DNA of 48,821 nt, from positions 1-48,821 of the forward strand of contig DALYDA010000003.1 in NCBI GenBank assembly GCA_031973435.1. Direction: 5' to 3'. How positions within the stretch are numbered: the first letter of the stretch is position 1; each line of letters begins with the position of its first letter. The translations under genes and the position numbers were made by a program. The DNA comes from Minisyncoccota bacterium. GTDB lineage: Bacteria > Patescibacteriota > Minisyncoccia > Phycocordibacterales > UBA9973. The notes beneath the pieces were generated by a model that ran no database searches, was not told the origin of the DNA, and saw only the letters and a program-made list of their open reading frames with translations. Shown here one piece after another: positions 1 through 48,821 of the stretch.

Positions 1-1668
1 TTTGTTGTAACAAACAATGGAAAACGTTACGATATTTTACCAACAAAAGAAATAGAATTCGCGAGAGCAAGTGTCACTGTTTCCGGCAAGATTTCCGGTT
101 CGACAATAATCGGAAACCCTGTGCCGACACAGATAAAAAGTTCTATTCATTCACATACTCATACTGGGGAAACTGCAAAAATGGAAATGCCAGGAGGAGA
201 GGATGAAGCTGTGGCAACAAACAAAGTCGCAGTTTTCCTTGTTAGATACGAAGACACAGGAGATGTATTTTTTACACCAGAGGAAGCAGACGAAATATTT
301 TTCGGCAGTCCATTTGATGAATTTTACAAAGAACAATCGTACAATCAAATAGATTTCTATGGCGATGTGTATGGGTGGGTGAACATCCCGCGTGAGTCTG
401 ATCCGTGGAGTGTTAGTCTGTGGGGTGGAGAACTGGATGAATATCTTATAGAAAACGATATAGATCTTTCATCATATGACCATATTGTTATCTATAATGA
501 CAGTACTTCAGGTGTTTTTTCCGGTTTCTCCACAGTGGGCCCTGTAAGTATTGATCTTGGTGGTGAGGAGTATTCCATCTCATATGCACAGCTCCAATTT
601 AAAGATTCGGAATATGCTGATCAGTATTACTATTATGGAGAATATCCATTTCCTTTTACAAAACTGGATTATGTTTTGTCACATGAGATTGGACACAGTC
701 TTGGTCTACGGCATGCCAACGGTCTTGACTGTGGTGTGAAAGCCTACAATTCTTATTCATATAATTGTGAGCATGTCGAATATGGAAATAAATTTGATGT
801 TATGGGAGGGGCGTTCGCACTTCATTTCAATGGATGGTACAAGGACGTGCTTGGTTGGCTATCTCCAGCTGATGTACAGATTATAGATGAGACGGGAGAT
901 TATACGATCAATGTCTTGGAAGATATAGGAAGTTCAAAAAAATATGCGCAAGTACGTTCTCCTGACCCAGAAGGAGAGAGTATTATCTATACTATTGAAT
1001 ATAGGAAAGCGATGGGTTTTGATGGGCAATTGGCAAATGACATAGTCACATCGAACCAGGCCGGACTGTTTATTAATCGGATGTATCACAGTGCTAGTGA
1101 ACTTGTAGACGATTCGGAAAATCAATATACACAACTTTTGGACCTACAGCCTACTGACACACCATGGTACGCAGATGTGAAGCGAGTTACTTTGAGGGCA
1201 GATAAAGTTTTTTATGATGAAGCGAATAACATAAAGATTGGACCAATTCTCGCCATTTCTCCAACAAGTATTCAGTTTCATGTTGAAATGCCAGAAACAG
1301 ATTGTACTCGCCGTCCACCAAAATTATATGCTGACCCAGATTACCCCTACACATACAGTCCATATTACGAAGGTGGAGAAGGGGGTGGCGCTTTCATTAG
1401 TTTACCTATTGCTATTGTAAATAGGGATACAGTTTTTTGTGGGGACAGTTCTTCATTTGAGTACTCTCTACTTGAGCCACCTGTATTTGACTACCTATCT
1501 TTTGGAGGATATTCATTGATTCGTTCCGACCACTACGACGATACATACCTTTCGTTTAGCTTGGGGGAAGATATACCAGAGGATGGTGTTTACCCAATAA
1601 CCATAGTTGCCACAAATACAACATCAGGATTATCTGGCGTATTGGAGATACCTATAGTGATTGAATAA
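1..1668 (+). CDS. secreted zinc metalloprotease, metzincin-type (M6-like); 5' end runs off the window
   Basis: ORF track gives 121..1668, but frame 1 has no stop codon between nt 1 and 120, so the CDS probably continues off the left edge. HEIGHSLGLRH matches the HExxHxxGxxH zinc site. Confidence 0.75.
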   Translation, partial: FVVTNNGKRYDILPTKEIEFARASVTVSGKISGSTIIGNPVPTQIKSSIHSHTHTGETAKMEMPGGEDEAVATNKVAVFLVRYEDTGDVFFTPEEADEIFFGSPFDEFYKEQSYNQIDFYGDVYGWVNIPRESDPWSVSLWGGELDEYLIENDIDLSSYDHIVIYNDSTSGVFSGFSTVGPVSIDLGGEEYSISYAQLQFKDSEYADQYYYYGEYPFPFTKLDYVLSHEIGHSLGLRHANGLDCGVKAYNSYSYNCEHVEYGNKFDVMGGAFALHFNGWYKDVLGWLSPADVQIIDETGDYTINVLEDIGSSKKYAQVRSPDPEGESIIYTIEYRKAMGFDGQLANDIVTSNQAGLFINRMYHSASELVDDSENQYTQLLDLQPTDTPWYADVKRVTLRADKVFYDEANNIKIGPILAISPTSIQFHVEMPETDCTRRPPKLYADPDYPYTYSPYYEGGEGGGAFISLPIAIVNRDTVFCGDSSSFEYSLLEPPVFDYLSFGGYSLIRSDHYDDTYLSFSLGEDIPEDGVYPITIVATNTTSGLSGVLEIPIVIE

Positions 1669-1720
1669 AAAAACTTTTTGAAGATTCAACTTTAGACTCC
1701 AAACTTGCTATACTGTATAT

Positions 1721-2503
1721 ATGTCAAAATGGGCAGCTAGGAGACAATTGGCTATATTTATAGGCATCATTGCCTTTTTCGGGCTTATCGCATTTGCCAT
1801 CCTTTGGCCTAGGATATCCGTTGATCCTACATGTAACGATGGTAAACAAAACGGAACAGAGTCAGGTGTAGACTGTGGTGGTTCGTGTCGTCTGGTGTGC
1901 ACAGAAGAAGTTCCAGACAGTATCATTTTATGGTCTAGAGCGTTTAATATATCAGAAGATGTGTATAGTGCTGTTGCACAAGTAGAGAATCCAAACACTC
2001 TTTCGCTCGGACTTTCACGTCCATACGAATTTAGATTTTATGACGACGAAAACCAATTCATTGCTCGGGTGATAGGTTATGCGACACTTCCACCAAACCA
2101 AGTATCAACTATTTTTGAAGGAGGAATAAAAACAGGGAATAGGGAAATAAAAAGAACTACATTTTCTTGGCTTCAAAGTGGAGCATGGTACAAAGTAAAC
2201 AAAGAAATACTCGATGACTACAAAATCCTAGTTACAGGTATCACTCTTACAAACGAAGGCACAAGACCAAGGCTTGAAGCAAGACTAACAAACGAAGGTG
2301 ATATAGCAATGCCCGAACTTTCTGTTGTTGCAATCGTATACGATATAGATGGCAATGCAATAACTGCATCAAAGACACTCTCTACGATACTAGGAGTGGG
2401 AGCATCTTCCCCTGTGTATTTTACTTGGCCTGCTCCATTTGGGACTGCGTATTCACGCATAGAAGTTATCCCGATTATTCCTGGTGAGTACTACGCTCGT
2501 TAA
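1721..2503 (+). CDS. membrane-anchored hypothetical protein
   Basis: 260-aa ORF with one N-terminal TM helix followed by a Cys-rich stretch (CNDGKQNGTESGVDCGGSCRLVC). No enzyme motif recognised. Confidence 0.7.
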   Translation: MSKWAARRQLAIFIGIIAFFGLIAFAILWPRISVDPTCNDGKQNGTESGVDCGGSCRLVCTEEVPDSIILWSRAFNISEDVYSAVAQVENPNTLSLGLSRPYEFRFYDDENQFIARVIGYATLPPNQVSTIFEGGIKTGNREIKRTTFSWLQSGAWYKVNKEILDDYKILVTGITLTNEGTRPRLEARLTNEGDIAMPELSVVAIVYDIDGNAITASKTLSTILGVGASSPVYFTWPAPFGTAYSRIEVIPIIPGEYYAR

Positions 2504-2508
2504 AGTAT

Positions 2509-3639
2509 ATGCGTAGGTATAATTTTTTTGGATTGGATATTGTTTTTATACTATGTCTTCTGCCTATCATGGCAGGAGGCCTTTCCATCATGCACTCATT
2601 TAGCGAGGGAAGTGTTTTTTTTCAAAGACAAATACTATGGGTCGTCCTCTCTCTGTTTCTCATGGTTGTTGTTTCTTTTGTTGATACAAGATTTCTAAAG
2701 AGATCAGACGTGTTGCTAGTGCTGTATGGGATCGCAACACTTTTTCTTGTTGCTGTTCTTTTCATAGGGAGTACTGTTAAGGGATCACAGAGTTGGATAG
2801 ATTTCGGACCTCTTTCTTTTCAGCCTGCTGACTTAATGAAACTTGTTCTGATTCTACTACTAGCAAAATATTTTTCGAGACGTCATGTTGAGATAGCTCA
2901 CCCAAAGCATATTTTTATTTCAGCACTCTACCTATTCATACCTTTTGGACTTGTTTTCTTGCAACCAGACTTTGGTTCCGCGATAGTTTTACTTTCTATA
3001 TGGTTTGGAATGGCACTCGTGTCTGGAATATCAAAAAAGCATCTTCTTATTTTAGCGGGGCTCGGGATAACAGCATTTGTGATATTGTGGTCATTTGTTT
3101 TTGCACCATATCAAAAGGCGAGAGTCATGACTTTCGTAAACCCACTCACAGACATAAGTGGGACAGGATATAACGCATATCAGTCTATTATTGCTGTTGG
3201 GTCTGGCCAGTTTTTAGGAAAGGGGCTCGGATTTGGAACTCAATCTAGGCTCGAGTACCTTCCTGAATACGAAACTGATTTTATCTTCGCAGCTTTTGCC
3301 GAAGAGTGGGGTTTTGTAGGATCGATCATACTTCTCATTTGTTACGGCATACTCTTGTGGAAACTAGTTGGATTCGCTAGGCACGGAGCGTCGAACTTTG
3401 AAACACTGTTTTGCCTCGGAGTTGCCATATTCCTCTCCACTCATATGATAGTAAACATAGGTATGAATATACGCCTCATGCCAGTGACGGGTATTCCTTT
3501 GCCTTTTATGAGCTACGGAGGTTCGCATCTTATAATAGAGTGTATTGCTTTAGGTCTTTGCCTGGCTATGAACAGATATGGAAGAGCAATGCATAGAGAT
3601 AGTCTAGGAAGAGAATTTGTCGGTTACGGGTCAGAATAA
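2509..3639 (+). CDS. SEDS-family peptidoglycan glycosyltransferase (FtsW/RodA)
   Basis: Polytopic membrane ORF containing the conserved SEDS block GYNAYQSIIAVGSGQFLGKGLGFGTQS...LPEYETDFIFAAFAEEWGF. Confidence 0.9.
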   Translation: MRRYNFFGLDIVFILCLLPIMAGGLSIMHSFSEGSVFFQRQILWVVLSLFLMVVVSFVDTRFLKRSDVLLVLYGIATLFLVAVLFIGSTVKGSQSWIDFGPLSFQPADLMKLVLILLLAKYFSRRHVEIAHPKHIFISALYLFIPFGLVFLQPDFGSAIVLLSIWFGMALVSGISKKHLLILAGLGITAFVILWSFVFAPYQKARVMTFVNPLTDISGTGYNAYQSIIAVGSGQFLGKGLGFGTQSRLEYLPEYETDFIFAAFAEEWGFVGSIILLICYGILLWKLVGFARHGASNFETLFCLGVAIFLSTHMIVNIGMNIRLMPVTGIPLPFMSYGGSHLIIECIALGLCLAMNRYGRAMHRDSLGREFVGYGSE

Positions 3640-3642
3640 TAC

Positions 3643-4440
3643 ATGAAAATAATCAACGGAAAAAAACTAGCAACAGAAGTACTAGATACCATAAAACAAA
3701 AAATAGTAGATAGAGTATTTAGACTTGCTGTAATCTCTACAAAAGACGACCCGTCTTCTAGACTTTTTGTGTCAATGAAAAAAAAGAAGGGAAGTGATAT
3801 TGGTATAGTTGTAGACGAGTACAATCTGTTTAATGAAAATCAGAGTGAACTAGAGAAAAAAATAAATGAACTTGGAGAGTCATATGACGGAATAGTTTTG
3901 CAATTGCCGATCAGAGAAGAACTAGATTATGAAAAACTAATCTCTCTAATACCAGCAGAGAAAAATCCTGACATGTTGGGAGGCTTGGCAGAGACACAAT
4001 CCTTTGAGAAAGGCTTGTTTGCTCCAGTCGTGTCGGCGATATTGAAAATATTACAATCTGAAAGCATAGACTACAAGAATCTTAAAATAGCCTTACTGGG
4101 TAAGGGTATTCTTGTTGGCGCACCTTTTTCTAGATATTTGGAAAGCATAGGAAAAGACCACTTTGTTGTTACAATTGAGAATAAGGAAGATATAGACAAG
4201 CTTATCGATTTCGATATTATAATTAGTGGTGTTGGTGTGCCAAACATCTTACAACAAAAACATATAAAAAGCGGATCTTTTCTTATAGATGCAGGGACGA
4301 GTGATCTCGGTGGTGTGATGGTAGGAGACATAAGTACAGATTGTTATCCTGTTGCTAGTGTTGTTTCTCCTGTTCCTGGAGGAGTGGGACCTCTGACGGT
4401 TGCGTATCTTTTCTATAATCTTGTTATGCTTTCAAAATAG
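3643..4440 (+). CDS. folD: bifunctional methylenetetrahydrofolate dehydrogenase/cyclohydrolase
   Basis: C-terminal signature SPVPGGVGPLTVAYL and a GKGILVGAP NAD(P)-binding region. Tightly packed after the SEDS gene. Confidence 0.8.
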   Translation: MKIINGKKLATEVLDTIKQKIVDRVFRLAVISTKDDPSSRLFVSMKKKKGSDIGIVVDEYNLFNENQSELEKKINELGESYDGIVLQLPIREELDYEKLISLIPAEKNPDMLGGLAETQSFEKGLFAPVVSAILKILQSESIDYKNLKIALLGKGILVGAPFSRYLESIGKDHFVVTIENKEDIDKLIDFDIIISGVGVPNILQQKHIKSGSFLIDAGTSDLGGVMVGDISTDCYPVASVVSPVPGGVGPLTVAYLFYNLVMLSK

Positions 4441-4444
4441 GTTT

Positions 4445-5206
4445 ATGAATCATTCATTATTTTTTTATTTACATTCATTATCAAACACAAATCCAGCACT
4501 CGATTGGTTTGTGATATTTGTGTCTACATACTTTGCTTGGATACTTGCTGTGTTTGCGATTTCATATGCACTATTAAAAGTTGTTAAAGTTTTTTTTGGT
4601 AAAAAAAATGGCAACCCAAGTTTGTACGATATGAGTATAAGGGAGTATGGGATGCACCTGAGTGCAGGGTTCACTGCGATAGTCCTTAGAGTTTTTGGTG
4701 TCTCAAGGCCGGAAAATATCTCAAACGGAAATGGGTCACTCGAGTCTACCTTGAATTATTCTCGGGCTTATTTTGATGAGAGAAGAGGTGAATATCAAAA
4801 AAGAAAATATGCATTTTTAGTTATTGCACTGTCTTCATTGTCTGCATGGACTATATCTCTACTATTGAAAATGATAATTGGAGCATCTAGGCCTTTTGTT
4901 GTGTTCCCGGATATTAGCACTCTCATTGATTACGGATGGAACGACTCTTTTCCATCAGGGCATGCGATGTTTTTTTCAGCACTTGCCACTGCCTTGTTTT
5001 TCTCATACAAAAAGATTGGATCACTTTATATAGTTTTTGCAATCTTAATAGGGCTTTCACGGATAGTTGCGGGTATACACTTTCCTGTCGATGTCATGTT
5101 TGGATGGATATTTGGAGCAGTGGTTGCGATTATTGTGCGGTTCACAATTTTGCATTTCAAAATTTTTAAAAGAAGAGAGATTGATATTCCTGTAGAAAAG
5201 GAGTAG
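4445..5206 (+). CDS. PAP2-family phosphatase (undecaprenyl-diphosphatase-like)
   Basis: PAP2 motifs SFPSGHA and SRIVAGIHFPVDV. The ORF-track start at 4400 overlaps folD, so I prefer the in-frame ATG at 4445 (MNHSLFF). Confidence 0.8.
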   Translation: MNHSLFFYLHSLSNTNPALDWFVIFVSTYFAWILAVFAISYALLKVVKVFFGKKNGNPSLYDMSIREYGMHLSAGFTAIVLRVFGVSRPENISNGNGSLESTLNYSRAYFDERRGEYQKRKYAFLVIALSSLSAWTISLLLKMIIGASRPFVVFPDISTLIDYGWNDSFPSGHAMFFSALATALFFSYKKIGSLYIVFAILIGLSRIVAGIHFPVDVMFGWIFGAVVAIIVRFTILHFKIFKRREIDIPVEKE

Positions 5207-5215
5207 AATCTTCCT

Positions 5216-6571
5216 ATGTTTTTAAAAAGATTGATAGCACTCGGGATTTTAGTACTAACACTTTTTCTTGGTTTTTTCCTAATAGGTAGTCAGCCTGGTG
5301 GGAAGAGTCATTTGGGTATAGATTTTAAGGATAGACCATTCACTTTGGGGTTGGATCTTTCTGGTGGAACGCATCTTATATACGACGCAGACACAACTCT
5401 GATAAAAGAGAATAAGGAGGACGCACTAAGTGTTCTTCGAGATGTAATAGAGAGAAGAGTAAATCTTTTTGGTGTAAGTGAGCCTATTGTTCAAATTTCA
5501 CATGGCTTGTCCGGAGAGGACAGGTTGCTTATAGATTTGCCTGGGGTTACGGATGTTGGTGAAGCGATAAAAATGATCGGGGAGACGCCGCTTCTGGAAT
5601 TCAAAACAGAGAATCCAGATTTCGACGTAACGACACTCACAGAAGAAGAACTCGCAGATCCAAATACTATAAATAGAGCGTATGTAGAGACTGATCTAAC
5701 TGGACGTTATTTGGAAAATGCATCTTTGGTATTCGATCAGACAACACGTGAAGCGATAGTTTCTATACAGTTTGACAGCGAAGGTGCGGAAATATTCGAA
5801 AAGATAACGAGTGAGAATGTAAATAAAACCATAGCGATATATTTAGATGGCGCTTTGATTTCAAGTCCAGTCGTAAATGAGGCTATATCTGGCGGGCAAG
5901 CAACAATCTCTGGAAACTTTACTCCAGATGAAGCAAAACAGTTGGTTGGAAGACTAAATTCTGGAGCTCTTCCTGTTCCTGTAACTTTGGTTTCAACAGA
6001 AACTATAGGTGCGTCCCTTGGTGCTGATGCACAAACTGCCGGAGCACGAGCAGGACTTATAGGATTCCTAGCGATAATATTTTTCTTCGTTATTTATTAC
6101 AGAGTACCAGGACTTCTTGCAGGTGTTGCACTATTTGTATATGCAGTCGTGATGCTTTTCTTGTTCAAGACTGTTCCAGTTACAATGTCTGCTTCCGGTA
6201 TTGCAGGATTTGTGATCTCACTCGGACTTGCGGTGGATGCAAACGTTCTCATATTTGAGAGAGTAAAGGACGAACTAAAGCATGGAAAGGGGATAAACGA
6301 GGCATTTCATGAAGGATTCCAAAGAGCATGGCCTTCGATACGTGACTCAAACATTTCTACACTTCTGACAACAGCTATCTTGTTTTGGATGGGGACATCT
6401 ATAGTAAAAGGTTTTGCCCTCACTTTCGGAATAGGAGTTCTCGTCTCTATGATTTCTGCTATTTCAGTAACAAGAATATTCTTATATTCATTTGGTGAAA
6501 TAAAGCAAACTAGATTTAACAATTTTCTGTTTGGTGCAGGGTTTACTGGAAATAAGAAAATAAGCAATTAA
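5216..6571 (+). CDS. secD: protein translocase subunit SecD
   Basis: N-terminal TM helix, large periplasmic domain and a C-terminal 6-TM block containing GLAVDANVLIFERVKDE. Directly followed by secF. Confidence 0.9.
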   Translation: MFLKRLIALGILVLTLFLGFFLIGSQPGGKSHLGIDFKDRPFTLGLDLSGGTHLIYDADTTLIKENKEDALSVLRDVIERRVNLFGVSEPIVQISHGLSGEDRLLIDLPGVTDVGEAIKMIGETPLLEFKTENPDFDVTTLTEEELADPNTINRAYVETDLTGRYLENASLVFDQTTREAIVSIQFDSEGAEIFEKITSENVNKTIAIYLDGALISSPVVNEAISGGQATISGNFTPDEAKQLVGRLNSGALPVPVTLVSTETIGASLGADAQTAGARAGLIGFLAIIFFFVIYYRVPGLLAGVALFVYAVVMLFLFKTVPVTMSASGIAGFVISLGLAVDANVLIFERVKDELKHGKGINEAFHEGFQRAWPSIRDSNISTLLTTAILFWMGTSIVKGFALTFGIGVLVSMISAISVTRIFLYSFGEIKQTRFNNFLFGAGFTGNKKISN

Positions 6572-6575
6572 ATTT

Positions 6576-7508
6576 ATGTGGATAATAAAAAATAAAAAAA
6601 TATTTTTCGGACTGTCGGCGTTTTTCGTTGTCGCATCTATCGTCGGATTCATAATCTTTCCAGTTAGGGCATCGATAGAGTTTACAGGTGGATCGTCGCT
6701 TGTTGTAAATGTAGAGGGTCAAAGACCAGAGTCGAGAGACGTAGCACTTTATCTAAAGGACCTTGATATTTCTTCTCCTCTCGTTCAGCCTGTTGGAGAA
6801 TCTGGTCTGTCTATAAAGACTTCACCCCTTGATGAAGAAACAAAAAACCAAATCGTTTCGCACATACAAGAGATGTCAGGGTCTCCTGTATCTATACAGA
6901 GTTTCACTACTGTAGGACCATCTATTGGGGAGGAAATGTTGAAAAAATCTTTCTATGCTTTGTTTCTGGTTATCCTTTCTATAGTTTTGTACATCGCCTA
7001 TACATTTAGAAAAGTCACAAATTCCACAAACAAAGCACAAAAGGGAGTGTCTTCATGGAAATACGGATTTACTGCAAATATATGTTTGCTACACGACGTG
7101 ATACTTACTAGCGGGTTCTATGTTCTACTGTCTCACTTCTTTGGGGCAGAACTAGATACGTTGTTCGTAGTTGCTATACTTACGGTTCTCGGTGTTTCAG
7201 TTAATGATACTATCGTAGTGTTTGATAGAATACGAGAAAATATATTTTTGGACGAGGATAAAAAATCAAATGACTCTTTCGAAAAGATTGTAGGAAAAAG
7301 TGTGGACGAGACTATTGCAAGGTCTATAAACACATCTCTCACAGTTGTAATAGTTCTCCTTATCCTTGCACTGTTCGGGCCTGAAACAACAAAGATATTC
7401 TCTCTGACTATGATGGCAGGTATGATAATAGGAACATTCTCATCTATATTCTTGGCTAGTCCACTTCTTGTTGTTTGGGAAAGATTACAATCAAAAAAAT
7501 CTAGATAG
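6576..7508 (+). CDS. secF: protein translocase subunit SecF
   Basis: The DTIVVFDRIREN motif and TM topology are typical of SecF. Starts 5 nt after secD. Confidence 0.9.
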   Translation: MWIIKNKKIFFGLSAFFVVASIVGFIIFPVRASIEFTGGSSLVVNVEGQRPESRDVALYLKDLDISSPLVQPVGESGLSIKTSPLDEETKNQIVSHIQEMSGSPVSIQSFTTVGPSIGEEMLKKSFYALFLVILSIVLYIAYTFRKVTNSTNKAQKGVSSWKYGFTANICLLHDVILTSGFYVLLSHFFGAELDTLFVVAILTVLGVSVNDTIVVFDRIRENIFLDEDKKSNDSFEKIVGKSVDETIARSINTSLTVVIVLLILALFGPETTKIFSLTMMAGMIIGTFSSIFLASPLLVVWERLQSKKSR

Positions 7509-7520
7509 AAATAAAATAAA

Positions 7521-7548
7521 AACCTCGTCTATCCAGACGAGGTTTTTT
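7521..7548 (+). terminator. rho-independent terminator after secF (usable on both strands)
   Basis: 8-bp stem CCTCGTCT/AGACGAGG with a 4-nt loop, followed by TTTTTT and preceded by an A-run. Confidence 0.8.
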
Positions 7549-7893
7549 CAATATTTTTTTGACAGTGCATCTATTGCATCAAATTCAATAATCAAAAGTT
7601 TTATTTTCTCTTTGAGTTTCATTTCAATGCATACTTGCAGAGGTCCAGACATTAGAAGTATTTTTGAATTTACTTTTATCTCCAACAATATTTCTTTTTT
7701 TTCTTTTTTCTGTTGGACTTTCTGAATTTATCACAGATTGCTGATCTTGTTTTTTGGCGGTATCAGTCAAATTATTTTCTTCTTTCATTGATCAATTTTG
7801 TTTGCATATATTTTATTTTAAAGTTGACTATATGTCAAAAAAACCTTGCTTTTAAAAGGCTTTTTTGGCTAAGTCAACAAGATCAAAATCTGT

Positions 7894-7899
7894 TATAAT
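7894..7899 (+). promoter_or_regulatory. candidate extended -10 box (TGTTATAAT) upstream of lemA
   Basis: TGnTATAAT lies about 35-50 nt upstream of the lemA start candidates. No good -35 hexamer seen. Confidence 0.35.
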
Positions 7900-7934
7900 C
7901 ATAAGGTCGTAATTTACTTCTGACTTTTAACGTT

Positions 7935-8498
7935 TTGTATTTGCTTTTGATGTGGATACCAATCATTATAATAGTTCTATTAGTTCTTATTGTTGTAGGA
8001 ATGTATAACGGCTTCGTTCGTCTTGTAAACCGTACAAAGGAAGCTTGGGCAGATATCGAAGTGCAACTCAAGCGTCGTTATGACCTGATCCCAAACCTTG
8101 TTTCTGCTGTAAAAGGTTACGCTACTCACGAATCTTCTGCGTTTGAGAAAGTTACACAGGCACGTGCAGCTGCAATGGGAGCAAAGACAGCGGGGGAGCA
8201 TGGAAAGACTGAAGCAATACTAGGACAAGCTATCACTGGACTTTTCGGAATCGCAGAAGCATATCCAGATCTAAAGGCAAACACAAACTTCCTAGAACTT
8301 CAAAGAGAACTTTCTGATACTGAAAACAAGATCCAAGCAGCGCGTCGTTTTTACAACACAAACGTTCGTGATCTAAATACAAAGATTGAAATGTTCCCAG
8401 GCAATATCTTTGCAAAAATGTTTTCATTTGCAAAAATGGAATTCTTCGATATTCCAGATGATGGCGTAGAGTCAAAACCAGTAGAAGTAAAATTCTAA
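7935..8498 (+). CDS. lemA: LemA family protein
   Basis: N-terminal TM helix followed by a LemA-like helical domain (RRYDLIPNLV, AARRFYN). The start may be TTG at 7935 or ATG at 7950. Confidence 0.85.
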   Translation: MYLLLMWIPIIIIVLLVLIVVGMYNGFVRLVNRTKEAWADIEVQLKRRYDLIPNLVSAVKGYATHESSAFEKVTQARAAAMGAKTAGEHGKTEAILGQAITGLFGIAEAYPDLKANTNFLELQRELSDTENKIQAARRFYNTNVRDLNTKIEMFPGNIFAKMFSFAKMEFFDIPDDGVESKPVEVKF

Positions 8499-8502
8499 AT
8501 AT

Positions 8503-9240
8503 ATGTATCTAATTCTTGCAATAATTGTTGTTGTCCTTCTAGTGAGTATCAAGCAGGTCAACCAATATCAAAGAGGTGTAAGGTTTACTTTAGGACGTTA
8601 TACAGGTCTCATGAATCCTGGTTGGCGTATCGTAATACCAATATTCCAGTCATTCCAAAAAGTCGACATTCGAACCAAGGCTGTTGATGTGCCAGACCAA
8701 AATGCAATTACTCGAGACAATGTTTCGGTAAAAGTAAATGCGGTTATCTACTATAAGGTAAGTGACGCTTCAAAGGCAGTGATCGAAGTAGAAGATTTCA
8801 AAAATGCTATCTCACAATACGCTCAGACAACTATGCGAAACATTGTCGGTGAAGTCACTCTCGACGAACTTCTTTCCAAGCGTGATCAAATCGCAGACCG
8901 TATTCGTGAAATAGTAGACAAAGAAACTGACTTGTGGGGATTGAAAGTTCAAAATGTTGAACTCAAAGATGTGAGCCTTCCTCCAGACATGGAGAGAACG
9001 ATAGGCAAGCAAGCAGAAGCAGAAAGAGAAAAGCGCGCAATCATCATAACAAGTGAAGGAGAACTTGCTGCATCTGAAAACATGGCAAAGGCGGCAACAA
9101 TGCTCGCTTCGTCTCCTGGGGCTCTTCACTTGCGTACACTTCAGTCTATAAATGATATGGCAAGCGACCAGTCAAATACAGTTGTCTATATGGTTCCAGT
9201 AGAAGCTCTCAAGGCACTAGAAGGATTTATAAAGAAATAA
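8503..9240 (+). CDS. SPFH/band-7 (stomatin/prohibitin-like) membrane protein
   Basis: N-terminal TM helix plus an SPFH domain (VDVPDQNAITRDNVSVKVNAVIYYKV ... AEREKRAIIITSEGE). Confidence 0.9.
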   Translation: MYLILAIIVVVLLVSIKQVNQYQRGVRFTLGRYTGLMNPGWRIVIPIFQSFQKVDIRTKAVDVPDQNAITRDNVSVKVNAVIYYKVSDASKAVIEVEDFKNAISQYAQTTMRNIVGEVTLDELLSKRDQIADRIREIVDKETDLWGLKVQNVELKDVSLPPDMERTIGKQAEAEREKRAIIITSEGELAASENMAKAATMLASSPGALHLRTLQSINDMASDQSNTVVYMVPVEALKALEGFIKK

Positions 9241-9246
9241 CTTTAT

Positions 9247-10020
9247 ATGGAAAATAAAAATACAAAAACTATTGGCTCAGTGGTAATCATCGTCATTACA
9301 GTGTTTGTTGGATTCTTTGTTCTAAGGCAGGAGCCCGTAACAGAACCACGTGTAACTCAAGAGCAGGCAGAATCGATTGCCGAATATACTTTTTCTAATT
9401 GCTGGCAGGGAGGATATCTAATCTCATCATATTCTTCTACCCTTATGCAACTTGAAGGCGAAACGGTTTGGCGTATTGGAGGCAATTATGAATACGCACA
9501 AGACGCAATTGTGCAAAATACAGCCTATGGAAACATCCCAGAGGTACTTGTCGATGCGGATACAGGATATATCGTATCGAAGCACTTTACGGAAGTTGAT
9601 GAGCCAAAAAAAGGATGTGAGAGTCCAGCTGTCGCGGGTCCGGACATGGAAGTGCCTAACAATGGTTTTGAGTGGAAAAGATATGATGATCAAAATGAAC
9701 TTGTCGCGTTATCTATATCTGACAAACAGGAATTGAATGGTGTTATCACTATAAACGGAACTGTGAAGAAGTCATTTTTAGAGACAGATGGTTTTTCCGT
9801 AGGCACTGCAAATAAATATGCACAATTTTATACATACATCGGTTTCGGACAACAATTTGCCGTTCCAGTGACTGTGATAAATACAAATGGAGACATGGTA
9901 GATTTTTCTGTGATGCTTGATACAAGCGGAGCGGAAAAAGGGATAGGGTATTTGAGAATTGCACAGGACGTACATAGTGCACGCGGGAGATCAATCGTGG
10001 TTCCTGTCATTTTTAAATAA
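9247..10020 (+). CDS. N-terminally anchored hypothetical protein
   Basis: 257-aa ORF with a single N-terminal TM helix. Shadow ORFs on the other strand are shorter. Confidence 0.65.
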   Translation: MENKNTKTIGSVVIIVITVFVGFFVLRQEPVTEPRVTQEQAESIAEYTFSNCWQGGYLISSYSSTLMQLEGETVWRIGGNYEYAQDAIVQNTAYGNIPEVLVDADTGYIVSKHFTEVDEPKKGCESPAVAGPDMEVPNNGFEWKRYDDQNELVALSISDKQELNGVITINGTVKKSFLETDGFSVGTANKYAQFYTYIGFGQQFAVPVTVINTNGDMVDFSVMLDTSGAEKGIGYLRIAQDVHSARGRSIVVPVIFK

Positions 10021-10039
10021 TCATTAGTAATATAATTTT

Positions 10040-10450
10040 ATGCAAAACAATTCAAAACTAAATACAATATTACTTGTCATCCTTATAATTCTTGCCGCAA
10101 TTTGCGTTTGGAAACTTATGGATACAAAGAAAGAAGTTTTAGACGATGCAGATTTTACTTCAATGGTTCAACCACAAACGTTTGATAATGAGGAGGAGTC
10201 AAAATATACTCCACCAAAAGAAGATCCAACACCAGACCCTATTGTTGCAAAGCAATGTGTCAAAACTGGCTGTTATAATGCTAAGTGTGTATCGACAGAA
10301 GACGCAGCACTTATGATATTTACTTGCCCTACCGATGCGCCTCCAATCATGGCTTGTTATCAAAATGGAGAATGTAAAATTCAATCTGGGGGTGAATGTG
10401 GATGGACGGACACAGCAGAGTTTAATTCTTGTATAGATCAATATAATTAA
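10040..10450 (+). CDS. N-terminally anchored Cys-rich hypothetical protein
   Basis: Leader MQNNSKLNTILLVILIIL is paralogous to that of the next gene. The ectodomain contains about 10 Cys. Confidence 0.6.
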   Translation: MQNNSKLNTILLVILIILAAICVWKLMDTKKEVLDDADFTSMVQPQTFDNEEESKYTPPKEDPTPDPIVAKQCVKTGCYNAKCVSTEDAALMIFTCPTDAPPIMACYQNGECKIQSGGECGWTDTAEFNSCIDQYN

Positions 10451-10456
10451 GAATAT

Positions 10457-10945
10457 ATGCAAAATAATAATTCAAAAATAAATACTATTTTTCTAATTAT
10501 TGTAATCATTTTGCTTGGTGTCGGTATTTGGATATTGGCAGACAAGAATGAGCGTGAATCGCGAATTGAAAATGAACAACAAGTTGCCGATGTGGTACAA
10601 GAAGAACCACAAGAAGAGGAAAAGCTGGTAGATTATAAACCAGAGCCTAAAGAAGAAGTTGATACTTGGCCGTATCCAGATTTCCTAAAAGTGATTATAG
10701 ATACAAACAAAGTAGACACTGTCCACTCATTTACATTTAGTGGGAGTACGTACTATCGAACAAACAAAGTAGAAACAACTGGCATGGATGGTTCAGCTTC
10801 GATCTACAATTCTAACGGACAATTTGTCGCAACGTGCGCAAACATGGTTCCACTTGCGGACCAAGATGAATTGTGCCAAACCTATGATCAAAATGGAACA
10901 AAGACACTTATTTACACTAGACCATTTGTGGGAGCTGAGAGTTAA
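10457..10945 (+). CDS. N-terminally anchored hypothetical protein
   Basis: Leader MQNNNSKINTIFLIIVIIL is paralogous to that of 10040..10450. Confidence 0.6.
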   Translation: MQNNNSKINTIFLIIVIILLGVGIWILADKNERESRIENEQQVADVVQEEPQEEEKLVDYKPEPKEEVDTWPYPDFLKVIIDTNKVDTVHSFTFSGSTYYRTNKVETTGMDGSASIYNSNGQFVATCANMVPLADQDELCQTYDQNGTKTLIYTRPFVGAES

Positions 10946-10953
10946 CAAAAATT

Positions 10954-12066
10954 ATGGCAACACTATACACACAACAAGATAAAAATTGGCGAAATAAGTT
11001 TTTTAGTTCCAAAACGAATAGGATTTTACTCGTTGTTCTTGTATTTCTGATGGTTTTTGTGGTCAAGTTTCTGCTTTCACGTTCGGACACACATTTACCT
11101 TGGTCAAAAAATATTTCGACACCTGGGATTTATTCGGAAGCGGTTGATAAAAATGATGAATGGATAACCACAGATTTTTCTACTGCGTGTGGGGGGCCGT
11201 GTGAAGGTTATGTTGTAAATATTTCATATCCAAAGGAGTACACGTTTGGTTGTTGTGGTGACACAGAAGCAGGTACTTTTCACACTTTACAGATTCCCAA
11301 TACGGAAGCCACCGGAGTTCAGATTTTAGAAGGCGCATATTATTGTTCAGACCCACTTGATGAAAATTGTACAGTTGAACCACAGTATTATTTTGCTGAT
11401 AAAATCCAAAATGGAGAAGTGACAAGGATTGATGATGTCGAGACAGATCACTTGGGGTTTTCTATTTTTGCTATCAAGGGTTATACAGATGAATGGGCTA
11501 CCAATACTCCGTATGAAAAATATATATTTATAATTCCTACAAATAGCAATAAACCCTACTCATTCAAATATTATCAAGTAGGATTCTTTCATCCTGAAAA
11601 AATGACCGATGAATTCAAAACAGAATTTTTGAACCGTCTTGAAATATGGACACCTATCTCAACAGAAGTAAGTGCATATCTAACTGGATTCGAAAAAAGA
11701 GAAGATGGATTTTGGTATTTAACATTGGATAATATTAGAACGGAAGGGGGAAGTGACGCAGGTTTGCCTCGTCCTTCTGGTTGGAAAATTACAAATCTAA
11801 ACAGGAGCACCGAAACTTTTAAAGCATCTGCAGATATTAGAGTGCAAGTAGATTCTGAACAGTGCCAGTATTCTTCCGGAAATTTGCCTGAACGATTCGA
11901 GCTATTCTCAGACTATGTAAATAGGCTTCAAAAGAAAGATTTTTATTACTGGAATCCAGATAGCGATGCGAAATATGGTTGGCAACTACCAGGTTATTAT
12001 TGGATAACTATTACTAATGGAGTGGCAACGAAGATGACGGAGACTTATAATAATTGCGGAGCATAA
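10954..12066 (+). CDS. N-terminally anchored hypothetical protein whose first 11 codons copy the htpX start
   Basis: 370-aa ORF. Codons 1-11 (MATLYTQQDKN) are a near-identical DNA copy of the htpX start. A TM helix follows. Confidence 0.65.
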   Translation: MATLYTQQDKNWRNKFFSSKTNRILLVVLVFLMVFVVKFLLSRSDTHLPWSKNISTPGIYSEAVDKNDEWITTDFSTACGGPCEGYVVNISYPKEYTFGCCGDTEAGTFHTLQIPNTEATGVQILEGAYYCSDPLDENCTVEPQYYFADKIQNGEVTRIDDVETDHLGFSIFAIKGYTDEWATNTPYEKYIFIIPTNSNKPYSFKYYQVGFFHPEKMTDEFKTEFLNRLEIWTPISTEVSAYLTGFEKREDGFWYLTLDNIRTEGGSDAGLPRPSGWKITNLNRSTETFKASADIRVQVDSEQCQYSSGNLPERFELFSDYVNRLQKKDFYYWNPDSDAKYGWQLPGYYWITITNGVATKMTETYNNCGA

Positions 12067-12069
12067 TTT

Positions 12070-12948
12070 ATGGCAACACTATATACACAACAAGATAAAA
12101 ACGTACGCAGAACATGGCTTCTCATGTCCACCTTTTTGGTACTTATTGTTGCTATCGGATTTGTGTTTTCTCAAGTATATGGCAACCCAGTGATACTCTA
12201 CGGATTCTTCATCTTTGCAGTTTGTATGAATCTATACGCGTATTGGAACAGTGCGAAAATCGCACTTCGTGTTTCTGGTGCAAAGCCAGCAGATGAGAGT
12301 CAGTATCGGGAACTACACAATATCATTGAGAATCTTTCCATCACCGCAGGTATTCCGAAACCGAAGGTGTATATCATCAACGACTCTGCGCCGAACGCAT
12401 TTGCAACAGGAAGAAACAAAGAGCACGCAGCTGTAGCGTTCACTACAGGTATACTTGCAATTCTTGATCGTACAGAATTAGAAGGAGTAGCTGCACACGA
12501 ACTTTCTCATATCGGGAACAAAGATATTCTAGTCTCTACAGTTGCAGTTATTCTTGCTGGATTTATTTCACTCATTGCAGACATGTTTCTTCGTTCACAG
12601 ATGTTTGGAGGGAGTAGAGATAGTGATAGCAAGGCAGGGAACATCCTCATGATCGTCGGTATCGTTCTTGCGATACTCGCTCCGATATTTGCTATGCTCG
12701 TACAACTCTCAATCTCGCGAAAGCGAGAATTCCTCGCCGACGCATCTGGCGCACTCCTCACACGTTATCCAGAGGGACTCGCTTCTGCACTTCAGAAGAT
12801 CTCTACAAATAGCGCTCCGCTTAGAAATGCACACAAAGCAACTGCACACCTCTTCATCGCTAATCCTTTTGGTGGTAAAAACTTTAAAAGCCTCTTCGCA
12901 ACTCACCCTCCTGTAGAGGCGAGAGTAAAGGCATTGCTCAACAAGTAA
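12070..12948 (+). CDS. htpX: M48-family zinc protease HtpX
   Basis: HELSHIGNKD (HExxH), four TM segments and the C-terminal FATHPPVEARVKAL. Confidence 0.9.
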   Translation: MATLYTQQDKNVRRTWLLMSTFLVLIVAIGFVFSQVYGNPVILYGFFIFAVCMNLYAYWNSAKIALRVSGAKPADESQYRELHNIIENLSITAGIPKPKVYIINDSAPNAFATGRNKEHAAVAFTTGILAILDRTELEGVAAHELSHIGNKDILVSTVAVILAGFISLIADMFLRSQMFGGSRDSDSKAGNILMIVGIVLAILAPIFAMLVQLSISRKREFLADASGALLTRYPEGLASALQKISTNSAPLRNAHKATAHLFIANPFGGKNFKSLFATHPPVEARVKALLNK

Positions 12949-13071
12949 TAATGTGAGGCATGAATATTACCATAAGTCCTACCTCTGATCCCTGGGTAGC
13001 TTTATAGATATTTAAATTAATCTATTCTACTGGTTGTGCGTTAGGGTTGTGTAAATAAAAACCTAAACAGG

Positions 13072-13099
13072 TTGCTTTATTTTTGCATTTCGGTATAAT
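13072..13099 (+). promoter_or_regulatory. candidate sigma-70 promoter for the antiporter gene
   Basis: TTGCTT (13072-13077), a 16-nt spacer, then TATAAT (13094-13099), ending 13 nt before the ATG at 13112. Confidence 0.45.
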
Positions 13100-13111
13100 C
13101 CATTTCTATCT

Positions 13112-15181
13112 ATGATAACAATAACATCTGTCCTTTCTCTATTTACCTTACTCGCAGTTTCATCTGTGGTCTTTTTTATTTCTAAAAGAATCAAAATTCC
13201 TTATACGGTATTACTGGTAGTCGTTGGTTTATTACTGGTGCCTTTGTCTAACCTGCCTTTCGTAAGCCCATATATTGGTTTTATCGATAACTTACGTTTA
13301 ACTCCAGAATTGCTATTTTATATTTTCTTGCCGATACTGATTTTCGAGTCAGCTTTCAATATGAATATTAGACGTATGGTAGAAAATATTTGGTCGATTT
13401 CTGCACTTGCTGTACTTAGTCTATTAGTTTCAACTGCAATCATTGCTTCAGGTATTTATTTTATTTTACCTTTTGTTGGTCTAGATGTTCCTTTCATTAT
13501 TGCACTACTTTTTGCCTCTATTATTTCTTCAACGGACCCAGTAGCAGTACTAGCTTTGTTTAAAGAATTTGGCGCCCCAAAGAGGCTAACTCTTATTTTT
13601 GAAGGGGAGAGTTTGTTCAATGACGGTACCGCGGTTGCATTGTTTTTGGTATTTCTAACGATTGCTGAAAAGGGTTTTCATGGATCTTCCACTGTTGTTG
13701 ATGGAATTTTAATGTTTCTAGGCATGGTTTTTGGAGGAATTATTTTAGGTCTTTTGATTGCTTTTGTTTTTTCTAGAATTTTACGTTACACTCGATCCAA
13801 TGAATTTGTAGCGGTCACTATTTTAATAGTTTCTGCACATATTACTTTTATCTTGGGCGAATTGATAAATGCTAATGGAATTTTTGGAATGCATTTCCAT
13901 GTATCTTCTATTATTGCCACAACTGTCACAGCATTGTTCCTAGGAAATTATTCTAGACATATTTTGTCTCCAAGATCAGACGAATATATAGAAAAATCTA
14001 TAGGACACTTAGCTTTTGTTGCCAATTCTTTAGTCTTCATTTTGATTGGAATACTATTCGTTTCGGCTCCTGTATCTTTGTATTCTCTATGGTTACCTAT
14101 TGTTGTTACGATTTTGATCGTAGCAAGTGCTCGTGCAATATCTATTTACTCTGTCGTAGTTCCATTAAACAAGTTAAAAATTGAAGACCCTATTCCGAAA
14201 GAATGGCAACATTTGCTCTCCTGGGGTTCTTTGCGAGGAGCCTTGGCTATCATTGTAGTTTTGCTAATACCTACAGATTATGTTCCAGCTGGATGGAGCC
14301 ATGCTTTTACTCCACAAGAATTACTGCTGGCATTGACTATTGGTTGTATTTTGGCAACTTTGTTCATAAAAGCCCTAACAATAGGGATGTTTATCCGAAG
14401 GTTAAAAGTAAATACAGATTCACTTTTAGAGCAAGCTCACAAAATGGATCTATCTATCTACTCAGCTTTAACTGAAGAAAGCCGTTTCGTTGAGCAAAAG
14501 ACCAAAGGATTTTTAAAGGATAGTTATTATCAAAAAATTAAGCAAGAATTGGACGATAAAATAGAAAGGCTTTTAGTGCAGAGAAACAAATTTATAAAAA
14601 AATACGGAGAAATTATTTTTGAACAGTCTTTGCATTTAATAGCAGTAGATATTGAGAAAAAGTATTTACAAGATTTATATGTGAATAATGAAATAGGTGA
14701 AAAAGTTTACCGTAGAATTACAGGTAAGTTGGCATTGCAAAAAGAAAAAATAGAAACTGCTTGCCAAGGCGAAATCAACCCTTCTGATTTCAGGGACAAA
14801 AAAGATATATTCGACCGCATGGTTGCTTTTGGAAATGGATTTTTAGGTAAAGGTGAAAATGTACTTTCCAAAGAAGAGCAATTGACGTACTATCGGGCAC
14901 AAAGTATTATTGCGCGTAAGGTTTTGACAAATTTGGAAAAAATGCAAAATCAGTACAGTTCTGCAGTATTTTTCTCAAATGTATTTGATAAGATTGTTGC
15001 ACATTATTCTAAGTACAGGGTTCAAGCTAGTGATAAGATGGAAAAAGTCTTTGAAGACGATAGAGAATATTTGGAAACAGTTCTGGAGGATTTGTCGAGA
15101 AAATCTTTACATGCATCACGTGTAAAATCATTAGAATATCTGGCAGAGAAGGGAATAATTAAAGAACCTGCATTAGAGTAG
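13112..15181 (+). CDS. CPA1-family (NhaP-type) Na+/H+ antiporter with a long soluble C-terminal tail
   Basis: Polytopic N-terminal ~420 aa with FEGESLFNDGTAVALF, followed by ~260 aa of charged helical sequence. Confidence 0.85.
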   Translation: MITITSVLSLFTLLAVSSVVFFISKRIKIPYTVLLVVVGLLLVPLSNLPFVSPYIGFIDNLRLTPELLFYIFLPILIFESAFNMNIRRMVENIWSISALAVLSLLVSTAIIASGIYFILPFVGLDVPFIIALLFASIISSTDPVAVLALFKEFGAPKRLTLIFEGESLFNDGTAVALFLVFLTIAEKGFHGSSTVVDGILMFLGMVFGGIILGLLIAFVFSRILRYTRSNEFVAVTILIVSAHITFILGELINANGIFGMHFHVSSIIATTVTALFLGNYSRHILSPRSDEYIEKSIGHLAFVANSLVFILIGILFVSAPVSLYSLWLPIVVTILIVASARAISIYSVVVPLNKLKIEDPIPKEWQHLLSWGSLRGALAIIVVLLIPTDYVPAGWSHAFTPQELLLALTIGCILATLFIKALTIGMFIRRLKVNTDSLLEQAHKMDLSIYSALTEESRFVEQKTKGFLKDSYYQKIKQELDDKIERLLVQRNKFIKKYGEIIFEQSLHLIAVDIEKKYLQDLYVNNEIGEKVYRRITGKLALQKEKIETACQGEINPSDFRDKKDIFDRMVAFGNGFLGKGENVLSKEEQLTYYRAQSIIARKVLTNLEKMQNQYSSAVFFSNVFDKIVAHYSKYRVQASDKMEKVFEDDREYLETVLEDLSRKSLHASRVKSLEYLAEKGIIKEPALE

Positions 15182-15215
15182 TCGGTGATATTTTCTGTAT
15201 TTTTTTTGCAATAGT

Positions 15216-15443
15216 ATGATAAAAATAATCGGTTGGTTGGGAACAGGGATACTCATCGTTACATACGGGCTCAACTCATTTGGATATATAGATTCAGAGA
15301 GTTTGTGGTATCCACTACTCAATCTTATCGCGGCGATATTCCTCGGGATCCGTGTGTTTTCCGACAGGAACTATTCAAATCTAATTTTAGAAATATTTTG
15401 GGGAGCGATAGCAGTTATTGCTATTTTCAGTTTTCTATTTTAA
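15216..15443 (+). CDS. small membrane protein (75 aa, 2-3 TM)
   Basis: Hydrophobic ORF with an ATG start. The overlapping alternative frame (15233..15466) is non-hydrophobic and less gene-like. Confidence 0.55.
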   Translation: MIKIIGWLGTGILIVTYGLNSFGYIDSESLWYPLLNLIAAIFLGIRVFSDRNYSNLILEIFWGAIAVIAIFSFLF

Positions 15444-15625
15444 TTTATTTTCATTTCTTGCAATAAAAGTATAAATCCGTAGTATAGACAAGGATGTTCT
15501 TTTTATTTTGTGTGCATTTGTACGCAAAATAGCATTGGCACTCTTGAAATTTATAAGTAAGGAGTGTCGGGTTTTTCCCGCGTATGCGGGATCGGCCTGT
15601 TCCTCCGAGTAAAATCGGGGGGCTA

Positions 15626-15712
15626 GGAGACGTCGCATAGCGGTCTAGTGCACCACCTTGGAAAGGTGGCAAGGTGTCAAAGCCTTCGAGGGTTCAAATC
15701 CCTCCGTCTCCG
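15626..15712 (+). tRNA. tRNA-Ser (anticodon GGA), type II with long variable arm
   Basis: Hand-folded. Acceptor GGAGACG/CGTCTCC, D-loop with GG, anticodon stem CCACC/GGTGG with loop TTGGAAA, 18-nt variable arm, T-arm GAGGG-TTCAAAT-CCCTC, discriminator G. No encoded CCA. Confidence 0.85.
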
Positions 15713-15921
15713 CCTTTTTATAAATAAGATAGCTCTTGCTATTCTATTTGTAAAACAAGTTAGGGTGATAGGAGGGATTTGAACCGCTGGCCGCAGTCCC
15801 ATCACTATGGGACGAAGGTTTCGAGTCGTAGCAACGACGAGAGGCAAATCCCATCTCTGGTTTTCAGTAATTCAAATTAGACTAACAGACTCTGATTATG
15901 ATAGAGTCCATGGGTAAGTAG

Positions 15922-16008
15922 GGAGGCGTGGATGAGTGGTTTAAATCAACAGTTTACTAAACTGTCGTCCCGTTAAAAGGACCGTGAGTTCGAATCTCAC
16001 CGCCTCCG
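15922..16008 (+). tRNA. tRNA-Ser-like type II tRNA; anticodon reads ACT as I fold it
   Basis: Acceptor GGAGGCG/CGCCTCC, D-stem GAT/ATC, anticodon stem ACAGT/ACTGT with loop TTACTAA (anticodon at 15956-15958), 18-nt variable arm, T-arm GTGAG-TTCGAAT-CTCAC, discriminator G. Confidence 0.8.
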
Positions 16009-17502
16009 CATTAAAACGAAATCAGAATCCCCGCGAAAAAATGCATCGGCGCGAAGCGCCGATGTGTGGGCTGAATCCCCGCCAAACCCAATCCCCGCCA
16101 AGATTTTCCACGCTCCGCGTGGCTCAAAAAGTACGGTTCGATCCTTAATTTGAAAGTTCGAACCGACTTTTTTAAGTAAACGGATTTTTTCTCCGTTTAC
16201 TTCATCGTTTGCCAATTCCATATTGAATTTCAAAAACTTTTCGGTAAGTTCGAACCGATTATTCGCTTTTTGCTCAAAAGCAGATAATTTCTCTTTGAGA
16301 AGCTGTTTAGAGCTAACCAACGCACTTTTAGTCTCTCGATATTCTTCCAGTGAAAGTGCGCTTTCAAGATAGAGTGTCATCAGCCTCTCGATCTTGGAAT
16401 CCAAAAGAGAAATTTCGGCTTTTGTGTTATCCGCAAAAAGCGTAGACGATTGTATTTCGGATGATTGATCTTTTCTGTTTTCTTCAATCATCCATTTTAT
16501 CCAATCGTCTGGCAAAGAAACTTTTTTGATTTCCTTTTGAATTTGAGAAGTGATGATTTCTTCACGGACATATTTTTGATCACAAGGATTTTTCCTTTTC
16601 GTACACCGCAAATAGTTATGACCTTTTTGTGTTTCAATAGTGATAAAGCAACCGCAGACACAATGGAAAAATCCGCGATATAAATATGGCTTCAAAACTT
16701 TGGAATGTGGTTTAGACTTTCTCATCATCACTTCTTGAACGGAATCAAAAAGTTTCTTTGTAATAATCGGTTCGTGTTTACCTTCGTGTATTTCACCGTT
16801 ATACCTCATTAGCCCTGTGTAAATCGGATTTTTCAAAAGTTTTTGATAATTCGACACCGCAAGTGCTCCATCGCTTTTTCCTTTCAAACCTAGCTCATTA
16901 AATTTGTCGCGGACTTGGCGCAAAGTGAAGTTTCCAGTTGCATATGCCTCAAATGTTTTTCGCACAAGCGGAGCAAATTCGGGATGTGGAGTAATTCCGC
17001 CATTTTTTATATTCATATATCCAAGCGGAGCCATTTGAGGCCATATTCCATTCTTCACTTTGTTTCGATGTCCGCGCTTGATATTTTCCGACAAGTTATC
17101 AACATAATATTTTGATTGAGAAAAAGCGATTGAGAGCATGAATTTTCCTTGCGGTGTCGGATCACACCAGAAAGTTGGAAATTTTAAATCAGTTATCTTG
17201 CCCGTATCGAGCAAATATATTATTTTTCCACCATCAACACTATTTCTCGCTAGTCTGTCTGGATGCCACGCTAAAATTCCATTTGCCTCATTTGCTTCGA
17301 TACGGAGAAGCATTTCATTAAATACTGGCCGACCCGGAACTTTAGCCGTCTGCTTTTCCACAAATACATCTACAACCTCAATATCCTCTTTTAACGCTAA
17401 AGTTTTTAACTCGGCCAGTTGATCCGAAATGCTTCTAACCTGCCGATCTTCACTATCGGTAGATTTGCGAGTATAAATGAAAAATTTTCTGGTGTGATTC
17501 AT
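15997..17502 (-). CDS. large serine recombinase
   Basis: Resolvase catalytic domain (IYTRKSTDSEDRQVRSISDQ, DRLARN), recombinase domain, Zn-ribbon CVCGC...CTKRKNPC and a coiled-coil. The last ~41 codons lie in IR-A and the stop codon lies inside the tRNA T-arm. Confidence 0.9.
   Translation of the reverse strand: MNHTRKFFIYTRKSTDSEDRQVRSISDQLAELKTLALKEDIEVVDVFVEKQTAKVPGRPVFNEMLLRIEANEANGILAWHPDRLARNSVDGGKIIYLLDTGKITDLKFPTFWCDPTPQGKFMLSIAFSQSKYYVDNLSENIKRGHRNKVKNGIWPQMAPLGYMNIKNGGITPHPEFAPLVRKTFEAYATGNFTLRQVRDKFNELGLKGKSDGALAVSNYQKLLKNPIYTGLMRYNGEIHEGKHEPIITKKLFDSVQEVMMRKSKPHSKVLKPYLYRGFFHCVCGCFITIETQKGHNYLRCTKRKNPCDQKYVREEIITSQIQKEIKKVSLPDDWIKWMIEENRKDQSSEIQSSTLFADNTKAEISLLDSKIERLMTLYLESALSLEEYRETKSALVSSKQLLKEKLSAFEQKANNRFELTEKFLKFNMELANDEVNGEKIRLLKKVGSNFQIKDRTVLFEPRGAWKILAGIGFGGDSAHTSALRADAFFRGDSDFVLMRRR
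16006..16125. repeat. IR-A left copy (120 bp)
   Basis: Exact reverse complement of 17524..17643, checked base by base. Overlaps the last 3 nt of the tRNA. Confidence 0.95.
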
Positions 17503-17523
17503 ATTTTTGTATTGGCAAACGAG

Positions 17524-17643
17524 GAGCCACGCGGAGCGTGGAAAATCTTGGCGGGGATTGGGTTTGGCGGGGATTCAGCCCACACATCGGCGCTTCGCGC
17601 CGATGCATTTTTTCGCGGGGATTCTGATTTCGTTTTAATGCGG
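17524..17643. repeat. IR-A right copy (120 bp)
   Basis: Exact reverse complement of 16006..16125. Contains three direct GCGGGGATT 9-mers and the hairpin CATCGGCGC-TTC-GCGCCGATG. Confidence 0.95.
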
Positions 17644-17847
17644 TGCATATTAGACAAAGTTCGAATGTATTTTGCTGATAATCCTAACGAAGAAATCTAA
17701 AAATGGACTCGGCAGGGCGAAACAATTTTCTGGGGATATGGATTCGCCCTGCCTCGGCTAATGTCTTTTCCCGCCCGCAGGAGGGGTCTGGGGAGGAATG
17801 CGGACGGGATTCGCTCCAGCATTTCTTTGCGGAATTCGGGGCGGACA
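17639..17847. repeat. IR-B left copy (209 bp)
   Basis: Exact reverse complement of 19771..19979. Overlaps IR-A right by the 5-nt TGCGG core. Confidence 0.95.
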
Positions 17848-17850
17848 TGC

Positions 17851-17876
17851 CCATATTGAATTATAATTCAATATGG
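17851..17876. promoter_or_regulatory. 26-bp perfect palindrome centred on TATAAT; candidate operator and bidirectional -10
   Basis: CCATATTGAATT-AT-AATTCAATATGG. TATAAT (17862-17867) reads the same on both strands. Lies ~30 nt upstream of the XRE gene. Confidence 0.5.
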
Positions 17877-17902
17877 TTTAATAATGCAAGTTTTTATATA
17901 CT

Positions 17903-18112
17903 GTGGATATGTCAATTGTAAAGAAACTTGGCGAGAACATTAAGAAAATAAGGACAAAAAAGGAAATGACCCAAGGCGATGTCTGCCGAGCGCTTAAAAT
18001 GGATAGAGGATATATGAGTGCCATTGAAAATGGCAAGAAAAATATAACTCTTTTACAGCTTGAGAAAATAGCAAAAGCACTTGGGGAAAATCCCGATAGA
18101 TTGTTGAAATGA
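17903..18112 (+). CDS. XRE-family helix-turn-helix transcriptional regulator
   Basis: MTQGDVCRALKMDRGYMSAIENGKKNITLLQLEKIAKAL is a typical HTH_3 (XRE) domain. Start is GTG at 17903 or ATG at 17909. Confidence 0.85.
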   Translation: MDMSIVKKLGENIKKIRTKKEMTQGDVCRALKMDRGYMSAIENGKKNITLLQLEKIAKALGENPDRLLK

Positions 18113-18315
18113 GTTGTGTTATAATTCAAACATATATGACAGAAGAAGAAAGAGCTATAAAAATTGAAGAAGTGTACAACGATGCGAAACAAAAACTTGA
18201 GGAACTTGGCAATAAACGCCACGGCATTGTTAAAGATTACATTAAAGAGTTAGAGGCTCAAAAAGTAGATGCTATTCGGGCATCTCTTGGATTATCAAAT
18301 AATAGTCAAAAATAA
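18109..18315 (+). CDS. small charged, coiled-coil-like hypothetical protein (68 aa)
   Basis: ATGA overlap with the XRE stop codon suggests translational coupling. Helical, charged sequence. Confidence 0.5.
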   Translation: MSCVIIQTYMTEEERAIKIEEVYNDAKQKLEELGNKRHGIVKDYIKELEAQKVDAIRASLGLSNNSQK

Positions 18316-18319
18316 ATTT

Positions 18320-19228
18320 ATGGGAATAGAAGATATGGCAAACGCAAAAGCTATCGAATCCATGGAAAAGAACAATGATGTTGCTGGTCTTGAAGCGTTT
18401 AAGTTGGGGGAATCTCCTGATTCTAATGTTGCTAAATGGGCAGAAAATGCATTGAAGCGCATTAGGGAACAAGCTGAAAATAGCTCGGCTACACCTGAAT
18501 ATCAGACAACATCAATTGAAAAATATGGTGGCTCAAATGAGGAAATTCAAAAAAGAACGGAAGGAGTGGATAGTGAGATAGAATTAGTTAAAACTGAAAC
18601 AGAAGATAAACTTAAAAGGATAAATGAGGAAAATATTGAAGATGTTCCTTATGAGGAAGTAAAAGATACAGAAAAAAATTTAAGTAATTTAGAAAAGCCA
18701 GCCGAGAAAATAGAAGGTGAAAAAACTGAAATCAAAGAAGAAACAATAAAATCTTCCGAAATTACAAAGGAGAAACCCTTACAACCAGGTGATGAAATTT
18801 TCAAAGATGGAAAATTCTTTAAAATAACTGATATTAGCGTTCCATCGCCTGAAGAGAAAGAATTTAAGTGGGGAGCAGAAAAACCTAATAGAGACAGAGA
18901 ATTCAGCGAAATGTCGAAGCTATCATTTGACATGGATCTTTTGGAAGAAAGAAAAAAATTCGATGAACAGAAAAAACAAGAATTTGAAAAACGAAATGGG
19001 CAAAAAATAAGTGCGATAATTAAAGGTGGCAAGGGTACGATTGCACAAGAAACAATTGAACTTGATCCAGAAAATGTTATAAGAATTGATAACGCTGAAC
19101 AAAGAGAAAAAATTGTACAAATGCAAAAAGAAATGGAAGAAACTGAAAACAGAGCAGCAAATTTCGCTGGTCTGGGAAAGGAAAAAAAGTTGGTAGACAA
19201 AATAATAGGGCATCCAGGGAAATTCTAA
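18320..19228 (+). CDS. highly charged (E/K-rich) hypothetical protein, 302 aa
   Basis: In-frame ATG at 18320 (MGIEDMANAK), 5 nt after the upstream stop. The ORF-track start at 18269 would overlap the upstream gene. Low-complexity acidic/lysine-rich sequence. Confidence 0.6.
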   Translation: MGIEDMANAKAIESMEKNNDVAGLEAFKLGESPDSNVAKWAENALKRIREQAENSSATPEYQTTSIEKYGGSNEEIQKRTEGVDSEIELVKTETEDKLKRINEENIEDVPYEEVKDTEKNLSNLEKPAEKIEGEKTEIKEETIKSSEITKEKPLQPGDEIFKDGKFFKITDISVPSPEEKEFKWGAEKPNRDREFSEMSKLSFDMDLLEERKKFDEQKKQEFEKRNGQKISAIIKGGKGTIAQETIELDPENVIRIDNAEQREKIVQMQKEMEETENRAANFAGLGKEKKLVDKIIGHPGKF

Positions 19229-19320
19229 CTACTGGAACTAGTGGGAGCAAAATTCATGCGCGCATGGGTGGGTAAAGTGTCCGCGTGTACTCACGCGGAC
19301 ACAGGGGCAAGCATGAATAT

Positions 19321-19346
19321 TCCGCCTCAGGCATTTCCGCTAGGGC
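19321..19346. repeat. 26-bp inverted repeat, left arm
   Basis: TCCGCCTCAGGCATTTCCGCTAGGGC is the exact reverse complement of 19661..19686. Confidence 0.9.
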
Positions 19347-19660
19347 GTCCATGACTAAAGGATGAGCGCCGCCGTAATAAGCAAAATAAAACTCTAAAAT
19401 AAAAATAAACTCGGATATGAAAACGAGGAGAGGGGTTGTGCGAGGGCGGACTCCGAAGGCACTCTCAACGAAGCCACAAAGCGTAACATAAAGATAAAAG
19501 TAATAAAGCACTGAATACTCAAACTAACATCTGCGAGGAGGAGACCGAAGCTGGGGAGAGGATTCCTTCCTCTCCCCAAACAGCTGTCCTGCCCGAGCAC
19601 GCGCTCGCAAGCGCGGAATGCGAGGAGAAAGCAGGACACCTAGTAATCTAGGCGCGAGTA

Positions 19661-19686
19661 GCCCTAGCGGAAATGCCTGAGGCGGA
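19661..19686. repeat. 26-bp inverted repeat, right arm
   Basis: GCCCTAGCGGAAATGCCTGAGGCGGA is the exact reverse complement of 19321..19346. The arms are 314 bp apart. Confidence 0.9.
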
Positions 19687-19770
19687 TGCCGAATGGTGGA
19701 TCTCTTTAGACTTGGACGATCAAAATGGTAGAATGACTGAGACAATATTGAATTTGTATTTTCTGTTTTT

Positions 19771-19979
19771 TGTCCGCCCCGAATTCCGCAAAGAAATGCT
19801 GGAGCGAATCCCGTCCGCATTCCTCCCCAGACCCCTCCTGCGGGCGGGAAAAGACATTAGCCGAGGCAGGGCGAATCCATATCCCCAGAAAATTGTTTCG
19901 CCCTGCCGAGTCCATTTTTAGATTTCTTCGTTAGGATTATCAGCAAAATACATTCGAACTTTGTCTAATATGCACCGCA
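19771..19979. repeat. IR-B right copy (209 bp)
   Basis: Exact reverse complement of 17639..17847. Ends with CCGCA. Confidence 0.95.
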
Positions 19980-20011
19980 GAAAATAATAGTATCGGTATG
20001 ACCATATAAAA

Positions 20012-20560
20012 ATGAACGAAGAATTTATTATAAATCTTATAAAAAAAGATCCTTGGCGAATGGAAGTTCTTGAAGCCGTTTGCTCTTTAAACCTTCCTGA
20101 TTGGTTAATAGGTGCCGGTTTTGTTCGTAATCTTGTTTGGGATGAGTTGCACAATTTTGAAAATCAAAGTCCCATTACTGATATTGATATTGCTTATTTT
20201 GATCCCAATGATTTATCTGAAGAATCTGAAAGTAGCTACCAAGAAATGCTCTCAAAAAAGCTTGTTGCTGATTGGTCTGTCACCAATCAAGCAAGAATGG
20301 CCAAGATAAATAATCAAAGTGTGAGCTATCTTTCAACAGAAGACGCGATTGCACATTGGCCCGAAACAGCGACGGCAGTCGGCATAACTATGCTCCCAGA
20401 CAACTCCTTAAAAGTTATTGCACCGCATGGTCTAGAGGATTTATTTTCCCTAAAACTAAGAATGTCACCTGATTTTGGCGACGGGCCCGACGCTTTCTTT
20501 GATCGGGTAAAGAAGAAACAGTGGCTTACAAAGTGGCCCAAACTACAAATTATTGAATAA
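20012..20560 (+). CDS. nucleotidyltransferase family protein (DUF925/NTP_transf_6-like)
   Basis: The N-terminal block LPDWLIGAGFVRNLVWD...DIDIAYFD resembles this family as I remember it. Confidence 0.65.
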   Translation: MNEEFIINLIKKDPWRMEVLEAVCSLNLPDWLIGAGFVRNLVWDELHNFENQSPITDIDIAYFDPNDLSEESESSYQEMLSKKLVADWSVTNQARMAKINNQSVSYLSTEDAIAHWPETATAVGITMLPDNSLKVIAPHGLEDLFSLKLRMSPDFGDGPDAFFDRVKKKQWLTKWPKLQIIE

Positions 20561-20652
20561 GACCCACATATCTAATTTGAAAATTAATCTTTCTAATCTA
20601 AGAGCTAGGGCCAATCTTAGACATTCTCCTCCATATAGGGGATAATGGATAC

Positions 20653-21420
20653 ATGAGTCAGGTTCACCCAATAAAACGAGTAACTCTCTATATAGTCTTG
20701 ATATCCTTTGTCGCTATCGCGATATACGGATATTTTGGCATAACAAAAGTAGAAGAAGTCTCAGTTTTGGACACAGGCACGGAAGTAGTTCCTGCAAACA
20801 CGAAGATTACTTATAAAACCGAATCTGTTTTTCAGGAAGAAGATAGTTATGTAATCGATATAAAATACCCAGTTGTAGATGGTGGAGCAAGTATAACCGC
20901 GCTCAACTCCATGAATCTTTCTATTTTTTCTGAAGTTGAGGATATAAAAAATGATTTTTTCGGGGCAGTAAACAATGAAGAGATTTTTTCTGATAATAAA
21001 AATACTTTGCTAGTTTTGGTAAACGAAGTGAGTGAGACAGACCAGTATGTAAACATTGCATTGTCTGCATCTGTATATCAAAGTGGAGCGGCACATCCAT
21101 ACAGTTATATCCGAGTTTTGAATTTCGAGAAGCAAAGCGGAGAAAGGGTTTATCTTTCAGATTTTTTTGAAAATGGAAACTTGTATTTGCTAGATGTTTC
21201 GAGTATCGCAATACCGAAACTAGACGCGTATTTTAAAGAGCATGAAATAACGGACTGGTTCAAAGAAGGGGCGGATCCAATGATAGAAAATTATGACAAC
21301 TTTTTTATCCGTGAAGAGGGGATAGAGTTTGTCTTCGATCCGTACCAAGTTGCTCCATACGCCTTTGGAGATGTAAGGATATCTATACTATATAGCGAAT
21401 TACCAAATATCTCTGTTTAA
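20653..21420 (+). CDS. anchored DUF4163/DUF3298-like protein (RsiV/PdaC C-terminal type)
   Basis: N-terminal TM helix. C-terminal FDPYQVAPYAFGDVRISI is typical of DUF3298. Confidence 0.65.
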   Translation: MSQVHPIKRVTLYIVLISFVAIAIYGYFGITKVEEVSVLDTGTEVVPANTKITYKTESVFQEEDSYVIDIKYPVVDGGASITALNSMNLSIFSEVEDIKNDFFGAVNNEEIFSDNKNTLLVLVNEVSETDQYVNIALSASVYQSGAAHPYSYIRVLNFEKQSGERVYLSDFFENGNLYLLDVSSIAIPKLDAYFKEHEITDWFKEGADPMIENYDNFFIREEGIEFVFDPYQVAPYAFGDVRISILYSELPNISV

Positions 21421-21552
21421 AGCAGAATCAAGCAATTTTTTAGAAGAATAATCAAAAATATAAAGGCAATTGTTGGAATTGTTAAGAAATATAACATGCT
21501 TCCATTTTAAGAATTTAAATTTCCAATAAACTGATTTATCTACAAATAATAA

Positions 21553-21596
21553 AACACTGCAACAAGTAATACTTGTGCAGTGTTGTCTCTTTTTAA
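21553..21596. terminator. bidirectional hairpin terminator between convergent genes
   Basis: AACACTGCAACAAGT-AAT-ACTTGTGCAGTGTT (one bulge), with T-runs on both sides. Confidence 0.7.
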
Positions 21597-21616
21597 TATT
21601 TACTAAACGAGTCAGG

Positions 21617-23092
21617 TTACTTAAAGTACAATATTGCAAACAGTGCTGCGCTTGTTAGCGTCACCAAAAAGGGAAACGCCAACTTCATCATTTTTACATA
21701 ATCTAACCGGAGACTTGCTGCCAACGGTGACATGATGATAAAGATGAACGCAGCTTGTCCGTTCGGAGTACCAATACTTGGAATATTCGTCCCGGCATTG
21801 ACAGACTTTATGAGCAATTCGAAATGCTCTTTACTGATCTGTCCTGCTTCGTATGCTTCCTTAATTGCTGGTATGTGGGTTAGTGCAACAAATACATTGT
21901 CACTCACCACAGAAAGTATTCCAGACGTTCCAAACAAATATGCAGGTTGCAGGTTTTGAGGTTGCGTGAGGACCCAAGCAATGATGGGATTAAAGATACC
22001 TTGTTGTGCTATTGCTCCAACAACAATAAAGAAAGTCATGAGCAAAGCAACAAAGCCCAAGGCATCGTGGAAACTTCTAGCGACATCATGCTCTTTGGTT
22101 TTGCCACTAATGATTGCGTTTAGGATTATTATCCCTGTCGCGATGATCGGTGGTTCTGCGATGTGATATCTCAGGCCAACAATCAACAATAAAAAAGAAA
22201 TCCCTTGTGCAAATATAGACACAGTTTCTTGAGAGGTTCTTCTCTTGGTCATGTAAGTGTCGTATTCTGTCAGAATATGTCTGGCAGATGACGGCATTTT
22301 TACTGAATAACCAAACCAGCCTACTTTTTCAAGTAATATGACTGTTGCCACTCCAGCAACATTTACACAAATCGTTACCCATTTCATCTGTGAGACGAAA
22401 GTTACAAAATCCCACCCAGCTGCTTCAGCAAGGGGAACATTTTGAGGTTCTCCTATTTTCGTTGCGATACCACCAGCAACGGTGCCTATTGCAGCATACA
22501 TAAGCAAGTTGATCAGAAAGTTGCGGAACTGTGTAAGATCATTGTGTAGTTCACTCTGGATAACAGTGTCATCGTCGTGGTGATCATCATCATAATTTTT
22601 TCCAGACTGAACTTTGTGGTAAACCATGTACATGGCACCTATCATAGTAAGTACTGACGCCATAACAGTGAGAGCGTCTGAAAAAGCAGACATGAATGAC
22701 CCAAAAATAAAAAACAAAACTGAAAGCAGTACTTTGTTTTTTACATGGAGTAAAGTTTTAGTGAACACAAAACTCAAAAAGTCTGCCAAGAAATGCACAG
22801 CTGCAACCATAAACAATACTAGAAGTAGTACGTTTACATTGCTGTGAAGTTCGTGATAAACGGTATGAGTGTCTACCATTTTTATCACTATTGCTTCAAC
22901 AGCAAGGATGCCTCCCGTAATGAACGGGTAAGCTTTAGTTGTCTGACTCAGACAGAAAATAAATTCTGCCAATAAAAGCCAAACTCCCACTTGTTGATTT
23001 ATACCGAACACTATCGGGTTAATGACCAAAAAGGCCAAAATGGTTTTTTTGAGCCACGTCGGCATGTGACCCATAAGGTTGATTGTCCTCAT
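21617..23092 (-). CDS. nhaB: Na+/H+ antiporter NhaB
   Basis: The N-terminal region (VINPIVF...WLLLAEFIF...YPFITGGILAVEAIVI...FMSAFSDALTVMA) parallels E. coli NhaB as I recall it. ~490-aa polytopic protein. Confidence 0.8.
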   Translation of the reverse strand: MRTINLMGHMPTWLKKTILAFLVINPIVFGINQQVGVWLLLAEFIFCLSQTTKAYPFITGGILAVEAIVIKMVDTHTVYHELHSNVNVLLLVLFMVAAVHFLADFLSFVFTKTLLHVKNKVLLSVLFFIFGSFMSAFSDALTVMASVLTMIGAMYMVYHKVQSGKNYDDDHHDDDTVIQSELHNDLTQFRNFLINLLMYAAIGTVAGGIATKIGEPQNVPLAEAAGWDFVTFVSQMKWVTICVNVAGVATVILLEKVGWFGYSVKMPSSARHILTEYDTYMTKRRTSQETVSIFAQGISFLLLIVGLRYHIAEPPIIATGIIILNAIISGKTKEHDVARSFHDALGFVALLMTFFIVVGAIAQQGIFNPIIAWVLTQPQNLQPAYLFGTSGILSVVSDNVFVALTHIPAIKEAYEAGQISKEHFELLIKSVNAGTNIPSIGTPNGQAAFIFIIMSPLAASLRLDYVKMMKLAFPFLVTLTSAALFAILYFK

Positions 23093-23488
23093 ACTCTATC
23101 GTTTTTGTTTTTTGTACCGTGTTTTGCGCATCATGCAAGGAAACACGGCATCCTTCTTCTTGGTGTGTCATGCCTGAGAGACGGCAGAGTTTTAACGAGT
23201 TTCTATCTCGAGCAATAATTATTGCTTTGTTTTATTTTTACCTCATCCGCCATCACTACGAGGGTGAGGCCAGAAAATCAATCTTTTTAATAATTTTCTC
23301 ACTAAACGGTTTTTAGATGGTTAAAATATCCCTGACTGTGTTGTCAAAGAAAAATCTTTTGGGTTTTTATACCACAAAAAAGTGGCAAAGTCTAGCATTA
23401 TATGAAATCTCATAACTTCAAATATTGATTTGATTATCTGTGATGCATTTCGACAATACGGTCTCTTTAATGTAGAATAAGACAATCT

Positions 23489-24781
23489 ATGATGTTGCCA
23501 GAAAGAAAAAAAGTGGAAAAACCACATATCGTTATACTTGGGGCAGGTTTTGGTGGAGTGTACACTTACAGGAGACTAATGAAACTTCTGGGCGATAAAG
23601 TCAGATTTACCATAGTAAGTCCTGATAACTATTTTCTATTTACACCACTCCTTCACGAAGTTGCTACTGGGTCTCTTGAAGCAAATCACATAGTCGAACC
23701 ACTCCGACTCATAACCGAGTATTCTTGTACGAAGATAATCCCTGCAAAAGCAGAGTCGATAGACATAAAAGATAGATCAATAAATATCCCGTCTGGTAAG
23801 ATAAATTTCGATTACCTTGTTTGTGCTACTGGTGCCAAGACAAACTTTTATAATGTCTTGGGGGCAGAGCAAAATTCTTTTGTGCTCAAAAGTCTGGCAG
23901 ATGCAGTAAAGCTTCGTGAACACTTCATAACTATGTTTGAAGAAGCTTCACACTCTACACACAAGCAAACCAAGGAAGCGCTACTTACTTTTGTTATTGT
24001 AGGAGGTGGGCCAACAGGAGTGGAGCTCGCAACTGAGATCTCTGACCTTTGCTACGACACATTTCTAGAATATTATCATGGTCAACTTCTCCATAACGAT
24101 ATAGAGATAATACTCGTTTCATCATCTCCAGACGTGGTCCCACAATTTCACGAAAAGGTAAGAGAAAAAACAAAGCAAGGCTTGCATAGAAAAGGCGTGC
24201 GGATACTACTCTCTTCTTCTGTGGGGAAGGTGGATGAACATGGTGTAGTGCTCGTAGACGGTTCACATATAGAATCTAGAACAGTCATCTGGACTGCAGG
24301 TGTCTGTCCCAATACTCCAGTTTTCGAGGGTGATATAAAGCCTGAGATTGTAGGTGGCAGGGTTGTTGTTGGAGAAAAGCTTTCAATAAAAGAGGATGAA
24401 AATATTTTCTTTATTGGGGACGTAGCGTGTGCATTAAATAGTGATGGTAAGCCTTTGCCCATGCTCGCTCAGGTCGCTGTACAACAAGCAACATACGTAG
24501 GGGACGCAATATACAAAAGTATTTTGGGAAAAGACAGTGAAAACATTTTTAAATATAAAAACAAAGGAGAGTTGCTTTCATTAGGGGAATGGCATGCTGC
24601 AGGTAGAGTATACGGCGTAACGATATGGGGACCTCTCGCATGGTTTATGTGGAGAACGATTTACCTTTTCAAGTTTATTTCAAAATCAAAAAGACTAAAG
24701 ATTGCCCTCGACTGGACTGTAAACATATTTGTTCCACGAGATATTACAAAAATATCTATGCACAAACATCATGAAGGATGA
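23489..24781 (+). CDS. ndh: type II NADH dehydrogenase-like FAD/NAD(P) oxidoreductase
   Basis: Two dinucleotide-binding motifs (IVILGAGFGG and VIVGGGPTGVE) and the FFIGDVA motif. Confidence 0.8.
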   Translation: MMLPERKKVEKPHIVILGAGFGGVYTYRRLMKLLGDKVRFTIVSPDNYFLFTPLLHEVATGSLEANHIVEPLRLITEYSCTKIIPAKAESIDIKDRSINIPSGKINFDYLVCATGAKTNFYNVLGAEQNSFVLKSLADAVKLREHFITMFEEASHSTHKQTKEALLTFVIVGGGPTGVELATEISDLCYDTFLEYYHGQLLHNDIEIILVSSSPDVVPQFHEKVREKTKQGLHRKGVRILLSSSVGKVDEHGVVLVDGSHIESRTVIWTAGVCPNTPVFEGDIKPEIVGGRVVVGEKLSIKEDENIFFIGDVACALNSDGKPLPMLAQVAVQQATYVGDAIYKSILGKDSENIFKYKNKGELLSLGEWHAAGRVYGVTIWGPLAWFMWRTIYLFKFISKSKRLKIALDWTVNIFVPRDITKISMHKHHEG

Positions 24782-25172
24782 TGACATAAAGAAAAGGTTG
24801 TCCGAGGAAGAATATAGGGTGACACAACATGGTGGTACTGAGACCCCGTTTGAAAACAAATATTGGGACAATAGAGAGGATGGAACGTATCGCTGTCTTG
24901 TTTGTGGGCAAAAGTTGTTTGAATCAAATACAAAACTAGACACATCTATCGGTCCCATGGGACTTCGTGGATGGCCAGCATTTGAAAATGCAGTGGAGGG
25001 TAGTGTGGCTTACAAAGAGGACAATAGTGGAGGTATGTCTAGAACAGAAGTTGTGTGCTCGTCATGCGGTTCTCACTTGGGTCATATATTTGATGATCCA
25101 CACTCACCTTCGGGAAAGCACTTTTGCGTGAACTCTTGTTCGTTAGATTTTGACCAGAAAGCGGACAAATAA
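24771..25172 (+). CDS. msrB: peptide-methionine (R)-S-oxide reductase MsrB
   Basis: Zn-binding CxxC pairs (CLVCGQ, CSSCGSHLGHIF) and the catalytic-Cys region HFCVNS. ATG at 24771 overlaps the ndh stop by 11 nt (24771-24781). Confidence 0.85.
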   Translation: MKDDDIKKRLSEEEYRVTQHGGTETPFENKYWDNREDGTYRCLVCGQKLFESNTKLDTSIGPMGLRGWPAFENAVEGSVAYKEDNSGGMSRTEVVCSSCGSHLGHIFDDPHSPSGKHFCVNSCSLDFDQKADK

Positions 25173-25265
25173 AAAAGATTTATAGAAGATCATTTACGTA
25201 GTATAATAGAGAGGTATTAGTAGTTAATTATTATTAACTCCGCCTTGCGGAGAAAACAAGATATT

Positions 25266-25772
25266 ATGAAGATGAAATATTGTAATTGTGGAAGTACAGG
25301 GCTTTTGCTTCTCCGCCTAGGTGTAGCCGCTATATTTATTTACCACGGTATAAACAAACTTATGGATATGGAGGGCACAATAGCATTTTTTGGGATGCTT
25401 GGAGTTAGTGCGTTCTTCGCATGGGTAGTAGCAATAGTTGAAACACTCGGAGGATTCTTGATGTTCCTAGGTATATTTACTAGATACACTGGGTTCGTCC
25501 TAGCTATCGTTATGGTGTTCTCTATAATCCTAGTGAAAGGAAAGATGGGATTCCAAGCATCTGAGATAGACATAATGCTCTTCGCTGCATCACTCGCTGT
25601 TGCAACACTCGGAGCTGGAAAGTACTCTATGTCCAGTATGTGTAAGTGTGGTGGAACATGTGCTGTTTGCAAGCACGATGGTTGTGGATGTGGTGATTGT
25701 GAAGGTGGAAAATGTGACGGATGTGACACATGCAAGACAAATGGTACTTGTACTGGACACGAAACAAAATAA
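25266..25772 (+). CDS. DoxX-family membrane protein with a Cys-rich C-terminal tail
   Basis: DoxX-like 4-TM core (LLLLRLGVAAIFIYHGINKL...). The ~45-aa tail carries ~15 Cys (CKCGGTCAVCKHDGCGCGDCEGGKCDGCDTCKTNGTC). Confidence 0.75.
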   Translation: MKMKYCNCGSTGLLLLRLGVAAIFIYHGINKLMDMEGTIAFFGMLGVSAFFAWVVAIVETLGGFLMFLGIFTRYTGFVLAIVMVFSIILVKGKMGFQASEIDIMLFAASLAVATLGAGKYSMSSMCKCGGTCAVCKHDGCGCGDCEGGKCDGCDTCKTNGTCTGHETK

Positions 25773-25783
25773 TCTTTAAAAAA

Positions 25784-25830
25784 ACACCCCGTGAGATAGA
25801 TCGTATGCTCGACATCTCACGGGGTGTTTT
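25784..25830 (+). terminator. rho-independent terminator after the DoxX gene
   Basis: 14-bp stem ACACCCCGTGAGAT/ATCTCACGGGGTGT followed by TTT. Confidence 0.8.
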
Positions 25831-25876
25831 GTATTGTTTACATTAGTCTAGATAAGAGTACAATCACTGTATAAGC

Positions 25877-26671
25877 ATGCATATAAACGGAAAAATATTG
25901 GAGAGAGATCTCAAGATCGGAATAATCTCGATATTTGTGTTACTGCTCATTTTGCACCTTTTAGACATACGCCAAAATACGGAGACAGTTTTAGATGTTG
26001 TACACGAACCCTATGTAGCACAAGTTTTAGTTTCTGTACCACCTAATGTTAAAAAAATCTCATGTCCAAGTCCATTTGGCGAGGATGATATTTACAAAAT
26101 AGTAAGTAAGGAAGAATCGCTTGGAGAGTACTTTGTACCAGAAGATTTGGAATTGGTTAGTAACGACATAAGCAGAAATGCAAATATTTGTCTAAAGAGT
26201 ATTGCCCTCGATAATCTTGAAAGGATGTTCTTAGACGCAAGTCTCGCTGGTTACGAACTAGAAGTCACATCTGCGTTTAGATCGTATTCATATCAAGGTT
26301 TTCTTTTCAATATGTATTTTGCAAGAGACGGTGAAGATGCTAGAAGATATAGTGCAGAACCCGGTCATTCAGAGCATCAGCTCGGTACGACTGTCGACAT
26401 AACTGCAAAAGGATTGCCTTCAACTTACCACTTTTTTCACACCACTGAGGAGGGGAAGTGGGTTTTGGATCACGCACATGAGTACGGTTTCGTAATGAGT
26501 TATCCTGAGGGAGGCGAGGACGTAACAGGATATATGTTCGAGCCATGGCACTATCGTTATGTAGGAGTTGATATAGCAAAATCTGTGTATGAATCGAATA
26601 CAACACTATACGAATACCTATTCGAAAAGAAAGAAATTATAGATCCTGAAATAGTGGTAGATAATTTCTAA
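25877..26671 (+). CDS. M15B (VanY-like) D-alanyl-D-alanine carboxypeptidase
   Basis: SAFRSYSYQ, SEHQLGTTVDI and EPWHYRYVG are the M15 zinc/catalytic motifs. N-terminal anchor present. Confidence 0.85.
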   Translation: MHINGKILERDLKIGIISIFVLLLILHLLDIRQNTETVLDVVHEPYVAQVLVSVPPNVKKISCPSPFGEDDIYKIVSKEESLGEYFVPEDLELVSNDISRNANICLKSIALDNLERMFLDASLAGYELEVTSAFRSYSYQGFLFNMYFARDGEDARRYSAEPGHSEHQLGTTVDITAKGLPSTYHFFHTTEEGKWVLDHAHEYGFVMSYPEGGEDVTGYMFEPWHYRYVGVDIAKSVYESNTTLYEYLFEKKEIIDPEIVVDNF

Positions 26672-26744
26672 TTTGCTTTATGTATGCTAGATAGAAATCT
26701 TGTCATATTTCAAATCAAAGATTTGTAGAGTAATATATACCTAT

Positions 26745-27311
26745 ATGGAAAAAAAGATGCCGCTTTGGCTTGCTACACTTGTTGTTATTTTATTTTTAGG
26801 AATAGTGTTTTTCGGGAGATATTATGCTGTTAAAAACAAAGTCATAGTAAAAGATACAGCTATAGATACATTTGAAGAGTGCGCCAAATACTATCCTGTC
26901 ATGGAGAGTTATCCGGAGCAGTGTAATACTCCAGACGGAAGACATTTTGTAAATCTAGATCAGAAAGTTACGGATTTTCCGCCCAGAGATGAGAGAGTTG
27001 GAGCAGGGTACATTTCCGGCAAAGTGACTATTGGTCCTATTTGTCCAGTAGAGATAGAAGGGGAGCCTTGTAACGTGCCGGAAGAAGTATATACATCACG
27101 AGAACTGATTGTGTATACAAGTGACGGAAAGACTGTCTACGATCGTACCATCTTACTTCCAGATGGAACATACAGTATTGCAGTTGGCCCCGGAAATTAT
27201 CTACTACAAATCAGTCCGGCTGGAATAGGGGCAGCGGAATTGAAAGCAGTTTCTGTTACATCACTTACTACGTCCACTGTGGACTTCGACATAGATACTG
27301 GAATAAGATAG
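26745..27311 (+). CDS. N-terminally anchored hypothetical protein
   Basis: ATG at 26745 (MEKKMPLWLATLVV) precedes a TM helix. Confidence 0.6.
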   Translation: MEKKMPLWLATLVVILFLGIVFFGRYYAVKNKVIVKDTAIDTFEECAKYYPVMESYPEQCNTPDGRHFVNLDQKVTDFPPRDERVGAGYISGKVTIGPICPVEIEGEPCNVPEEVYTSRELIVYTSDGKTVYDRTILLPDGTYSIAVGPGNYLLQISPAGIGAAELKAVSVTSLTTSTVDFDIDTGIR

Positions 27312-27347
27312 GAGTACAATATAATAATTAAAATATAATAAATATTT

Positions 27348-27770
27348 ATGGAAATAAATTTACTCGCAGTATTGGTTTGTGGGGTTGTGGCGATGGTTAT
27401 CGGATCACTTTGGCATTCAAAACTTTTGTTTGGTGATGCTTTTATAAAATCTTCTGGTATGGATATAGGTATGACACCTGAGAAGATGGCACAGATTCAA
27501 AAGAAAATGTGGCAACTGTATGCTACTCAATTCTTGCTCGCGCTTTTGCAAGCATATATGCTATCTCTTTTTATAAATGGTGGGTTTGCAATAGGTGGTA
27601 TTACCAATGCATTTTTGATATGGCTCGGGTTTATAATGCCAACAGTTGCTGGTGCATGTATGTGGAGCAGTAGACCTAGAAGTGATGCATGGAAAGTGTT
27701 CTTCATTTCAGCAGGCTACCAACTAGTTCTATTTTTCGCCTTTGGTGTTATTCTTGCAAATTGGAACTAA
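27348..27770 (+). CDS. DUF1761-like membrane protein
   Basis: MEINLLAVLVCGVVAMVIGSLWHSKLLFG resembles the DUF1761 N-terminus. 4 TM segments. Confidence 0.6.
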   Translation: MEINLLAVLVCGVVAMVIGSLWHSKLLFGDAFIKSSGMDIGMTPEKMAQIQKKMWQLYATQFLLALLQAYMLSLFINGGFAIGGITNAFLIWLGFIMPTVAGACMWSSRPRSDAWKVFFISAGYQLVLFFAFGVILANWN

Positions 27771-27796
27771 ACAGGGTATTAAATACTGGAATCATA

Positions 27797-27820
27797 AAAG
27801 CACCCATAGCGGTGCTTTTA
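27797..27820 (+). terminator. rho-independent terminator
   Basis: AAAGCACC-CATAGC-GGTGCTTT followed by a T-rich tail. Confidence 0.6.
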
Positions 27821-27835
27821 TGGTAAAATCTCTTT

Positions 27836-27961
27836 ATGAACCACACAAAGAAGGATTATGATAAAACAGAGCTCAAGGAGCTTCTTTTAGGACTCAAGGC
27901 AGAACTAGAGTCACTTCACGGTATTACAAAGTCTATAAAGCAAAAGAAAAATGAAAAATAA
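27836..27961 (+). CDS. possible 41-aa charged helical peptide
   Basis: ATG-to-TAA ORF below the ORF-track size cutoff (MNHTKKDYDKTELKELLLGLKAELESLHGITKSIKQKKNEK). Overlaps the next start by 11 nt. Confidence 0.3.
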   Translation: MNHTKKDYDKTELKELLLGLKAELESLHGITKSIKQKKNEK

Positions 27962-28394
27962 TCAATGGGAAATAAGAAGAGAAGACAACAATGGTACTCT
28001 GGAACAAGAGCCTCTTTCTATTTTGATTGGAGACATACTGCAGAAAATAGATCAATTAAAAAATGATATAGAAGAAATAGGAGGAGAAGAAAAATTTGAG
28101 GAAATGTTATCTAGTGATGAATCAGTCAGTATTATTTACAAGGCGCAAAAGGATCGAATAAATAGTATAATAATAGGAATACTAGGAGTTTTGCTTTCAG
28201 CAAGTGCTTCAGCAGGTGTGGTAAATGTTCTCGAAACTTTCCAAGATGAAGCTACAAGAAACACAGGGATTGCGCTCGGTTCTATGCTTGCCATTGCGGG
28301 AGGGCTCATGACAATCGTATCCGGTATTGGGATAGCTAGTTCTAAAAAAAAGATAATCAATGAAACTGATAGAAAAAATCTTGATCAAGTATAA
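27951..28394 (+). CDS. hypothetical protein with C-terminal TM hairpin
   Basis: 147-aa ORF with a charged N-terminal half and two C-terminal TM helices. Confidence 0.55.
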   Translation: MKNNQWEIRREDNNGTLEQEPLSILIGDILQKIDQLKNDIEEIGGEEKFEEMLSSDESVSIIYKAQKDRINSIIIGILGVLLSASASAGVVNVLETFQDEATRNTGIALGSMLAIAGGLMTIVSGIGIASSKKKIINETDRKNLDQV

Positions 28395-28403
28395 ACTGGC
28401 TTG

Positions 28404-28985
28404 ATGAAAAAAAGTTCAAAAATGAAGAAAAGGTGTTTCTGGGCACAAGGGGACGATATCATGATGCAAAAATATCATGATAGTGTTTGGGGAAAGCCAA
28501 AGAAAAATGATATAGATATTTTCGAAGCAATAGTGCTAGATACACATCAAGCAGGTTTATCATGGAAATGTATTTTACATAAGAGAGATAATTTTGCCAA
28601 AGCATTCTACGGATTTGATCCTGTGAAAGTTGCAAAGATGACAAAGAAGGATGTTGCTCGTCTGGTGAAGGATCCGGGTATTATTCGTCACAAGGGGAAG
28701 ATCGAGGCAACTATAGGAAATGCAAAAGCATATTTGGAGTTACAAAAAGAGTTTGGGACAGCATCGAAATACTTTTGGAAATATACTGGAAACAAGGTTA
28801 TATACAACAAATTCCAAGACCATTCATCTATACCGTCGACATCTACGATCTCTATAGAAATGTCAAAGGATTTGAAAAAAAGAGGTTTTAAGTTTACTGG
28901 ACCCACGATGTGCTATGCCTTTATGCAAGGGATTGGGCTCGTAAATGACCACACAAAAGAATGTTTTTGTTACAAAAGTAAATAG
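28404..28985 (+). CDS. tag: DNA-3-methyladenine glycosylase I
   Basis: RCFW...YHDSVWG...DTHQAGLSW...GPTMCYAFMQGIGLVNDH matches Tag-family motifs. Confidence 0.85.
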   Translation: MKKSSKMKKRCFWAQGDDIMMQKYHDSVWGKPKKNDIDIFEAIVLDTHQAGLSWKCILHKRDNFAKAFYGFDPVKVAKMTKKDVARLVKDPGIIRHKGKIEATIGNAKAYLELQKEFGTASKYFWKYTGNKVIYNKFQDHSSIPSTSTISIEMSKDLKKRGFKFTGPTMCYAFMQGIGLVNDHTKECFCYKSK

Positions 28986-29020
28986 TAGCAATATTTTACT
29001 TTCATTGGTAAAATACTCCT

Positions 29021-29806
29021 ATGGAAAAAAATACACAAATAGACACAAATTCTTACGCTATTTTTTGGAAAGAGGGATGGACAGCTTTTATAAAAAATTG
29101 GAAGAAGCTACTACCTATAACTATCGTGGTTGTTCTCGTTGTAGTTGCACTTGGAAAAATACAAGAGTTTGTAGGCCCAGAGACTGTACCTGCTCTTTTG
29201 GTTTGGATAGGAAGTTTTATAATACAAGTTTTTTTGTCTATCGGATACATAAACATAGCCATGCATGCATATAGAGGAGAAGAGTATTCATGGAAAAACA
29301 TGTTGGAGAAATCTCAAAAAGTACTACCGTACATTGGTACAAGTATACTAGTCGTCTTGCTTATGACAGCAGGATTTATACCAGCAATTTTTGTGTTTGT
29401 AGTATTTACAAGCATTTTGAAACTAGGAGTTTTCTTTACTGTGTTATTTACAGCTATCGGATTCCTTTTGGTGATACTCGCCATGATTCTTGTTTTTTCT
29501 AGACTTTATTTTTTCCAATTTTTCCTTATCGATGGAGATTTGAAGATTTGGGATACAATAAAGGCTACATGGAGAAGTACAAAGGGTAAGCAACTTCAGA
29601 TTCTCATCTTGATAATTATGGCTGGTATCTTCAATATTCTCGGAATGCTATTTTTTGGAATAGGGCTAATTTTAACAGTACCTGTTACAGTTTTGGTTTT
29701 TGTGTCGGTGTATTCATACCTTTCAGGAAAGGTTGCACATAGTGATAGTATTGTACCTGAGGTGCAAAGTCCTGAATTGGCTTTAGGTGAAAATAAGGTT
29801 GAATAA
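29021..29806 (+). CDS. multi-pass membrane protein (DUF975-like?)
   Basis: 261-aa ORF with ~6 TM segments. Family assignment is uncertain. Confidence 0.6.
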   Translation: MEKNTQIDTNSYAIFWKEGWTAFIKNWKKLLPITIVVVLVVVALGKIQEFVGPETVPALLVWIGSFIIQVFLSIGYINIAMHAYRGEEYSWKNMLEKSQKVLPYIGTSILVVLLMTAGFIPAIFVFVVFTSILKLGVFFTVLFTAIGFLLVILAMILVFSRLYFFQFFLIDGDLKIWDTIKATWRSTKGKQLQILILIIMAGIFNILGMLFFGIGLILTVPVTVLVFVSVYSYLSGKVAHSDSIVPEVQSPELALGENKVE

Positions 29807-29854
29807 AAGGGTTTGATTAAAATTTAAAAAGATTTTTTATTTTACTGAGTCCAA

Positions 29855-29887
29855 TAAAAAACTGCCTTTCAAAAGGCAGTTTTGTTT
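29855..29887. terminator. bidirectional terminator between convergent genes
   Basis: A-run, stem ACTGCCTT/AAGGCAGT, then a T-run. The desaturase stop codon sits in the loop. Confidence 0.75.
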
Positions 29888-30639
29888 AGTCTTATTACAT
29901 GGATTTTATCCAATACCCATATGATTGGCCATACTGGATCAAGCTCAAGTTTATACCATTTCACACCAAAATTGGGCCTTCCCATAAGTTTATGATGATT
30001 ATTGTGGTAACCTTCACCCAACATAATTATGCTAGCTGGAGACAATAAATTTTTTGACGTATCAGTTGTCTCAAAATTTCTATATCCGTACTTGTGTGCA
30101 AAATAGTTTATGATCGCACCGTGCACTGGTCCCATGAGACAATGAGCAAGAAACATTGGTACAAGGATAAAATAATTCCAAAGCACTATGTCATTTGTCA
30201 TTATCAGGTATATATAAATACCAGCATATACTATGACCCAAGCAATCTTGCTAAAAAAACTAGATGCAAACAAATCAAATTTCTTCCAGCTAGGTACATT
30301 TTTCTTGTACTTTTCTTCGATCTGTATTCTTTCGTAGAATACGTCGTTGAAGGCTATTAGGGTTTTTCTCATCATGTCGAAGATCCCTTTTGAAAATGAC
30401 GGCGAATGCGGATCATCTTCGGTGTCAGTGTTTGCATGGTGCATACGGTGAAGTATCGCATATGCGTAAGGTGACAAATACGAAGGTCCCTGAGCCACCC
30501 AACATAATACAAAGAAAAACTTTTCAGTGATTCTATTCATCCGGAACATTGCATGAGCAGCATACCGGTGATTGAAGAATGTTTGCGAAAATAGTGCGAC
30601 AAAGTGGTGCACTATCAAAATCTTTATAAATATTTCCAT
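29869..30639 (-). CDS. membrane fatty-acid (acyl-lipid/acyl-CoA) desaturase
   Basis: Three histidine boxes (HRYAAH, HRMHH, HNNHH). The ORF-track start at 30828 overlaps the divergent helicase gene, so the ATG at 30639 (or 30666) is preferred. Confidence 0.8.
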   Translation of the reverse strand: MEIFIKILIVHHFVALFSQTFFNHRYAAHAMFRMNRITEKFFFVLCWVAQGPSYLSPYAYAILHRMHHANTDTEDDPHSPSFSKGIFDMMRKTLIAFNDVFYERIQIEEKYKKNVPSWKKFDLFASSFFSKIAWVIVYAGIYIYLIMTNDIVLWNYFILVPMFLAHCLMGPVHGAIINYFAHKYGYRNFETTDTSKNLLSPASIIMLGEGYHNNHHKLMGRPNFGVKWYKLELDPVWPIIWVLDKIHVIRLNKTAF

Positions 30640-30727
30640 AAAAAGTTCATTTTTGCTTATAACCATAACACGAAATAAAGGATTTTTCCATGACCATTTT
30701 GAGCAACAGAAAGTGTATAATACCTCT

Positions 30728-33697
30728 ATGTTCGAGGAAGAGTACAAAAAGCTAAACAAGGAGCAGAAGGACGCCGTAGACTCTATCGAAGGCCCTGTTA
30801 TGGTTATTGCTGGTCCTGGGACAGGCAAGACTCAAGTTCTGGCACTACGTATAGGAAATGTCCTCAAAAAAACAGATATCGGAGGATCTGGAGTTCTTTG
30901 TCTTACCTTTACTCGCTCTGGGGTAACTGCGATGAAGAAGAGACTAGAGAAGTATATCGGTACCCAGTCCAATGATGTAAAGATTTCTACTTTCCATAGT
31001 TACGCTATATCTCTCATAGAGAAACACCATCTCAATCTTGGTTTTATAAATATACCAAAACTTTTAGATGAAAGAGAGGCTGTTTTTTTGGTAGATAAGT
31101 TACTATATTCTCGCGAGTGGAAGCATCTTCGTCCGAGAGGCAACCCTGCGACATATTTTTCTGATATAAAATCTCTAATCTCACTCCTGAAGCGTGAGCG
31201 AATGTCTCCCGCAGATTTCCAAAAAGAAATTGAAAAGGAAATAAAAAGTCTGCAGTGTGATCCAGAAAGCATATCTACCCGTGGAGCATCGAAAGGGGAA
31301 CTGAAAAAAGAAATCGTAAAAAAGATAGAGGCACTTGAGAGAACAAGTGAAGTTGTAGAATTCTACGAAAAATATGAGGAAGAAAAGCAAAACCAACTTT
31401 TGATGGACTACGACGATGTCCTTGAATATGCAGTAGAGCTTGTCGAAGGGTCGGAGGATGTTTGTGCCGATATAAGAGAAGAGTCTCAATACATACTTGT
31501 GGATGAGCACCAGGACTCTTCTGGAGTGCAAAACAATTTTCTAAAGGCAGTTTGGGGAGATGTGGAAAAGCCAAATATTTTTGTCGTGGGAGATGACAGA
31601 CAGCTTATATATGGTTTCGGGGGAGCATCGCTTTCATATTTTGAAGAATTCAAAACAGCATTTGGAAAAGCAAAACTCATAACTCTCGTAGAGAACTATC
31701 GTTCTACGGCACCGATACTTTCTCTTGCCGACACACTTCTCTCTAGTGATCTCACAAAAGAAAAACTCCGAAGTAATCGATCTGATTCGCATGATATTTA
31801 TCTGTCAGAATATTCATATCCGAGGGACGAGATAATCGGAGCTGGAATATATTTCAAGAAACTTGTCGAAGAAGGGTTAAGTCCAAAAGAGTGCGCACTT
31901 CTTGTTCCGAAAAATTATCATGTTCGAAATGCGATGAATGTCTTGCGAAGTGCCGGTGTGTCAGTTTCTGGTGGAGACAGCCAGTCGTTTTTCGACTCGC
32001 GTGCGGTAACGAGCTTCAGAAAAGTTTTGAAAGTAATTGCTAATCCAAACGATATCGTCTCTCTTTCAAATACTCTAATAGATAGCATGTCCGGAGTTCC
32101 GGCCATCGAAGCTCACAAGTTTTTGCGAGAAAAAAAACTAAACAACCTTTCAGTCGAAGACTTGGTTCGTTACGGAGAAGGGAACGGACTTTTTGAAGGA
32201 CAAAATGAAATCTCCGTTTGGGGAAAGAAGCTCACTTCTTTTATAAATGAGTCTAGTTCAGTCGGATTACTTCAAATACTTAGTTTTGCAGGAAACGAAC
32301 TGCTTATAAAAAACGCACAGGGTCATGAAAAGCTTTTGGAAAATGCAGAAGCATTGAGAACTTTTTTCCACCTCGCTGAAATGAAGGTTCAAAATAACCC
32401 ACACGAAACTTTGGCAGAATTTCTTTCATATATCGAGAGGCTAGAGTCATACAATATGCATATTCCGCTTGCGACCTTTGGTGAAAGTAAGGGTGTTTCT
32501 GTTATGACACTACACAAATCAAAGGGGCTTGAATTCGAGGCAGTCTGGATTGCTCACATGAACGAGGAGACATTGATGGCCGAGAAGAAGGGAGGATTCA
32601 CTTTGCCAGAGGTTGTAAAAGAGAAGATCGAGGAGAAGAGTCTGGCTGTGGCAAAAAGGGAAGTCTATGTTGCAATAACCCGAGCAAAGAAGTTTTGTAC
32701 TATCTCGTATGCAAGAGGTGATGTTAAGGGAGCAGAACTCACTCTCGCTCAAGTAGTCCGAGAATTGCCAGAGATCCACTTTACAAAGAAGTCTGCAGAC
32801 AAAACTGAAGAGGAACTTCTTTCATATGGACCTGAGGTTTATGTGAAGAATTTTGAAGTACCAGAAGGAGAAGATTTTGAAAAAATGAAAACTCTCGTTG
32901 CAGATGAGTATGACGAGACGCGAGTTTCTGTGTCACTACTGAACAACTTTTTTGAGTGTCCTTGGAAATGGTATTTCCGAAATTTCTTGAAGCTTCCAGA
33001 AATAAAATCAGACTCACTTGCGCTCGGTTCTGCTGTGCACTCGGCAATTGAGCTTGTTTTGAAATCTGAAAAAATACCATCTGAAAAAATGATTCATGAG
33101 TGTATTGTAAGAAGTTTTGAAAAAGAAGGGGTAAGTGATACAAGAACTCTAAACAAAATGACAAAAGATGCACTCGAAATAGTTTCTTCTTGGATAGAAA
33201 GATCTTACAAGGATTTGGCACCAAATAGAGAAAGCGAAAGACCTGTTGCTTTCAATGATCCTCGATTCCCGCACCTAAATTTTTATGGAAAGATCGACCT
33301 CACCGAGAGATTCCCTGGAGGGGAAGTTGCTGTGACAGATTTCAAAACTGGCTCGTCTAAAACTTCTGGTGTAATAGAAAAACTAGATGATGAAAATAGA
33401 CTCTCGACATACATGCGACAACTCGCTATGTATTCGTATCTGGTCCAAGGTTCGGACAAAAAAGAGGTAATATCTTCGAAGCTTTATTTCTTGGAATCAA
33501 AAGAGGGAGATAAGAACATGATTTATTCGACACGAGTTGGAGAAGAACAGATTGATCTACTTGTTCGAGACATAAGTGACTACGACAAGCTTCTAAAAAG
33601 TGGTGATTGGGCCAATCGCGCTTGTAATGCAAAACAGTATGGCGGAGGAGATGAGTGTGAGCATTGTAAGCTTGCGAGGGAAATTTATCGAAAATAA
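30728..33697 (+). CDS. UvrD/PcrA-like SF1 helicase fused to a C-terminal PD-(D/E)XK nuclease with a Cys cluster
   Basis: Helicase motifs AGPGTGKT, VDEHQD, GDDRQLIYGFGGA, ENYRS, TLHKSKGLEF, VAITRAKK. The tail has GKIDL...VTDFKTG and a C...Cx10CxxC pattern. ATG at 30728 (MFEEEYKKLN) is preferred over the track start at 30572. Confidence 0.85.
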   Translation: MFEEEYKKLNKEQKDAVDSIEGPVMVIAGPGTGKTQVLALRIGNVLKKTDIGGSGVLCLTFTRSGVTAMKKRLEKYIGTQSNDVKISTFHSYAISLIEKHHLNLGFINIPKLLDEREAVFLVDKLLYSREWKHLRPRGNPATYFSDIKSLISLLKRERMSPADFQKEIEKEIKSLQCDPESISTRGASKGELKKEIVKKIEALERTSEVVEFYEKYEEEKQNQLLMDYDDVLEYAVELVEGSEDVCADIREESQYILVDEHQDSSGVQNNFLKAVWGDVEKPNIFVVGDDRQLIYGFGGASLSYFEEFKTAFGKAKLITLVENYRSTAPILSLADTLLSSDLTKEKLRSNRSDSHDIYLSEYSYPRDEIIGAGIYFKKLVEEGLSPKECALLVPKNYHVRNAMNVLRSAGVSVSGGDSQSFFDSRAVTSFRKVLKVIANPNDIVSLSNTLIDSMSGVPAIEAHKFLREKKLNNLSVEDLVRYGEGNGLFEGQNEISVWGKKLTSFINESSSVGLLQILSFAGNELLIKNAQGHEKLLENAEALRTFFHLAEMKVQNNPHETLAEFLSYIERLESYNMHIPLATFGESKGVSVMTLHKSKGLEFEAVWIAHMNEETLMAEKKGGFTLPEVVKEKIEEKSLAVAKREVYVAITRAKKFCTISYARGDVKGAELTLAQVVRELPEIHFTKKSADKTEEELLSYGPEVYVKNFEVPEGEDFEKMKTLVADEYDETRVSVSLLNNFFECPWKWYFRNFLKLPEIKSDSLALGSAVHSAIELVLKSEKIPSEKMIHECIVRSFEKEGVSDTRTLNKMTKDALEIVSSWIERSYKDLAPNRESERPVAFNDPRFPHLNFYGKIDLTERFPGGEVAVTDFKTGSSKTSGVIEKLDDENRLSTYMRQLAMYSYLVQGSDKKEVISSKLYFLESKEGDKNMIYSTRVGEEQIDLLVRDISDYDKLLKSGDWANRACNAKQYGGGDECEHCKLAREIYRK

Positions 33698-33698
33698 A

Positions 33699-33725
33699 AA
33701 ACCCAAAATTAATTGGGTTGTTTTC
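33699..33725. terminator. bidirectional terminator after the helicase gene
   Basis: ACCCAA/TTGGGT stem flanked by an A-run and a T-run. Confidence 0.6.
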
Positions 33726-33906
33726 AATAATTTGCCCACATCATTTGTAATGGCGTGTCTGAATTTAAAAACACAATCAATACTGGAAATAAAGAAAATA
33801 CAAGGGTTAGGATGTCGTAAATTCTTTTTCGTTTATCTATATAAAATATCAGGAAAATTGCACTAGTGAGTATTGATGAAAACATTAGTATTAAAGTAAT
33901 GCCCAT
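33724..33906 (-). CDS. possible 60-aa hydrophobic peptide
   Basis: Two predicted TM helices. The stop abuts the bidirectional terminator. Confidence 0.35.
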   Translation of the reverse strand: MGITLILMFSSILTSAIFLIFYIDKRKRIYDILTLVFSLFPVLIVFLNSDTPLQMMWANY

Positions 33907-33965
33907 ATCTTTTGATTTTTGTTTATATTACTCCCCAAAGTATTTTTGTCAAATAAAAAACCGGA

Positions 33966-34319
33966 TTATTCCGGTTTTAGTTTCTTCCAAACTATTCTCA
34001 TTCCAGGTACAGCTTTTTGTCCAATTTCAATAACTGGTCCCACACAAACAATGATTTTGAGTTCTGGTATTAGGAACTCCTTTTTGGCATAACAAATATT
34101 ATTTCGTGTTATTTTTATACCAACGTGTCCGTAATGCCACCCGTCGTCGTCCCATGTCTTGGGATCAGGGTTGTCGTGTTTCAGGAGGTTAAACTTCATC
34201 TTATTCCAAATCGTGGTTCTTTCAAGATAAAGTTTTTGTTTTAAGAGGGTTCTTGTCTCGGGGTCAATTGCTAGAAATATTTTTTTGAAGTACTTTTTTA
34301 AAGATTTGGTCCTTCTCAT
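33966..34319 (-). CDS. hypothetical protein (117 aa)
   Basis: The ATG at 34319 (MRRTKSLKKYF) avoids overlap with the upstream gene and its terminator. The stop lies in the loop of the hairpin AACCGGA-TTAT-TCCGGTT. Confidence 0.5.
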   Translation of the reverse strand: MRRTKSLKKYFKKIFLAIDPETRTLLKQKLYLERTTIWNKMKFNLLKHDNPDPKTWDDDGWHYGHVGIKITRNNICYAKKEFLIPELKIIVCVGPVIEIGQKAVPGMRIVWKKLKPE

Positions 34320-34364
34320 TAAGTGTGTTTTTTCTAATTTTGCATTTATATTAGATTTTGTCAA

Positions 34365-34404
34365 ATAAATAAAAATAAAAGCCATGCAGATTTTGCATGG
34401 CTTT
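34365..34404 (-). terminator. rho-independent terminator after the lipoprotein gene
   Basis: AAAGCCATGCA/TGCATGGCTTT stem followed (on the minus strand) by a T-rich run. Confidence 0.7.
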
Positions 34405-34410
34405 CTTAAC

Positions 34411-34983
34411 TTAAAGAATTTTCGGATAGTTAAACTCAGCATATACTTTTAGAAGTATTTCTTTATACCTTTCGTTCGCTATCACCACCTCTTCTTTTGT
34501 GTAAGGTGGACGATTGGGGCTCCACCTGTTTTCAGGGGAAGAGAAAATCTCTGAGCTATTTACCCCACTGAAAGAGTCAGCACCCATGTCGTCGATAAAT
34601 ACATACCCATCACCATAACCATAATAAGTTATCGAGAGATTAAATGGTTTTCCGTTATTATCCTCACAATAATTCATAATCCCATACATTCTACTGTAAT
34701 TCCAGGACACTAAACCCCCTGTAATAGTGTCGGGTATAGGGTCACGTTTCTTTATGTCATTAACCATGAATTTTATCTGCTCATCAAGTGATCGAGGGAA
34801 TTCTATCGACAACAAATTTCTATAAGACACCATGTCAGCACTGTCTTGTTCTGGTGTTTTATATGATCGTTCTTCAATCTTTGCCTTACTTTTAGGACTA
34901 TCACTGCTCTCGCTTTTTTCACAAGCAGTAAGTGTGATAAATAAAACTAAGGTTAATACGGTAATTAAATTTTTATTTTTCAT
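34411..34983 (-). CDS. putative lipoprotein
   Basis: Signal peptide with lipobox (LFITLTAC). Confidence 0.65.
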   Translation of the reverse strand: MKNKNLITVLTLVLFITLTACEKSESSDSPKSKAKIEERSYKTPEQDSADMVSYRNLLSIEFPRSLDEQIKFMVNDIKKRDPIPDTITGGLVSWNYSRMYGIMNYCEDNNGKPFNLSITYYGYGDGYVFIDDMGADSFSGVNSSEIFSSPENRWSPNRPPYTKEEVVIANERYKEILLKVYAEFNYPKIL

Positions 34984-35066
34984 AGTGCATTACTTTTAGT
35001 TTATTATATCATATTATAGATAATTAGTCAAGTAGGAAGTTTTTAATATCTTGTTATATTTAGGGG

Positions 35067-35450
35067 GTGTTAAGTAAGAAAACCTTTAAAAATAAGACCC
35101 TTTTCTCTAGTTTGGTTTTAAAGGCGGTGCTCTCTATTCCAAAAGGCAGAGTTACCACCTATGGAAGAATTGCGCGGGCTTGTGGTGCGGGGCCAATGGC
35201 GAGTCAGAGTATTACCACAATACTAGGTAAGGCATATGAGGCGGGTGAAAAGTGTATACCATGGCATAGAATAGTCTATGCGGGTGGAAAAGTTTGGATT
35301 CCCGCACGAACGACTGATCTCGTTCAGTCGGGCAGGGATGACAGGATCAAGAAAGAAAGGATGGCTTTGTATAAAAAAGAAGGAATTGAGGTGGATCCAA
35401 AAACTGGGAAGATAAAAAATTTCGAAGATATACTTTTTGAATTCAAATAA
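35067..35450 (+). CDS. alkyltransferase-like (ATL) protein; MGMT DNA-binding domain without the catalytic Cys
   Basis: IPKGRVTTYGRIA...IPWHRIV. The canonical PCHRV active site reads PWHRI here, as in ATL proteins. GTG start. Confidence 0.7.
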   Translation: MLSKKTFKNKTLFSSLVLKAVLSIPKGRVTTYGRIARACGAGPMASQSITTILGKAYEAGEKCIPWHRIVYAGGKVWIPARTTDLVQSGRDDRIKKERMALYKKEGIEVDPKTGKIKNFEDILFEFK

Positions 35451-35486
35451 AACACCCCAACCAGTGGGGCATTTTATTTCTATATT

Positions 35487-36083
35487 TTAGTTTAGATTCA
35501 AGAGGTCTGTTGTAAAGATATTTTTGTCTAGTGCTTTGTTTTGGAAAGTGTCTGAATCATCGTTGTTCCATCTGATCCTCTTTAAAAGAGTTTTATACAT
35601 TCCTCCTGGGTTCTCTTCACTGCTTGTCTTTTGCACTGTAACGGTGAAGCTCTCTACGTCTCCCTCATAAACAATATATCTACCCATCGGCGAGATATCT
35701 GCTGATGTTGTCAAAAGGGATGTAACTCCTCCACTATCAAATACAGTTCCACTATCATTTACTACGCTGTATATGTTGTTGTAAGACATTGGATTTGAAG
35801 AAAGTGTTGGTGCTATGTATGCATCGTCACCGATTGCTTTTATGTGAAAGTTTATTTCATACATCCCCATATCGTTATTGTCCCCTGGATTCGAAACTGC
35901 AATAACTGCGTTTGCACTATCTAGTGTGACCTTTATATTGTTTGTTGCAAAAAGTGCGCTACCCAAAAATGAGTTACTAGATGAGCCCGCAACCGAGTAC
36001 ACACCATATCCTACTCCTAGTACTAAAACTACAGCGAGTAGTGTTCTTGTGGAAGCGTATTCAGGATTTTTGAAAAAATTCAT
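35487..36083 (-). CDS. N-terminally anchored hypothetical protein (MNFFKNPEYA leader)
   Basis: ATG at 36083. The leader is paralogous to that of 37299..37814. Confidence 0.6.
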   Translation of the reverse strand: MNFFKNPEYASTRTLLAVVLVLGVGYGVYSVAGSSSNSFLGSALFATNNIKVTLDSANAVIAVSNPGDNNDMGMYEINFHIKAIGDDAYIAPTLSSNPMSYNNIYSVVNDSGTVFDSGGVTSLLTTSADISPMGRYIVYEGDVESFTVTVQKTSSEENPGGMYKTLLKRIRWNNDDSDTFQNKALDKNIFTTDLLNLN

Positions 36084-36173
36084 AATATATATTCGAAAAT
36101 ATTGTTGTCTAATACCTTCAATTATACCACCAGTGTATTGCATTACCAACAAGATACTTTGATTGTAAAACTA

Positions 36174-36199
36174 AAAAGCCGATGCGATCTCGGCTTTTT
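36174..36199. terminator. bidirectional hairpin terminator
   Basis: AAAAAGCCGA-TGCGATC-TCGGCTTTTT. Confidence 0.75.
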
Positions 36200-36202
36200 A
36201 GT

Positions 36203-36334
36203 TTACTCATCGAGTCTACTTGGGAGACTCTCTACATTTACGTTTCTTGGTCCGTTGTCGAGCCATCCTAGATAGTATCCAAGTCCGAGAAATATAACGA
36301 AAGCCACGAGTAGTTTAACAGTATTTTTGTTCAT
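36203..36334 (-). CDS. possible 43-aa single-TM peptide
   Basis: MNKNTVKLLVAFVIFLGLGYYLGWLDNGPRNVNVESLPSRLDE. Ends directly at the terminator. Below the ORF-track cutoff. Confidence 0.35.
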   Translation of the reverse strand: MNKNTVKLLVAFVIFLGLGYYLGWLDNGPRNVNVESLPSRLDE

Positions 36335-36426
36335 AAATATATTGTATTACAGCAAGGGAGATATTCAAACTCGCGATACTTGACATGTCATGAGTATTCT
36401 TGTAAAATGGAGAAAAATTTTGCACG

Positions 36427-36900
36427 ATGAAAAAAATAATGTTCGTTGTAATAGCCCTTTGCGTGGCGACAATTGGCCAAAGTCAGGAGGTCGATAAAAA
36501 CATTTTTAAAAAACCTTGGATTGTAATCCTTCCCGGATTTGAGCAGTTTATGCAGAAGGTGCCACAGTCTTTTATTGCAGACAGCATTGAATTGCAGAAA
36601 AGAGCAATTGATGAAGGGGGAGTTACTCCAAAAGAAATTAAACCATTTTTTGGGGCAGGAAACTTTATGTCAATTTTGGCTGGGAATTTTTCCTACCAAA
36701 TGTTCAATAGAACTTGCTCCGGTGTAAGTCTCTCTGATTTGAAGGTAAACTATTTTCTGGTGAGTGATTCGACTGCGGGGAGCTACGTTGTAAAAATCTA
36801 CAAACGTATAGACCTTGCTGACGGCAAATGGTACATCGATGCCATGCCGGTGGAAAGCATGTTTGTTATTGTAGACGGATACATACTTGAGCCAAAATAA
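36427..36900 (+). CDS. secreted hypothetical protein
   Basis: Signal peptide MKKIMFVVIALCVATIGQSQ. Followed by a strong terminator. Confidence 0.6.
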   Translation: MKKIMFVVIALCVATIGQSQEVDKNIFKKPWIVILPGFEQFMQKVPQSFIADSIELQKRAIDEGGVTPKEIKPFFGAGNFMSILAGNFSYQMFNRTCSGVSLSDLKVNYFLVSDSTAGSYVVKIYKRIDLADGKWYIDAMPVESMFVIVDGYILEPK

Positions 36901-36937
36901 AAAAGCCTGAATTTTACATTCAGGCTTTTCTTTTTTA
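36901..36937. terminator. bidirectional terminator
   Basis: 12-bp stem AAAAGCCTGAAT/ATTCAGGCTTTT followed by a T-run. Confidence 0.8.
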
Positions 36938-36945
36938 TTTTTAGA

Positions 36946-37290
36946 TTATTCTGCTACGTTATTTTTACTATCAGAACCAATTACATTTTTTACGAAATTC
37001 CAAATAGTATTTACTAGATTGTATTCGAGCTCATCACCGTCCGCTCCTGCTTCAACAACTGTAAGCACACACAGAGCACCTGACCAGTGTCCATGCAGAA
37101 CAGATACTGTGATTTCGTCAGTTACCCCATCACCATTTGTGTCTGTACTGGTGTACTGATTGTAGTGACATTCACCGAACCCTCCGTCATCTACCGCATC
37201 TGATAGCCAGGTTGTAGCTTTTACATAATTTACTCCAAGAGTAAAGGAGACGAGAATAAGAGCTAAAACAAATATTTTTTTATTTTTCAT
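36946..37290 (-). CDS. secreted hypothetical protein with a Ca-binding-like DTNGDGVTDE loop
   Basis: Signal peptide MKNKKIFVLALILVSFTLGVNYVKA. 114 aa. Confidence 0.55.
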   Translation of the reverse strand: MKNKKIFVLALILVSFTLGVNYVKATTWLSDAVDDGGFGECHYNQYTSTDTNGDGVTDEITVSVLHGHWSGALCVLTVVEAGADGDELEYNLVNTIWNFVKNVIGSDSKNNVAE

Positions 37291-37298
37291 ATTTTGTA

Positions 37299-37814
37299 TT
37301 ATCTACTTGAAGATGGCTGTGTTTCTTCAGATCCACCATATTTTGTAATAATCTCTTCGACTTCATCAGACAGTTTTTCGTCTACCTGGCAAGTTTGTTC
37401 TCCTTCAATTGTTTTTGTTATTCCTGTTGTTATAAAGCAAGCGCCTTGCTCAGTATAAGTAACATCACACATAGGAGGGCAAATATTGCTTTCGTTACTT
37501 GCACCAGAAGAAATGCTCGCATCTTCATTTCCTTCAACATTGTCACACATAGGAGGACAGAGACTTGAATCTGATTCAACGTTTGAAACTTTGTTTCCAG
37601 TAATACAGTAATTTATGGTGCATGTCTTACCTTGGAATTCCACATCAAAAGATATTCCATTTTCTGTTTTATCTTTCGTTCCTTTTAAAATATTTCCAGT
37701 AAGACCACCAGAGTTTCCTGCAATGTTGTAAATACCCCATCCTATTCCAACAGCCAATACAAAAGCAAGAAGCGTTTTTAGTGGTGCGTATTCAGGATTT
37801 TTCCAAAAATTCAT
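37299..37814 (-). CDS. N-terminally anchored hypothetical protein (MNFWKNPEYA leader, 2x CPPMCD motif)
   Basis: Leader paralogous to that of 35487..36083. The CPPMCD motif occurs twice in a Cys-rich ectodomain. Confidence 0.6.
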   Translation of the reverse strand: MNFWKNPEYAPLKTLLAFVLAVGIGWGIYNIAGNSGGLTGNILKGTKDKTENGISFDVEFQGKTCTINYCITGNKVSNVESDSSLCPPMCDNVEGNEDASISSGASNESNICPPMCDVTYTEQGACFITTGITKTIEGEQTCQVDEKLSDEVEEIITKYGGSEETQPSSSR

Positions 37815-37942
37815 AATTATTATTTATAGTTACTTCTTATAATTTAACGACTTTGTCCTTTTCTTATTATCCCATCATCTTTATAGCAATACAAGACCCT
37901 TTCCACTCAAGAGTATAAGTGGTAGTATCTAGTTACAAAGTT

Positions 37943-38896
37943 ATGCATCAAATACTACTATTTTATAAGTATGTCTACATAGAGGACCCAGAGGCAGTTG
38001 CACTTTGGCAAAGAGAACTCCAGACACGTCTGGGGCTAAAAGGGCGAACTATTATTGCGACTGAGGGTGTAAATGTAACTCTGGGAGGGGCAGTAGAGGC
38101 AACAGAAGAATATATCAAGGAGGTAGAAAAAGATCCTAGATTTCAAAATATTCATTGGAAGAAAAGTGTTGGAACAGGGCAGGACTTTCCTAAACTTTCC
38201 GTAAAGGTTCGAAAGGAGATAGTCTCATTGGGTCTTGGAACTTGCGATGTAGATCCAAATCAAACAACAGGTATACACTTGAAACCAGAAGAACTGCATG
38301 AGTGGATTCGCTCAGGAAAGGAATTTTATATTGTTGACATGCGAAACGCATACGAGCACAGAGTAGGGCAGTTTGAAGGATCGATATGTCCTCCGATGGA
38401 CAATTTTCGAGACCTTCCAAAAGTTTTAAAACAAATAGCTCATTTGAAAAATAAAACTGTTCTAACAGTTTGTACCGGTGGTATTCGTTGTGAAAAGGCA
38501 TCTGGGTATTTGATCACACAAGGGTTCAAAGACGTGTATCAACTAGATGGAGGGATTGTGTCGTACATGGAAAAGTATCCAAACGAAGACTTCAAAGGTA
38601 AACTTTATGTTTTTGACAATCGTGTAGTCATGGGATTTTATACAGATGACTCAAAGCATGAGGTTATCGGAAGGTGTGATTTCTGTAATACACCATGTGA
38701 CAGATATATGAACTGTATAGATGACTTTTGTCATAATCATATTTTGGTATGTGATGAATGCGAGAAAAAAAATGAAGGAAAGGTAAAGTGTGTAAACGGG
38801 TGTCACAAAACAAGAAGTGGAAAGACAAAAAGTGTAGACTTTTTTAGCACGGACTTTTTCGTAAAAGTATTTAATAAAATAAGAAGAAAAAAATAA
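37943..38896 (+). CDS. trhO: rhodanese-domain tRNA U34 hydroxylase (TrhO/YceA, UPF0176)
   Basis: N-terminal ILLFYKY...IATEGVNVTLGG, rhodanese loop CTGGIRCEKA and a C-terminal Cys-rich tail. ATG at 37943. Confidence 0.8.
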   Translation: MHQILLFYKYVYIEDPEAVALWQRELQTRLGLKGRTIIATEGVNVTLGGAVEATEEYIKEVEKDPRFQNIHWKKSVGTGQDFPKLSVKVRKEIVSLGLGTCDVDPNQTTGIHLKPEELHEWIRSGKEFYIVDMRNAYEHRVGQFEGSICPPMDNFRDLPKVLKQIAHLKNKTVLTVCTGGIRCEKASGYLITQGFKDVYQLDGGIVSYMEKYPNEDFKGKLYVFDNRVVMGFYTDDSKHEVIGRCDFCNTPCDRYMNCIDDFCHNHILVCDECEKKNEGKVKCVNGCHKTRSGKTKSVDFFSTDFFVKVFNKIRRKK

Positions 38897-38897
38897 A

Positions 38898-40169
38898 ATG
38901 AAAAAAATAGTTTACTTGGTTGCTGTTATAGGATTTCTTTCACTTGTAAATATATCTATGGCCGCACTGACTCCTGGTTCTGTTGTCTTTGTAAATCCAA
39001 TGGGGAAGAATAATGGTCAGGACAACGCAAACCTTTTTTGGAACGATACACTTAACTATTTAGGCATTGGAACAAATTCACCATCTTCTCCTTTGACTGT
39101 AGTTGGAAATACTCTAACTGGATCCCTTGAAATAGGATCGGGAGCAGGGAATTATCCTATTTCATATGACTCATTAACAAGCACCCTTACTTTAAATGAC
39201 ATTGGAGATGCAAAAAATATCAGAATTAAGTCTGACAACGAAAATGATTTATTTTTTGTTGATGGAATAAATGATCGTATTGGTGTAGGACTTTCAAATC
39301 CTACATACGAATTTGAGGTTGCAAACGATGGACAAAATGTCGAGATAGTAGCAGATACATACAGCACCTCACCAACATTTACAACAAAAACTGTTTTTGG
39401 TGGACGTGCAGCAAGAGGAACACGCGAGGCTCCACTTCCTGTACAGAATAACGACATACTTGCAGAATTCTCAGGTCTTGGTTATGGAAACACAGCTTTT
39501 GCTCCTTCGACTACAGCTGGTATGCGTGTTATGGCAGCAGAATCTTTTTCAGATACAACATGGGGTACAAGTTTGTTCTTTCGAACGACATCCAGAGGGT
39601 CAAACATTCTTCAAACTCGAGCTGTGATTGATGCTGATGGGAATGTTGGTATTGGTACTGACACAAGCCCAGATGTTCTTCTAGATGTAGAGAAACCAAG
39701 TGTCACAGGGGACATCGCGACATTTACAAATATAAATGGAACATGTTCGATCAACCCTGGAGTTGCAGGTGGTATCACTTGTACATCTGACGAGAACATG
39801 AAAAAGAATATTGAAAGCATAGAGAATGAAAATTCTTTGAGTATAATTAATTCTCTTCGCCCAGTAAAATATAATTGGAAAAAGGATGCAGTTGGCACAG
39901 AAAAGACATCTGGATTTATTGCCCAAGAAGTAGAAGTAATTGTTCCTGAGCTTGTTGTGAGCGAAAATGGGACAAAAAGACTTTCTATGAACGGACTCAT
40001 CCCGTATGTTGTCGGAAGTGTTAAGGAGTTGTCACGCAAAGTAGATGCGATATTTACAAAAGGACTTTCGACTCCAAAAATAGAAACAGATACTCTCTGT
40101 TTGGGGGATACTTGTATTACAGAAAAAGAATTAAAAGCTCTATTAGAATTGAAGGCAACATTAAATTAG
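38898..40169 (+). CDS. fibre protein with C-terminal S74 intramolecular-chaperone (tail-fibre/endosialidase-type) domain
   Basis: Signal/anchor sequence. The block TSDENMKKNI...LRPVKYNWK...SGFIAQEVEVIVPELV...LIPYVVGSVKEL (from about nt 39785) matches peptidase_S74 as I know it. Confidence 0.8.
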   Translation: MKKIVYLVAVIGFLSLVNISMAALTPGSVVFVNPMGKNNGQDNANLFWNDTLNYLGIGTNSPSSPLTVVGNTLTGSLEIGSGAGNYPISYDSLTSTLTLNDIGDAKNIRIKSDNENDLFFVDGINDRIGVGLSNPTYEFEVANDGQNVEIVADTYSTSPTFTTKTVFGGRAARGTREAPLPVQNNDILAEFSGLGYGNTAFAPSTTAGMRVMAAESFSDTTWGTSLFFRTTSRGSNILQTRAVIDADGNVGIGTDTSPDVLLDVEKPSVTGDIATFTNINGTCSINPGVAGGITCTSDENMKKNIESIENENSLSIINSLRPVKYNWKKDAVGTEKTSGFIAQEVEVIVPELVVSENGTKRLSMNGLIPYVVGSVKELSRKVDAIFTKGLSTPKIETDTLCLGDTCITEKELKALLELKATLN

Positions 40170-40202
40170 TAGACAAAATTTTATAAATTAAAAATAAAAA
40201 AA

Positions 40203-40231
40203 CCGCAAACTATACGGGTTGCGGGGTTTTT
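40203..40231 (+). terminator. rho-independent terminator
   Basis: CCGCAA/TTGCGG stem followed by GGTTTTT. Confidence 0.5.
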
Positions 40232-40557
40232 GAATTTACGATTGTTTCTTCACCGTTTAAAGTGAAGCTAATAAAGTGATTTTCTGATTGGATGATTTTT
40301 TCAATCACTCTTTCGGAAAAAATAATTTCAATTTTTTTTGCCATTAATTCTTTTGGCTCTGGCGCGTTGCGGTAGTTTAGTGCTACTTCCGAGAACTGCG
40401 CGGGTGTTAACTTAACTGGACCTCCTTCCATGGACCACATGCTTCTCATGGTCCTTGCTATGTGTTGAGCCAACTTCTTGGCCTTTTTTCTGTTCATCCC
40501 TATTGGAATAACAGATGTTATGTTTATTGGGTTGTTCATCAATTGTTTTAATTTCAT
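40210..40557 (-). CDS. hypothetical protein
   Basis: ORF 40210..40569. ATG at 40557 (MKLKQLMNN) is plausible. No motif recognised. Confidence 0.45.
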   Translation of the reverse strand: MKLKQLMNNPINITSVIPIGMNRKKAKKLAQHIARTMRSMWSMEGGPVKLTPAQFSEVALNYRNAPEPKELMAKKIEIIFSERVIEKIIQSENHFISFTLNGEETIVNSKTPQPV

Positions 40558-40687
40558 ATACAATAACACTAAATATATTTTTAGTCAATCATGGGAAGTT
40601 TGATATTTACATAAGTTACAGAGAAAAGCAGGAGCTAAATATGGGTGGGATTTTTTGACGGATTTGTGATATATTCTGGATACATAT

Positions 40688-41389
40688 ATGGAAGAAAACA
40701 AAGGAAAACTTCATCCGATAACAATAGCAACAAACGACGCGATTCGTGTTTTTACTGAGCTTGGTTTTGAAGTTGCAGTGGGGCCTGAACTAGAAGAAGA
40801 GTGGTACAACTTCGACGCGCTGAACGTTTCCAAAGATCACCCAGCTCGTGACATGCAAGATACGTTTTGGATAAAAGGACAAGAAGGGAAGGTTCTTCGT
40901 ACTCATACAACAAGTGCAACTGCACGTGCCATAGAAAAGGCAAACAAAGATGGAGCACTTCCTGCAGCATATGTTTCTATTGGAAAAGTTTTTCGAAATG
41001 AATCTACTGACGCAACACATGAAATGCAATTCTTCCAGATAGATGGTGCGATGATCGGGGAGAATATAACCATCTCAAACCTAAAAGCTGTTTTACTTCA
41101 TTTTTATAGAAAAATGTTGGGAGAGGATGTCGACATTCAGCTCAGGCCAAGTTTTTTTCCATTCGTTGAGCCTGGACTTGAAGTTTGGATAAAATTCGGA
41201 GATAGATGGCTTGAAGTTATGGGAGCTGGACTACTTCACCCACAGGTGTTAAAAAATCTTGGTCTTGATCCAGAAAAATATGGGGGATTTGCTTTCGGTG
41301 GAGGACTAGACCGAGTGTTGATGGTTAAACACAATATCCCAGATGTGAGGTTTCTTTACCAAGGAGATTTGAGAATTAATCAGTTTTAG
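40688..41389 (+). CDS. pheS: phenylalanine--tRNA ligase alpha subunit, short form (catalytic core only)
   Basis: Class II motifs HPARDMQDTF, FRNESTDATH..FFQ and GAGLLHP...GFAFGGGLDR. Only 233 aa. Confidence 0.9.
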   Translation: MEENKGKLHPITIATNDAIRVFTELGFEVAVGPELEEEWYNFDALNVSKDHPARDMQDTFWIKGQEGKVLRTHTTSATARAIEKANKDGALPAAYVSIGKVFRNESTDATHEMQFFQIDGAMIGENITISNLKAVLLHFYRKMLGEDVDIQLRPSFFPFVEPGLEVWIKFGDRWLEVMGAGLLHPQVLKNLGLDPEKYGGFAFGGGLDRVLMVKHNIPDVRFLYQGDLRINQF

Positions 41390-41390
41390 T

Positions 41391-41732
41391 ATGAAAGTAG
41401 AAACGAAAAGATTTATATATTCTGGAATACTAGCAATTCTGACACTTGCTGTGCTAATATTTTTTTCACCAAAAATAATATTGGTTATCCCATTAATGAT
41501 ATTAGTAAGTTTCCTTATGTGCATTGTAAATCCAACAAGAACATATTTAATTGTTTTTGCAGTATCTTTCGTGCTCGGCACTGCCTCAGAAATGGTTGCC
41601 ATACATTACGGTCTTTGGTCTTATAGAGATGTATTTTTTAAAGGGGTGCCCGTTTACCTTCCTTTTGTTTGGGGAAACGCAGGACTTTATATCTTGAGTG
41701 TTTATAATTTTGTAAAACAATATGAAAATTAG
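41391..41732 (+). CDS. small 3-4 TM membrane protein inserted between pheS and pheT
   Basis: 113-aa hydrophobic ORF. Starts 2 nt after the pheS stop and overlaps the pheT start by 11 nt. Confidence 0.55.
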   Translation: MKVETKRFIYSGILAILTLAVLIFFSPKIILVIPLMILVSFLMCIVNPTRTYLIVFAVSFVLGTASEMVAIHYGLWSYRDVFFKGVPVYLPFVWGNAGLYILSVYNFVKQYEN

Positions 41733-43542
41733 TTACAACTGGCTCAAATGGTACGTTCCTGAATTGCCCGAGGCGGAAAAACTCTGGGATGTTTTCACTT
41801 TTCATCTTTGTGAGGTTGAGAGTGTAGATAAAATGCCAGACGGAGACACTATTTTCGATATCAACATCTTGCCAAATCGCGCGCATGACTTGCTCAATCA
41901 CCAGGGAGTCGCACAAGAACTTTCTGCACTTTTGGGTATCGAGTATAAAAGTCCTGTAGAGATGTACAAAATACCCCCGCTTCGCCAAGGCTTCGCAGGG
42001 CAGGCTCTATCCGTATCTATTGAGTCTACTAAATGTCGTCGATACATGGGACGAATTGTCCGTAATGTAAAAGTTGGACCATCGCCAGAGTGGGTGGTAA
42101 AGCACCTAGAATCTATTGGGCAAAAGAGCATAAACAATGTTGTCGACGCGACAAATATTGTTATGTTTGATTGTGGAAATCCAACACATGTTTTTGATGC
42201 GAAAAAAGTAGGCAATAGTATCCGAATAAAAGAAACAGGTAGTGTAAAAAGGGTGAGCCTTTTGGGGGGAGAGGAGAAAGATTTGAAAGAAAATGATTTA
42301 GTTATCACTGATGGGGAAGACAACGTTCTAGCGATTGCGGGAGTAAAGGGTGGAACACACGCTGAAGTAGATGAAAATACAACAGAAATAATACTCGAAG
42401 TTGCAAACTTCGATCCAGTTACAGTGCGAAAGACAGGACGAGGAATGGGACTTTTCACAGATGCTATAAAGAGATTTGAAAACGATCTGTCACCAGTACG
42501 CGCAGAGTATGCGATGCGTGAGCTTTCTGCAACAATACTCGAGATGTGTCCTGAGGCAGAGTTCGAAGATATAGTGGATATATATCCTGAAAAGGAAAAA
42601 TGGGAAACACCAAATAAAATTGAAATAACATCTAGTTATATAAATCAAAAGCTCGGTTCAGAATTTACTGATTCTGAAATAGAAAATGTTTGGAAGAGAA
42701 TGAAGTTTGAATATACAAATGAGAGTGGAAACTTTGTCATAACAGTTCCGCTACTTAGGCTAGATTTAACAGGTAGACATGATCTTGTAGAAGAAGTGGG
42801 AAGGGTTATTGGTTATGACAAGGTAGAGGGTAATCTTCCTCAGATCAAATTCAATACAAAGATAAATGAAACATTTTACAAAATATTGTGGGCAAAAAAT
42901 AAATTTGTAGCGGACGGATATAGAGAGGTTATGACATATTCATTTACAAAAAAAGGTGAAGTATATGTCGCATATGGAGCAAAAGGGAAAGAAGCACTTC
43001 GCACAAATCTATCTGACGGAATAAAACAAGCATACGAATTAAATAGGCTAAATGCTCCACTACTAGGAGAAAGCGAAATAAAAATTTTTGAAATTGGAAA
43101 TGTTTTCCCGTCTGCTGGTGTTGAAAAGACTCACGTGTCCTGGGTGGATAAAAAGGGAGTACAAGAGATGACACTTGAAGATTTTACAAAAAGCGTTTCA
43201 GTTAGTGATTCATTTAACCCAGTTTTGATCGAGAGCAAAAACCAAACAGCTGACAGTTTTTCTTCTTGGTCAGTTTACCCATTTATTGTGCGTGATATTT
43301 CTATGTGGGTTCCAGTGAATATCGATTCTATAGATGTCTCTCCTGTAATTTGTGAGGAAATGGGGGATCTTGTAATCAAAGGCCCAACACTTATAGATTC
43401 TTTCGAAAAAGAGGGCAAAAAGAGCTTGGCTTTTCGCCTAGTTTTCCAAAGTTTTGATCGTACACTTACTGACGAAGATGTAAATATTCCAATGCAAAAA
43501 ATCACCACTTCACTCAAAGAAAAGGGTTATGAAATAAGGTAA
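41722..43542 (+). CDS. pheT: phenylalanine--tRNA ligase beta subunit, short form
   Basis: MKISYNWLKWYV start, B3/4 region (INNVVDATNIVMFDCGNPTHVFD), B5 and C-terminal FDX-ACB-like domain. 606 aa. Confidence 0.85.
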   Translation: MKISYNWLKWYVPELPEAEKLWDVFTFHLCEVESVDKMPDGDTIFDINILPNRAHDLLNHQGVAQELSALLGIEYKSPVEMYKIPPLRQGFAGQALSVSIESTKCRRYMGRIVRNVKVGPSPEWVVKHLESIGQKSINNVVDATNIVMFDCGNPTHVFDAKKVGNSIRIKETGSVKRVSLLGGEEKDLKENDLVITDGEDNVLAIAGVKGGTHAEVDENTTEIILEVANFDPVTVRKTGRGMGLFTDAIKRFENDLSPVRAEYAMRELSATILEMCPEAEFEDIVDIYPEKEKWETPNKIEITSSYINQKLGSEFTDSEIENVWKRMKFEYTNESGNFVITVPLLRLDLTGRHDLVEEVGRVIGYDKVEGNLPQIKFNTKINETFYKILWAKNKFVADGYREVMTYSFTKKGEVYVAYGAKGKEALRTNLSDGIKQAYELNRLNAPLLGESEIKIFEIGNVFPSAGVEKTHVSWVDKKGVQEMTLEDFTKSVSVSDSFNPVLIESKNQTADSFSSWSVYPFIVRDISMWVPVNIDSIDVSPVICEEMGDLVIKGPTLIDSFEKEGKKSLAFRLVFQSFDRTLTDEDVNIPMQKITTSLKEKGYEIR

Positions 43543-43585
43543 TTTTGTTGATAACTTTTACAGAATTCCTTGCTATAATATACAG

Positions 43586-46500
43586 GTGAAGAGATTTAAG
43601 AAAAATTCTGCTCTGGCAGTTATAATCTCGGTACTTTTTTTGTCTGCAATCATAAAAACATATGCAGTTCCTTCGACATATTTTACCGCTGGTCAAACCC
43701 TAGATCCCGTAGCAGATGATATAACCTGTGCACCAGGGGTCTGTAGTGTGTACCCAATTTCAATAGGAGATCCTGTCGGAACGGGAGATGATAACTCTGT
43801 TTTGTTTATAGACACAAACGGGGACATCGCAGAAGATAGTGCAAACTTTTATTTTAATGATTCAACTGACACTCTATATACTGATGATATTACTCTTGCA
43901 AATAATTTAGAAATTACAACAACTACTAGTTCAACGGTTGGTGTTGTTACAAAAGATGCCACAAGATTTTTGCATACATACAAACCGGCTGGAACAAATG
44001 ACAACTTGTTTTTTGGTAAAGGTTCTGGAAACTTTACATTGTCTGCTACATCAAACTTCAATGCCAATACTGGTATTGGCGAGAACACTCTAGCAAATCT
44101 TTCTACAGGGTATTTCAATACTGCACTCGGTACAGCAGCTCTGAGATCTACGACTACTGGAAATAATAATACTGCTGTTGGTTTACAAGCAGGTAACCGG
44201 ATATCTTCAGGTACATACAATATAGCCATTGGACGTGATGCTCTTTACGGGGCCGCTTCTCCATTTAGTGCATCAGGGTCATATAATATCGCAGTAGGAT
44301 CTGCTACGCTTTACGCACTCTTAACAGGAGAAAACAATGTTGCACTTGGACATCAGGCTGGACTCAATTCATCTTCAGCAAGTAATAACGTATTTATCGG
44401 ATATGAGGCAGGGCACGATATTACAACAGAATCAGGAAATATTTTTATCGGATATCAAGCTGGTGCTGATGCAACAGGATCGGATCAGTTGTATATAGAG
44501 AATTCAAATAGCCCGACACCTCTTATTTTCGGAGATTTTGCAAATGATTATGTAAATATAAACGGAAGGCTTGGTGTTGGAACATCGCCCTTGTTGAAAT
44601 TGGACGTAGCGGGGTCCGGTAGATTTACAGGATCAGCTACTTCTGTTTTGACTGGATCAATCGACCCTACTGCTTCTACTACAGTTACAGGAGTGGGAAC
44701 CCTGTTTTCAACAGAACTTGTTGTGGGTGACAGGATTACAGTTTCAGGAGAATCACGTACGGTTACTGCAATAGCATCGGATACAAGTTTGACAGTAGAT
44801 ACAGCCTTTACTGATACAGCCGACGATGTTTCACCAGATAAACTCGCAGCGATTTTTGTCACTCGAGCATCTGATGGGACACTTGCCATGGTTCAGAATA
44901 ATTTTGGAAATTTTGGTCTAGGTACAAGTAGTCCAGATTTCGAAGTAGAAATAGTCTCGGCAACCCAAAACGTAGAAATCGTTTCTTCTGGATACAATGG
45001 AAGAAAGCCTGTTTTTGCGGGGCGAAGTGCTAATGGAACTGAAGCTTCACCCTCAGCAACATCTGCAAACGATATTTTGGCTGAATTCGCAGGGCAGGGC
45101 TACGGAACTACAGGTTTTGCTCCGTCTACAACTGCTGGTATACGCGTAGTAGCAGAAGAAGCATTTGATGATGCAGGATATGGTTCACAGCTTTTGTTTA
45201 GAACAACACCAAACAATTCAACAACACTCAAATCACGAATGGTCATTATGGCTGATGGAAACGTTGGAATAGGTGACACAACTCCAGACGATTTGTTAAA
45301 TCTTGAATCATCTACAAATACCGGGATATCCATCTCTGCAATCGGAGCAGATGTTGATCCGTATGTAAAATTTGAACTAGTAGACGGTACATCATCTTTT
45401 ATTATGGGAATCGATGATTCTGATAGCGATAGTTTTAAAATTTCTACCACAGCTCTTGGCACAAGTGATCGGTTTATTATTGATTCGTCTGGAAACATAA
45501 ATGTGGGAGGTGATACTACTCCAGGATCACTTTTTTCTGTAGGTTCCACATCACAATTCCAAGTTGGCTCTTCTGGATCAATTGATGCAGTAACGACGAT
45601 AATGACTTCAGGGGCGGTAACAATAGCTTCTTCAGGAACTGGCGTGTTGAACGTTGGTACAACAGCAGGTACTTACAGAACAACAAACGCAGGTGGAAAC
45701 ATATCACCTCAGGCAGTATTTGATGTTGATAACTCCAACTCTTCTTCAGGATCACAAGCATATATATTTGATACTACAAATGGATTTGTTTTTAGTGCAG
45801 CTAACGGAACACGTCGTATAGCAAGAGCATCTATTGATATAATAAATTTAACAAATACAGCTGGATCAGAAACAGGAGATCTTGCCTTTTTTACAAAACC
45901 TTCTGGCTCTGCGATTACAGAGAAGATGAGAATAGACTCAACAGGAAAGGTTGGTATAGGTGATATTTCTCCAGACTACCTTTTGGACATAGAAAATACA
46001 GGATCAGATACAGATATATTTGCACTTACGGATTCTGATGGATCATGTCTACATAATCCGGAAGCCGGAGCAGAATCTGTGACATGTTCTTCAGATGAGA
46101 GATTAAAGGAAAATATCACTGATGCAGATGAATCTCTACCTTATTTGATGGACTTTAGAATCCGTGAATATGATGTGCGTGCATCAGGTGATCACATGAT
46201 GGGAGTAATCGCTCAGGAAATAATGGAAATACACCCAGAACTAGTGGCTGTCGGAGGAAATGGTTACTATACTGTAGAACTTCCAAGCACGTGGGCAATT
46301 GTAAAGGGAATTCAGGAGTTGAATCTAAAGGTTGAAGATATTTCTTCGTTATCACTTGAAAATGAAAATACCCTAGGTGCACGTCTTGTTGCATGGTTTG
46401 CTGATAGCGCGAATGGAATACAAACAATTTTTGCAAATGTAATACATACAAACAAAGTTGAGACAAACGAGCTTTGTGTTGGAGAAGTCTGTGTTACGGA

Positions 46501-46726
46501 GGAACAATTTTTGGAAATTGTAGGTAATCAAAATAATAATCCTTCTCCAATCAGCGAAGAAGTGAATATTCCGAGCGAAGAAGGTGACATAGTTCCACAA
46601 GAGGAAACAGTCGATGAAAATGTCCCTCCATCAGAGGAAGAGGTTCCTCCAGAAGAAACCCTCGATGAAAATGTCCCTTCAATAGAGGATCAAATTTCCC
46701 CAGAAGAAATATCTCCAGAAAATTAA
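43586..46726 (+). CDS. large fibre protein with YadA-head-like repeats and an S74 intramolecular-chaperone domain
   Basis: Anchor sequence, repeats such as NTAVGLQAG/NIAIGRDAL/NVALGHQAG/NVFIGYEAG, and an S74 block SSDERLKENI...GVIAQEIMEIHPELV (from about nt 46091). GTG start. Confidence 0.8.
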   Translation: MKRFKKNSALAVIISVLFLSAIIKTYAVPSTYFTAGQTLDPVADDITCAPGVCSVYPISIGDPVGTGDDNSVLFIDTNGDIAEDSANFYFNDSTDTLYTDDITLANNLEITTTTSSTVGVVTKDATRFLHTYKPAGTNDNLFFGKGSGNFTLSATSNFNANTGIGENTLANLSTGYFNTALGTAALRSTTTGNNNTAVGLQAGNRISSGTYNIAIGRDALYGAASPFSASGSYNIAVGSATLYALLTGENNVALGHQAGLNSSSASNNVFIGYEAGHDITTESGNIFIGYQAGADATGSDQLYIENSNSPTPLIFGDFANDYVNINGRLGVGTSPLLKLDVAGSGRFTGSATSVLTGSIDPTASTTVTGVGTLFSTELVVGDRITVSGESRTVTAIASDTSLTVDTAFTDTADDVSPDKLAAIFVTRASDGTLAMVQNNFGNFGLGTSSPDFEVEIVSATQNVEIVSSGYNGRKPVFAGRSANGTEASPSATSANDILAEFAGQGYGTTGFAPSTTAGIRVVAEEAFDDAGYGSQLLFRTTPNNSTTLKSRMVIMADGNVGIGDTTPDDLLNLESSTNTGISISAIGADVDPYVKFELVDGTSSFIMGIDDSDSDSFKISTTALGTSDRFIIDSSGNINVGGDTTPGSLFSVGSTSQFQVGSSGSIDAVTTIMTSGAVTIASSGTGVLNVGTTAGTYRTTNAGGNISPQAVFDVDNSNSSSGSQAYIFDTTNGFVFSAANGTRRIARASIDIINLTNTAGSETGDLAFFTKPSGSAITEKMRIDSTGKVGIGDISPDYLLDIENTGSDTDIFALTDSDGSCLHNPEAGAESVTCSSDERLKENITDADESLPYLMDFRIREYDVRASGDHMMGVIAQEIMEIHPELVAVGGNGYYTVELPSTWAIVKGIQELNLKVEDISSLSLENENTLGARLVAWFADSANGIQTIFANVIHTNKVETNELCVGEVCVTEEQFLEIVGNQNNNPSPISEEVNIPSEEGDIVPQEETVDENVPPSEEEVPPEETLDENVPSIEDQISPEEISPEN
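46604..46705 (+). repeat. imperfect 2 x 51-bp tandem repeat encoding an acidic E/P-rich tail
   Basis: GAAACAGTCGATGAAAATGTCCCTCC... compared with GAAACCCTCGATGAAAATGTCCCTTC.... At protein level, ETVDENVPPSEEEVPPE / ETLDENVPSIEDQISPE. Confidence 0.7.
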
Positions 46727-46779
46727 AATATCAATCTAACTGTATCGCAAGATATTAATAGTTGATATAATGTTAAGGT

Positions 46780-48821
46780 ATGACTTTTTGTCGAAAGCAC
46801 ATTTTTTTAGGTGCACTAATCTCAACACTTTTCTTAGGGGCAGTTATAAAAACATATGCTGTTCCTTCAACATATTTTAATGCAGGTGAAACTCTAGATC
46901 CTGTAGCAGATGATGTAACTTGTGCACCTGGAGTTTGTAGTGTCCACTCTCTTTCTATTGGAGATACTGTTGGTAGTGGAAATGCTGCATCAGTCCTTTT
47001 CATCGATGATGCTGGGTTATTGGGTGAGGACAATGCAAATTTCCTGTATGATGCAACTAGCCGATATCTGCATTCAGACAATCTTGCACTTGCAAACAAT
47101 TTGGAAATCACCACAACTACTAGTTCAACTGTAGGTGTAATAACCAAGGATAATGTTAGATTCATACACACATATAAGCCTGCTGGAACAAATGACAACT
47201 TGTTTATAGGAAAGACAAGTGGTAACTTTACTCTGGCGGCTACATCAAATTTTAATGGAAATATCGGTATCGGACAGAGTGTCCTGACAAATCTATCAAG
47301 CGGATATTTTAATACTATATTAGGTGCTTATGCAGGAAACTCATTAACCACTGGATACTCAAATGTTTTTGTTGGTACACAGGCATCAAGAAACAATGCT
47401 ACTGGTTTGAGAAATGTCGCGGTTGGTGACGCTGCGCTCTACGGTAGTGGGCATTCGAATCATTCCTCCACGGACAATGTTTCAATTGGACAAAGTTCGA
47501 TGTATTTTACATCAACATCAGCAAGGAATATATCTATTGGTACAGAAGCTGGATACAACAATAGTTCTGCTTCAGACAATGTCTTTATTGGTTACCAATC
47601 TGGTCACGATATAACTACTGAGTCAGGCAACGTTTTTATTGGATACTTATCTGGTTCGGATGCAACTGGTTCGAATAAGTTGTATATAGAAAACAGTGCT
47701 AGTGAATCTCCGCTTATCTATGGAGATTTTGCTAGTAACTATATAAGAATAAATGGAGATTTAGGTGTTGGGGTTGTCCCTGATCAGTCACTTGATATTG
47801 ATGGAAATTTTGAGTTTCCTGCAACGGCTAGTTCATCGGTTGGAGTAATAATGCAAAATGGAGGAAGGTTCATACACACATACGGTACACAGAATTTATT
47901 TCTTGGTTTAAATGCAGGAAATTTCACCACATCAGGAGGAGGCGGAAATATTGGAATTGGTGAATCCACTTTGACCTCATTGACGATTGGTACTGAGAAT
48001 ATAATTATGGGAACTAGTGCAGCTGTAAATTTAACTTCTGGTTCAGGTAATGTTGCCATCGGTGTTGCTTCTTTGCAAGGATTTGGTACAGGTTCAAACA
48101 ATGTCGCTGTAGGTAATTTGTCTGGTCAATACTTAATCTCCGGTTCGAACAATATTTTTATTGGTTCGCGTGTGGGAACTTCCGATGATTTTTCTATGAG
48201 TAATAGCATTATTATTGGTAATAATTATGCTTTCTCAGATGATAGTTTAGATGCTACTACGAATATACTTGTAATTGATGGAGATATATCAGCAACCCCA
48301 CTTGTTTACGGAGACTTTACACTTAATACATTTAGCATAAATGGAGATTTTGGTGTTGGTGATACTACGCCTGACTACCTTGTTGATATCGAGGATATAT
48401 CAGTAGATACGGACATATTTGCCCTCACAGACAATGATGGCTCGTGTCTACATGATCCTGAAGCGGGAAGTGAAGTTGTAACTTGTTCCTCAGATGAAAG
48501 ATTAAAAGAAAACATAGTTGATGCCAGTGGAACTCTCGAGTATTTTAGAGGATTTAATATTAGGGAATATGACGTTGTTACAAGTGGAGATCATATGTTC
48601 GGAGTAATCGCTCAAGAAGTAAATGAAGTTTATCCCGAGTTAGTTAAGTTAGGCTCAAATGGGTACTTGTCAGTAGAAATACCTAGTACATGGGAAGTTA
48701 TCAAGGCAATACAGGAACTAGATCTTTCTATTGTAGATCTCACATCACTTGATTTAGAAAATGAGAACTCGCTAGCAAGCATGTTGATCGGGTGGTTTGC
48801 AGATTCAACAAACGGAATACA
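46780..48821 (+). CDS. third fibre paralogue with S74 domain; 3' end runs off the window
   Basis: Absent from the ORF track because it has no stop in the window. My translation from ATG 46780 (MTFCRKHIFLGALISTLFLGAVIKTYAVPSTYFNAGETLDPVADDVTCAPGVCSV...) parallels 43586..46726. S74 block SSDERLKENIVD starts at about nt 48490. Frame stays open to 48821. Confidence 0.8.
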   Translation, partial: MTFCRKHIFLGALISTLFLGAVIKTYAVPSTYFNAGETLDPVADDVTCAPGVCSVHSLSIGDTVGSGNAASVLFIDDAGLLGEDNANFLYDATSRYLHSDNLALANNLEITTTTSSTVGVITKDNVRFIHTYKPAGTNDNLFIGKTSGNFTLAATSNFNGNIGIGQSVLTNLSSGYFNTILGAYAGNSLTTGYSNVFVGTQASRNNATGLRNVAVGDAALYGSGHSNHSSTDNVSIGQSSMYFTSTSARNISIGTEAGYNNSSASDNVFIGYQSGHDITTESGNVFIGYLSGSDATGSNKLYIENSASESPLIYGDFASNYIRINGDLGVGVVPDQSLDIDGNFEFPATASSSVGVIMQNGGRFIHTYGTQNLFLGLNAGNFTTSGGGGNIGIGESTLTSLTIGTENIIMGTSAAVNLTSGSGNVAIGVASLQGFGTGSNNVAVGNLSGQYLISGSNNIFIGSRVGTSDDFSMSNSIIIGNNYAFSDDSLDATTNILVIDGDISATPLVYGDFTLNTFSINGDFGVGDTTPDYLVDIEDISVDTDIFALTDNDGSCLHDPEAGSEVVTCSSDERLKENIVDASGTLEYFRGFNIREYDVVTSGDHMFGVIAQEVNEVYPELVKLGSNGYLSVEIPSTWEVIKAIQELDLSIVDLTSLDLENENSLASMLIGWFADSTNGI

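Follow-up and report, generated by a model that had tools for sequence, protein, structure and literature searches.

A tRNA-Ser island of Patescibacteria that appears to split its own serine recombinase gene and to carry an inverted spare of the lost end

Introduction

Why would an integrated element carry, in its own interior, an inverted and uninterrupted copy of its two ends? The question is raised by a 3,974-bp integrative element at a tRNA-Ser gene of a Minisyncoccota bacterium, which lies within the 48,821-nucleotide stretch of contig DALYDA010000003.1 analysed here (the window). The initial annotation considered the internal copy to be a second attachment site in a flip-flop layout like that of the yeast 2-micron plasmid. 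Comparison with related loci suggests that the copy is better understood from the recombinase gene, to which it belongs.

Geometry of the element

Direct sequence comparison confirms the two exact inverted repeats with abutting inner copies that had been annotated: 16006-16125 is the reverse complement of 17524-17643 (120/120), and 17639-17847 is that of 19771-19979 (209/209). The inner copies share TGCGG at 17639-17643 and form a block of 324 bp, and the pentamer CCGCA stands at both outer ends (16006-16010 and 19975-19979). Both repeats stop at these coordinates, the flanking bases differing except for a few chance matches, and no further copy of the block occurs in the 48.8-kb window, where the next-best match is 25 nt (E=0.001). 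Two end-symmetric modules, R (A'-rec-A) and C (B-cargo-B'), make up the element, and each may take either orientation with the junction sequences unaltered. The features of the repeats, the recombinase gene and the attachment sites are as follows.

15626-15714, plus strand: tRNA-Ser(GGA), a potential unoccupied attB 300 bp from the element; its 3' end reads ...CTCCGCC, followed by TTTTT
15922-16009, plus strand: tRNA-Ser, anticodon read as ACU, the occupied attB (ARAGORN, Rfam)
15997-17502, minus strand: recombinase ORF of the integrated form, 501 aa (ORF call, domain matches)
16006-16010: CCGCA, core or overlap at attL (repeat overlap in related loci)
16006-16125, minus strand: A' arm, the P'-type arm of attL, encoding recombinase residues about 461-499 (EPRGAW...ALRAD...LMR); exact inverted repeat
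16044-16064, minus strand: conserved hairpin with a cUUCGg loop in A', second copy at 17585-17605 (covariation)
16108-16122: palindrome of 15 bp, CCACGC-NNN-GCGTGG, closing A' on its inner side and repeated at 17527-17541
16126-17523, minus strand: unique part of the recombinase module, comprising the body of the gene (residues 1-460) and 21 nt ahead of it
17524-17643, plus strand: A arm, inverted spare of recombinase codons about 461-499, 21 nt upstream of the recombinase start codon
17639-17643: TGCGG, core of the internal, complete, inverted attP (repeat overlap)
17639-17847, plus strand: B arm, inner copy, with tail coding, a conserved hairpin at 17711-17753 and a variable part; exact inverted repeat
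17644-17700, plus strand: spare of the true recombinase 3' end, CILDKVRMYFADNPNEEI plus stop; also the conserved P arm
19771-19979, minus strand: B' arm, the P arm of attR, with the outer tail coding and a hairpin at 19865-19907; exact inverted repeat
19975-19979: CCGCA, core at attR (repeat overlap in related loci)

Occurrence in Patescibacteria

About 80 independent Patescibacteria contigs show the order tRNA-Ser, A'-rec-A, B-cargo-B', and 78 loci have both canonical junctions. Seventeen fully readable genome loci, one of them on a 913-kb contig, share the geometry, with B of 189-408 bp, cargo of 1.5-6.3 kb and A close to 120 bp (ranging over 93-121 bp among the 15 loci in which A is cleanly resolved). 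Since the split and abutting layout is seen again in these loci and in many more metagenome loci, a chance origin is excluded. Whether homologues might lack the split, duplicated repeats had been raised at the outset; among related loci the arrangement is the hallmark of the family. Recombinases 97-98% identical to that of the window occupy tRNA-Ser genes of the act, gct and gga types, and such near-identity at three tRNA-Ser types, together with the different cargo of locus L081, indicates mobility. The window locus is, on this comparative evidence, a real small mobile island at tRNA-Ser and not an artefact.

Attachment sites

ARAGORN and Rfam place the occupied tRNA-Ser at 15922-16009/16008, with 16006-16009 as its final bases. 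The gene stays intact and forms the tRNA (B-type) arm of attL. In the window it is the tandem neighbour of tRNA-Ser(GGA), the isoacceptor occupied most often across the related loci, and tRNA-Ser(act) also houses the element in L015, L104, L111, L129, L142 and L145. The A' arm adjoins the tRNA-Ser 3' end at the CCGC core in 116 related loci, which bears out the outer junctions as attL and attR, and the A arm adjoins the conserved P arm in 103, which does the same for the inner block as a complete inverted attP. Among readable loci, a tRNA lies downstream of A' in 122/140 and a P arm upstream of A in 103/124. The repeat overlap measures 4-11 bp in most related loci and includes CCGC in all but L035, where the internal core is mutated and the overlap is GC alone. 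Judged from these overlaps, crossover must be confined to CCGC. Moreover, the distance between the core and a TTCGAA-like motif is about 5 bp greater on the P-arm side than on the tRNA side, which fits the published model in which large serine integrases distinguish P-type from B-type half-sites.

The recombinase gene and its spare end

The 501-aa protein is a large serine recombinase (Resolvase, 7.8e-19; Recombinase, 1.1e-15; Zn_ribbon_recom, 1.6e-4), whose integrated ORF lacks the conserved tail and stops within the tRNA gene. Its true C-terminus is the conserved tail C[ILV]LD[KE]VRxYFxxNPxD, followed by the stop. The crossover core falls in the recombinase reading frame, about 18 codons ahead of the true stop. 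The true gene consists of the body, A' and the first 57 nt of B' (the P arm), and exists in complete form only across an attP-type junction. Integration thereby swaps the conserved C-terminal helix for read-through into the tRNA. The 324-bp block is then an inverted spare of the last ~57 codons of the recombinase with its stop and 3' hairpin, and such a spare is necessarily a whole attP too. The earlier assignment of the block as attP stands, but it overlooked that the crossover falls inside the recombinase ORF and that the block corresponds to the 3' end of that gene, which changes what the duplicate is for.

Several lines of evidence point to this gene structure. A virtual ORF made of the body, A' and the reverse complement of the B-proximal sequence ends at 515-521 aa with the conserved tail in most of 27 loci; the exceptions are four copies with internal stops or frameshifts and the distant L061 (529 aa) and L080 (525 aa). 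Distant relatives (46-64% identity) at tRNA-Tyr, tRNA-Cys and tRNA-Ser retain a related ending, and 12/120 database homologues end in the conserved tail. The proline codon of the tail is CCA, CCG, CCT or CCC, and this synonymous variation shows selection at the protein level. In integrated ORFs the stop is variable or absent across loci, which explains the 500-650-aa lengths of homologues in the database. The tail is predicted to be helical (pLDDT ~70), within an AlphaFold model that is poor as a whole (pLDDT 53).

The arms also carry conserved structures. Sequence and length of the A arm are conserved in 40 aligned A.B blocks, and the A/A' repeats measure 120-121 bp in most loci. On the sense strand of the recombinase, a T-run comes after the hairpin of A'. 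Of 40 sequences, 9, 9 and 20 differ at both partners of the hairpin pairs 73/83, 74/82 and 75/81, respectively, and none at one partner alone. In the stem of the 15-bp palindrome, five of six pairs are identical in 40/40 members and the sixth in 39/40, although the sequence is coding. An odd junction in L164 falls at this palindrome, and both unlike A arms of L162 terminate in it.

Cargo module

The cargo module of the window comprises the following features.

17851-17876: 26-bp perfect palindrome between B and the HTH gene, a candidate operator
17903-18112, plus strand: HTH_3 (Cro/CI-type) protein, 69 aa (4.7e-12)
18109-19228, plus strand: two cargo ORFs without a family match, one of 68 aa and an acidic one of up to 319 aa
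19229-19770, plus strand: conserved non-coding region of about 520 nt, in a stretch of about 540 nt free of ORFs; found in a subset of elements

The HTH gene, usually divergent from the recombinase, is the only cargo gene kept throughout the family, and the 68-aa and acidic ORFs are not conserved in other elements. Because only the recombinase and HTH genes are conserved family-wide, there is no conserved candidate directionality factor. The non-coding region has 72 predicted pairs, 19 of them with compensatory changes, and no Rfam match; it is probably a structured RNA. Elsewhere the cargo includes restriction-modification, SIR2-HerA, metal ATPase and other genes. No replication, transfer or virion genes were found in the 20 large cargo proteins and the called genes of four further contigs scanned.

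Natural variants

Independent inversion of each module had been predicted, and natural variants agree with it. The cargo modules of L006 and L025 are 98.6% identical but reversed, their recombinase modules being 84.7% identical and co-linear, and the cargo of L160 is likewise flipped. The recombinase module is flipped in L162 (tRNA-Ser(+), A, rec(+), A', tail), where the gene is restored; in L163 and L052, where a full-length rec is followed by B and then HTH(+); and in L062, where the tRNA adjoins the 5' side of rec. The order in L015, tRNA-Ser(gga)+, A rec A', tRNA-Ser(act)-, corresponds exactly to the inversion product expected of the internal attP and the neighbouring tRNA-Ser(GGA); the internal attP has thus been used in nature. 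Both orientations of both modules, as compared among these loci, evidently occur naturally, and modules have evidently been swapped between elements. Isomer frequencies are far from equal, with about 95% of loci in one state. In the window, L108, L111, L145 and L158, less than 2 kb of sequence contains an intact attP together with an intact recombinase body and a tRNA-Ser attB that is still free. The excised circle of about 4 kb and the empty-site junction that had been proposed did not appear: no circle, circular junction or empty site was found, and circular contigs numbered 0/164 loci (L161 is not circular).

Proposed life cycle

The account that we favour, and consider probable with real room for doubt, is that integration splits the recombinase gene, that the inverted spare 3' end doubles as attP, that the usual form is locked and that a flip of R re-arms it. 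The usual arrangement would hold a truncated enzyme, probably repressed by the HTH protein as well, and the loss of 18 residues would presumably inactivate it. Inversion of R could proceed through homologous recombination of the 120-bp arms or take place at the 15-bp palindrome, which is invariant. It would fuse the body of the gene with the spare 3' end and place the gene downstream of the tRNA gene in the same direction. The restored enzyme would be re-armed and could then excise the element (attL x attR), act on the internal attP or exchange modules. With the enzyme disabled in the usual arrangement only, that arrangement would be an absorbing state, which would explain why some 95% of loci share it. 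The coexistence of intact attP, recombinase body and free attB supports a locked state.

Some observations count against parts of this account. HTH repression alone could explain that coexistence. L162, the one flipped locus that can be seen in full, has A arms that match at only 77% and may therefore be a hybrid from exchange between elements and not a simple flip. The terminator-like hairpin in A, ahead of the tail coding, might halt transcripts before the tail. In addition, several full-length recombinase copies belong to arrays whose arms derive from more than one element (L025, L124, L161), and tandem integration restores the gene without a flip.

Alternative explanations

The best-surviving alternative, possible but unlikely, is an exchangeable-cassette platform in which C is the exchange unit and R the carrier, the inverted identical sites serve to let cargo be swapped by double recombination, in the manner of recombinase-mediated cassette exchange, and flips are incidental. 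One cargo does occur with different recombinase modules, with a breakpoint about 5 bp or less from the core (L006 versus L025), and one recombinase (97%) with different cargo (window versus L081); defence and accessory genes make up a cargo whose composition changes, and the arrays of L025, L124 and L161 have the order C, R, C'. However, a free cargo circle, a direct P-P junction and an R-only insertion were not found in related loci, the facing P arms of L092 are separated by a 37-bp spacer, and the window-L081 breakpoint lies about 55 nt into B, off the core, which fits homologous recombination. The platform also leaves the position of the core inside the recombinase ORF unexplained. It is compatible with the split-gene account and could add to it.

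The duplicate could instead be a by-product without a role, a frozen accident such as an ancient inverted duplication kept identical by gene conversion, which we hold to be improbable. Inverted repeats are passively homogenised in many genomes, and the element persists although its arms have drifted to 77-90% identity in L006, L019, L015 and L162. On the other hand, arms are 100% identical within most loci and about 20% different between elements, flipped and attP-consumed variants show the sites in use, and relatives at other tRNAs with only 46-48% identity retain 110-150-bp inverted repeats around the recombinase gene (only the A/A'-type pair being resolved there).

Slightly less credible still is a 2-micron-like episome, a circle of about 4 kb with two 324-bp inverted repeats whose flips serve replication or copy number. 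The geometry of the predicted circle holds, and both modules are found in both orientations, so this part of the initial annotation survives. Beyond geometry the analogy has no support: the cargo proteins scanned (cargos 1.5-6.8 kb) showed neither a replication initiator nor anything resembling an origin, and none of 164 loci was a circular contig. Relatives were absent from viral contigs, plasmid and phage collections held no integrase above 29% identity to the recombinase, and the isomers are strongly skewed, not near-equal. Finally, an assembly chimera from repeats or population heterogeneity is scarcely credible: many family contigs break at repeats and at least one (L083) has an artefactual-looking 1,769-bp terminal inverted duplication, but the same layout occurs in dozens of independent assemblies from different assemblers, on contigs up to 913 kb, and is coding-consistent, the stop being fixed and the tail conserved; an artefact would not yield such a pattern.

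Comparison with known systems

The large serine integrases of phages and ICEs (phiC31, Bxb1, A118/LI, SPbeta SprA) have the same domain order (resolvase catalytic, recombinase, zinc ribbon, long helices), very short identity between recombining partners and conservative insertion leaving hybrid junctions. In contrast, the Patescibacteria element targets a tRNA 3' end, has its attP within the integrase ORF, keeps a second, intact, inverted attP when integrated, lacks a conserved candidate directionality factor and has a P' arm that is poorly conserved and strongly unlike the P arm; its recombinase is at most 29% identical to phage and plasmid integrases. Tn4451 and Tn5397 (TnpX/TndX) are also small elements moved by a large serine recombinase, and the joint of their circular form creates a promoter that alters enzyme expression. 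Here the joint would complete a coding sequence instead, and those elements have neither an inverted spare site nor a tRNA target.

SSV1-type integrases from fuselloviruses of archaea have attP inside int, which is partitioned on tRNA integration, so that in both systems integration into a tRNA gene disrupts the integrase gene. The SSV-type enzymes are tyrosine recombinases, split near the middle and without an inverted spare of the lost part, whereas the Patescibacteria element loses only the last ~18 codons and has a spare copy upstream of the gene. The yeast 2-micron plasmid (FLP/FRT) has long identical inverted repeats that hold the targets and two unique segments, one encoding the recombinase, as in the predicted circle. 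FLP, however, is a tyrosine recombinase and the Patescibacteria enzyme a serine recombinase; the repeats of the latter are the 3' coding end of the enzyme itself, and the element is integrated in a tRNA gene, with replication functions and a circle not seen in the cargo proteins and 164 loci covered.

The switches of the serine DNA invertases Hin, Gin and Cin and the shufflons likewise have segments bounded by inverted repeats in two orientations. Hin lies inside its invertible segment, as does the Patescibacteria recombinase gene, and Gin/Cin inversion alters the 3' end of the tail-fibre ORF, as an ORF 3' end is switched here. The Patescibacteria enzyme is a large and not a small serine recombinase, its repeats are 120-400 bp and not 26 bp, the switch affects the recombinase's own gene, and the unit as a whole can move. 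In synthetic memory devices and recombinase-mediated cassette exchange, too, a segment between inverted sites is a two-state register or exchange unit. Serine-integrase memory and latch devices are engineered, convert attB/attP to attL/attR and need a directionality factor for reset; in the Patescibacteria element the exchanged arms are identical, so flips leave the site types unchanged.

The recombinase family, with more than 7,600 homologue clusters at ~80% identity, is very large, restricted to Patescibacteria/CPR and apparently not described before.

Structure of the element

The element at 16006–19979 of the window (3,974 bp) is shown to be a tRNA-Ser-targeting serine-integrase element, with an enzyme gene that spans attP and with two modules that are symmetric at their ends. 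The R module consists of the large serine recombinase gene rec between the 120-bp inverted repeats A' and A, and the C module consists of cargo between the 209-bp inverted repeats B and B'. The usual layout is tRNA-Ser, A'-rec-A, B-cargo-B', and the features of the window element are as follows.

15922–16009, + strand: tRNA-Ser, complete despite the insertion at its 3' end
15997–17502, − strand: rec ORF in its integrated form, 501 aa, with large serine recombinase domains
17644–17700: recombinase tail, CILDKVRMYFADNPNEEI*
Cargo of the element: an HTH_3 protein of 69 aa, two ORFs with no family assignment, and about 540 nt in which no convincing ORF is seen

Region 16006–16125 is the reverse complement of 17524–17643 at 120/120 positions, and 17639–17847 is that of 19771–19979 at 209/209. 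The inner copies share the TGCGG overlap and form the internal A.B block of 324 bp (17524–17847). All of these coordinates and identities are exactly as first described in the initial annotation. Neither repeat extends further, and no other copy of the 324-bp block occurs in the window. CCGCA (16006–16010) takes in the last bases of the tRNA-Ser gene that ends at 16009. The Rfam scan returns only two tRNAs above threshold, and nothing for the 324-bp block or the non-coding cargo region. A promoter scan gives 15 hits against 10.1 expected, which is not above background, and thus no promoter is claimed.

A tRNA-like fragment lies at 15771–15860 (− strand) between the two tRNA-Ser genes of the window. 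Within it, the 15 nt GGAGGGATTTGAACC complement the tRNA-Ser(GGA) T-arm at 15691–15705 exactly. ARAGORN makes no call for the fragment, and the only match is a weak one to permuted tmRNA (E 0.64). An earlier rearrangement of the tRNA cluster may have left it as a relic.

Distribution and shared geometry of the family

The recombinase homologues form more than 7,600 clusters at about 80% identity and span Paceibacteria, Nomurabacteria, Uhrbacteria, Saccharibacteria-labelled bins, and others. The best 120 are 78–97% identical to the window enzyme, and all named ones belong to Patescibacteria/CPR. The comparison covers 80 genome and 80 metagenome loci, the best 80 per scan, and the junction tally includes 164 related loci (L001–L164). 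The same geometry is found in 17 genome loci with enough flank, one of them within a 913-kb contig. Across these 17, A' is about 120 bp in nearly all, the outer B' is 189–408 bp, the cargo is 1.5–6.3 kb, and the tRNA-Ser is on the opposite strand. The inner B abuts A with an overlap of 4–11 bp that includes CCGC, except in L035, where a mutated internal core retains GC only. Downstream of A', a tRNA is present in 122 of 140 readable loci (Ser in 116, the rest Asp, Cys, Tyr, and Pro). Upstream of A, the conserved P arm, which is the B-side half of attP, is present in 103 of 124 readable loci, and both canonical junctions are visible in 78 of the 164. Relatives at 46–48% identity lie at tRNA-Tyr, Cys, and Leu, and inverted repeats of 110–150 bp still flank their recombinase gene. 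The layout is a hallmark of the family, neither an accident nor an artefact.

Related recombinases are also seen at other tRNA genes (Glu, Tyr, Leu/Cys, Asp, Pro) in L031, L077, L078, L080, L047, L155, and L116, again with gene-flanking inverted repeats. In L031 (9647–11378) there are two of these elements, one at a tRNA-Ser gene and one at the tRNA-Glu gene next to it.

Many family contigs stop inside the A or B repeats, which results in many contigs of 1.6–2.5 kb carrying the recombinase gene. Contigs in CPR genome bins are thus repeatedly fragmented by these repeats. L083 carries a perfect terminal inverted duplication of 1,769 bp (1–1769 / 7224–8992), which looks like an assembly artefact induced by repeats.

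The recombinase

By its predicted domain content, the enzyme is a large serine recombinase of a distant lineage. The PF00239 resolvase domain (E 7.8e-19) covers residues 8–153 of the window recombinase, and the motif IYTRKSTDSEDRQ near the N-terminus belongs to a resolvase-type catalytic domain with a serine nucleophile. The PF07508 recombinase domain (E 1.1e-15, residues 175–259) follows the catalytic domain. The PF13408 zinc ribbon reaches 22.4 bits in the window protein against a cut-off of 25.3, and is listed for most homologues. In the PDB sequence search the catalytic domain alone was matched, with weak but specific similarity to the solved catalytic domains 3g13 and 3guv. Two long helices are predicted at 334–381 and 387–434, with pLDDT of about 80 within an otherwise poor model (overall pLDDT 53). 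Phage and plasmid records contain no relative above 29% identity, and IMG/VR viral contigs contain no relatives of the recombinase. In most related loci the recombining arms are alike only over the 4–11-bp overlap with CCGC, which is 5 bp in the window.

A small serine DNA-invertase switch of the Hin/Gin type is rejected. Hin/Gin invertases are about 190 aa, with a C-terminal HTH and sites of about 26 bp with an enhancer. The full-length enzyme here is about 518 aa (body, A', and tail) with large serine recombinase domains, and the repeats are 120 and 209 bp.

A recombinase gene that spans attP

The integrated rec ORF runs through A' into the tRNA, where the stop is variable or absent within 90 nt, which gives rise to database lengths of 500–650 aa. 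Fusing A' to the B-proximal sequence in reverse complement gives an ORF that ends at residue 515–521 in most of the 27 loci tested; among these virtual ORFs, four are interrupted by internal stops or frameshifts. The same junction is present in the internal block and is expected in an excised circle. The conserved ending is ...EPRGAW..ALRAD..F[WL]R, continued as C[ILV]LD[KE]VRxYFxxNPxD*. In nearly all of the intact relatives tested, the core precedes the conserved stop by 17–20 codons; in distant ones, which have the related ending ..R[TM][YF]F..N..*, the distance is 15–19 codons. The proline codon of the tail is CCA, CCG, CCT, or CCC and further codons vary synonymously, which shows selection at the protein level. 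The conserved tail is the end of 12 of the 120 best database homologues, and 107 of the 120 read into the tRNA T-arm in antisense (..RR[RG][RW]DSN[SP]R..). The tail is a predicted helix and has the best local confidence in the C-terminal region of the poor whole model.

These alignments place the crossover core inside the recombinase gene, and integration accordingly truncates the enzyme. The 324-bp block is an inverted spare of the last ~57 codons of the gene, the stop, and a conserved downstream hairpin (17711–17753). It is a complete attP because the 3' end of the gene contains attP. The initial annotation had read the outer junctions as attL and attR and the inner block as a second, inverted attP; both assignments are right, and what it missed is that the gene itself spans attP.

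Signals in the arms

On their inner side, both A arms end in a 15-bp palindrome, CCACGC-NNN-GCGTGG (16108–16122 and 17527–17541). Among diverged family members, five pairs of its stem are kept in 40/40 and one in 39/40; the palindrome is coding, yet shows no synonymous change. The odd junction of L164 falls at this palindrome, and both of the unlike A arms of L162 end in it, which makes it a candidate site of body inversion. In L002, L017, and L026 the 3-nt loop of the palindrome is present in inverted form, with TCC instead of GGA.

A hairpin with a cUUCGg loop is located inside the coding A arm (16044–16064 and 17585–17605; alignment columns 68–88). Three of its pairs carry double-sided changes in 9, 9, and 20 of 40 sequences, single-sided changes are absent, and the stem variants are GGCGC/GCGCC, GGCAC/GTGCC, and GCGCC/GGCGC. 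A T-run follows on the recombinase sense strand. The hairpin is a possible attenuator, or an element for stability, ahead of the tail codons.

Conservation is high in the P arm, in contrast to the P' arm (A-side half of attP) beside the core. The distance from the core to a TTCGAA-like motif is about 5 bp greater in the P arm than in the tRNA arm, and such a spacing difference tells P-type from B-type half-sites of serine integrases. A palindromic central dinucleotide (CG or GC) with loss of polarity is rejected, since a junction between tRNA and P arm is found in 0 of 122 tRNA junctions, and polarity is therefore kept. L103 (3800–3900) has a decayed P-arm remnant beside a live P arm. The apparent loss of the P arm in L135, L010, and L082 is a pattern-matching artefact.

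The perfect 26-bp palindrome CCATATTGAATTATAATTCAATATGG (17851–17876) begins 3 bp past the inner B and lies 26 bp before the HTH gene. Its half-site ATATTGAATT is present again at 19744–19753, just before the outer B', so that the half-site lies ~18 nt from both B arms. The palindrome is a likely operator of the HTH protein. Outward, operator-controlled promoters at both cargo ends were considered and dropped, as the ATATTGAATT pattern is not general in other loci.

Natural variants and target tRNA genes

The initial annotation predicted that either module could invert independently, and natural variants bear this out for both. The B'-cargo-B segments of L006 and L025 are 98.6% identical over 2.7 kb in opposite orientation, and their recombinase modules are co-linear and 84.7% identical. 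The pair shows both inversion and module exchange, with a breakpoint a few bases from the core. L160 has its HTH gene at the distal cargo end. For the R module, the flipped isomer is seen in L162, where the order tRNA-Ser(+), A, rec(+), A', tail restores the full-length gene and the arms are 77% alike. L163 and L052 have full-length rec, then B, then HTH(+), and in L062 the tRNA-Ser is beside the 5' side of rec.

In L015, A-rec-A' lies between tRNA-Ser(gga)+ and tRNA-Ser(act)−, and this order can be derived as the inversion product of the internal attP and the attB of the neighbouring tRNA-Ser(gga). In the window the same two tRNA genes are tandem neighbours at 15626 and 15922. An attP-type junction is present downstream of rec in L025, L124, L139, and L161, with flanking arms 77–97% alike in L025, L124, and L161; these are chains of modules from different elements. 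The R and C modules are thus shown to occur in both orientations and to be exchanged between elements, and the integrated element keeps an attP able to react with a second tRNA-Ser. In L040 (1–9703), repeat-bounded modules abut in a chain that includes two recombinase genes, and L096 (1–11400) has two elements at neighbouring tRNA(-like) genes.

Recombinases 97–98% identical to that of the window are at tRNA-Ser(gct) in L001 and at tRNA-Ser(gga) in L081, where the cargo is different and 6 kb long. Together with the window, three tRNA-Ser isoacceptors are used, a sign of recent mobility. Unoccupied tRNA-Ser genes adjoin occupied ones, and both observations are indirect evidence for presence/absence polymorphism. 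No empty site (expected ...CACCGCCTCCGCAGAAAATAATAG...) or alternative isomer was found for the window strain, as exact-protein look-ups with the recombinase and the flanking nucleotidyltransferase gave no match, and the window flanks have no match among the related loci.

The tRNA-Ser at 15922–16009 has the anticodon ACU with A at position 34 and is an integration target like other tRNA-Ser genes. Such a tRNA-Ser is unusual for bacteria. The tRNA-Ser(ACU) is also found in L015, L038, L039, L041, L043, L062, L104, L111, L129, L142, L145, and L147, usually beside tRNA-Ser(GCU) or tRNA-Ser(GGA).

Cargo

The HTH_3 protein is the only cargo gene conserved across elements, and no other conserved small cargo gene is found in the elements compared. 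Its gene is normally beside the inner B and divergent from rec. The remaining cargo is variable and includes HpaII and TdeIII restriction-modification systems, type III res/mod, SIR2-HerA, GmrSD/HNH, ATPases of the AAA_15/AAA_21 type, a P-type metal ATPase accompanied by HMA and DsbD proteins, cytochrome cd1, an Orn/DAP decarboxylase, a glycosyltransferase, and a solute symporter. The cargo proteins scanned contain no replication, conjugation, or virion genes.

A non-coding region of ~520 nt at the distal cargo end (window 19229–19770, + strand) is conserved in a subset of elements: L081 (488–1014), L097 (~130–590), L012 (7185–7720), L073 (~2000–2450), L076, and L033. The L012 copy is ~5.6 kb away, on the chromosomal side. 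The region contains a 26-bp long-range helix (19321–19346 / 19661–19686) and several hairpins; 19 of its 72 predicted pairs are changed on both sides, and Rfam 15 gives no match. With this pattern of paired changes, it looks like a structured RNA.

Proposed mechanism and alternatives

The usual arrangement, found in ~95% of loci, would be a locked state, in which the gene body faces the tRNA and the enzyme lacks the conserved tail and is putatively inactive. The HTH protein probably also represses rec, acting at the palindrome at 17851–17876. Such locking would allow an intact attP, an intact gene body, and a free tRNA-Ser attB to lie within 2 kb of one another, which is the situation in the window, L108, L111, L145, and L158. 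A flip of the R module would join the gene body to the spare 3' end, with the gene now downstream of the tRNA gene, either through homologous recombination of the two 120-bp arms or through an event located at the invariant palindrome. The full-length enzyme of this armed state could then act in excision of the element, at the internal attP, or in module exchange. Since all arrangements other than the usual one leave the enzyme complete, the usual one would be an absorbing state, which fits its share of ~95%.

Several points weaken this scheme. No circle is seen among the contigs examined, and the arms of L162 are only 77% alike, so that it may not be a simple flip. A terminator-like hairpin precedes the tail and might end transcripts ahead of it, and tandem arrays restore the gene without a flip. 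A more tentative proposal is that the element is a natural, self-contained two-state latch for a serine integrase that works without a directionality factor. Its invertible gene body would toggle between the tRNA, a dead end that leaves the enzyme truncated and the element locked, and the spare 3' end, which gives a full-length enzyme driven by the tRNA promoter and an armed element. The end-symmetric design would let cargo modules pass between elements by double recombination, and the family would then be the main vehicle of defence and accessory genes in Patescibacteria.

The initial annotation drew an analogy to the 2-micron plasmid. Two inverted repeats with the recombinase target and orientation isomers are present, in the integrated form only, and the circle geometry is the same. 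The 2-micron plasmid is a replicon, in contrast to the element, for which no rep gene is found in the cargo proteins scanned, no circular contig, and no plasmid relative above 29% identity; the analogy is not supported. L161 is rejected as a circular contig because the arms on the two sides of its recombinase differ and its ends do not overlap. An integron-like platform is rejected as well, as neither an R-only insertion nor a direct junction of two P arms is found; the facing P arms of L092 (6880–7060) are two attR-type junctions across a 37-bp spacer. A single-stranded dumbbell with the 324-bp stem as double-stranded attP, by analogy with CTXphi and integron attC, is rejected on mechanism, since a serine recombinase cutting the stem would leave two hairpin-capped chromosome ends, which is not the observed product.

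Comparison with known systems and significance

The element resembles SSV1-type elements in having attP inside the integrase ORF and a gene split on integration. SSV1-type elements have a tyrosine enzyme and no spare copy, whereas the enzyme here has serine recombinase domains. In Hin/Gin systems, too, the recombinase lies within the segment that inverts, and a gene acquires a different 3' end when it does, but these systems rely on small invertases and short sites. In Tn4451 the circle joint changes expression of the enzyme, and engineered integrase latches and cassette exchange are further close concepts. To our knowledge, none of SSV1, 2-micron, Hin/Gin, Tn4451, and engineered latches has a split serine-integrase gene together with a retained inverted attP and with modules that are symmetric at their ends. 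A self-cut gene, an attP kept while integrated, and identical arms at both module ends are, as far as we know, new for serine integrases. Because the arms are identical, all sites stay the same through inversion and exchange. Should the truncated enzyme differ from the full-length one in activity or direction, this would be a new way to control directionality, with uses in synthetic memory devices and in genome engineering.

The family is widespread and CPR-specific, and its architecture is undescribed; no description of the family or layout was found within the collection of full-text literature searched. Patescibacteria/CPR account for a large part of bacterial diversity and are nearly all uncultured, and we know of no genetic tools and of few described mobile elements for them. 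The high interest of the family is due to its abundance, its potential as a genetic tool for CPR bacteria, and a possible new mode of serine-integrase control. It offers a ready-made site-specific integration system for Patescibacteria/CPR with att sites readable directly from genomes, and it appears to be a dominant carrier, at tRNA-Ser genes, of accessory genes in Patescibacteria, restriction-modification and SIR2-HerA among them.

Follow-up and report, generated by a model that had tools for sequence, protein, structure and literature searches.

A candidate family of large structured RNAs at the attachment-site end of serine-recombinase elements in Patescibacteria

What lies between the cargo genes and the attachment arm of a small serine-recombinase element in a member of the Patescibacteria? 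The element sits on a contig of a Minisyncoccota bacterium, of which we analysed a stretch of 48,821 nt (hereafter the window), and the block in question (19229-19770) had been described from its letters as a large ornate RNA or else a DNA architectural or replication module. We find that 19243-19712 is, as far as sequence alone can tell, the gene for a multi-domain structured RNA, which very probably represents a genuine new structured-RNA family encoded on the plus strand. Table 1 lists the features of the block and of its carrier.

Table 1. Features of the RNA block and of the surrounding element in the window
Feature	Positions	Strand	Basis or remark
tRNA-Ser (anticodon ACT)	15922..16009	+	Rfam tRNA match; 3' end = attachment site (attL side)
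Large serine recombinase, 501 aa	15997..17502	-	Pfam Resolvase, Recombinase, Zn_ribbon_recom
Internal intact attP-like copy (P arm, CCGCA core, P' arm), inverted	17524..17847	-	Between recombinase gene and cargo
XRE-type HTH gene	17903-18112	+	Pfam HTH_3; first of cargo operon 17903..19228
68-aa ORF	18109-18315	+	Cargo operon
319-aa K/E-rich ORF	18269-19228	+	Cargo operon, directly upstream of RNA block
Putative structured non-coding RNA	19243..19712	+	Founding window copy of family; nhmmer family profile 288.9 bits, E 1.5e-86
5' module	19243..19320	+	(A)GGGAG start, helix P1, G-rich internal loop, hairpin
Helix P1	ATTCATGC 19252-19259 with GCATGAAT 19311-19318	+	Paired arms in sequence
G-rich internal loop of 5' module, GGGUGGGU ... 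GGGGCAAGC	within 19243..19320	+	
5'-module hairpin GTGTCCGCG-TGTACTCA-CGCGGACAC, loop UGUACUCA	19277-19302	+	Stem covaries (helices 1-3)
Long closing helix, 26 bp	19321-19346 with 19661-19686	+	Perfect complement
Helix 5, stacking on long helix	GCGCC 19366..19370 with GGCGC 19651-19655	+	99.7% paired
A-rich stretch	19381..19420	+	Stands where family has GNRA hairpin AGCGAAAGCGAC; window-specific lesion or variant
A/C-rich, G-poor insertion, apparently unpaired	19463..19535	+	Alignment; A-rich island 19480-19530 within
Near-invariant hairpin GGGGAGAGGA-TTCCT-TCCTCTCCCC (GGGGAGAGGA-loop-UCCUCUCCCC)	19553..19577	+	Helices 7-8; in 70/70 aligned members
Variable hairpin domain, basal stem GUCCUGC/GCAGGAC	19586..19637 (stem 19586-19592 with 19631-19637)	+	Helix 9
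CCTAG-TAAT-CTAGG	19639-19652	+	Helix present in sequence
Invariant GAUGCCGA	directly after 3' arm 19661-19686	+	Invariant alignment columns
3' tail	19705..19770	+	Probably outside folded RNA; promoter- or operator-like
Promoter-like site TTTAGA-18 nt-TAGAAT, TG before	19705-19734	+	Promoter scan
Conserved GAGACAAU	19739-19746	+	In 3' tail
ATATTGAATT	19745-19754	+	Half-site of palindrome preceding HTH gene; read from sequence
IR-B', P arm of attR	19771..19979	+	214-nt inverted repeat, 99% complementary to 17634-17847
P-arm hairpin, then T-run	19865-19907	+	Inside IR-B'
Core CCGCA	19975-19979	+	Both element ends and internal copy

Coding status, family and covariation

The block is non-coding, in line with the original prediction. 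Mechanical ORFs of 81-98 aa overlap it, and the one examined in a Pfam search (82 aa, plus strand, 19673-19921) gave no match; the only frame that starts in a conserved stretch, from the arm-2 ATG, is closed by a stop after fewer than 20 codons in 58 of the 87 copies, and 20 homologues have ATT in place of this ATG. A protein-coding gene or pseudogene was rejected because the ORF lacks a Pfam match and the conserved-ATG frame mostly stops early. The block is also GC-richer than its surroundings, as had been claimed, with a G+C content of 0.491 (0.517 for 19243-19712) compared with 0.342 in the cargo ORFs, that is 49% versus 34% in the adjacent genes, and with 0.383 in the whole window. Its minimum free energy on the plus strand is -200.9 kcal/mol, as against -155.2 ± 7.2 for shuffles (z = -6.3), and the minus strand folds with z = -7.5. 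Every helix that had been listed is present in place, as are both A-rich islands.

A scan of metagenomes with a 24-nt pattern returned at least 120 loci, 109 of them confirmed by nhmmer, and the addition of three homologues from genomes (L012, L033 and L073) brings the family to at least 112 homologues besides the window copy. In an alignment of 70 members, pairs of sequences have a median identity of 65%, and a family of this size and divergence is already sufficient for structure inference. Collecting homologues and examining their covariation had been proposed as a check, and in these 70 sequences covariation exceeds both shuffled and slid controls. The 53 consensus pairs are 96.9% paired, compared with 39-48% in slid controls; both-sided (compensatory) changes occur at 21 pairs and in 208 cells, compared with 5-12 pairs and 28-47 cells when slid; and none of 500 shuffles matched the observed covariation on any of five measures. 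The wobble pairs are likewise strongly biased, with 294 G.U against 20 A.C among the 3,625 cells that carry letters on both sides, an excess that favours the plus strand as the RNA strand and disfavours the double-stranded-DNA module previously considered.

A double-stranded-DNA feature, be it a recombination enhancer, an architectural region or a MITE nested in the element with the 26-bp inverted repeat as its boundaries, could account for the near invariance of that repeat across the family, which might reflect protein recognition of DNA. We nevertheless regard this reading as very improbable and largely refuted: wobble strand asymmetry would be meaningless for duplex DNA, conservation and covariation continue far past the repeat (in the 5' module and in helices 5 and 9), recombination does not require the RNA, and the single copy in the window takes a position that is always the same within the element. 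A MITE or other nested transposon was rejected on the same single copy and fixed position, together with conservation that continues about 80 nt 5' and 25-100 nt 3' past the repeat. For a single-stranded-DNA role of the block we retain a small residual likelihood.

Architecture of the predicted RNA and state of the window copy

The RNA is predicted to span about 470 nt in the window copy and 410-575 nt in its relatives. Conservation sets in abruptly at AGGGAG, across 67 distinct upstream sequences, and upstream of this motif we found no conserved -35/-10 pair, merely generic AT-rich sequence. The 26-nt complement that forms the long closing helix has no other occurrence in the window (chance expectation, 0 matches); family-wide this helix is 99.4% paired, with four compensatory pair positions and with U.G wobbles on the 5'-arm strand only. 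Together with the helix of 5-9 bp that stacks on it, in which C-G is replaced by U-A in 17 sequences, it encloses a central domain of 250-320 nt that holds the GNRA hairpin (lost in the window copy), the GGGGAGAGGA/UCCUCUCCCC hairpin and the variable hairpin. In the basal stem of the last, all six of six pairs show compensatory changes, with, for example, C-G in 33, U-A in 23 and G-C in 2 sequences at one position. The A/C-rich insertion is common to a GC-rich subfamily (L204, L156, L202 and others).

The 5' module contains a hairpin capped by G-UA(A/C)U-C, and a second such hairpin lies in the central domain of many members. GUA(N)UC-loop hairpins occur at 1.67 per kb within the RNA and 0.024 per kb outside it, at two fixed positions; in five loci they reappear some 125-145 nt farther downstream, beyond the RNA. 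The combination of GCGAGGGCGGAC with a GUACUC-capped hairpin is repeated downstream in L174, L140, L202, L144 and L222; since this match is in the same sense, it looks like a duplicated RNA module rather than a guide. A second type of RNA takes the same position in three loci (L030, L017 and L071), sharing only the 5' module, while the rest is unrelated; if the RNA is a functional partner in the life cycle of the element, a reading that we judge improbable, this module on two RNA bodies would be a common docking or processing signal. A pseudoknot between the G-rich loop and CCCGACCC is possible, and an all-against-all column-pair search for further helices was dominated by G-rich columns. Taken together, the at least 112 homologues, the covariation above controls, the strand bias, the GNRA hairpin and the multi-domain architecture bear out the description of the block as a large ornate RNA.

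The predicted extent was right for the non-coding, GC-rich block (19229-19770) and too generous for the RNA itself, since the folded, covarying part stops near 19712 and the final ~60 nt form a separate tail; the nhmmer family-profile match on the window spans 19243-19762. This tail (19705-19770) looks, from its sequence, like a promoter or operator and not like folded RNA. It is AT-rich, with TTGAATTT-type repeats, and in 31 of the 70 homologues a TANNNT hexamer stands exactly 4 nt before GAGAC (about 10 expected), 26 of these with TGn; a convincing -10 is absent from the tail of some 55% of members. Ahead of the P-arm hairpin we could identify no clear intrinsic terminator.

None of the other aligned members (70 in all) departs from the family as far as the window copy, which deviates at 11 of the 118 conserved columns (median, 1; next-highest, 6). 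Seven of these columns fall in the A-rich stretch 19381-19420, in place of the GNRA hairpin that is present in 69 of 70 aligned members, and in the 3' hairpin the GGG strand has become AUG, so that this hairpin is lost as well. With both hairpins gone, the window copy may be non-functional, and we entertain, with less than even confidence, the idea that it is a decaying relic of a real family, which would be compatible with the other explanations weighed here. Its deviance and the two lost hairpins speak for decay, but the major helices are all intact, one of the 11 changes is compensated (G-C to A-U, columns 215/644), the profile score lies inside the family range, and the element looks recent, its inverted repeats being 100% and 99% identical.

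The carrier element and the role of the RNA

The carrier shows the features of an integrative element of the large serine recombinase (LSR) type: recombinase domains, a CCGCA core shared by attL and attR, and a location at a tRNA 3' end. The recombinase ORF continues across the P' arm and the att core and reaches into the tRNA; similarity to L001 (94.75%) breaks off at window position 16004, at the att core. Sister elements occupy tRNA-Ser genes with other anticodons. Relatives of the recombinase at about 80% identity number in the thousands among Patescibacteria MAGs, and no record of the exact window sequence was found. Instead of a single attP, the element has a second, intact, inverted copy; its ends, when joined at CCGCA, reproduce this internal 324-nt copy exactly, and the same internal attP-like architecture occurs in at least 12 other genomes. 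The excised circle with a contiguous non-coding region that had been envisaged agrees with this exact rejoining and with two loci (L213 and L215) in which the RNA, P arm, P' arm and recombinase 3' end are contiguous and convergent, with no tRNA between.

Across the loci listed, in elements at tRNA 3' ends, the RNA is the final feature of the cargo side, oriented towards the att arm that follows it. In many loci the contig breaks off 40-250 nt after the RNA, as it would if a repeat interrupted the assembly. Wherever the recombinase gene is visible (13 of 13 cases), it diverges from the RNA at a distance of 2-10 kb upstream, and an XRE-HTH homologue is encoded 3-9 kb upstream of the RNA on the same strand; in seven contigs a recombinase follows downstream on the same strand, and in L230 the RNA, attP and recombinase are co-oriented. 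Between the XRE-HTH gene and the RNA, sister elements carry cargo that is mostly anti-phage defence genes, including Shedu, DRT2 and type III restriction-modification, besides a sigma factor and unnamed proteins. In the window, the 68-aa and 319-aa cargo ORFs gave no match in Pfam or PADLOC, and no homology was detected between the 319-aa K/E-rich protein and the ~390-aa proteins of sister elements that have no RNA. Because the position of the RNA is constant while the cargo varies, we infer that it is a module of the element backbone and not part of one cargo system. We count at least ten sister elements that have the same recombinase and no RNA, so the RNA is dispensable for recombination. 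The association with a serine recombinase is thus real and looser than had been implied: the RNA is an optional module, and it has no complementarity to att beyond chance.

The explanation that we consider best, with a probability of roughly 0.6 overall, is that the structured RNA is part of the element backbone. The mechanism that we favour, with clearly less than even confidence, is a protein-binding scaffold that works in trans, as a ribonucleoprotein. Its repeated identical hairpin caps would serve as protein-docking sites, its GNRA and G-rich loops would stabilise the tertiary structure, and the RNA would contribute to element maintenance or recombinase control, not to recombination catalysis. 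Against this mechanism, a trans-acting RNA would not need so strict a position next to the att arm, which hints at a role in cis, and the 26-bp helix is nearly invariant in sequence, more so than pairing would require. The lack of a universal protein partner across the loci also weighs against a scaffold. A possible partner is a winged-helix protein (C-terminal HTH_24), encoded at 34 loci and ending 0-22 nt before the RNA in most, and absent from the window and about two thirds of loci. As a reader of the GUA(N)UC caps this protein was rejected, its presence being uncorrelated with those hairpins; it does correlate with the GAACGGCUCA hairpin (23/25 versus 11/35), a correlation that may be merely phylogenetic.

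The fixed position invites the alternative of a regulator in cis tied to att, in which transcription of the block, or from its end, would cross attR/attP, so that circularisation or cargo inversion would link the recombinase gene to this transcript, or to the long helix acting as a site of processing. Precedents for such att-linked regulation are lambda sib retroregulation and the junction promoters of IS circles, and a perfect 26-bp duplex is a plausible RNase III substrate. The location directly upstream of the att arm and pointing into it in all loci listed, the promoter-like extended -10 fixed 4 nt from GAGAC, and the occurrence of both co-oriented (L230 and seven contigs) and convergent (L213 and L215) arrangements are consistent with this reading. 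We nonetheless judge it rather unlikely, since a 470-nt multi-domain fold with a GNRA hairpin and conserved loops exceeds the needs of a switch, more than half of the members have no good -10 in the tail, and sister elements do without the RNA. Moreover, a convergent recombinase transcript would present the antisense strand, and the G.U and A.C counts indicate that this strand is not kept under selection.

Replication of the excised circle is a further possibility, with the RNA as a ColE1 RNA II-like pre-primer directed at an origin in the tail or as a structured single-strand origin after uptake of single-stranded DNA; Patescibacteria are thought to depend on DNA uptake. No initiator domain was found in the element ORFs scanned against Pfam, the ~500-nt RNA points to the AT-rich, repeat-containing tail, and its 5' segments are G-rich. 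We regard this as improbable, as elements with the same recombinase exist without the RNA, no antisense-regulator signature was found, and abundant G.U pairing, a GNRA loop and features resembling tertiary motifs are typical of an RNA that works through its fold and not as a primer. Almost as improbable is a functional partnership in the life cycle of the element, whether as a directionality-setting RNA, as a gate for cargo inversion between the attP copies, or as a ribozyme of a new kind or an RNA particle that assembles itself, which the element would use to transfer or to overcome host defence; if true, it would be the first such RNA for the serine recombinase superfamily.

Relation to known RNAs

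To our knowledge, large intricate bacterial RNAs without an assigned function are rare, the main examples being OLE, GOLLD, ROOL, HEARO and raiA, and we know of none that, once studied, did not lead to new biology or unexpected RNA architectures. HEARO, for instance, turned out to be the guide RNA of IscB. The proposed family would add a large RNA from Patescibacteria, an ultra-small, huge and barely cultured lineage. Its setting is sharply defined, at the att-proximal end of small, defence-carrying LSR elements with an unusual double-attP, invertible architecture, and its function is therefore directly testable with a minimal 4-kb element.

The RNA had been described as impossible to assign to any class, and searches of Rfam 15 with the window copy and eight homologue loci agree. 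The whole window gave two tRNAs and nothing else at the gathering threshold, the block gave five sub-threshold chance matches only at E<=10, and the eight homologue loci gave no match on the RNA at E<=0.5; none of the Rfam families, among them GOLLD, ROOL, HEARO, OLE, raiA, group I/II introns, RNase P, tmRNA and 6S, reaches its gathering score on the RNA. Literature searches by sequence string and by topic found no description of the RNA or the element family, and BLAST against phage records gave no match. In IMG/VR, the 24-nt pattern had 0 matches, a hairpin-only pattern 31 chance hairpins, a 17-mer 113 matches in high-GC phage coding sequence (WTDEADAEG...) and a 16-mer 11 matches at chance level; nhmmer recovered 0 true homologues from these pattern matches.

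Among systems that resemble it, the IS110/IS1111 bridge (seek) RNAs and the IS605/IS607 omega RNAs (HEARO) are likewise structured and located at an element end beside a recombinase or nuclease gene. They, however, recognise target or donor DNA by base pairing and work with DEDD recombinases or TnpB/IscB, whereas the gene here encodes a large serine recombinase, and elements with that recombinase do without the RNA. An IS110-type bridge or guide RNA was rejected because the recombinase is not of the DEDD type and the longest matches to attP/attB (8-9 nt) equal those of shuffles; across 42 loci there was also no antisense enrichment of the RNA against att sites. DRT2 (UG2) and retron RNAs share a structured nature and a home in defence islands, and in L033 a DRT2 reverse transcriptase ends 2 nt before the RNA. 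The DRT2 RNA is located upstream of its reverse transcriptase (PMC9226505). This class was rejected as well: the window element and most loci have no reverse transcriptase, so that the adjacency to Drt2, seen in L033 only, appears to be a coincidence of cargo.

ColE1 RNA II is comparable as a structured transcript of ~500 nt that runs towards an AT-rich region in a small circle without a Rep gene, but within its element family the RNA described here is optional, and RNA II lacks conserved loops of the tertiary-motif-like kind seen here. Lambda sib offers a parallel in an RNA stem that lies across attP from the integrase gene, whose linkage depends on the integration state, and in its long RNase III-type duplex; it is, however, a single hairpin on the integrase transcript, whereas here a 470-nt fold is predicted and the selected strand is antisense to the recombinase when the two converge. 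The ROOL and GOLLD RNAs are similar in their length of several hundred nucleotides, their complex multi-helix fold and their conserved loops, and in residing on integrated mobile elements, often by tRNA genes, without a tie to any single protein gene. Their covariance models do not match the RNA described here, and they are carried by prophages, whereas this RNA belongs to 4-12-kb serine-recombinase elements of Patescibacteria, with no true match in the phage and viral collections searched. Unlike ROOL and GOLLD, it is fixed at the end of its element, facing the att arm.

A strand-specific, covarying RNA family

Bounded by the stop codon of a 319-aa ORF on one side and by an inverted repeat of 214 nt on the other, the block has a G+C content of 0.491, compared with 0.342 in the adjacent ORFs and 0.383 in the whole window. 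Relative to dinucleotide shuffles it folds better by 6.3 standard deviations on the plus strand and by 7.5 on the minus strand. Every helix listed in the original prediction was found in place, including a perfect 26-nt long-range complement that occurs once in the window, with none expected by chance. Mechanical ORFs overlap the block; the sole one tested, of 82 aa on the plus strand, has no Pfam match, and the only reading frame starting in a conserved stretch is not kept among homologues, in keeping with the earlier view that no credible ORF is present. The original observation is therefore confirmed, and the finding is real.

Of 80 genome-derived recombinase loci searched by BLAST, only three (L012, L033 and L073) contain the block, and compensatory changes were already visible there by eye. 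Scanning with a pattern of 24 nt taken from where conservation is highest returned at least 120 metagenome contigs and no matches in viral contigs; among the matches listed, a profile search confirmed 109 as homologues and dismissed 11 as chance. Seventy full-length, non-identical copies of 410-575 nt (median pairwise identity 65%) make up our alignment, A1. Neither with gathering thresholds nor with a cut-off of E<=10 did Rfam 15 match the block, and eight homologue loci gave no match either, bearing out the initial failure to assign it to a class. Full-text searches of the literature, both for the RNA's conserved strings and for Patescibacteria serine-recombinase elements or structured RNAs, brought up no relevant work. 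The family is new and outside every catalogued class, and is of the kind of large structured RNAs of mobile elements.

RNAalifold identified 53 consensus pairs in 11 helices of A1. Standard pairs fill 96.9% of cells, compared with 39-48% in controls whose 3' partners were slid 1-3 columns, and two-sided changes affect 21 pairs and 208 cells (5-12 and 28-47, respectively, when slid); none of 500 column shuffles matched the observed value on any of five measures. Covariation is best in the 5' hairpin, in a GCGCC/GGCGC helix stacked on the long helix (C-G in 51 copies, U-A in 17), and at the base of the variable hairpin, where six of six pairs covary. The long helix itself is nearly invariant, its rare changes being compensated (C-G to A-U, n = 12; G-C to U-A, n = 13). 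Wobbles are strongly asymmetric, with 294 G.U against 20 A.C, which marks the plus strand as functional and rules out a purely double-stranded-DNA reading. Covariation and this strand-specific excess vindicate the proposed large ornate RNA, whereas the DNA architectural module offered beside it fails as purely double-stranded DNA; for the same reason, a double-stranded-DNA site or MITE is hardly credible.

Further conserved features are a GNRA hairpin (AGCGAAAGCGAC) in 69 of the 70 members, an invariant hairpin (GGGGAGAGGA/UCCUCUCCCC) and, at two fixed positions, one or two GUA(A/C)UC-capped hairpins per RNA, which are 70 times commoner within the RNA than in flanking DNA. Within A1 columns 12-135, the 5' module contains four nearly invariant G-tracts (AGGGAG, GGG, GGG and GGGG); one possibility for these is an RNA G-quadruplex whose loops bear hairpins, and another is pseudoknot pairing with the conserved CCCGACCC in the central domain. 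Of all members of A1, the copy in the window departs furthest from the rest, with 11 of 118 highly conserved columns changed where the median is 1. It has lost the GNRA hairpin, an A-rich island taking its place, and its 3' hairpin has AUG for GGG; another difference is one compensated pair. Its main helices are intact; this copy is perhaps a variant, perhaps one in early decay.

Features of the block and its element (window coordinates)
Feature	Position	Strand	Details
GC-rich stretch between two tRNA-Ser genes	15771-15860	opposite	
tRNA-Ser, anticodon ACT	15922-16009		attachment site
Large serine recombinase		minus	501 aa; Resolvase, Recombinase, Zn-ribbon domains
IR-A	16006-16125 with 17524-17643		120 nt, 100% identical; flanks recombinase gene
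Direct repeats within the P' arms	16025-16086; 17547-17624		three copies each
attP-like sequence	17847-17524	minus	324 nt, contiguous; P arm, core CCGCA, P' arm
IR-B	17634-17847 with 19771-19984		214 nt, 99%; flanks cargo
Palindrome ATATTGAATTATAATTCAATAT	17853-17874		in front of XRE-HTH gene, overlapping its promoter-like site
319-aa ORF	18269-19228		
Block	19229-19770		
G-tracts of the 5' module	19243-19310	plus	
Long helix	19321-19346/19661-19686	plus	26 bp
A-rich island	19381-19420		
3' tail	19705-19770		
Promoter-like site	19705-19734		TTTAGA-18 nt-TAGAAT, preceded by TG
ATATTGAATT	19745-19754		half of ATATTGAATTATAATTCAATAT

The mobile element and its attachment sites

The element that carries the RNA is 4 kb long and has inserted at the 3' end of a tRNA-Ser gene; its plus-strand cargo is an XRE-type HTH gene plus two ORFs that lack known domains. 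An A at anticodon position 34 of tRNA-Ser is unusual for bacteria; this tRNA-Ser(ACT) occurs in three Patescibacteria genomes, the other two copies being L038 7703-7790 and L040 7701-7788. Between two tRNA-Ser genes, the GC-rich stretch starts with the exact reverse complement of the tRNA-Ser(GGA) T-arm (GGAGGGATTTGAACC), and is possibly a fragment of a tRNA, a scar left by former attachment or a minus-strand tRNA that escaped detection.

The attL end carries exactly the P' arm, after ...CTCCGCA of the tRNA, and the attR end exactly the P arm (...CACCGCA), so that joining the two would restore the internal 324 nt once more, in inverted orientation. The element therefore has two attP-like sequences, one split by integration and the other intact, inverted and internal, an arrangement also seen in L003, L006, L016, L020, L025, L035, L054, L058, L066 and L069. 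As a result, recombinase gene and cargo are each flanked by inverted repeats, and the same architecture with different cargo is found in at least 12 genomes. To our knowledge, large-serine-recombinase elements are not normally described with such a layout.

The window recombinase has thousands of relatives at ~80% identity, every one annotated as Patescibacteria (Paceibacteria, Nomurabacteria, Minisyncoccia and others). A 95%-identical element copy in another Paceibacteria genome, next to tRNA-Ser(GCT), loses similarity exactly at the att core, and further copies lie at tRNA-Ser(TGA) or tRNA-Ser(GGA); the element is thus mobile and tRNA-Ser-specific. At 15997-16125 the recombinase ORF crosses the P' arm and att core and ends within the tRNA gene, so its C-terminus depends on integration state, which fits the length spread of close relatives (495-647 aa). 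The direct repeats of each P' arm, GAATCCCCGC(C/G)AAA, may be accessory protein-binding sites; a similar (C)ATCCCCCCGCGAAAAAA is found downstream of the RNA in L174-type elements.

In contigs L213 and L215, RNA, P arm, P' arm and recombinase 3' end are contiguous without a tRNA, which is the junction of an excised circle with the contiguous non-coding region originally predicted. A replication primer or single-strand origin for that circle would be a decidedly unlikely role for the RNA. In contig L230 the two arms follow the RNA and lead into the start of a co-oriented recombinase gene, which makes it the cargo-flipped isomer; the recombinase lies downstream on the strand of the RNA in this and six other contigs. 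Since both cargo orientations occur (L230 versus L213 and L215), the repeat-flanked segments invert, with RecA or the recombinase as candidate agent.

Genomic setting and cargo

In every RNA-bearing locus the RNA is the last feature before the att arm, and many contigs break 40-250 nt past it, as expected from the repeat. A cis-acting, att-linked regulator is a possible but rather doubtful reading. The recombinase, where visible upstream, is divergent in 13 of 13 cases, and 3-9 kb upstream comes an XRE-HTH homologue encoded on the strand of the RNA, the genes between varying among loci. These include Shedu SduA with a peptidase (L073), a DRT2 reverse transcriptase with methyltransferases (L033), a type III restriction-modification system (L158), an ECF sigma factor (L174) and a MerR protein (L175). 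Cargo in L033, L073, L158, L174, L035 and L016 is mostly defence or modification genes: Pfam/PADLOC confirm DRT2, Shedu, type III restriction-modification and N6 methyltransferases, while L035 has what seems from sequence alone a C5 methyltransferase. These small Patescibacteria elements behave as miniature defence islands.

Recombinases of RNA-bearing elements are ~80% or only 35-39% identical to that of the window, and the elements lie at genes for tRNA-Ser or tRNA-Thr, or close to those for tRNA-Asn and tRNA-Glu. The predicted association with a serine recombinase holds in one direction: the RNA is always on such elements, but in at least 10 sister elements with the window-type recombinase the IR-B segment is wholly HTH gene plus 1-3 protein genes and the block is absent, so that the RNA is dispensable for integration. 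These data show a strand-specific, multi-domain RNA family that is an optional, position-fixed module of serine-recombinase elements.

A different ~340-nt non-coding block occupies the same att-proximal place in L030 (reverse strand from 1258), L017, L071 and L008, and is probably another new RNA family. In the first three it has only the 5' module (AGGGAG, optional hairpin, helix P1 and G-rich loop GUGGGCGGGUGGGGCAAGCAC) in common with the RNA studied here, which points to a wider group of att-proximal RNAs sharing one head. Past the RNA by about 123-146 nt, L174, L140, L158, L202 and L178 have a strong GC hairpin whose cap, GUACUC/GUAAUC, is that of the RNA's own hairpins, and the GCGAGGGCGGAC repeat also lies downstream in L174, L140, L202, L144 and L222; together these have the look of a partly duplicated RNA module, within or beside the att arm.

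Putative control region, proposed role and known systems

Covariation ends after small hairpins 3' of the long helix. In the tail beyond, TANNNT lies exactly 4 nt before a conserved GAGAC in 31 of 70 homologues (~10 expected by chance), 26 of them with a TGn extension; the other 39 lack the hexamer there. The tail also contains ATATTGAATT, which as a half-site of the HTH-gene palindrome may be an operator, and TTGAATTT-type repeats are common there across the family. We infer that the tail is a control region in its own right, one that works at the level of DNA and faces the att arm.

An HTH_24 winged-helix protein precedes the RNA in 34 loci among the matches listed, in most ending 0-22 nt before it. 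The protein, encoded for example at L073 451-1002 on the minus strand, has a disordered, proline-/glutamate-rich N-terminus and a conserved C-terminal winged helix (...ITNDEVEKFLHVSDATATRYLSQLEKEGKIKQxGKTGKxVSYSRI), and is a candidate, though not universal, RNA partner; where it occurs is uncorrelated with the GUA(N)UC hairpins. The most likely mechanism, to which we give a probability of only about 0.3, is a trans-acting scaffold: the repeated hairpin caps would bind proteins, and the protein-bound RNA would serve element maintenance or recombinase control. The genetic setting of the RNA is unusually well defined and experimentally tractable.

Complementarity of the RNA to attP or attB does not exceed chance, so a bridge- or guide-RNA role is disfavoured. 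The RNA that belongs to DRT2 itself lies upstream of the reverse transcriptase (PMC9226505); the adjacency of the present RNA and DRT2 in L033 is therefore incidental. The excised circle, with two unique segments between 324-bp inverted repeats, would look like the yeast 2-micron plasmid.

Follow-up and report, generated by a model that had tools for sequence, protein, structure and literature searches.

Three predicted exported S74-chaperone proteins in a Patescibacteria genome, probably the cell's own fibres built from phage tail-fibre modules

Three genes in the window studied here (the whole 48,821-nt stretch of contig DALYDA010000003.1, from an ultra-small, Nomurabacteria-like member of the Patescibacteria) probably encode the cell's own exported fibres, built from phage tail-fibre modules and most likely used for attachment. 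All three open reading frames placed by a first-pass annotation are present (Table 1), with a GC content of 0.38-0.40 against 0.385 genome-wide. A literature search found no publications describing this class of Patescibacteria S74 fibre. New here are a stretch of about 60 codons at the start of the genes that tracks the genome, a tandem gene pair that moves between sites, and a lineage-specific Cys hairpin and acidic tail.

Table 1. Positions of the three genes and their features in the window
Feature	Position	Strand	Remarks
Gene 1	38898..40169	+	423-aa S74 fibre protein, predicted exported; ORF and PF13884
Gene 1 signal peptide	38898..38963	+	Predicted; MKKIVYLVAVIGFLSLVNISMA followed by AL, read from sequence
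Gene 1 beta-helix shaft module	39279..39710	+	Residues 128-271; ends in capping-loop motif GNVGIGTDTSPDVLLDV
Gene 1 Peptidase_S74 core	39786..39956	+	Ser297 at 39786-39788, Lys302 at 39801-39803
Gene 1 C-terminal extension	40074..40166	+	Cys hairpin KIETDTLCLGDTCITEKEL (C401/C406), beyond phage-type chaperone
Hairpin with T-runs on both sides	40199..40232	.	Between gene 1 and convergent 119-aa ORF
Extended -10-like element	43574..43579	+	TGCTATAAT, 6 nt 5' of gene 2 GTG start
Gene 2	43586..46726	+	1046-aa S74 fibre protein, predicted exported; ORF and PF13884
Gene 2 leader cassette	43586..43771	+	Residues 1-62, signal peptide and N-terminal peptide to 'IGD'; ...IKTYA, then VPSTYFTAGQTLDPVADDITCAPGVCSV...
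Gene 2 17-residue repeat array	44003..44560	+	N-[VI]-x-[IV]-G...; closing motif QLYIENS..PLIFGDF
Gene 2 MAT-like beta-helix module	44912..45325	+	Residues 443-580
Gene 2 Peptidase_S74 core	46091..46246	+	Ser836, Lys841
Gene 2 Cys hairpin and acidic proline-rich tail	46451..46723	+	KVETNELCVGEVCVTEEQF (C964/C969)
Extended -10-like element	46766..46771	+	TGATATAAT, 8 nt 5' of gene 3 ATG; putative, from sequence reading
Gene 3	46780..48821 (window end)	+	S74 fibre protein, predicted exported; 680 aa inside window
Gene 3 leader cassette	46780..46965	+	Residues 1-62; gene 2's type, unlike the type in gene 3's orthologues
Gene 3 first 17-residue repeat array	47197..47751	+	From spacings and PHROG matches
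Gene 3 second 'TSS..GV..RFIHTY + 17-residue repeats' unit	47806..48339	+	Internal duplication; replaces gene 2's middle modules
Gene 3 Peptidase_S74 core	48490..48648	+	Ser571, Lys576

Domain architecture and closest relatives

Against the Pfam Peptidase_S74 profile (PF13884, cut-off 22 bits), gene 1 scored 59.2 bits, gene 2 33.8 bits and gene 3 38.4 bits, and a six-frame genome search confirmed all three matches. These significant scores bear out the earlier assignment of the three genes to this domain, as well as its reading of a Ser-Lys dyad: the SDxxxK arrangement is intact in gene 1 (S297/K302), gene 2 (S836/K841) and gene 3 (S571/K576), as TSDENMK in the first and SSDERLK in the other two. 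The S, D and K of this motif are invariant in an alignment of 51 sequences. The family profile also matches the solved S74 domains of S16 gp37 (6F45, 1e-18), MyRF (7DC3, 5e-18) and the GA-1 neck appendage (3GUD). In each of the three proteins the S74 domain sits C-terminal to the fibre region, preceded by beta-helix modules of the mosaic adhesive trimer (MAT) type. A Cys loop, C821...C834, precedes the gene 2 core and would form the tip after the predicted cleavage.

The predicted mature part of gene 1 spans residues ~23-296 and the predicted released chaperone fragment residues 297-423, while PHROG alignments of this protein end at residue ~385. A Cys-hairpin motif is common to genes 1, 2 and 3 and recurs in about 16 of 32 S74 ORFs of relatives. 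In gene 2, the last 61 residues comprise 21 D/E and 11 P, with no K/R. The Cys hairpin and acidic tail after the chaperone are lineage-specific. All cysteines of the proteins lie in short pairs.

The 144-aa shaft module of gene 1 is 53% identical to residues 443-580 of gene 2, and the two proteins are also alike in the S74 region. A profile of the gene 1 shaft family matches the Bdellovibrio fibres Bd1334 (8OML, 4.8e-19), Bd2133 (8OND, 6.7e-18), Bd2439 and Bd3182, with E-values from 4.8e-19 to 3e-11 over 8OML, 8OND, 8OL4 and 8OJN; the gene 2 module matches Bd1334 (8OML/8ON4) at E = 5e-9 by phmmer. The AF2 models are monomers, with pLDDT values of 70.5 and 66.7, and the top Foldseek matches of the gene 1 model (70.5) are Bdellovibrio MAT fibres and T5 pb1 (4UW8), at probability 1.0. 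The capping-loop motif of MAT/S74 proteins, V-G-(G/N)-x-x-x-P-x-x-x-L (PMC10769870), recurs in all three products.

Other regions consist of 17-residue repeats. The gene 2 array matches phrog_6002, phrog_4636 (tail spike) and phrog_23837, and tblastn finds tail fibre or tail spike genes of Pelagibacter, Roseobacter, Flavobacterium and Achromobacter phages. The second repeat unit of gene 3 is 37% identical to the first and 36% identical to gene 2 (tblastn). The first-pass annotation had called these repeats YadA-head-like, a label that is rejected here because the period is 17 rather than 14 and phage fibre and spike families match instead. A Pfam search returned no YadA_head, Hep_Hag or YadA_anchor match in genes 1-3, and the repeats gave no PDB sequence match and no Foldseek match in the PDB. 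They do resemble YadA-like heads in their short Gly/Asn-rich repeats and predicted beta-solenoid in a trimeric adhesin, and a few homologues carry the JGI label 'trimeric autotransporter adhesin'; unlike YadA-like adhesins, the proteins have no membrane-anchor barrel.

The closest known counterparts are the MAT fibres of Bdellovibrio, described by Caulton et al. 2024, which include an S74 subgroup (e.g. Bd3182) as well as Bd1334, Bd2133 and Bd2439; they are surface displayed and self-cleave at the S74 Ser, and one member binds a prey glycan (PMC10769870). Like these, the proteins described here are chromosomal, carry signal peptides, are mostly ~1000 aa long (gene 1 being shorter), and combine a C-terminal SDxxxK-bearing S74 domain with beta-helix shaft modules that are homologous (profile E as low as 4.8e-19) and have the same capping loop. 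In both cases a genome has several paralogues that keep their ends but exchange distal parts, and the organism lives by contact with other cells. However, the ~130-aa beta-rich N-terminal domain of all 21 MATs was undetected here by BLASTP, and a short lineage-specific leader and Cys-hairpin peptide stand in its place. In this comparison, of genes 1 and 2 with a full-length Bd1334-like protein (L022:1998-5357), BLASTP found shaft modules only and nothing in the N-terminal 700 residues. The 17-residue arrays and the Cys hairpin and acidic tail after the chaperone are further differences from MATs. Another difference is that the cell is not known to have an outer membrane.

Phage fibres and spikes, such as the K1F endosialidase CIMCD (3GW6), T5 pb1 (4UW8), S16 gp37 (6F45) and GA-1 (3GUD), likewise carry the S74 Ser-Lys dyad after a trimeric beta-helical region, and phage fibre PHROGs have repeat and shaft modules in common with genes 1-3. 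Among cellular proteins, the 'tail fiber domain-containing proteins' of Bacteroidota, Cloacimonadota and others (PF26696 and PF13884) also possess 17-residue arrays, 35-47% identical to those here, and often an S74 end. These are equally uncharacterised. Their N-termini are unlike those here, and their canonical short chaperone has a coiled coil at its end and lacks both the Cys hairpin and the acidic tail. Counted from the cleavage site, the fragment measures 127-215 aa in the present proteins, compared with about 100-130 aa for the homologues of Bacteroidota.

Leader cassettes, tandem paralogues and mosaic evolution

Each of the three genes begins with an n-h-c signal of Sec type and an A-x-A-type site, as read from the sequence. 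In gene 1, a basic n-region is followed by a hydrophobic core (15-aa KD mean 2.39) and a cleavage-type site S-M-A, and the AF2 model places a helix at residues 2-21 in this region. Across leader types the cleavage-type site is conserved as TYA, AYA, AFA or VFA.

Gene 3 runs into a 10-N scaffold gap at the window end. Past the gap, 107 further residues extend to contig position 49157, giving ~789 aa in total. The gene is very probably intact at about this length, because the bases flanking the gap (CA[N10]AT ATC TTC) fit the '...NGI-QN-IFTK...' of homologues; two orthologues (P0016 and P0017) are 784-785 aa long and 80-83% identical.

In protein sequence, genes 2 and 3 show 60% identity across the first 353 aa and 66% across the final 159 aa, with unlike middles, in agreement with the earlier observation that the middle sections differ. 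Their N-terminal anchors had been described as near-identical, and the string quoted is indeed identical at 30 of 34 positions. Recombination between the tandem copies had been proposed as the source of their diversity, which the comparison does not favour: the shared N-terminal parts are 61% identical in nucleotides, with a longest exact run of 24 nt; at third codon positions identity is 44%, close to saturation, although the ends of the proteins remain conserved; and full-length orthologues of its own, 74-83% identical, exist for each gene. The two genes are old paralogues without recent gene conversion.

The first ~60 codons, encoding the leader and N-terminal peptide, track the genome rather than the gene lineage. 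For instance, the gene 2 leader is 40-49% identical to those of two orthologues (P0003 and P0004), against 73-88% downstream, and the gene 3 leader is 50% identical to that of P0016, against 92-97% downstream. Between genes 2 and 3, in contrast, the leader is 68% identical and the downstream part 58%. In one relative, the tandem pair has a 173-nt tract in common that is 100% identical, and the pair occupies different housekeeping sites among related genomes. Recombination homogenises the first ~60 codons inside a genome, and also shuffles middle modules and C-terminal tails across lineages. Since the N-terminal peptide is conserved and matched among the paralogues of one genome, it may dock onto a genome-specific partner.

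Genes 1-3 are maintained by selection, as seen from full-length orthologues at 69-99% identity, synteny of gene 1, and ends that are conserved despite near-saturated third positions. The gene 1 orthologue family spans 418-429 aa (69-99% identity) and includes a syntenic member in CP064973 that adjoins pheS (75.5% identity). Full-length orthologues of gene 2 (74-81% identity) include QQR76999.1 of Ca. Nomurabacteria, labelled 'tail fiber domain-containing protein' at NCBI.

A proposed mode of action and its alternatives

From these features we infer a pathway of export, trimerisation, cleavage, surface retention and host binding. The chains would be exported unfolded through Sec by the cleavable N-terminal signal peptide; genes for SecD and SecF lie in the window. 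Outside the membrane, where there would be no ATP-driven chaperone, the S74 chaperone would gather three chains and template the folding of an intertwined beta-helical shaft before cutting itself off just before the catalytic Ser through the Ser-Lys dyad. The released fragment would, in this lineage, also bear the Cys hairpin and acidic proline-rich tail. The mature trimer, held on the cell by its N-terminal end, would then present a distal tip uncovered by the cleavage, in the form of a disulphide-type loop (C-x11-12-C) immediately preceding the cut. By analogy with Bdellovibrio MAT fibres, the proteins may act as adhesins that most likely bind surface structures of the episymbiont's host organism, with three genes giving three specificities.

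A wider proposal is more tentative, and on present evidence rather doubtful. Patescibacteria may have a large fibre family of their own, phage-derived, Sec-exported and self-cleaving, which decides what host cells they can attach to. The ~60-codon leader would be a genome-specific docking cassette, kept matched among paralogues by gene conversion to fit one cell-specific anchor, while lineages exchange shafts, tips and chaperone tails, and gene pairs change from one housekeeping site to another. If true, this family would be a cellular counterpart of phage host-range modules.

Among the alternatives, the best surviving, though improbable, is that these are surface fibres without a host-recognition job, serving as a protective or spacing coat, in self-aggregation or biofilm, as a phage decoy, or as tailspike-like enzymes that cleave glycans and so open the envelope of the host. 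S74 domains also cap enzymes, such as endosialidases, and K1 lyase-like matches were found in BFVD. However, no catalytic domain was found, Pfam returning S74 only and one weak sub-threshold match. Within orthologue sets the pre-cleavage tip ranks with the best-conserved parts and is not hypervariable, which counts against a fast-evolving receptor-binding tip, since such a tip would vary. S74 ORFs, 147-8840 aa long, were detected in 37 of the 61 relatives and in 70 (23%) of a phylum-wide sample of 301 genomes, suggesting that they do not answer a universal need of the episymbiotic lifestyle. Against this, several paralogues per genome with swapped middles fit a recognition repertoire, and MAT fibres, the closest characterised cellular relatives, are adhesins (PMC10769870).

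Less probable still, the trimers may be released in soluble form, acting for example as bacteriocin-like binders or secreted lectins. In favour of this are a signal peptide of cleavable appearance, N-termini that do not share the MAT anchor domain, and the lack in genes 1-3 of any LPXTG motif, lipobox, membrane helix at the C-terminus or recognisable domain for wall binding. Yet the matched N-terminal peptide points to a genome-specific docking partner, and MAT fibres, whose anchor is equally unexplained, are surface displayed (PMC10769870).

Genomic setting and flanking signals

The neighbours of the S74 genes encode TrhO, PheS, PheT, GyrB and ThrS, or are small ORFs without an assigned function. 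The first-pass annotation had seen no phage genes nearby, and ten neighbouring ORFs indeed gave no PHROG structural match. It had also pointed to the right edge as a place where a prophage or tailocin cluster might begin; the contig continues there with gyrB, a small ORF and thrS, and with no phage gene. Terminase_6N, HK97 capsid (Phage_capsid) and Phage_portal were not found in the 672-kb, 92.7%-complete genome. Together with the signal peptides, this housekeeping setting upholds the earlier view of chromosomal fibres rather than prophage remnants.

One alternative sees the genes as what is left of a prophage, tailocin or other phage-derived particle, or as its cargo, encoding true tail fibres assembled in the cytoplasm; this is close to refuted. 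In its favour, phage relatives exist for every module apart from the first ~60 residues, the S74 region matches many tail-fibre PHROGs, the repeats match annotated tail fibres of phages as well as PHROGs for tail spikes and virion structure, and the orthologues bear a tail-fibre name at NCBI. Against it, cytoplasmically assembled tail fibres lack Sec signal peptides, no phage genome surrounds the genes, their orthologues are conserved and one is syntenic, the same arrangement adjoins ribosomal-protein genes in two relatives, and the closest phage relatives reach 24-47% identity on single modules only.

The gene 1 start codon lies 1 nt past the trhO stop. Before the GTG start of gene 2, no Shine-Dalgarno was seen on reading the sequence, and the transcript is likely leaderless, given the extended -10-like element upstream. 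This element was not listed by a consensus promoter scan because it has no -35 element. Downstream of gene 1, a terminator-like site on the minus strand (40217-40203) falls within the hairpin, which looks like a bidirectional terminator.

S74 fibre genes in a housekeeping neighbourhood

The first-pass annotation had proposed three genes ending in an S74 intramolecular chaperone domain, and both their positions and the domain are confirmed. The three open reading frames lie where it placed them, and the Pfam model PF13884 (Peptidase_S74) scores 59.2, 33.8 and 38.4 bits against genes 1, 2 and 3, respectively (curated cut-off 22). Ser-Lys dyads were located at S297/K302 (gene 1), S836/K841 (gene 2) and S571/K576 (gene 3). 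When 51 sequences from the gene 1 family and more distant relatives are aligned, the Ser, Asp and Lys of the SDxxxK motif do not vary. Each of the three proteins opens with a basic n-region, followed by a hydrophobic core and a site of the A-x-A type; this site is conserved in the family, reading TYA, AYA, AFA or VFA in its different leaders. The cysteines all occur in short pairs (C48/C53, C821/C834 and C964/C969 in gene 2; C283/C295 and C401/C406 in gene 1), the pattern expected of extracytoplasmic proteins.

The window ends at a 10-N scaffold gap within gene 3. Because the flanks of this gap (CA[N10]AT ATC TTC) fit the homologues' '...NGI-QN-IFTK...', gene 3 is very probably intact, with about 789 aa; its orthologues have 784-785 aa.

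Features of the fibre-gene region (window coordinates unless stated otherwise)
Feature	Position	Strand	Length
Gene 1	38898-40169	+	423 aa
Gene 2	43586-46726	+	1046 aa
Gene 3	46780->48821; very probable end at contig position 49157	+	
Four small ORFs between ogt and trhO	35487-37814		
ORF convergent with gene 1	40210-40569	-	119 aa
Hydrophobic ORF between pheS and pheT	41391-41732	+	113 aa
Extended -10 element, gene 2	43571-43588		
Extended -10 element, gene 3	46763-46782		
Extended -10 element, gyrB	contig ~49200-49280		
CarboxypepD_reg/SpaA-like gene, window genome	C1:36683-38461		
CarboxypepD_reg/SpaA-like gene, relative's locus L015	6309-8210		~630 aa
CarboxypepD_reg/SpaA-like gene, relative's locus L016	6293-8182		~630 aa

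The window covers bases 1-48821 of contig C3, which is 53,566 bp long and belongs to a genome of 672,087 bp (28 contigs, 92.7% complete). The closest named relatives of the window proteins belong to Candidatus Nomurabacteria/Paceibacterota, and the organism is therefore a member of the ultra-small Patescibacteria (CPR). For example, gene 2 shares 74-77% identity with QQR76999.1 from CP064973, a complete 705-kb genome. Genes for FtsW, FolD, SecD, SecF, antiporters and NDH-2 lie further left in the window, followed by those for an AddA-type helicase-nuclease, Ogt, four small ORFs without assigned function, TrhO, gene 1, PheS and PheT. To the right of gene 3, a terminator precedes gyrB, a small ORF and thrS, which fill the contig to its end. 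The start of gene 1 follows the trhO stop by 1 nt, so that gene 1 is probably co-transcribed with this housekeeping gene. An extended -10 element (TGnTATAAT) lies 6-8 nt before the start codons of gene 2 (GTG), gene 3 and gyrB, without a Shine-Dalgarno sequence, which suggests that the transcripts of these three genes are leaderless.

A prophage or tailocin origin was rejected: the neighbours are housekeeping genes, none matches a phage structural PHROG, and phage collections yield matches of at best 24-47% identity that are limited to single modules. Searches of the whole genome, at its 92.7% completeness, found no Terminase_6N, HK97-type capsid or portal, while positive controls worked. Fibre-gene GC is 0.38-0.40, with a genome value of 0.385. 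Tail fibres assembled in the cytoplasm are not known to carry a signal of this n-h-c type. The signal peptides, the housekeeping context and the genome without terminase, capsid or portal uphold the earlier proposal that these genes, which have no phage genes nearby, are not prophage remnants.

The sites occupied by fibre genes differ between relatives. In CP064973 the order is thrS-gyrB-pheT-pheS-(gene 1 orthologue)-ogt-addA, with only 128 bp between pheT and gyrB, so that this site is empty there. Its tandem pair, which includes the gene 2 orthologue, is instead flanked by a CarboxypepD_reg-like gene and rpsL, as in a second genome; in the window's genome nothing occupies that position ahead of rpsL (99-bp spacer). 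A same-genus genome has an S74 gene before gyrB, as in the window's genome, and lacks gene 1 between trhO and pheS. No match to pheT was found there, and its scaffold is broken by 100 N precisely in the stretch from pheS to the fibre gene that precedes gyrB; the missing pheT is an assembly gap. This scaffold is nominally a single contig, and its break in the pheS-fibre gene-gyrB interval (end loci L019 and L020), together with the 10-N gap in gene 3, indicates that fibre genes seem hard to assemble. No flanking repeats or mobile-element signatures were seen by eye at the tandem-pair junctions.

Several small ORFs accompany the fibre genes. The four between ogt and trhO have no Pfam or PHROG match; two of them, both on the reverse strand, begin with a similar membrane segment ('MNF(F/W)KNPEYA...', 62% identical over 34 aa) and diverge afterwards. 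CP064973 lacks this block, and ogt there directly adjoins the gene 1 orthologue, making the block a variable spot beside gene 1. The ORF convergent with gene 1 has no family match, and the hydrophobic ORF wedged between pheS and pheT overlaps the pheT start.

Fibre architecture and kinship

Genes 2 and 3 share a four-part plan. After the leader, an N-terminal stretch extends to residue ~135 and is followed by a 17-residue repeat array (N-[VI]-x-[IV]-G...) closed by the motif 'LYIENS..PLI.GDF'. The variable middle consists in gene 2 of a unique stretch, a beta-helix module (residues 443-580) and a second unique stretch, and in gene 3 of a second copy of the 17-residue repeat unit. The last part opens with a conserved pre-cleavage region, in which a Cys loop lies, and continues through the S74 domain into a lineage-specific extension. 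As previously proposed, the middles differ; the first 353 residues are 60% and the last 159 residues 66% identical. Gene 1 is a short version with a signal peptide, shaft modules, the S74 domain and a Cys hairpin, without an acidic tail; it shares a 144-residue module (53% identity) and the S74 region with gene 2.

The repeats had been described as YadA-head-like, a reading that was rejected given their period of 17 and the lack of a Pfam, PDB sequence or Foldseek PDB match. Instead, the array matches phrog_6002, phrog_4636 (tail spike) and phrog_23837, as well as genes annotated as tail fibre or tail spike in phages of Pelagibacter, Roseobacter, Flavobacterium and Achromobacter; in BFVD, only borderline matches to viral S74 and fibre proteins were found.

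The extension ('...WFAD..NGI..IF...V.T..LC(V/I)..(D/V/T)C(V/I)T...', then 60-100 acidic, proline-rich residues) lies past the end of phage profile alignments. Traced by motif, it is present in about 16 of the 32 S74 ORFs fetched from relatives and absent from Bacteroidota homologues; a database search with the extension alone returned only the query, an uninformative outcome. The N-terminal module matched 89 clusters at E <= 1e-3 and seven at E <= 1e-10 among 1.84 billion representatives, many of the 89 through an internal 'SVLF..D..NF..D' joint only, so that the anchor is a narrow lineage-specific element. Searches by tblastn with nine segments found no S74-less fibre-module genes elsewhere in the genome. 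In genes 2 and 3, a C-x4-C hairpin occurs at both precursor ends, N-terminally as TCAPGVCSV (gene 2 residues 48-53) and after the chaperone as LCVGEVCVT (964-969; residues 401-406 in gene 1). In a trimer, each hairpin would supply six cysteines around the axis.

The closest characterised relatives are the mosaic adhesive trimer (MAT) fibres of Bdellovibrio. The sole match of gene 2 among PDB sequences was Bd1334 of Bdellovibrio bacteriovorus (8OML/8ON4, E = 5e-9), and a gene 1 family profile matched Bd1334 (4.8e-19), Bd2133 (6.7e-18), Bd2439 (1e-11) and Bd3182 (3e-11); its S74 part matched S16 gp37, MyRF, a GP4 tail fibre and the GA-1 appendage. Foldseek with an AF2 monomer of gene 1 (pLDDT 70.5) placed these MAT structures at the top together with T5 pb1 (probability 1.0), with low TM-scores, as expected for a single chain taken out of an intertwined trimer. 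MAT proteins have signal peptides and are displayed on the predator surface, 13 of 21 end in a self-cleaving S74 domain (Bd3182 S782), their tips are swappable and one member binds a prey glycan (Caulton et al. 2024, PMC10769870). The capping-loop motif V-G-(G/N)-x-x-x-P-x-x-x-L, common to MATs and MyRF (PMC10769870), is also found in all three window proteins. However, only shaft modules of genes 1 and 2 align with a full-length Bd1334-like protein from a Bdellovibrio genome, and BLASTP against that protein found no similarity to the MAT-defining N-terminal domain. The window proteins are therefore not MAT members in the strict sense; they share shaft and chaperone ancestry with S74-type MATs and, by analogy, would work like them.

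Paralogue age and the leader cassette

Gene 1 has orthologues in 15 clusters (69-99% identity; 329-429 aa, 14 of them 400-429 aa), and orthologues of genes 2 and 3 share 74-81% and 80-83% identity, respectively. As each gene has its own orthologues, the paralogues are old, and purifying selection acts on them. Within orthologue sets, conservation is strongest in the shaft and pre-cleavage region and weakest in the leader and acidic tail. A hypervariable receptor-binding tip was thus not seen. Middle modules have been inserted, lost or replaced between lineages, and 3'-end Cys-hairpin types are shuffled relative to orthology.

Diversification by recombination between the tandem paralogues, as first suggested, finds no support in the window. 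A recent conversion event linking genes 2 and 3 was rejected: the two are 61-72% identical in nucleotide sequence (61% over the N-terminal part that they share), agree at 44% of third positions and have no exact run longer than 24 nt, with 85% identity (60-nt windows) reached only in the first ~150 nt. The first ~60 codons form the leader cassette, which encodes the signal peptide and the N-terminal peptide up to 'IGD/E'. At least four cassette types occur, and type tracks the genome rather than the orthogroup; the history of the cassette differs from that of the remaining gene.

Identity within and downstream of the leader cassette
Comparison	First ~60 codons	Downstream
Gene 3 and orthologue P0016	50%	92-97%
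Gene 3 and paralogue gene 2	68%	58%
Gene 2 and orthologues P0003, P0004	40-49%	73-88%
CP064973 tandem pair	89% aa; 173-nt tract 100% identical	30-37%
Second relative's pair (locus L016)	91% over 258 nt	
Pair in genome G013	70%	32%

Judged from these alignments, the 5' cassette undergoes concerted evolution between paralogues; both copies at L016 carry the same genome-specific substitutions. The signal in the window's own cassette is older (72% over 388 nt, peaks of 85%). Leader matching within a genome suggests that the leader may be fitted to a cell-specific partner, and possibly it is a neutral outcome of gene conversion between adjacent copies. The genome-specific cassette offers a handle for finding the fibre anchor.

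Distribution and candidate role

PF13884 was detected in 37 of 61 genomes (61%) of the same family or order and in 70 of 301 (23%) sampled across the phylum, nearly always within long ORFs (147-8840 aa). Two adjacent S74 ORFs are present at seven of the eight fetched loci with multiple hits; at the eighth, a single ORF has two S74-like matches. Homologues are publicly annotated only as 'tail fiber domain-containing protein', and our literature search turned up no publication that describes S74 fibres of Patescibacteria.

Drawing on the S74 literature and MAT work, we infer that the fibre precursor would be exported by Sec, trimerise outside the cytoplasm on the template of the S74 domain and cleave itself ahead of the catalytic Ser. 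The fibre would then be retained on the cell via its N-terminal end, with an exposed tip or shaft binding the host surface. The observed basis of each step consists of sequence features. Because the S74 chaperone is self-contained, a trimeric fibre would be able to fold once exported by Sec, independently of any helper in the cytoplasm.

Published work on host attachment by ultra-small episymbiotic bacteria points mainly to type IV pili. As a widespread exported family, the phage-type fibres offer concrete candidates for the recognition of hosts. Such a role would show that Bdellovibrio predation and patescibacterial episymbiosis, unrelated contact-dependent lifestyles, both drew on the phage receptor-binding toolkit, whether this is framed as convergence or exchange.

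In two relatives, the CarboxypepD_reg/SpaA-like (Ig-fold) protein is encoded immediately upstream of the tandem S74 pair. The copy in the window's genome (41% identity) is directly followed by rpsL, and this protein could be another surface protein or a fibre partner.
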